DNA of 19,697 nucleotides from Myxococcales bacterium. Lineage in GTDB: Bacteria; Myxococcota_A; UBA9042. A program made the position numbers and the translations under genes. The stretch spans positions 1-19,697 of the forward strand of contig JBBISH010000118.1 in assembly GCA_037441385.1 (NCBI GenBank). Direction: 5' to 3'. Position 1 is the stretch's first letter, and each line of letters begins with the position of its first letter. The notes beneath the pieces were generated by a model that did not search any database, was not told the DNA's origin, and saw nothing but the letters and a program-made list of their open reading frames with translations. Below, piece by piece: positions 1 through 19,697 of the stretch.

Positions 1-1217
1 GGGCTTGGCGGTGCCTTGGGCGGTGCCGGCAGCGGCGGCAGTGGCGGCGGCGCAGTTTCGCGCGGCCCGGCGGTGGGCGGCACCAGTTGGGCGCGCGGGG
101 GTGGCACCTTGGGCCCAGCCGGTCCCCACGACGGCAGCCTGGGCGGCAGCGCCGGGTCGCGCCAAGTCACGTCGTCGCCGTTGTCTTCGCGGTGCGCCTT
201 GGCGTCGACTTGCGAGTTCCAGCGGGCGTCGTGACGCTCGGGATGCACCAGGCGCTCGTGGACGCGCACATCGGGCGGCCGATCCTCGGCCACGCTGTAC
301 ATTTGGCGTAGGTAGGCGCCCAGTTGCTCGCGCTCCCACCACAGGCCCAGGTCGTGCGCGGTCGTGGTGAGCGCGGCGCGGAACTCTTTGCCTGTGGCGA
401 AACGATCCGATGGCCGCGCTTGCAGCGCCTTTTCCACCACTTGCCGCAGCGCTGGCGGCACCCTGCCCACCTTGTCGGCTGGCCAAGTCATCTGCGCCCG
501 GCTGACCCGGTCCAAGAGGCGTTTTTGGTCCGGCTCGTCGTACAGTGGCCGCGTGGTTAGGCATTCAAACAGCAGGATGCCGGCGGCGAACAGATCGGAA
601 CGGTGGTCCAGCTCTTGGCCGAGCACCTGCTCGGGGCTCATGTAGTAGATTTTGCCTTTGATCAGACCGGCTTGGGTCTGGGTGTAGCGGTAGGCGGCCT
701 TGGCGATCCCAAAGTCGGTCAGCTTGACCTCGCCAACCAGACTCAGCAGCACGTTTTGCGGCGAGACGTCGCGATGAATGATTCCAAGGGGTTTGCCATC
801 GGACGTATGGCGGCTGTGCGCATAGTCCAGGGCCGAGCACAGCTCCGCGACGATGTAGCAGGCCAGACCGGCCGGCAGATCGCGTTGCTCTTCGTGGTGC
901 CGCTGCAGCACCGAGAAGAGATCGACGCCCTCCAGGTACTCGAACGCGATGTAGTACTCGTCGCCCACCCGCCCAACGTCCAGAATCTGCACGATGTTGG
1001 GGTGAGCCAACTGGCTGACGATCTTGGCTTCGTCGTTCAGCATCTCGACGAAGGCGGCGTCGTGGCTGAACTCGCGGAACATCCGCTTGATGGCTACGGG
1101 TTTTTCGAATCCGCCAAAGCCGGGTAGCGACGCGCGAAAGACCTCGGCCATGCCGCCGCGGCCCACACGTTCGCGCAGGATGTAACGTCCGAAGTTCTGG
1201 GGGAGGCGCGGTTCCAC
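1..1217 (-). CDS. Hanks-type Ser/Thr protein kinase with Pro-rich linker (3' end runs off the window)
   Basis: Not in the ORF track because it has no stop in the window. Hand translation from GTG at 1217 gives MEPRLPQNFGRYILRERVGRGGMAEVF..VAIK..HPNIVQILD..IIHRDVSPQNVLL..VKLTDFGIAK..KGKIYYMSPEQ..DHRSDLFAAG, followed by PPPLPPLPAPPKAPP. In-frame ATGs at 1244 and 1253 are alternative starts. Confidence 0.95.
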   Translation of the reverse strand, partial: MEPRLPQNFGRYILRERVGRGGMAEVFRASLPGFGGFEKPVAIKRMFREFSHDAAFVEMLNDEAKIVSQLAHPNIVQILDVGRVGDEYYIAFEYLEGVDLFSVLQRHHEEQRDLPAGLACYIVAELCSALDYAHSRHTSDGKPLGIIHRDVSPQNVLLSLVGEVKLTDFGIAKAAYRYTQTQAGLIKGKIYYMSPEQVLGQELDHRSDLFAAGILLFECLTTRPLYDEPDQKRLLDRVSRAQMTWPADKVGRVPPALRQVVEKALQARPSDRFATGKEFRAALTTTAHDLGLWWEREQLGAYLRQMYSVAEDRPPDVRVHERLVHPERHDARWNSQVDAKAHREDNGDDVTWRDPALPPRLPSWGPAGPKVPPPRAQLVPPTAGPRETAPPPLPPLPAPPKAPPS

Positions 1218-1279
1218 ACCGCCGGAATGTACACGCAATCGCATCGCAAGCATAGGCGCCGCGGCGCACGGTCGCGAAC

Positions 1280-1313
1280 TTGACTCCCGCCGCAGTTCCG
1301 CTACACCCACGCC
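1280..1313 (+). promoter_or_regulatory. Putative sigma70-type promoter giving leaderless uppP mRNA
   Basis: TTGACT (1280-1285), 16 bp, TACACC (1302-1307), 6 bp, ATG at 1314; no Shine-Dalgarno. Confidence 0.5.
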
Positions 1314-2147
1314 ATGGATCTTACCCACGCCCTCGTACTCGGTATCGTAGAAGGTTTGACCGAATTTGTGCCCGTGTCCTCGACCGGCCACTTGATCCTG
1401 GCCGGGTCGTGGCTTGGTCTGGGGCACGATGCCGCGCAGAAACAGGCCATCGACGCGTTCGACATCGTGATTCAGGCGGGCGCTTGGCTGGCTTGCTGCT
1501 GGTACTATGCGCCGCTGCTTTTAGAGCGCGCACGCGACCTTGCCAGCGATGACCCCGTGCGCAATCAGCGCGGCCGGCGTTTGGCGGTAGGCTTGGCGGT
1601 CGCCTTTGTGCCGGTGATGGTGGTGGGCCTGGTGCTGCGCAAGCAGATCAAGGCGGCGCTGTTTGGCGTGACGCCGGTTGCGGTGGCTCTGGCCGTGGGC
1701 GGTCTGGCGATGATCGCGGCTGATCTGTGGCTGGCGCGGCGGCCACAAAGGCACGAGGGCAAGGAATTGGCCGAGCTCGACGTGCGGACCGCGGCGATTG
1801 TTGGCGGATTTCAATGCTTTTCGCTGCTGCCGGGCACGTCGCGGTCGATGTCGACCATGGTGGGCGGCCTGGCGGCCGGTCTCAGTCGCCGGGCGGCGGC
1901 GGATTTTTCGTTTCTGCTGGCGATCCCGGTGCTCGGCGCCGCCACGGCCTACGAAACATTGAAAGAAGGCAAGATTCTGCTCGATCAGATTGGCATCGAG
2001 GCGATCACGGTGGGATTGTTGGCCAGTTTTTTGGTCGGCTGGGCAGCGATCGCGCTGTTCTTGCGTATCTTGGGCAAAGTCGGGTTGGTGCCGTTTGGCG
2101 TGTACCGGCTGGTGCTGGCCTTGGTGGTATGGAAGACGCTGACGTAG
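1314..2147 (+). CDS. uppP: Undecaprenyl-diphosphate phosphatase (UppP/BacA)
   Basis: LGIVEGLTEFVPVSSTGHL, FDIVIQAGA, FQCFSLLPGTSRS, AADFSFLLAIP and PFGVYR motifs; hydrophobic multi-TM protein. Confidence 0.97.
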   Translation: MDLTHALVLGIVEGLTEFVPVSSTGHLILAGSWLGLGHDAAQKQAIDAFDIVIQAGAWLACCWYYAPLLLERARDLASDDPVRNQRGRRLAVGLAVAFVPVMVVGLVLRKQIKAALFGVTPVAVALAVGGLAMIAADLWLARRPQRHEGKELAELDVRTAAIVGGFQCFSLLPGTSRSMSTMVGGLAAGLSRRAAADFSFLLAIPVLGAATAYETLKEGKILLDQIGIEAITVGLLASFLVGWAAIALFLRILGKVGLVPFGVYRLVLALVVWKTLT

Positions 2148-2209
2148 AGCCGGTTGGGACGGGTTTGCGCACCACGGGTCGACACGCCCAGCGCTAGGTC
2201 GGGGTTCCC

Positions 2210-3124
2210 ATGTCGAGTTCCTTGTTTGACCAACTGGCGCATGGTGTGGCGCGGCCCGTAGCGGTGGTCACGGCGGGCGGTACGCGCGAAGCCATCGACG
2301 ATGTGCGGCATCTGTCCAATGTGGCGACCGGTGCGCTGCCGTGCGCGATCGCCGAGGCGCTGATGGCGCGCGGCTGGCAGGTGGAGTATTTGCACGGCCC
2401 GGGCGCCCGTTTGCCCGGACATCTGCCGGTGGTGATCGACGCCACGGCGGCCGATTGGCCGGCGCGCTGGCACGAGGCTGAGGCGCGCGCCGAGCGGCTC
2501 GCCCGCAAATTGCGCCCGGGGCAAGTGCACTTGCATCCGATCCAGACCGCGGCAGAGGCCGCCGAGGCGCTGGCCAGCTTGTGTCGCGCCTGCCAGCCTG
2601 CCCTGACGGTCTGTGCCATGGCGGTGGCGGACTTTGCGCCCAAGGCGGTGGCCGGCAAGCTGTTGTCGCGCGTCGATTCGCTGGGTCAGCCCACGGCGCC
2701 CTACGGCCGGCCGCAGCGTCCCGATGCCGGGGCCGCGGCGGGGGTGTTGCGCCTGGACCTGTACCCGACCCCCAAGGCCATCGACGGCGTGCGTGCGGCG
2801 GCGCCCCATACGCGCCTGCTGGGCTTCAAGCTGCTGGCCGGCGCCGACGAGGCGACCTTGCTGCAAGCCAGTACACACTTGGCACACCGCGCCCAGGCCG
2901 ATCTGGTCTTTGCCAACGACATGAAGGACTACCGCGCTGGTGCCCGCACTGGCCTCTTGCTGGCCGCGCACGGTGCGGTGTTGGCCCGGCTCGACGGCGG
3001 CCATGGCGAAGAAGCGACTCAGCGCCTGGCCGAGCTCATCGTGCAGTACGTCGCGCGCGATCTGGTCGGGCTACCCGTGAGTCCAGACGCACCAACGCGC
3101 CGCATTGAGCTGGTCAAGCCGTAG
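2210..3124 (+). CDS. coaB: Stand-alone phosphopantothenate--cysteine ligase (CoaB-like)
   Basis: VTAGGTREAIDDVRHLSNVATG, AMAVADF, LDLYPTPKAI, LLGFKLL and ADLVFAND motifs; no N-terminal CoaC flavoprotein domain. Confidence 0.8.
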   Translation: MSSSLFDQLAHGVARPVAVVTAGGTREAIDDVRHLSNVATGALPCAIAEALMARGWQVEYLHGPGARLPGHLPVVIDATAADWPARWHEAEARAERLARKLRPGQVHLHPIQTAAEAAEALASLCRACQPALTVCAMAVADFAPKAVAGKLLSRVDSLGQPTAPYGRPQRPDAGAAAGVLRLDLYPTPKAIDGVRAAAPHTRLLGFKLLAGADEATLLQASTHLAHRAQADLVFANDMKDYRAGARTGLLLAAHGAVLARLDGGHGEEATQRLAELIVQYVARDLVGLPVSPDAPTRRIELVKP

Positions 3125-3181
3125 AGACGCGGCCAATTACTGCTCATTGGTTCAGTAATTGCCGCTTCGGGTCGCGTCTCT
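3121..3181. repeat. GTAG-initiated REP-like palindrome / hairpin between convergent genes
   Basis: gtAGAGACGCGGCC..GGTCGCGTCTCT outer arms (one G-T pair) enclose a perfect CAATTACTG/CAGTAATTG 9-bp stem; overlaps the coaB stop codon. Confidence 0.55.
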
Positions 3182-3325
3182 GGCCCCAAGTGGGGCGCAA
3201 GCGAGCGCCTGCTGCGACTCGCCGCGCCGAGTTCGAGGGTTTGGATGCGCGGAGAAACTCCAAATTGATCCGATCTGTAGTGGGCTTTGGCGGCCGAACG
3301 GTCCATGCCCGTGGCGTCCTGGCGG

Positions 3326-4168
3326 TCAGTGCTTCTTGGCCTTGGCAGCGACCTGAGTCTCCGTTTCGGTCGCCATCCGCCGGTCCAGGCGCTGCAAGGC
3401 GCGCAGGATGGCCTTGGCGAACTGCACATGCGCTTCCGGCTCGGTCAATTGCGGTCCCTCGACCGCGTGCGTCAAGTAACCGATTTCGAACACGATCGCT
3501 GGCATTCGCGCCTCTTTCAACACGCCAAACGCCGCTTGCCGCACCCCGCGAAACCGGGCTTTGGGGCGCACGGCGCGCAGACTGTCGCCCAGGGCGAGGG
3601 CCAGCGTCTCGGCGCGGGCGTGGGCGGCCGCCAGGTCTAGATCCGCCAAGATCCCAGGGGTTGACCAGGCCAGCTGCGCGGTTCCGTCGCCCGCGCGGAT
3701 CCCCTCTTCGCGCTCGACCAGTTGGCGGGCCGCGTCGACGGATGCATCGGCTGCAAGGAAAAACACTTCCATTCCATGTGCTTCGCCGGATTCCTGGGCG
3801 TTGGCGTGGATGCTGATCAGGGCGTCGCCTTTCCAGTCGTTGGCCAAACGCGGGCGCTGGCGCAGCTCCAAGCCCACGTCGCGATCGCGCGTCAATAGCA
3901 CTTCCAGGTCGCTGTGCTCGCGCAACCAGGCCGCGACAGCGACCGCCACGTCAAGGCACAGGACTTTCTCGCGAATGCCCGAAGTGCCCAACGCGCCAAG
4001 GTTATCGCCACCATGACCCGGGTCGAGGACCAAACGCCGCACGTGCGTCAACTGGACGCGCTCGCCCGATGTCGCTGCTTTCTTGGGGTTTGGGCGCGCG
4101 GCGTGGCTTGGCCCTGCCAGCATCACGCTCGCCGCCAGGATCGCTGTTGTCCATCGGGTCCACACCAT
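3326..4168 (-). CDS. N-acetylmuramoyl-L-alanine amidase (Amidase_3, AmiC-like), secreted
   Basis: LVLDPGHGG, EK..L, LTRDRD, LISIHAN, GMEVF, FGVLKEARMPAIVFEIGYLT zinc-amidase motifs. The signal peptide MVWTRWTTAILAASVMLAGPSHA supports the ATG at 4168 rather than the track start at 4696. Confidence 0.93.
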   Translation of the reverse strand: MVWTRWTTAILAASVMLAGPSHAARPNPKKAATSGERVQLTHVRRLVLDPGHGGDNLGALGTSGIREKVLCLDVAVAVAAWLREHSDLEVLLTRDRDVGLELRQRPRLANDWKGDALISIHANAQESGEAHGMEVFFLAADASVDAARQLVEREEGIRAGDGTAQLAWSTPGILADLDLAAAHARAETLALALGDSLRAVRPKARFRGVRQAAFGVLKEARMPAIVFEIGYLTHAVEGPQLTEPEAHVQFAKAILRALQRLDRRMATETETQVAAKAKKH

Positions 4169-4203
4169 GGCCGTGACACTAATCGGACGGGCGGCAAAGT
4201 CAA
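4169..4203 (-). promoter_or_regulatory. Putative sigma70-type promoter giving leaderless amidase mRNA
   Basis: Minus strand: TTGACT (4203-4198), 16 bp, TAGTGT (4181-4176), 7 bp, ATG at 4168. Confidence 0.55.
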
Positions 4204-4316
4204 GAACTGCGCGCACCTGCGCGGCCTGGCCGGTCGTCGCCGGGTGGATCCCGTTCAGTTCCACCGCGGTTCGTGGCACACTTGCCCAATAGGCGCGTTC
4301 GCGCCGGCAGGTTGCT

Positions 4317-5831
4317 ATGGACTTCCGTCGCCTTTCGACGTCCAAATCGACGTTGCGCCCCGTTGGCCGTGCCCTGTCCGCCTGCTTGGCCGCTGGCTTG
4401 GCGTGTTCGGGTTGCAGCGTGGACGGGCTGTTGCTCACTGAATTCACACGCGGCGACAACAAGCCCATGCCCGATCCGGCGCCCTTGACCCTGACCGGCA
4501 CGGTCAGCGACGGCGCTTTGGCGGAAGTCACCGTCCGCGCCAGCGATGGCGAGGCCGTGGCCGGCTTGACCGCGACCGCCAACGACAAGGGCAGCTTTGC
4601 CTTGACCATCGACGGCGCCAGTGGTCTGCAGAATCGCCTGCTGCAGGCCCGCGTGGGGCGTCGCCAGTGGTTGGCCGTCATCCCGCTTTTGCCCAAGCAG
4701 ACCAGCGTGTTGGCGCCTGCTCAGACGTATCGGTTGCAGGACTTGTCGCCGGGCGCCCTGAGCATGGACAGCACCACCTCGGCTTTGGCGGTGTTGGCGC
4801 TGGCCAAGGTGCGCGCGGTGGGCCTCGCCTGGACCGGCGTGTCGTCGTCGGCCTTGACCGAGACGATGATCGGCGCCCACAAACAGCTCCTGGCGGGCGA
4901 TCCGGCGTTGTTGGCGTTTGCCCAGATCGTGGCCAACATCCACGCTCAGGCCGCCACGACGGGCAGCGCCGACCAAGTGCCCCTGCGGTTGGCGACCAGC
5001 GGATCGTTCTTGAACTTGGCCTACTTGCAGGCCAATCCCACCGATTTGGACATGGATGGCCAAGTTGACAGCGGCACGGCGATTTTTGACGCGGCCTTGG
5101 CGGCAGCCCTGCAAAGCTTTGCGTTCAAGGCCTGCTACGAGCCGCGCCGCATCGCGGTGGTCATCGAGACCAAACTCAGCGAGGGCGCCCTGGACCGCAA
5201 CTGCACGCCGATCAACCCGTACACGTGGACCGAAAAGGCGCCCAACAAGCAGGTCTTTGTCACCGGCGGAATTCACCCAGACACGCTGCTGTGCACGGGG
5301 GCCGCGGCCCCCAGTTGCTTGACCGCCGCCGAGGTGGATGCCGCGGGCGCTGCGCTGGGCGGTTGGGTCCCCAACGCTGTACCGATGTTCGACGACGGCA
5401 GCCATGGCGACGGCAAGGCCGGCGACGGCGTATGGACCGCGCAGTTCAATTTGCCCTATATCGAGCCAAGTCAGGGAGTTGATCCGGTACGCATCGCGTA
5501 CAAGTTTACGTATGGCTTGCCCGGCCAGGGCTGGACGGACGCCGAAGAGTTTCCCGGCAATCAGCGAATTCTTGAGCTAGTGGACGTAGATGGCGATCAT
5601 ATCATCACGCGATTCGACTTCTTTGCTGACGAAACTACCAACAAAGACAAGAAAAATGGCCTATTCGCATCGGCGGGCGGCTGCGGCGAAATGAAGTGGC
5701 CCAGCAAGAGCAGTCCCGAATGCGTCTCGGACACCCGCGAGCGCAAGACCGACTTGGACGGCGACTGCAAGCCCGACGGCTTCGCTTCGCCCGGCAGCGC
5801 CACGCCCCTCGCCATCCCGTGCCCCAACTGA
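4317..5831 (+). CDS. Putative lipoprotein with CBM20-like/choice-of-anchor-X-like C-terminal region and Ca-binding DxDxDG-like loops
   Basis: 504-aa ORF; lipobox-like LAAGLACSGC; FDDGSHGDGKAGDGVWT motif; VFVTGG..LGGW.P..W....LP..YKF pattern; DLDMDGQVD, DVDGDH and DLDGDC loops. Exact start uncertain. Confidence 0.75.
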   Translation: MDFRRLSTSKSTLRPVGRALSACLAAGLACSGCSVDGLLLTEFTRGDNKPMPDPAPLTLTGTVSDGALAEVTVRASDGEAVAGLTATANDKGSFALTIDGASGLQNRLLQARVGRRQWLAVIPLLPKQTSVLAPAQTYRLQDLSPGALSMDSTTSALAVLALAKVRAVGLAWTGVSSSALTETMIGAHKQLLAGDPALLAFAQIVANIHAQAATTGSADQVPLRLATSGSFLNLAYLQANPTDLDMDGQVDSGTAIFDAALAAALQSFAFKACYEPRRIAVVIETKLSEGALDRNCTPINPYTWTEKAPNKQVFVTGGIHPDTLLCTGAAAPSCLTAAEVDAAGAALGGWVPNAVPMFDDGSHGDGKAGDGVWTAQFNLPYIEPSQGVDPVRIAYKFTYGLPGQGWTDAEEFPGNQRILELVDVDGDHIITRFDFFADETTNKDKKNGLFASAGGCGEMKWPSKSSPECVSDTRERKTDLDGDCKPDGFASPGSATPLAIPCPN

Positions 5832-5838
5832 GCTGGAG

Positions 5839-6327
5839 ATGGCCGGCGACACAGGCAACAAGCCAAATCGGGCCAAGGTTCGCTCGCTGGCGGGCGAGGC
5901 CAAGCTGCCGGTCGAAGACGCGCTGATCGCTCTGCAGTTGGCGGGTTTTGACGTCAAGCACGGCAACGACGGCCTGAGCGGTGGCGAGCTGCGCCGCGCC
6001 CGCGAAGCCTTGGGTCTGCGCGCTTGGGGCAGCGAGGCGCCCGCAATCGAGCGCCTGGGCCGCGACGTCTTGTTGGTGCGGATGCTGCGACCGATGGCGG
6101 CGATGGGCAAATTCGGGCCCGAGCACCACACCCACATCGTGCACCTGTACGCCAAGGGCATTCCCGACGATCAGAAGGGCGAAGCACGTAACTTAGTTGA
6201 AGAATTGCTCCGCGACGGGACCTTGGGCGAAAAGCAGAACGTGGGCCAGCGCCACGTTTGGCTGACCAACAAGGGGCGCGCGGTCTTGGACGCCGCGCTG
6301 CAACGGCTGGGCAAGGATACCCCATGA
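5839..6327 (+). CDS. Hypothetical protein (IF2_N-like N-terminus, winged-helix-like C-terminus)
   Basis: Fills the gap between co-oriented genes: 7 bp after the upstream stop, and its TGA overlaps the next ATG (ATGA 6324-6327). Domain calls are by-eye resemblance only. Confidence 0.8.
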   Translation: MAGDTGNKPNRAKVRSLAGEAKLPVEDALIALQLAGFDVKHGNDGLSGGELRRAREALGLRAWGSEAPAIERLGRDVLLVRMLRPMAAMGKFGPEHHTHIVHLYAKGIPDDQKGEARNLVEELLRDGTLGEKQNVGQRHVWLTNKGRAVLDAALQRLGKDTP

Positions 6328-7712
6328 CGGCTGCCCTTGCCGAAATGCTGGAGCGACTTGGCCTGCGGTTTTCTATAGATCCCGGCGATTTGCAGGCCTA
6401 TGGGCGCGACTGGACGCGGGCCTTTGCAGCGAACGCTGCGGCCGTGGTCTGGCCGGCCAATACTGACCAAGTCTCAGACATCTTGAGGTTCTGTAGCGAG
6501 CACCGTCTGGCCGTCGTCCCTTCAGGTGGTCGCACCGGGCTAGCCGGTGGCGCCGTGGCGACGCGCGGCGAGATCGTGTTGTCGCTTGACCGCTTGGGCG
6601 ATCTGGACCCGGTCGACACGGCCGGCCGCAGCGTCGAGGTGGGCGCGGGGGTGACCAACCAAGCCCTGCAAGACCACTTGCGGCCGCATGGCCTGTGGTG
6701 GCCGGTGGACTTGGCGAGCAAGGGCTCGGCGCAGATCGGCGGCAATTTGGCCACGAATGCCGGGGGCTTGCGCGTGCTCCGCTATGGCCATGCGCGCCAT
6801 TGGCTGCTGGGTGTACAGGCCGTCAAGATGGACGGCAGTGTGTTGCAGCTGGGCGGGCCGCTGGCCAAGGACAATTCTGGCTATGCTTTGGCGCAGTTAC
6901 TGGCTGGCAGCGAAGGTACTCTGGCGGTGATGACCCGAGCGACCCTGGCGCTGGCGCCGCTTCCTGGGCCCACTCAGACCTTGCTGCTGGCCTGCCCGTC
7001 GCTGGGGGCGGTGGTCCGGGCGTTGGCATGGCTGCGAAGTCGGCCGATCACGTTGGATGCCTTCGAGGTTTTTTCCGACCTCTGCGTCGAGCACGTCGCG
7101 CGGCACACGGGCCAGCGGCGGCCGTTGCCCACTTCGGCGCCATGGTATGCGTTGGTGGCGTTCGAGGACCCGCAAGACAGTCAGACCGACGCCATCTTGG
7201 TCGGCTTGCTCGACGGGGGCCTGGCCAGTGACGGTGCCGTGGCGGTCGACCGCCAGCATGCCCAGCGCCTGTGGCAGTGGCGCGAGCGGATCACCGAGTC
7301 CTTGCAAGCATTTACGCCCCACAAGAACGATATCGCCGTACCCGTCGCCGCCCTGCCCGCCTTTGGCGCCGACTTGTTGGCTTGGCTGAACCGCCAAGCG
7401 TTGCCGTTGCCGATCGCGGTGTTCGGCCACGTGGGCGACGGCAACCTGCACCTGAACACGCTGCGGCCCGTGGATTGGAGCGCCGAGCGGTTTTCGGCCA
7501 CCTGTGATGAGCTGGACGGCGACCTGTTTGCGCTGGTGGCCAAGCACCGCGGCTCGATCTCGGCCGAGCACGGCATTGGCCTGGTCAAAAAGCCGTGGCT
7601 GCATCTGACCCGTGGCCCCGCCGAGGTGGCGACGATGCGGGCCGTGAAGCGTGCCTGGGACCCGCAGGGACTGCTCAATCCCGGCAAGATCTTCGATACG
7701 CACCCCACCTGA
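6324..7712 (+). CDS. FAD-binding oxidoreductase, D-2-hydroxyglutarate dehydrogenase-like (FAD_binding_4 + FAD-oxidase_C)
   Basis: PSGGRTGLAGGA, IGGNLATNAGG, GSEGTL, PHKNDIAV, FGHVGDGNLHLN, GSISAEHGIG and DPQGLLNPGKIF motifs; ATG at 6324 coupled to the upstream stop. The last four codons and the stop come from MITE copy 1. Confidence 0.92.
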   Translation: MTAALAEMLERLGLRFSIDPGDLQAYGRDWTRAFAANAAAVVWPANTDQVSDILRFCSEHRLAVVPSGGRTGLAGGAVATRGEIVLSLDRLGDLDPVDTAGRSVEVGAGVTNQALQDHLRPHGLWWPVDLASKGSAQIGGNLATNAGGLRVLRYGHARHWLLGVQAVKMDGSVLQLGGPLAKDNSGYALAQLLAGSEGTLAVMTRATLALAPLPGPTQTLLLACPSLGAVVRALAWLRSRPITLDAFEVFSDLCVEHVARHTGQRRPLPTSAPWYALVAFEDPQDSQTDAILVGLLDGGLASDGAVAVDRQHAQRLWQWRERITESLQAFTPHKNDIAVPVAALPAFGADLLAWLNRQALPLPIAVFGHVGDGNLHLNTLRPVDWSAERFSATCDELDGDLFALVAKHRGSISAEHGIGLVKKPWLHLTRGPAEVATMRAVKRAWDPQGLLNPGKIFDTHPT

Positions 7713-7828
7713 TTCACGCCTGTACGGCTCTGTTGACCCGTTGTGCAACTGGCGAAAATCAGGCGGGGACCCCGGTTCGGGCCCGGAGAATCGCCTGAAT
7801 TTTCGATCCGATTCGGACGGAACCGGTA
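7697..7828 (+). mobile_element. 132-bp MITE-like element, copy 1
   Basis: TACGCACCCCACCTGATTC...GATTCGGACGGAACCGGTA flanked by the direct repeat CGA (7694-7696 and 7829-7831); colinear with three other copies. Confidence 0.88.
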
Positions 7829-7861
7829 CGATTTGTAGCGAATTGGAGGTCCGCGGCGACC

Positions 7862-7893
7862 GGGCGGCGAGGGTTCACTTCCTCCGCGCCGCC
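7862..7893. terminator. GC-rich hairpin between convergent genes (possible terminator)
   Basis: GGGCGGCG ... CGCCGCCC 8-bp arms with inner AGG/CCT pairing; no strong U-tract. Confidence 0.3.
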
Positions 7894-7925
7894 CCGCACC
7901 TGTCGGCTATCTTCTCTAGGACTTA

Positions 7926-8057
7926 TACGAACCCCGTCTGATTCACGCCTGTACGGCTTCTCTGACCCGGTCTGCAACCGGCGAGAATCAGGCGGGGACC
8001 CCGGTTCGGGCCCGGAGAATTGCCCGAGTTTTCGATCCGATTCGGACGGAACTGGTA
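7926..8057 (+). mobile_element. 132-bp MITE-like element, copy 2
   Basis: TACGAACCCCGTCTGATTC...GATTCGGACGGAACTGGTA flanked by TTA (7923-7925) and CTA (8058-8060, the acyl-CoA dehydrogenase stop). Confidence 0.88.
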
Positions 8058-9953
8058 CTAGGCCGCCTTGCTCGCCTGGGCCTGCTCCACCGCGGCCAGG
8101 TCCGCCAGCAGCTCGGTGCCGTGCTCTTCGATTTCGGCCAGCCAGTGGCGGCAGCGCAGGTCGGCGCGCTTGAGGAACCGCTCGGCATCCTTGCGGCGAT
8201 CCGGGTACTTGATCGCGTACTTGACCAAGATGCGCGCGATCGTCACCTCGGCCAGGATCTTGGTCAGGCGCTCGGCGTGCAGCATGCCCGGGGCAAAGTC
8301 GACCTTGGGGTCCCACTGCGAGAACAGCGCTTCGGTCCAATCGCCCACCGGCAGTTCGTAGGTGGCCTTCATCTTGTTCTTGGCGATGCGCAACAGGATG
8401 GTCTGCAACGCCTTGTACTTGTAGGCGAACAGCCGGCTCAGGTTCTTCTCCAGCGGATCGTTCTCGGCCACGCGCTTCCAATTGGCGCGCGCCATCTTGA
8501 CAATGAACCGCCGCGGATCCTTCAGGCCCTGCATCAGCTGGTCCTTCAGGACCATCAGCGACTGGATCTGGCTCGTGCCCTCGTAGATGGGCAGCACCAG
8601 CGCGTCGCGCAGCAGCTTCTCGGGCAGGTACTCGCACGAGTAGCCGACGCCGCCCAGGATCTGCATGGCCATGCGGCTGAATTCCACAGCCTTTTCGGAC
8701 GCGATGTACTTGACCAGCGGCGTCATGTCGCGGGCCTGCCGGCGCACGCGCGACAGCTTCTTCTCCATGTCGGCGCGCGCCGCCTCGTCCTTGGGCGGAT
8801 CGAACTTGAGGATCAGCTCCCACCGCATCGCCTTTTCGACCTTTTGCGTCGCCTCGAAGCACAGCGCCCGCAGGCCCTTGGCGTACAGCTCCATGTCCTC
8901 CAGGTAGTCGGCGATCATCTCGTGGCGATCGATGGTCTTGCCCATCGTCACGCGCTGCGCCGCGTAGTCCTTGGCCGTGCGAATCGCGGCTTCCACGATG
9001 CCCAGCGACTCGAAGCCGACCGCCAGGCGCGCCGAATTCATCAGCAGCAACATCAGTTCAAAGCCTTCGCCGCGGCGGCCGATGAGCTCGCCGATCGAGT
9101 CCTCGTAGACCAGCACGCAGGTGGGCGAGCTGTGGTGGCCGATTTTGTGCTCGACCTTGGCGATGCGCACGTTGGTCTTGCCGTCCAGCTTCTGGCGGCA
9201 CAGGAACAGCGAAATCCCCTTGAGGCCCGGAGCTTTCTGCGGATCTTCGGTGCGGGCGAGCACCAGCTGGTACTGGCCGTTGCCGCTCGTGATCCACATC
9301 TTCTCGCCGTTGAGGCGCCACTGCCCGTCGTCGCCCAGCACCGCGGTGGTCTTGATTTGCGCCAAGTCCGAGCCCGCGCCGGCTTCGGTCAGGACCATGC
9401 AGCCCCACTTGCCGTTGGTCAGGATGTCCTTGATCACTTCGTCGTAAGGCGTGGACATCAAACGTCCATTCTCGATCTTGCTCCGCGGATCGCGCAGCGC
9501 GTACATCATCAGCGATAGCGCGATGCCGGTGTGGAAGCCAAAGTGGGTCATGCACGACACGTCGGCGCGCGCCAGCACTTCGGCGGCGGCCATGTACACC
9601 ACGACCGGGGCGTTCAGACCGCCCAGTTCGCGCGGCAGCGGTACGCCGAACACGTCCATCTTCTTGAGACCCTTGAAGATCTTGTCCAGATGGGGCGACA
9701 TCACCACTTCGCCGTTCTCGAGCCGCGTGCCGTCATCGTCCATCTTGCGCGTGTACGGATCGACGTTCCTGGCCACGTACTTGCCGAATTCGCGCAGGAT
9801 GTCCTCGAAGGTGTCGCGGGCGTCGCGCACCGAATTGGGCCGGTCTTCCGCCTTGGCGCCGTGTTCGGCCAGGTCGACCAGCGTGTCCCATTCGACGGCC
9901 TGCTCGATCCAGAACTTCAGGTCTTCGTTGTCCAGATAGAAATTGTCGCTCAT
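8058..9953 (-). CDS. Acyl-CoA dehydrogenase family protein (long, ~630 aa)
   Basis: GCMVLTEAGAGSDL, WRLNGEKMWITSG, GISLFL, EHKIGHHSSPTC, MNSARL, QILGGVGY and RDALVLPIYEGTSQIQ motifs; GAGGG SD upstream. Confidence 0.96.
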   Translation of the reverse strand: MSDNFYLDNEDLKFWIEQAVEWDTLVDLAEHGAKAEDRPNSVRDARDTFEDILREFGKYVARNVDPYTRKMDDDGTRLENGEVVMSPHLDKIFKGLKKMDVFGVPLPRELGGLNAPVVVYMAAAEVLARADVSCMTHFGFHTGIALSLMMYALRDPRSKIENGRLMSTPYDEVIKDILTNGKWGCMVLTEAGAGSDLAQIKTTAVLGDDGQWRLNGEKMWITSGNGQYQLVLARTEDPQKAPGLKGISLFLCRQKLDGKTNVRIAKVEHKIGHHSSPTCVLVYEDSIGELIGRRGEGFELMLLLMNSARLAVGFESLGIVEAAIRTAKDYAAQRVTMGKTIDRHEMIADYLEDMELYAKGLRALCFEATQKVEKAMRWELILKFDPPKDEAARADMEKKLSRVRRQARDMTPLVKYIASEKAVEFSRMAMQILGGVGYSCEYLPEKLLRDALVLPIYEGTSQIQSLMVLKDQLMQGLKDPRRFIVKMARANWKRVAENDPLEKNLSRLFAYKYKALQTILLRIAKNKMKATYELPVGDWTEALFSQWDPKVDFAPGMLHAERLTKILAEVTIARILVKYAIKYPDRRKDAERFLKRADLRCRHWLAEIEEHGTELLADLAAVEQAQASKAA

Positions 9954-10256
9954 GGAATGGCCCTCGCGATGGATATGGCTTGGTGGAATTGGCGTGAAGG
10001 CAGCGCGATCGTACCGCCGTCTATGGCAAATAACGCTTTTCGACGCGGCGCGTCAACTGGAATCGACTGAGCGCGGCAAATCCTACAATTCCATGACGCA
10101 AGCCCGCGGATCCGCTGTCGGAGCACCGGTTGCGGGGTGCGATTCACCCCCATGCCGTTCGCGTAGATCGACGGAAGCCGACGCGCGTCTAGGAACCTGG
10201 ACCTGATGTCCCACACTCCCGCCTGATTCACCTTCTTGTTCAACTGCGAGGTCGCG

Positions 10257-12392
10257 ATGCGTAAGATTTCTGTGGCTTTGGCACTGGCCGTTCTTTCAGC
10301 CCTGGCGTCGGCTTGTGGCGCTCACACCTCGTATGTCGCTGCCGATCAGGCTGCGCTGGGGCGCGTGGTGGTCTACCGCAACGGCGTCGCGTTCTACGAG
10401 CGCAAGGCCGCGGTCGACGGCGATCAGCTGGTGCTGCGCGTGCCGCAGGACAAAGTCGACGACTTCTTGAAGTCGCTGACCGTAGTGGATGCCAAGACCA
10501 AGGAGTCGCTGCCGATCTCGTTCCCGTCGCCCGGCCAGGCCAAGAACGGCCAGATCGAGATGGTCATCCAGCTGCCGGACCGAAACCACCGCGACGTGGT
10601 GTTGAGCTACGTGACCGAATCGCCTGCCTGGAAGCCAACTTACCGCGTGGCGGTGGGTGAGAACGGTAAGGTGGACCTGCAGGGCTGGGCGATCGTCGAC
10701 AACACTTCGGGCGAGGATTGGAAGGCCGTGCAGGTGGGCGTGGGCTCGAGCTCGGCGCTGTCGTTCCGCTACGACCTGCACTCGATTCGGGTCGTGCACC
10801 GCGAAACGCTGCACAGCAACGACAGTTTTGCCAAGGCGCCGCCTTTGGGTGGCAGCGTGGGGCGCGAAGATCAGGGCAAGGAAGTGGCCCTGGCCGCGCT
10901 GAGTGACGAAGAATTGGCTCGCCCCGAAGGCCACCCCGACGTCGCCGACTCGGGCGCGTACTACAAGGCGCCGGCTTCGGTCGCTCCTCGGTCGGGTGGG
11001 GCCAACGGTGCGCCCTCTGTGGTGGCTTTGGGTGACGCAGCCGGTGGCACGCGCGCCGCGCGCTATCGCGTGGAGAAAGCCGCCAAAGTCGCCACCAAAG
11101 ATGTGGCGTCCGAGGACCGCAAAGTCGTGGCGCTGGCTGAGCAAATCAAGAACGCCCGCCAGCCCGTGGTGGTCGAGGGGTACGCCAATGCGGGCGAGTC
11201 CGACGCCGACGACAAGGCCCTGGATCGGGCCAATATCCTGCGCAATCAGCTGATCGAGCGCGGCGTTCCACCAGCGCAGGTGCAAGCGGTGGGCCGCGGC
11301 GTGGTGGCGGGACAGAAGGCCGGCGTGCGGCTGGTGGTTGCGCCCCAACCGGCCCAGAGCGGCAAGCCCGAAGACCAGGACGCGCCGCCGGTGGGCGAGA
11401 GCCACTTTGACAGCAAGCTGCCGATGACGGTGGCCAAGGGCACCAGCGCGATGGTGTCGATCGTCCAGGGCCAGGCCCAGGGCGAGGTCGTGTACCTGTA
11501 CGATGCCGAAAGCACGGGTGGCGACAGCCGCTATGCGTTCAAGGCCGTGCGCTTCAAGAATCCGACCGGCTCCACGCTCGAAAGTGGGCCGATCACGGTG
11601 TACGGCGCCGGGCGGTTTGTGGGCGAGGGACTGGCCGAGCCGATCCCGCCGGGAGCGACCGCGGTCGTGCCGTTTGCGCTGGATCGCCAAGTCGTCGTCG
11701 ACCGCGACGGCTCGACCGGCGATCGCATGAGCAAGCTGGTCAAGCTCAGCCGCGGGGCGCTCACCGCCGAGGTGCAGCACCTCCGCACCACCAAGTTGAA
11801 GATCGCCAACCGCAGCCACCTGACCACCACGGTGCTGGTGCGCCACACCACGCCCAAGGGCTGGACCATCAGCAAGGGGCCCAAGGCGGCCGAAGTGATT
11901 GGCGAAGCGCGCCTGTTTGCCGTGGAAGTGCCGGCGGGCGAGAGCCGCATCCTGGAGATCGAGGAAGCGACGCCGCTCACCCGCACCGTGGACATGCGCT
12001 CGCCCGTGGGCGTGGAGATGGTGCGCTTGTATCTAGAGACGGCCAAAGAGGATCCCAAGGTCGAGGCATCGATCAAGAAGCTGGTGGCCTTGTTCGACGA
12101 CATGGCCAAGACCCAAGAGCAGATCGCCCATCTGCGCGAGCGGGCTGAGGAATACCGCGTCCGCAGCGACGAACTGCATGACCAGATTTTCAGCCTGAAG
12201 CTGGTCAAGACGGCGGGGCCGCTGATGGCGCATCTGCAGCAGAAGATGAAGGAAATGAGCGACCGCGTGCAGCAGACCACGTTGGATGTGGTCAGCGCTC
12301 AAGAGCGGCTGATGGTCGCCAAGGTCAAGTTCCAAGACGAACTGGCCGAGATCTCGCTGGATCACCGGCCCACGCAGGCCGCGGCCAAGTAG
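10257..12392 (+). CDS. DUF4139/DUF4140-like lipoprotein with an inserted OmpA-like domain and coiled-coil C-terminus
   Basis: GAGGT SD before ATG 10257; lipobox LASAC; RVVVYRNGVAFYE, DDFLKSLTV, PAWKPTYR and WAIVDNTSGEDW motifs; VVVEGYAN..ALDRANILRNQLIERGVPPAQVQAVGRG is OmpA_C-like. Confidence 0.85.
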   Translation: MRKISVALALAVLSALASACGAHTSYVAADQAALGRVVVYRNGVAFYERKAAVDGDQLVLRVPQDKVDDFLKSLTVVDAKTKESLPISFPSPGQAKNGQIEMVIQLPDRNHRDVVLSYVTESPAWKPTYRVAVGENGKVDLQGWAIVDNTSGEDWKAVQVGVGSSSALSFRYDLHSIRVVHRETLHSNDSFAKAPPLGGSVGREDQGKEVALAALSDEELARPEGHPDVADSGAYYKAPASVAPRSGGANGAPSVVALGDAAGGTRAARYRVEKAAKVATKDVASEDRKVVALAEQIKNARQPVVVEGYANAGESDADDKALDRANILRNQLIERGVPPAQVQAVGRGVVAGQKAGVRLVVAPQPAQSGKPEDQDAPPVGESHFDSKLPMTVAKGTSAMVSIVQGQAQGEVVYLYDAESTGGDSRYAFKAVRFKNPTGSTLESGPITVYGAGRFVGEGLAEPIPPGATAVVPFALDRQVVVDRDGSTGDRMSKLVKLSRGALTAEVQHLRTTKLKIANRSHLTTTVLVRHTTPKGWTISKGPKAAEVIGEARLFAVEVPAGESRILEIEEATPLTRTVDMRSPVGVEMVRLYLETAKEDPKVEASIKKLVALFDDMAKTQEQIAHLRERAEEYRVRSDELHDQIFSLKLVKTAGPLMAHLQQKMKEMSDRVQQTTLDVVSAQERLMVAKVKFQDELAEISLDHRPTQAAAK

Positions 12393-12401
12393 GCTGAGCT
12401 A

Positions 12402-12533
12402 CACGGACCCCACCTGATGCGTGCCTGTACGGCTTTTCTGACCCGTTCTGCAACCGGCGAGAATCAGGCGGGGACCCCAGTTCGAGCCCGGAGAATTGCC
12501 GGAGATTTCGAGCCGATTCAGACGGATTCCGTA
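12402..12533 (+). mobile_element. 132-bp MITE-like element, copy 3
   Basis: CACGGACCCCACCTGATGC...GATTCAGACGGATTCCGTA flanked by CTA (12399-12401) and CTA (12534-12536, the stop of the minus-strand gene). Confidence 0.88.
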
Positions 12534-13406
12534 CTACGGTGCGTCGTGCGCCATCGCCCAAGCGTAGCGCATCACGTGATTCGAGGCCGCCGCCACCGCA
12601 CACGCCGCGAGCAGGCCCGTTTCTCGGCCGCTCAGCAGCGCGTTGGTCAAGACCAGTCCCGGCAGCGCCAGCCCCAACAGCGCCACCGCGCCGGCCAGCA
12701 CGTCGACCCGCTCGAGCGTCGCTGTGGGCGCCCGCACCGCCTGGCCTCGCCGCAAGTGGCGCCAGCCTGCCAGCAGGCACCCCGCCCAGAACAGCGCGTG
12801 ACCACAGAGCAAACCGACAGCACTCGTCAAGTCGTTGCGCGTGGCCGCCGTCAGCCGATCCGTGGCGGCCGCCAAGACGAGCAGCACCGCGGCGCCGCCG
12901 GCAACGGTATGCGCGCTGGCCTGCAGCAGCTGCAGCAGCGGCAAGGGCGGCTGTCCAGGCCCCACCGCCAGTGCGCGCAGGCCCAAAATGGCCAAAAGTG
13001 GCACGCCGCTGACCATCGCCGCGCCCGTGAGGAGCGTGGGCCCGGGCAGCCACGGCGCCGCGTAGCTCTGCGTCGGCCACTGCAACCCCGCAGCCAGCCC
13101 AGAACCCACCGCGCCCAGCGCGGCAAAACCCAGCAAGAACGGCAAGGTGACGGCCAAGTGCGGTGCGCGCCCGCGCTGGTCGCCCAGATTCCACCACCAG
13201 CCCGCCCAGGCCAGCATGCCGCCCAAGGTCAGCAAACCCGCGGCGACCACAGCAGTTTCTCGGCCAGCGGGCTGGTCATTGCCCGCCGAGCCCACGTGCA
13301 TCAGCGCCGCTGTGAGCAGCAGCCCGGCGCCCAGCCCAATCAAGCTGAATTCGCTGGCCAAAAGCCCAGCTCGCGTCTGGTTGTCTTCTGCAAGAGCGCG
13401 CTTCAT
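12534..13406 (-). CDS. Polytopic membrane protein, possibly divergent NrfD/DmsC-like
   Basis: About 8 hydrophobic segments; start MKRALAED at 13406 overlaps the upstream stop (ATGA). EFSLIGLGAG, WNLGDQRGRAPHL and the terminal NHVMRYAW loosely recall NrfD/DmsC motifs. Confidence 0.7.
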   Translation of the reverse strand: MKRALAEDNQTRAGLLASEFSLIGLGAGLLLTAALMHVGSAGNDQPAGRETAVVAAGLLTLGGMLAWAGWWWNLGDQRGRAPHLAVTLPFLLGFAALGAVGSGLAAGLQWPTQSYAAPWLPGPTLLTGAAMVSGVPLLAILGLRALAVGPGQPPLPLLQLLQASAHTVAGGAAVLLVLAAATDRLTAATRNDLTSAVGLLCGHALFWAGCLLAGWRHLRRGQAVRAPTATLERVDVLAGAVALLGLALPGLVLTNALLSGRETGLLAACAVAAASNHVMRYAWAMAHDAP

Positions 13407-13558
13407 GGCTGGACGGACAAACCCCATGCCAAAACAGTTAGTTGCAGGATTACGACCGCCGCAGCGATCAACCAAGCCCGCGCGGTGGGCTCGCCGCTGA
13501 GCACCGGGTTGGGAGTAGGTTCAACGCGGTCTGGGGCTGGGGCGGGTTCGGTGGCCAT
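13403..13558 (-). CDS. Small (51 aa) single-pass membrane protein
   Basis: MATEPAPAPDRVEPTPNPVLSGEPTARAWLIAAAVVILQLTVLAWGLSVQP*; below the ORF-track cutoff; its TGA overlaps the ATG of the next gene; promoter-like motif directly upstream. Confidence 0.65.
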   Translation of the reverse strand: MATEPAPAPDRVEPTPNPVLSGEPTARAWLIAAAVVILQLTVLAWGLSVQP

Positions 13559-13593
13559 GCCCCAAGCTTGGCACGGCGGCCGTGCGGGTGCAA
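13559..13593 (-). promoter_or_regulatory. Putative leaderless promoter with palindromic spacer
   Basis: Minus strand: TTGCAC, 17 bp, (TGc)CAAGCT, 6 bp, ATG at 13558; the spacer contains the GCACGGC-n-GCCGTGC inverted repeat. Confidence 0.4.
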
Positions 13594-13598
13594 AGTGA

Positions 13599-13730
13599 TA
13601 CGACCCCCACCTGATTCACGCCGGTACGGTATCTCAGACCCGCTATGCAACCTGCGAGAATCAGGTGGGGACCCTGGTCCGGGCTCGAAGAATTGCCCAA
13701 GTTTTCGAGCCGATTCAGACGGATTCCGTA
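13599..13730 (+). mobile_element. 132-bp MITE-like element, copy 4
   Basis: TACGACCCCCACCTGATTC...GATTCAGACGGATTCCGTA flanked by TGA (13596-13598) and TGA (13731-13733). Confidence 0.88.
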
Positions 13731-13768
13731 TGATGGGCAGTCAGCTTTGCTGGCAGGTCGAGGTTCGC

Positions 13769-14740
13769 ATGAAGATTCTGTGGTTGGCTCGCAGCGTTGC
13801 GGCATTGCTGCTCTTTTCGGCAACCATGCCTGCAAGCGCGGTCTGCGCCGAGACTCCCTGTCGCCCCGGTCCGCAAGTCTACGCGACCGTGGTCAGCAAT
13901 TGCGCCTACGGTCAGCCGCAGATCGATGGCGACTTGGTGCTGGTGCCCAAGATCTGCCGGCACGACTTGGCGGGGCGCTCGGTGGTGCGGCGCTCGGTGG
14001 AAGTCAAGCTGCTCGCCAATGGCCAGCGCGTGCAGCAAGCCTCGTTGCCACCAGAGGATTCGACCGCCACCACCCTGCCCGCCGTGGGGCAATTGTGGCC
14101 AGGCGCTCCGGCGCTGTTGGCCTATCCCGGCGGTATCGCTGCCATCGAACCCCGCGCCGGCAAGGCCGATGTGGTGCTGGAGCCGCAAGGGACCCTCATT
14201 GCCATGGCGCGATCCGCCGACCTACTGGCGCTGCTCGAGCAATTGCCCAGCGACGGCAAAGGCAAGCCGGTGCTCGAGTGGACGGTGCTGGACTTGGCGG
14301 CAGGCGAGATTCTGGGCCAGGCGCACTTGAGTTTGCCCAAGGTCCTGGATCTGCGCTGGGTCAGCAGCGCCAGTGGACTGCAGGTGGCCTTAGAGGGACA
14401 GGCCGACGACAAGCGCCTCCGCCTGCAAGCGCCGGTACGCGATGCTGCAGGCAAGTCCTTGATTGTCAAAGAGGCCTTGGTGCCGGTGCCCCAAGCGGCG
14501 GCGAACTGCGTCCCAGCCGCAGGCGCCGATCCGGGCGCGATGCTGGACCGCGAAATCGTGCGCATCGAGAGTGCCGGCGACGCCAAGTTGGGCCGCCCGG
14601 GAGCCACGCCCGATTGCGATACGCCCAGCAAGTGTCTGGCGATGGTGGGGCCGTATGCCGGCGGCCGGTGGCTCGTGTGGCTCCAGCCAGCGTCTGGGCC
14701 TCGCGAACTCCGCGTGTGCGCTGAGCCGGCGGTCAAGTAG
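13769..14740 (+). CDS. Secreted hypothetical protein (Cys-containing, beta-rich)
   Basis: GAGGT SD before ATG 13769; signal peptide MKILWLARSVAALLLFSATMPASA. The track's N-terminal extension merely reads through MITE copy 4. Confidence 0.75.
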   Translation: MKILWLARSVAALLLFSATMPASAVCAETPCRPGPQVYATVVSNCAYGQPQIDGDLVLVPKICRHDLAGRSVVRRSVEVKLLANGQRVQQASLPPEDSTATTLPAVGQLWPGAPALLAYPGGIAAIEPRAGKADVVLEPQGTLIAMARSADLLALLEQLPSDGKGKPVLEWTVLDLAAGEILGQAHLSLPKVLDLRWVSSASGLQVALEGQADDKRLRLQAPVRDAAGKSLIVKEALVPVPQAAANCVPAAGADPGAMLDREIVRIESAGDAKLGRPGATPDCDTPSKCLAMVGPYAGGRWLVWLQPASGPRELRVCAEPAVK

Positions 14741-14809
14741 GCCAACGACCCCTTGCCGCCGCTTGGGACGCAATCCGAACCGGAGCCGAATCCGGGCCTT
14801 GCAGCGAAA

Positions 14810-15220
14810 CTAGACGAAGATGCGGTGCGTCGACCGGCGCGCCAGCCCGGCCATTTCGACCTCGACTCCGCCCGAAGCGGCCAGGACGTCGTTGTCGTGG
14901 CGGACGCGGCCCAGCACAAAGAACGGCGAAGTGTTGCCGTCGCGCGCAGGTTCGTCGATCAGGCCTTTGCGTTTCTGGATCGTGACCTGCATGGTACGGG
15001 TCACTTTCTGGCCTGCGGCCAGTGAGACCGCGACTTCGGGCGGCGACTCCTGCGATTTGGGATCGAGCAGGACGAGCCGCGCGTCGTCGGTCAACAGGGT
15101 CACGACCACCGACCGCGACTCAAACGACTCGGCGGCGCTGAGCGTCCAGGTCACCTTGAACGACTCGTTTTCTTGGATGTGCGTGGGAGCGATCGAGTCG
15201 ATCGACAGCGCGATGTTCAC
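14810..15220 (-). CDS. Hypothetical protein, possible Ig-like beta-sandwich
   Basis: GGGAGG SD upstream of GTG at 15220; alternating beta-strand patterns (FKVTWTLS, VSLAAGQKVTRTMQVTI). Confidence 0.65.
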   Translation of the reverse strand: MNIALSIDSIAPTHIQENESFKVTWTLSAAESFESRSVVVTLLTDDARLVLLDPKSQESPPEVAVSLAAGQKVTRTMQVTIQKRKGLIDEPARDGNTSPFFVLGRVRHDNDVLAASGGVEVEMAGLARRSTHRIFV

Positions 15221-15439
15221 CAGTTCCCTCCCAAAGTCCGCAACCACGGCCTGCGAATCGACTCAAACCGGCGTCTTGGCACTTGGCGATCGAGTCGGTT
15301 TGCGCCCTGCCCCCAGCGAAGGCGGGCAAAGCGGCCCAGTAGCCTGCAAGCTTGCGGCCTGCCCGTCAAGGAAAATCGGACGCATGGCCGGCGCCGACGA
15401 TCCATTGCGATGGACGTGCACCAAAAAATACAAACGAAA

Positions 15440-16468
15440 TTAAGCCAGTGCTGCGTCGATGATCGTATGCAGCAATTGCTCGTACGTCAGGCCGTGGTGA
15501 GCCGCAGCTTTGGGCAACAGTGACGCTGGCGTCAGCCCTGGCAGCGTATTGGTCTCCAGCACCACTGGCTGGCCATCGCGTCCCAGGATCACGTCGGTCC
15601 GCGAGACGCCGCGGCAGCCCAAAGCGTGGTGGGCGCGCCGACCCAGCTCTTGCACCAGGCGCGTGGCCTCGGCCGAGATGCGCGCCGGCACGATCTCGTC
15701 GCTGCCCTGCGCTTGGTACTTGGCCTGGTAGTCAAAGAATTCCGAAGATTTGGGGACGATCTCCACGATGGGCATGCTGACGAGCGTGCCGTCGCGCAGC
15801 TCAAGGACGCCCGACGTCAGCTCCACGCCGTCGATGAACTGCTCGCACAGCAGCGTGTCCACCCCCGTGGACAGCCGGCGCAGCGCATCGGCCACGCCCT
15901 GCTCGTCGCGCGGGATCTCAACGCCCACGCTGCTGCCGCCCGCCGGCACTTTGACCACGACCGGCAAGCCCAGATCGGCAACGATCTCGTCGGCTACAGC
16001 CCTGGCCGCCGTCAAGTCGCCCAAACCGGCGGCTGGCACCTCGCGCGCTCGCGCCACCGGCAAGCCAACGCCGCGGAAAACGCGCCGCGCCAGCGGCTTG
16101 TCCATCGCCACCGCCGACGCCGTTGGACCCGAGCCCGTGTACGGCACGCCGATCAAGTCAAGGGCCGCTTGAACCTTGCCGTCTTCGCCGTAAGTGCCAT
16201 GGAAGCCCATGAAGCACACGTCGATCGCCAAATCCAGCAGCCGCTGCAGCGCGGCCGTGATCGGCAAGTGCTCGGGCTGTACTTGGCCGGCCTCGCCGGC
16301 TGCGTCGCCAAAATGCCAGCGGCCGTCGCGATCGACGTAGACCGGCAGTACCGTGTGTCCGGCGCCGCGCAGGGTGCCGGTCACGCCCTTGGACGACCAC
16401 ACCGAGATGTCGTGCTCGGACGAAGGACCACCGTGCAAAACTGCAATCTTCAGCTTGTGTTCAAACAT
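15440..16468 (-). CDS. ddl: D-alanine--D-alanine ligase
   Basis: IAVLHGGPSSEHDIS, FHGTYGEDGKVQ, PYTGSG, MDK, GGSSVGV, FFDYQAKY, SRTD and LETNTLPGLTPASLLP motifs; GGAGGG SD before ATG 16468. Confidence 0.96.
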   Translation of the reverse strand: MFEHKLKIAVLHGGPSSEHDISVWSSKGVTGTLRGAGHTVLPVYVDRDGRWHFGDAAGEAGQVQPEHLPITAALQRLLDLAIDVCFMGFHGTYGEDGKVQAALDLIGVPYTGSGPTASAVAMDKPLARRVFRGVGLPVARAREVPAAGLGDLTAARAVADEIVADLGLPVVVKVPAGGSSVGVEIPRDEQGVADALRRLSTGVDTLLCEQFIDGVELTSGVLELRDGTLVSMPIVEIVPKSSEFFDYQAKYQAQGSDEIVPARISAEATRLVQELGRRAHHALGCRGVSRTDVILGRDGQPVVLETNTLPGLTPASLLPKAAAHHGLTYEQLLHTIIDAALA

Positions 16469-16508
16469 TTGGACCCTCCACAGCGGCAAACGCGATGTCC
16501 CGGCTAGC

Positions 16509-16952
16509 CTACACGGGTGCCGCAGGAGTGCCAGTTTCGTGCCCGCCGAGCGTTCCCGGCGCGGAGGGCTGGATCGTGATCTGCCAGCGGCATCCGCGAC
16601 ATATGGTCATCAGGGGCCATTGCAGGCGTTGCTCGGCAATTGGGGCCGTGCCGCCACACTTGGGGCACGTCACCGCGCAGTCCTGCAGCCGCTCGCGCTC
16701 GCCCAACCGCCGGACCAGCAGCGTGACGGCCACGGTCCAGCTGACCAGCGGGCCCACCAAGTGCATCAGCGGCATGAAGATCAGGATCAGCCCCACCCCA
16801 AAGGCTGTTCCGGCGGCTTTGAGCGCCCGGCGCGTCCGCACCCCGTCGGCCAGAATCTGCACGGGCAGCCGGCCGTGACCTGTCTCGCCGGTGGGAGTTG
16901 ATAGGTCGATGGCCACGAAATCGCTTTGTTTGTCCATGATGGGCGCGTTCAT
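16509..16952 (-). CDS. Small membrane protein with C-terminal CxxC..CxxC zinc ribbon
   Basis: Hydrophobic hairpin (FGVGLILIFMPLMHLVGPLVSWTVAVTLLV) followed by CPKC and CRGC; ends 40 bp upstream of ddl. The start could instead be the ATG at 16937. Confidence 0.75.
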   Translation of the reverse strand: MNAPIMDKQSDFVAIDLSTPTGETGHGRLPVQILADGVRTRRALKAAGTAFGVGLILIFMPLMHLVGPLVSWTVAVTLLVRRLGERERLQDCAVTCPKCGGTAPIAEQRLQWPLMTICRGCRWQITIQPSAPGTLGGHETGTPAAPV

Positions 16953-17024
16953 TGGGGGGAGCCTCGCTCAGCGCACTGCGCGCATATGCTGGTCGTTTCG
17001 TTGCGACGGCGCAAGCTCGATGCC

Positions 17025-17057
17025 CGAAACAGTTTCGAAACAATTGACTCCTAGACT
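17025..17057 (+). promoter_or_regulatory. Putative OmpR/GlnR-type direct-repeat box plus -10 element upstream of glnII
   Basis: CGAAACA at 17025 and 17036 (11-bp period); TAGACT at 17052-17057 lies 10 bp after the second GAAAC. Confidence 0.45.
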
Positions 17058-17145
17058 CCTCACCACCAGCGAAAGACGGCTGGTATCCGTGGCGCGCATC
17101 GCAATCCCGCGCGCGCCAAACCTGTCCCGTACCAGGAGCAAGACC

Positions 17146-18153
17146 GTGAGTGGTTTCTACAAGGCCGAATACATTTGGATGGACGGCGCCGAGCCGACCC
17201 AGAAGCTGCGGTCCAAGACCAAGATCATTGCGCTGGGCCACGAGCCGCCGGCATGGGGCTTTGATGGATCGAGCACCAACCAGGCCGAGGGTCATGCCTC
17301 GGATTGCGTGCTCAAGCCGGTGTTCCAGTGCCACGATCCGGTGCGCGGCGCGCCGAATGTCCTGGTCCTTTGCGAAGTCATGAATATCGACATGACGCCG
17401 CACCGCACCAACACCCGCGCCAAGCTGGTCGACATCGCCAAGCAGTACGAAAACCACGACATGTGGTTCGGCATCGAGCAGGAGTACACGTTTTTTGACG
17501 GCATCAAGCCCCTGGGCTGGCCGGACAACGGCTTCCCGGCGCCCCAGTTCGGCTACTACTGCGGCGTGGGCGCGGACGAGGTGTTCGGCCGCGACATCGT
17601 CGAAGAGCACATGGACAAGTGCATGGAAGCTGGGCTGAAGATCGCCGGTATCAACGCCGAGGTCATGCCGGCACAGTGGGAATTCCAGGTTGGGCCGCTG
17701 AGCCCGGTCGAGGTTTCGGACCACTTGTGGATGGCCCGCTTCCTGCTCTATCGCGTGGCCGAGGACTACGGCGTCAGCGCCACCCTGAACCCCAAGCCGG
17801 TCAAGGGCGATTGGAACGGCGCGGGCGCACACTGCAACTTCTCGACCAAGAAGATGCGCGAGTCGATCGATTCGTGCATCGCCGCAGCCAAGGCCCTGGG
17901 CGAGCGCCACGAGCTGCACATCGAGAACTACGGCGCGGGCATCGAAGAGCGCCTGACCGGCAAGCACGAGACCTGCTCGTACAAGCAGTTCAAGTACGGC
18001 GTGTCCGACCGCGGCGCCTCGGTGCGCATTCCGTGGCAGGTGGCTCAAGACGGCAAGGGCTACATCGAGGACCGCCGTCCGTGCGCGAACATCGACCCCT
18101 ACGTGGTGTGCCGTCTGATCACCGAGACGGTCTGCTCGCGTATTGCTGCCTAG
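17146..18153 (+). CDS. glnII: Glutamine synthetase type II (eukaryote-like GSII)
   Basis: 335 aa; AEYIWMDG, LRSKT, WGFDGSSTNQA, WFGIEQEYT, YYCGVGA, GINAEVMPAQWEFQVGP, DWNGAGAHCNFST, RLTGKHET, RGASVRIP and GYIEDRRPCANIDPY motifs; AGGAG SD before GTG 17146. Confidence 0.96.
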   Translation: MSGFYKAEYIWMDGAEPTQKLRSKTKIIALGHEPPAWGFDGSSTNQAEGHASDCVLKPVFQCHDPVRGAPNVLVLCEVMNIDMTPHRTNTRAKLVDIAKQYENHDMWFGIEQEYTFFDGIKPLGWPDNGFPAPQFGYYCGVGADEVFGRDIVEEHMDKCMEAGLKIAGINAEVMPAQWEFQVGPLSPVEVSDHLWMARFLLYRVAEDYGVSATLNPKPVKGDWNGAGAHCNFSTKKMRESIDSCIAAAKALGERHELHIENYGAGIEERLTGKHETCSYKQFKYGVSDRGASVRIPWQVAQDGKGYIEDRRPCANIDPYVVCRLITETVCSRIAA

Positions 18154-18174
18154 TTGCCTGGATTTCTTGCGAGT

Positions 18175-18211
18175 CATTTGGTCGCGGCCACACCCATTGG
18201 GTCGCGGCCAC
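18175..18211. repeat. 17-bp direct repeat with 20-bp period
   Basis: CATTTGGTCGCGGCCAC (18175-18191) and CATTGGGTCGCGGCCAC (18195-18211), one mismatch. Confidence 0.7.
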
Positions 18212-18534
18212 TTGACTGGCGGGACGTGCAACTCACAAACCTTCACGACCCGGTGCTATTCGCAGGCTTGGCGGGCGCGCAGTCCGTAGCCGATCGCGGG
18301 CCTGTATCTGTTTGTAACTATTTAGCAATGGCGTAGGCTGCGACGGCGTCCGGGTGAGGGCCGCGCCTTGTGAGCAAACGAAACCGGTGCTATACGTGGA
18401 CCCGCACGCTCAGGCAGCGCCCGCCCCCGCCCTGCCGGGCCAAGACTCGACCTACCCCTGCGCCAGACACGGCACGGGACGCTGGGCTTGCGAAAGGGAC
18501 GTGTGCCATGGCCCCCGCGCGCGGACAGGGCCAA

Positions 18535-18595
18535 CTAGTACTACAAACCCGAAGTTCCTTCCGGGTTAGGATTTTCGAATGGTTTGTAGTACTAG
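18535..18595. repeat. 61-bp CTAG-bounded palindromic element A
   Basis: Perfect 15-bp inverted repeat CTAGTACTACAAACC / GGTTTGTAGTACTAG; AT-rich relative to its surroundings. Confidence 0.8.
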
Positions 18596-18657
18596 CATCT
18601 TCAGCCAGCAAAGGGGGCGCGCCGCCCCCTGCGACCCCCGCGCGCGGCTAGCGCCGC

Positions 18658-18710
18658 CTAGTACACCAAGGGGCCGCAACTCGGAACGAAATTACGGCGT
18701 GGTGTACTAG
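18658..18710. repeat. 53-bp CTAG-bounded palindromic element B
   Basis: Perfect 11-bp inverted repeat CTAGTACACCA / TGGTGTACTAG plus an inner imperfect GCCGCAA/TTACGGC stem. Confidence 0.75.
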
Positions 18711-18740
18711 CTGGGGTCAAAACCTATCCGAGGTCATCCG

Positions 18741-19697
18741 ATGTTGCGAACTGGACGCCCAATTTCCGCCGCCGCGACCGCCGCTGCACTGCTGCTCCCT
18801 GCTGCAACTCTGGCGGCTGCGACTCTGGCTGCTGCGGCTCTGGCTGATGCGGCTCAGGCTGCCGAGCCCGCGCCCACTCCGGCCAAGGCTGCGGACCCGT
18901 TGCAGATCGACGTGGGCGTGATGGGTGGTTTCACCTCGTTTGCCAGCAATTCCGGCCTGGGCAACGCCGCCAAGGCGGAAGACCGGCCCGGTGCAGGTCC
19001 GTTGGTAGGGCTGCACGCTGGTGTTGTGCTGCTGGACCGGCATCTGGCGGTCGAAGCGTCGTTCCGCGACACCTTTACGCAGCTGGTGAGCAAGGCGTCG
19101 TCGGCGCAGGTCCTGGGCTGGCGCGTCCGCGGTCTGTGGTACCTCCTGAACGACGGCGCCGTGTTGCCCTATGTGCAGGTGGGCGGGGGCCAGGACATCC
19201 TGGTCAACGGCAAGAGCCAGTGCAAGACGGCCACCAGCAGCAACTGCGTGTGGGTCAAAACCCCGGATGCAGACAACGCGTTCGAGGTCGGTTTGGGCGT
19301 GAAGGTGCCCATCACCTACCGTTTGGGCTTGCGCGTTGCGGGCCTGTACATGATTGGCGACTCGCGTCCGGGTACCAAGGCCATCGCCTCTGAATTTGAG
19401 GCCCAGGCCGGGGTGACCTGGTCGTTTGGCGGCAAGGCAGAGGACTCGGACAAGGACGGCCTGCCCGACAACCTGGACAAGTGCCCCGACCAGGCCGAGG
19501 ACATGGATGGCTTCCAGGACCAGGACGGCTGCCCCGACCTGGACAATGACGGCGACGGCATCAACGACACCCACGACAAGTGCCCGAACGAAGCCGAGGA
19601 TCTGGACAAGTTCCACGACGAAGACGGTTGCCCGGATCCCGACAACGACAACGACGGCGTGCCGGACGTCAAGGACAAGTGCCCCGACCAGCCCGAG
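18741..19697 (+). CDS. Outer-membrane beta-barrel protein with thrombospondin type 3-like Ca-binding repeats (OmpA family; 3' truncated)
   Basis: Not in the track because it has no stop in the window. GAGGT SD, ATG 18741; Ala/Leu signal peptide; barrel strands (LPYVQVGGG, FEVGLGVKV, FEAQAGVTWSFG); then DSDKDGLPDNLDKCP..EDMDGFQDQDGCPD repeats. The C-terminal OmpA domain is inferred, not visible. Confidence 0.9.
   Translation, partial: MLRTGRPISAAATAAALLLPAATLAAATLAAAALADAAQAAEPAPTPAKAADPLQIDVGVMGGFTSFASNSGLGNAAKAEDRPGAGPLVGLHAGVVLLDRHLAVEASFRDTFTQLVSKASSAQVLGWRVRGLWYLLNDGAVLPYVQVGGGQDILVNGKSQCKTATSSNCVWVKTPDADNAFEVGLGVKVPITYRLGLRVAGLYMIGDSRPGTKAIASEFEAQAGVTWSFGGKAEDSDKDGLPDNLDKCPDQAEDMDGFQDQDGCPDLDNDGDGINDTHDKCPNEAEDLDKFHDEDGCPDPDNDNDGVPDVKDKCPDQPE
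18801..18860 (+). repeat. 4 x 15-bp tandem repeat within the signal-peptide coding region
   Basis: GCTGCAACTCTGGCG GCTGCGACTCTGGCT GCTGCGGCTCTGGCT GATGCGGCTCAGGCT, encoding AATLA AATLA AAALA DAAQA. Confidence 0.8.

Follow-up and report, generated by a model that had tools for sequence, protein, structure and literature searches.

A 132-bp MITE with 3-bp TNA target duplications in a Myxococcales genome, probably mobilised by a branch of IS630 transposases

Four MITE copies and their gene context

The window, by which we mean the whole 19,697-nt stretch of DNA analysed, carries four co-oriented MITE copies of 132 bp each, all on the plus strand, which align without internal gaps at the coordinates given in the preliminary description. 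Copy 1 (7697–7828) lies two codons ahead of the stop of a FAD-linked oxidase gene, which now ends on a stop within the element (..KIFDTHPT*), and is bounded by CGA on the left (7694–7696) and on the right (7829–7831); the orthologous site in genome G005 is empty and reads ..AAAATCTT CGA TTTGTAG (KIFDL*). Copy 2 (7926–8057) belongs to the youngest subfamily, with 1 difference from its nearest copy, and sits between TTA (7923–7925) and CTA (8058–8060), the latter being the TAG stop of a minus-strand acyl-CoA dehydrogenase gene whose G005 ortholog has its stop at TTA (TAA). Copy 3 (12402–12533) is located between convergent genes and flanked by CTA on both sides (12399–12401 and 12534–12536), where the right-hand triplet is the TAG stop of a minus-strand ORF (12534–13475); in G005 and G007 the orthologous site lacks this copy. 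Both of these genomes also continue without copy 4 (13599–13730) after GTGCAAAGTG, the site of an intergenic insertion between TGA triplets (13596–13598 and 13731–13733) that is the most diverged of the four, with 18 differences from its nearest copy. Thus read, the flanks are those first described, and hand counts of about 15/132 (copy 1 versus 2) and 29/132 (copy 1 versus 4) agree with the alignment, which gives 15 and 29 differences for these pairs, 22 for copies 1 and 3, 19 for 2 and 3, 22 for 2 and 4, and 24 for 3 and 4.

A BLAST search of the source genome (G000, 6.63 Mb) returned 393 loci, 241 of them covering at least 120 nt, confirming the expectation of a genome-wide family; 214 loci are gapless full-length copies. 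This amounts to one MITE per 17 kb, so that four copies in 6 kb exceed the average density (Poisson p 0.0005). By our own gene model, 190/214 copies are intergenic or on a stop codon, and in-frame copies within genes are rare (about 4 candidates among the 214). The 132-bp element is short, non-coding, multi-copy and dispersed, as is expected of a MITE, and its proposed non-autonomous nature is borne out by the 393 loci, by true duplications and by empty sites that are 135 bp shorter. As initially noted, no transposase is seen in the window, judging from inspection of its ORFs, with a scan of four of its proteins against a family library. An Rfam search gave no match on any of the four copies (E up to 1); one weak match in 7500–14000 lies inside the acyl-CoA dehydrogenase gene, off the elements. 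The MITE itself is ordinary selfish DNA of an apparently uncatalogued family. A CIR-like link to a GANTC methylase was considered and dropped, GANTC being not depleted in G000 (observed/expected 0.95).

The ends are imperfect inverted repeats with a flush TAC...GTA and a CC..C.GA.TC motif. The match of 15/19 reported between the left end of copy 2 and the reverse-complemented right end of copies 3 and 4 stands, while the two ends of any one copy agree less well, at only 10, 13, 12 and 12 of 19 positions in copies 1–4; in related element families of genome G431 the terminal inverted repeats are near-perfect. In copy 1, the end motif CC..CTGATTC is repeated in inverted orientation at element positions 60–72, and an internal hairpin spans element positions 7–72 (7703–7768, plus strand). 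The element folds into two hairpins on the plus strand (z -1.5 to -5.0), with a left stem conserved through identity and not through compensatory change. Elsewhere in G000, a 65-bp short form, which arose by loss of positions 11–77 between two ACCCC repeats, does without this stem. In other genomes the same ends enclose unrelated cores that range from 30 to 312 bp; in G039, G430 and G431, related elements are full of REP-like palindromes.

The target-site duplication

Two readings of the flanks had been offered, a 132-bp element with a 3-bp duplication and a 133-bp element with a 2-bp duplication. Among the 214 gapless copies the 3-bp reading holds, with the consensus T-N-A: T is found in 85% of left and 79% of right flanks, A in 80% and 79%, and the middle base is the same on both sides in 170/214 copies against an expected 30%. 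The duplication is perfect in 107/214 copies, and where both flanks are TNA (108 copies) the middle base agrees in 98. Fidelity declines with age, from 29/39 among the youngest to 11/57 among the oldest copies. The 133-bp reading, which implies an identical net insert (135 bp), is not supported: it breaks the flush TAC...GTA symmetry, and copy 1 is followed not by the usual T but by a C, a duplicate of the first base of CGA in the unoccupied G005 site. Genome-wide, covariation at the base after the element is weak (7/32 non-T cases match).

Empty sites point the same way. At the copy 1 site, the G005 ortholog lacks exactly 135 bp. Of 17 informative MITE copies inserted into other repeats, 15 show an offset of -3, a count in which one case (C170) is doubtful, as it matches a neighbouring copy, and several cases share one host repeat. 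The terminal TA is kept in 0/17 nested empty sites (offset +2). We therefore rejected a classical IS630/Tc1/mariner MITE of the RUP or Stowaway type with a 2-bp TA duplication, since the empty sites keep no TA. In sequencing-run data, searched as contigs only, neither an empty-site joint nor an autonomous end was seen.

Attribution to a branch of IS630

Exact TNA duplications together with TAC...GTA ends were found in all four of the IS630 elements fetched for comparison, from Methylocystis rosea, Thermus, ISAva6 and a Deinococcus plasmid, and likewise in two elements from the host's phylum, L150 and L152, the former scoring above cut-off as an IS630 transposase in NCBIfam. Further plasmid loci gave a TNA duplication in 8/12, a TA-type duplication in 1/12 and no clear call in 3/12; one of the eight (L164) has TTC...GAA ends instead. 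Among loci from the order of G431, the duplication is TNA in 10/30, TNA on both sides with differing middle bases in 6/30, and without a clear call in 14/30. An empty allele of the ISAva6 site, in mobV of Nostoc punctiforme, holds a single, in-frame TGA. Very probably, then, a whole branch of IS630 duplicates TNA, both in planctomycete and host-phylum genomes and in plasmids from proteobacteria, cyanobacteria and Deinococcus/Thermus. Among the freely accessible papers searched, no listed title dealt with a 3-bp IS630 duplication.

In phylogenetic trees the TNA elements form one branch (support 95/95 in the first tree and 97 in the second, which omitted 18/46 and 7/46 rows, respectively, the latter including L058 and two TA controls), characterised by DxxGWH and D-31-E residues (spacer 32 in one member), and four TA-type rows fall outside it. 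An initial one-clade test rejected the TNA group (p-AU 0.004) because three rows without a clear duplication call nest within it; a repeat without such rows, designed after the tree had been seen, placed the group on one side of a branch with a support of 74 only. One element with TAC...GTA ends, L014, has TA flanks and falls outside the branch, so TAC ends are not diagnostic on their own.

The ends tie the MITE to this branch. An end of L209 matches copy 1 at 16/19 positions, the best among 1370 TAC-starting 19-mers of the loci compared, the left end of M. rosea L159 matches the right end of copy 4 at 15/19, and an end of L208 matches a MITE end at 14/19. These best-matching IS630 ends come from a phylum other than the host's, and for many members of the branch the match is just 4–11 of 19. 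Within the host's family, such ends occur in two decayed elements, L058 (G044) and L062 (G039), which are remnants only. From these sequence comparisons, we consider that the MITE was probably mobilised in trans by a TNA-duplicating D-31-E transposase of the ISAva6/ISAli3-like IS630 type.

Searches of G000 with PF13358, tblastn and an HTH query did not recover an IS630 transposase of this branch; given that the assembly is 91% complete (221 contigs), we infer the driver. Nor was such a transposase found in G007, G046 or G431. The idea that a transposase bounded by the same ends might be present in G000 was not upheld, as the four paired-end candidates read (C4, C34, C122 and C1) hold ordinary genes, and the 47 solo MITE ends share no inner sequence apart from another repeat. 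Profile searches of G000 with PF13340, PF13359, PF13358, PF13546 and PF07592 gave no match; PF01609 identified two transposases, both without MITE-like ends, which were discarded. An end-pattern scan of the genome collection found at least five loci, two of them members of real families, while the metagenome scan gave one solo end and the viral scan two loci, in which inspection showed no transposase-like ORF. The L012 fragment had no match in a homology search and scored below cut-off in Pfam; end-like matches in L054 and L070 proved to be coding sequence and were dropped.

An IS5 element resident in G000, present in about 8 near-identical copies with TNA duplications, has to be weighed as an alternative driver. 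It was assigned through PF13586 (its relative L030 through NF033580), and we take it to belong to the IS1031 group, the target of which is TNA. It is the sole TNA-duplicating transposase seen in G000, was recently active (its fragments are identical save one base), shares the 3-bp target with the MITE, adjoins MITE copies with some of its ends, and, in another repeat, has inserted at a TCA that several MITE copies also used. DDE transposases, however, work on their own terminal repeats, and the IS5 ends (GAGGGTGT; GAGGGTGTGTACA) match the MITE consensus ends at only 5–6 of 19 positions, their GAGGG start being common to the IS5 relatives L030, L033, L037, L040 and L043, whereas IS630 ends reach 16/19 and share the terminal TAC. 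An IS5/IS1031-like driver is thus improbable, and of the IS5-family relationship suggested at the outset only the TNA-type duplication is retained, the ends being unlike IS5 and like IS630. We regard as still less credible, indeed highly improbable, that a single-strand HUH enzyme of the RAYT/TIRYT type has spread the repeat as a REP/REPIN-like hairpin, or that it is a structured RNA. The two-hairpin fold speaks for it and the palindromes in G039, G430 and G431 fit a REP/REPIN origin, but it is contradicted by the clean duplications of 3 bp and by ends that are flush at TAC...GTA, as well as by the unrelated cores between the same ends, the left stem that lacks compensatory change and is absent from the 65-bp form, and the negative Rfam result.

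Under the favoured attribution to IS630, the transposase would bind the ~20-bp MITE ends and excise the element, which would then be joined to TNA targets cut with a 3-nt stagger, and gap filling would create the duplication. Selection would purge most genic insertions, leaving survivors between genes and on stop codons; TGA and TAA are themselves TNA triplets, and the duplication would restore the stop. A few in-frame copies may be tolerated because 135 bp equal 45 codons and four of the six frames are mostly open. Such an IS630 branch would correct the rule of thumb that TNA means IS5 and TA means IS630. A filled site viewed by itself may pass for TA because the ends themselves are TA...TA, and a TNA reading shifts element boundaries and MITE attributions. 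The D-31-E branch would also offer structural comparison a natural Tc1/mariner-like enzyme with another cut geometry.

The neighbouring IS5 element and known systems

Six of 16 IS5 ends in G000 abut the right-hand duplication of a MITE and none the left-hand one. This side observation, which does not bear on the MITE call, might reflect a local target preference for GGTA|TNA, hot regions or assembly mis-joins, an account to which we give slightly less than an even chance. MITE right ends provide 94 of the 315 GGTA|TNA sites of G000, 4/6 junctions have that context, and all 16 IS5 ends lie at contig ends of a short-read assembly, with n~8 insertions. Against it, GGTA|TNA occurs at 0/10 IS5 ends away from MITEs, though 70% of such sites are non-MITE, and the two remaining junctions read GGTG|TCA and CGTA|TAA. 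Four triplets and either orientation of the IS are represented among the six, and the triplet at the junction equals the MITE's own left duplication in 4/5 copies compared; left and right IS5 ends in a ratio of 8:8 with nearly matching triplets argue against mis-joins. In our favoured reading, the unrelated, IS1031-like IS5 has recently landed on MITE copies, mostly at their right-hand duplication. A combined reading, in which enzymes of a widespread D-31-E IS630 branch cut TNA with a 3-nt stagger that may be misread as TA and the MITE serves as an IS5 landing pad, the IS5 transposase recognising its right end and inserting flush at sites already proven harmless, is tentative and on balance rather unlikely. 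If true, IS5 homing to MITE right ends would be an example of a transposon that exploits the miniature of another family as a safe target.

Among the closest known counterparts is RUP, the repeat unit of pneumococcus, described in PMC2229807 as a MITE attributed to IS630-Spn1 that inserts at TA. Both are short, high-copy, mostly intergenic and linked to IS630 by end similarity, whereas the present MITE duplicates TNA, is GC-rich, is mostly open in four frames and has ends that match each other poorly. With ISAva6, ISAli3 and the Thermus IS630 (the first two names being those of the record annotations) the MITE shares TAC...GTA ends and exact TNA duplications, but these elements are 1.1–1.2 kb long and encode a transposase, whereas the MITE codes for none; ISAva6 ends match it at only 4–9 of 19 positions, L209, L208 and M. 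rosea L159 being closer. ISAli3 is listed in 'clade H' in the text of Fig. S1 of PMC7386202, with ISAva6 beside it. Table 2 of PMC6352166 gives ISTth6 a DR of 2, apparently a family-level value, and in the sections of PMC11544213 consulted DD31E is mentioned solely in a table, where it describes a fragment of a Wolbachia phage. The IS1031 group of IS5 has the same 3-bp TNA duplication as the MITE but unrelated GAGGG ends. Rickettsia palindromic elements, treated in PMC10969869, resemble the MITE in that in-frame gene insertion is possible, whereas in-frame copies are rare here. The same paper holds a precedent for an IS targeting a MITE, IS1111 inserting into QMITE2 of Coxiella; in G000, by contrast, an IS of the IS5 rather than the IS110 family sits directly against the right end, outside the MITE and not within it.

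The 132-bp family and its target duplication

The preliminary description had placed four MITE-like elements in the window, and all four segments (7697–7828, 7926–8057, 12402–12533 and 13599–13730; copies 1 to 4) proved to be 132 bp long, co-oriented and gap-free, with the flanks reported for them and 15 to 29 pairwise differences. Its expectation of genome-wide abundance was borne out by a BLAST search of the host assembly (6.63 Mb, 66.9% GC, 221 contigs, 91% complete) with these copies, which returned 393 loci, 241 of them spanning at least 120 nt. Contig C118 of this assembly corresponds to the window. An Rfam search with the element gave no match. Among 30 relatives compared, the family occurs in genome G007 at ~80% identity and as a single weak copy in G001, and was not found in the other 28. 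In a 65-bp short form (about 38–42 copies), positions 1–10 are joined to 78–132 across an ACCCC repeat; as several long subfamilies are represented in it by their end variants, the left hairpin seems to have been deleted repeatedly.

For flank statistics, we used 214 gapless copies with usable flanks. These are bordered by T-N-A on the left and right, with the same middle base on both sides in 170 copies (30% expected); 107 have perfect 3-bp duplications and none a 4-bp duplication, and fidelity declines with divergence of the element, from 29/39 to 11/57. Filled sites are ambiguous, since they also admit the reading TNA-TA-[128 bp]-TA-TNA with a classical TA duplication; empty sites were therefore required to settle the matter. 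In 17 of the 214 copies, nested within another repeat that has an uninterrupted paralogue, the offset was −3, corresponding to a 3-bp duplication, in 15 (one doubtful, several sharing a common host repeat), −4 in one and mixed in one; the offset of +2, in which the terminal TA is kept, was seen in none of the 17. The sought-after empty site was found at the copy-1 ortholog in the related genome G005, which reads AAAATCTT CGA TTTGTAG, is exactly 135 bp shorter and encodes KIFDL-stop, as before insertion. Copies 2, 3 and 4 are also absent from G005, and copies 3 and 4 from G007, in intergenic DNA too diverged for base-exact ends. Of the two duplication lengths previously considered, 3 bp (TNA) is upheld, and 2 bp is not.

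Placement was counted against a home-made model of 4662 genes: 152 of the 214 sites are intergenic, 38 coincide with a stop codon and the other 24 are in coding calls, many of them doubtful. Stop codons account for 38 of the 190 non-disrupting sites, against 9.2% of the corresponding TNA triplets (p 6e-6). Within the window, TAG stops are the sites of copies 2 and 3, and an FAD oxidase gene lost its last codons to copy 1. Four of the six frames of the element are open in 180–198 of the 214 copies, and there are about four candidate in-frame insertions inside genes, the clearest at 6272–6403 of contig C145, where a copy with a TCA/TCA duplication lies in frame within a predicted 759-codon gene and the frame stays open.

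Matching ends and IS630 elements

In genome G039 the end motif borders other cores, which are 201 and 312 bp long and have perfect duplications, and in G046 it is found on 30-bp units (loci L076, L108 and L110; ends TAC...G(T/C)A, flanks TNA-like, TAA/TAA at L076). The latter, very short for something mobile, are probably deletions between two GATTC motifs. Two Phycisphaeraceae genomes contain the motif 79 and 15 times, with paired ends forming near-perfect TIRs with TNA flanks; an abundant MITE family in the Phycisphaeraceae genomes G431 and G430 (L114–L142) combines near-perfect TACGGATCCCACTTGA ends and TNA duplications with interchangeable, REP-like palindromic cores of 110–290 bp. One motif end lies ahead of a decayed helix-turn-helix frame (below the Pfam cut-off), and in the host's family the motif terminates two IS630 remnants.

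Intact IS630 elements were reached by searching with the protein of locus L058. TAC...GTA ends together with exact TNA duplications are present in all of the first four plasmid elements fetched (M. rosea, Thermus, ISAva6 and Deinococcus) and in L150 and L152; L147 is flanked by TCA/TGA, and the remaining host-phylum loci are partial or have no assignable duplication. Twelve further plasmid matches comprised eight with TNA/TNA, one of TA type and three without assignable duplication, and 30 loci from the order of G431 comprised ten exact, six TNA/TNA with unlike middle bases and 14 without assignable duplication. The L209 end matches copy 1 at 16/19 positions, the top score of 1370 TAC-starting 19-mers in those loci. 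ISAva6 interrupts mobV, for which the empty allele of Nostoc punctiforme has a single in-frame TGA; TA...TA therefore belongs to the element. Unlike middle bases between TNA flanks were seen at L229, L209, L212, L215, L231, L232 and L147, including a copy of a recent multi-copy element, and may reflect recombination between copies or mis-paired flanks. An IS630 element outside the TNA branch (L014 1373–2643, in G001) has TAC...GTA ends yet TA flanks.

Trees built on the catalytic domain place the TNA elements together in a single branch (support 95/95 and 97) with DxxGWH and a spacing of 31 residues from the second D to E (32 in one), versus 34–37 outside it where measurable. An initial one-clade test rejected this group, as rows without assigned duplication nest inside it; a second, defined after the tree was seen and using only rows of known duplication, gave support of 74. 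A transposase of this branch was looked for in the host genome, G007, G046 and G431 and not found; either the partner has been lost or it was not assembled.

The IS5 element and other repeats of the host

Profile searches of the host genome with PF13340, PF13359, PF13358, PF13546 and PF07592 gave zero matches, and PF13586 recovered four fragments of an IS5 element, all at contig ends. Its 16 ends starting GAGGGTGTGTACA (8 left, 8 right) all have TNA flanks, and intact relatives are about 1.2–1.3 kb with similar ends. Since its ends agree with those of the MITE at 5–6/19 positions, we rejected it as the parent, and the earlier hint at the IS5 family is not supported. Reversed, the IS5 end also resembles the first 10 MITE bases, possibly by chance. 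By eye, C209:2900–4560 holds a 470-codon, IS1182-like transposase frame with CTAG flanks, and the start of C4 an IS1634-like fragment; several more collapsed IS ends gather at contig breaks.

Six of the 16 IS5 ends, all of which lie at contig breaks, directly follow a right-hand MITE duplication (contig ends C84, C98, C146, C149, C156 and C216; L027, L028), and none adjoins a left-hand one (6:0, p 0.016). The IS5/IS1031-like element is collapsed in the assembly and has about eight copies; if there are eight, 6/8 adjoin a MITE when each has one, and at least 4/8 when some have two. Against a uniform intergenic TNA background, which overstates significance if hot regions exist, P is 1.6e-9 (6/8) or 4e-7 (6/16). 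The IS5 element probably came second at these junctions, because its fragments are nearly identical while the adjoining MITEs differ from their nearest relatives at 1 to 12 or more positions. A GGTA|TNA target preference could account for part of the adjacency, as MITE right ends supply 94 of the 315 such sites in the genome; however, this context occurs at none of the other 10 IS5 ends. Several MITE copies and the IS5 element also hit one TCA/TGA position of another repeat family (C13:2356, C36:22035, C34:21893, C179:8256, C5:14645 and C89/C158), which is a shared insertion hot spot.

The window also contains an intergenic, genome-wide structured repeat (3118–3280, up to 73 BLAST matches) and a third family rich in CTAG/ACTAGT palindromes (18512–18711, up to 41 matches), also present at many contig ends. 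Aspartate-rich 99-bp tandem units (33-residue repeats; 19449–19697), in a gene truncated by the contig end, look by eye like thrombospondin type 3 repeats of an OmpA-like protein.

Proposed mechanism and relation to known systems

The MITE has inserted repeatedly with TNA duplication, and autonomous IS630 elements have matching ends and duplication. The MITE is real and its family apparently uncatalogued; we are rather confident that a TNA-duplicating IS630 branch drives it. Following the established chemistry of DDE transposases, the transposase would bind the MITE ends, the MITE would then be excised, and integration would proceed at a 3-nt staggered cut with subsequent gap filling; purifying selection would shape the intergenic and stop-codon bias.

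With the IS1031 group, which uses a TNA target, the MITE has that target in common, but it differs in its ends. No paper describing IS630 elements with TNA or 3-bp duplications emerged from the openly accessible literature searched; 'myxo' is absent from the accessible portions of PMC10969869 and bioRxiv 2024.01.18.576219. PMC7386202 regards TA as the classical duplication, names TAA/TAAA in eukaryotic Fot elements as exceptions, and places ISAli3 in an IS630 clade H; ISTth6 is listed with a DR of 2 in Table 2 of PMC6352166. The RUP/IS630-Spn1 system (PMC2229807) works alike, yet the MITE differs from it in not duplicating TA.
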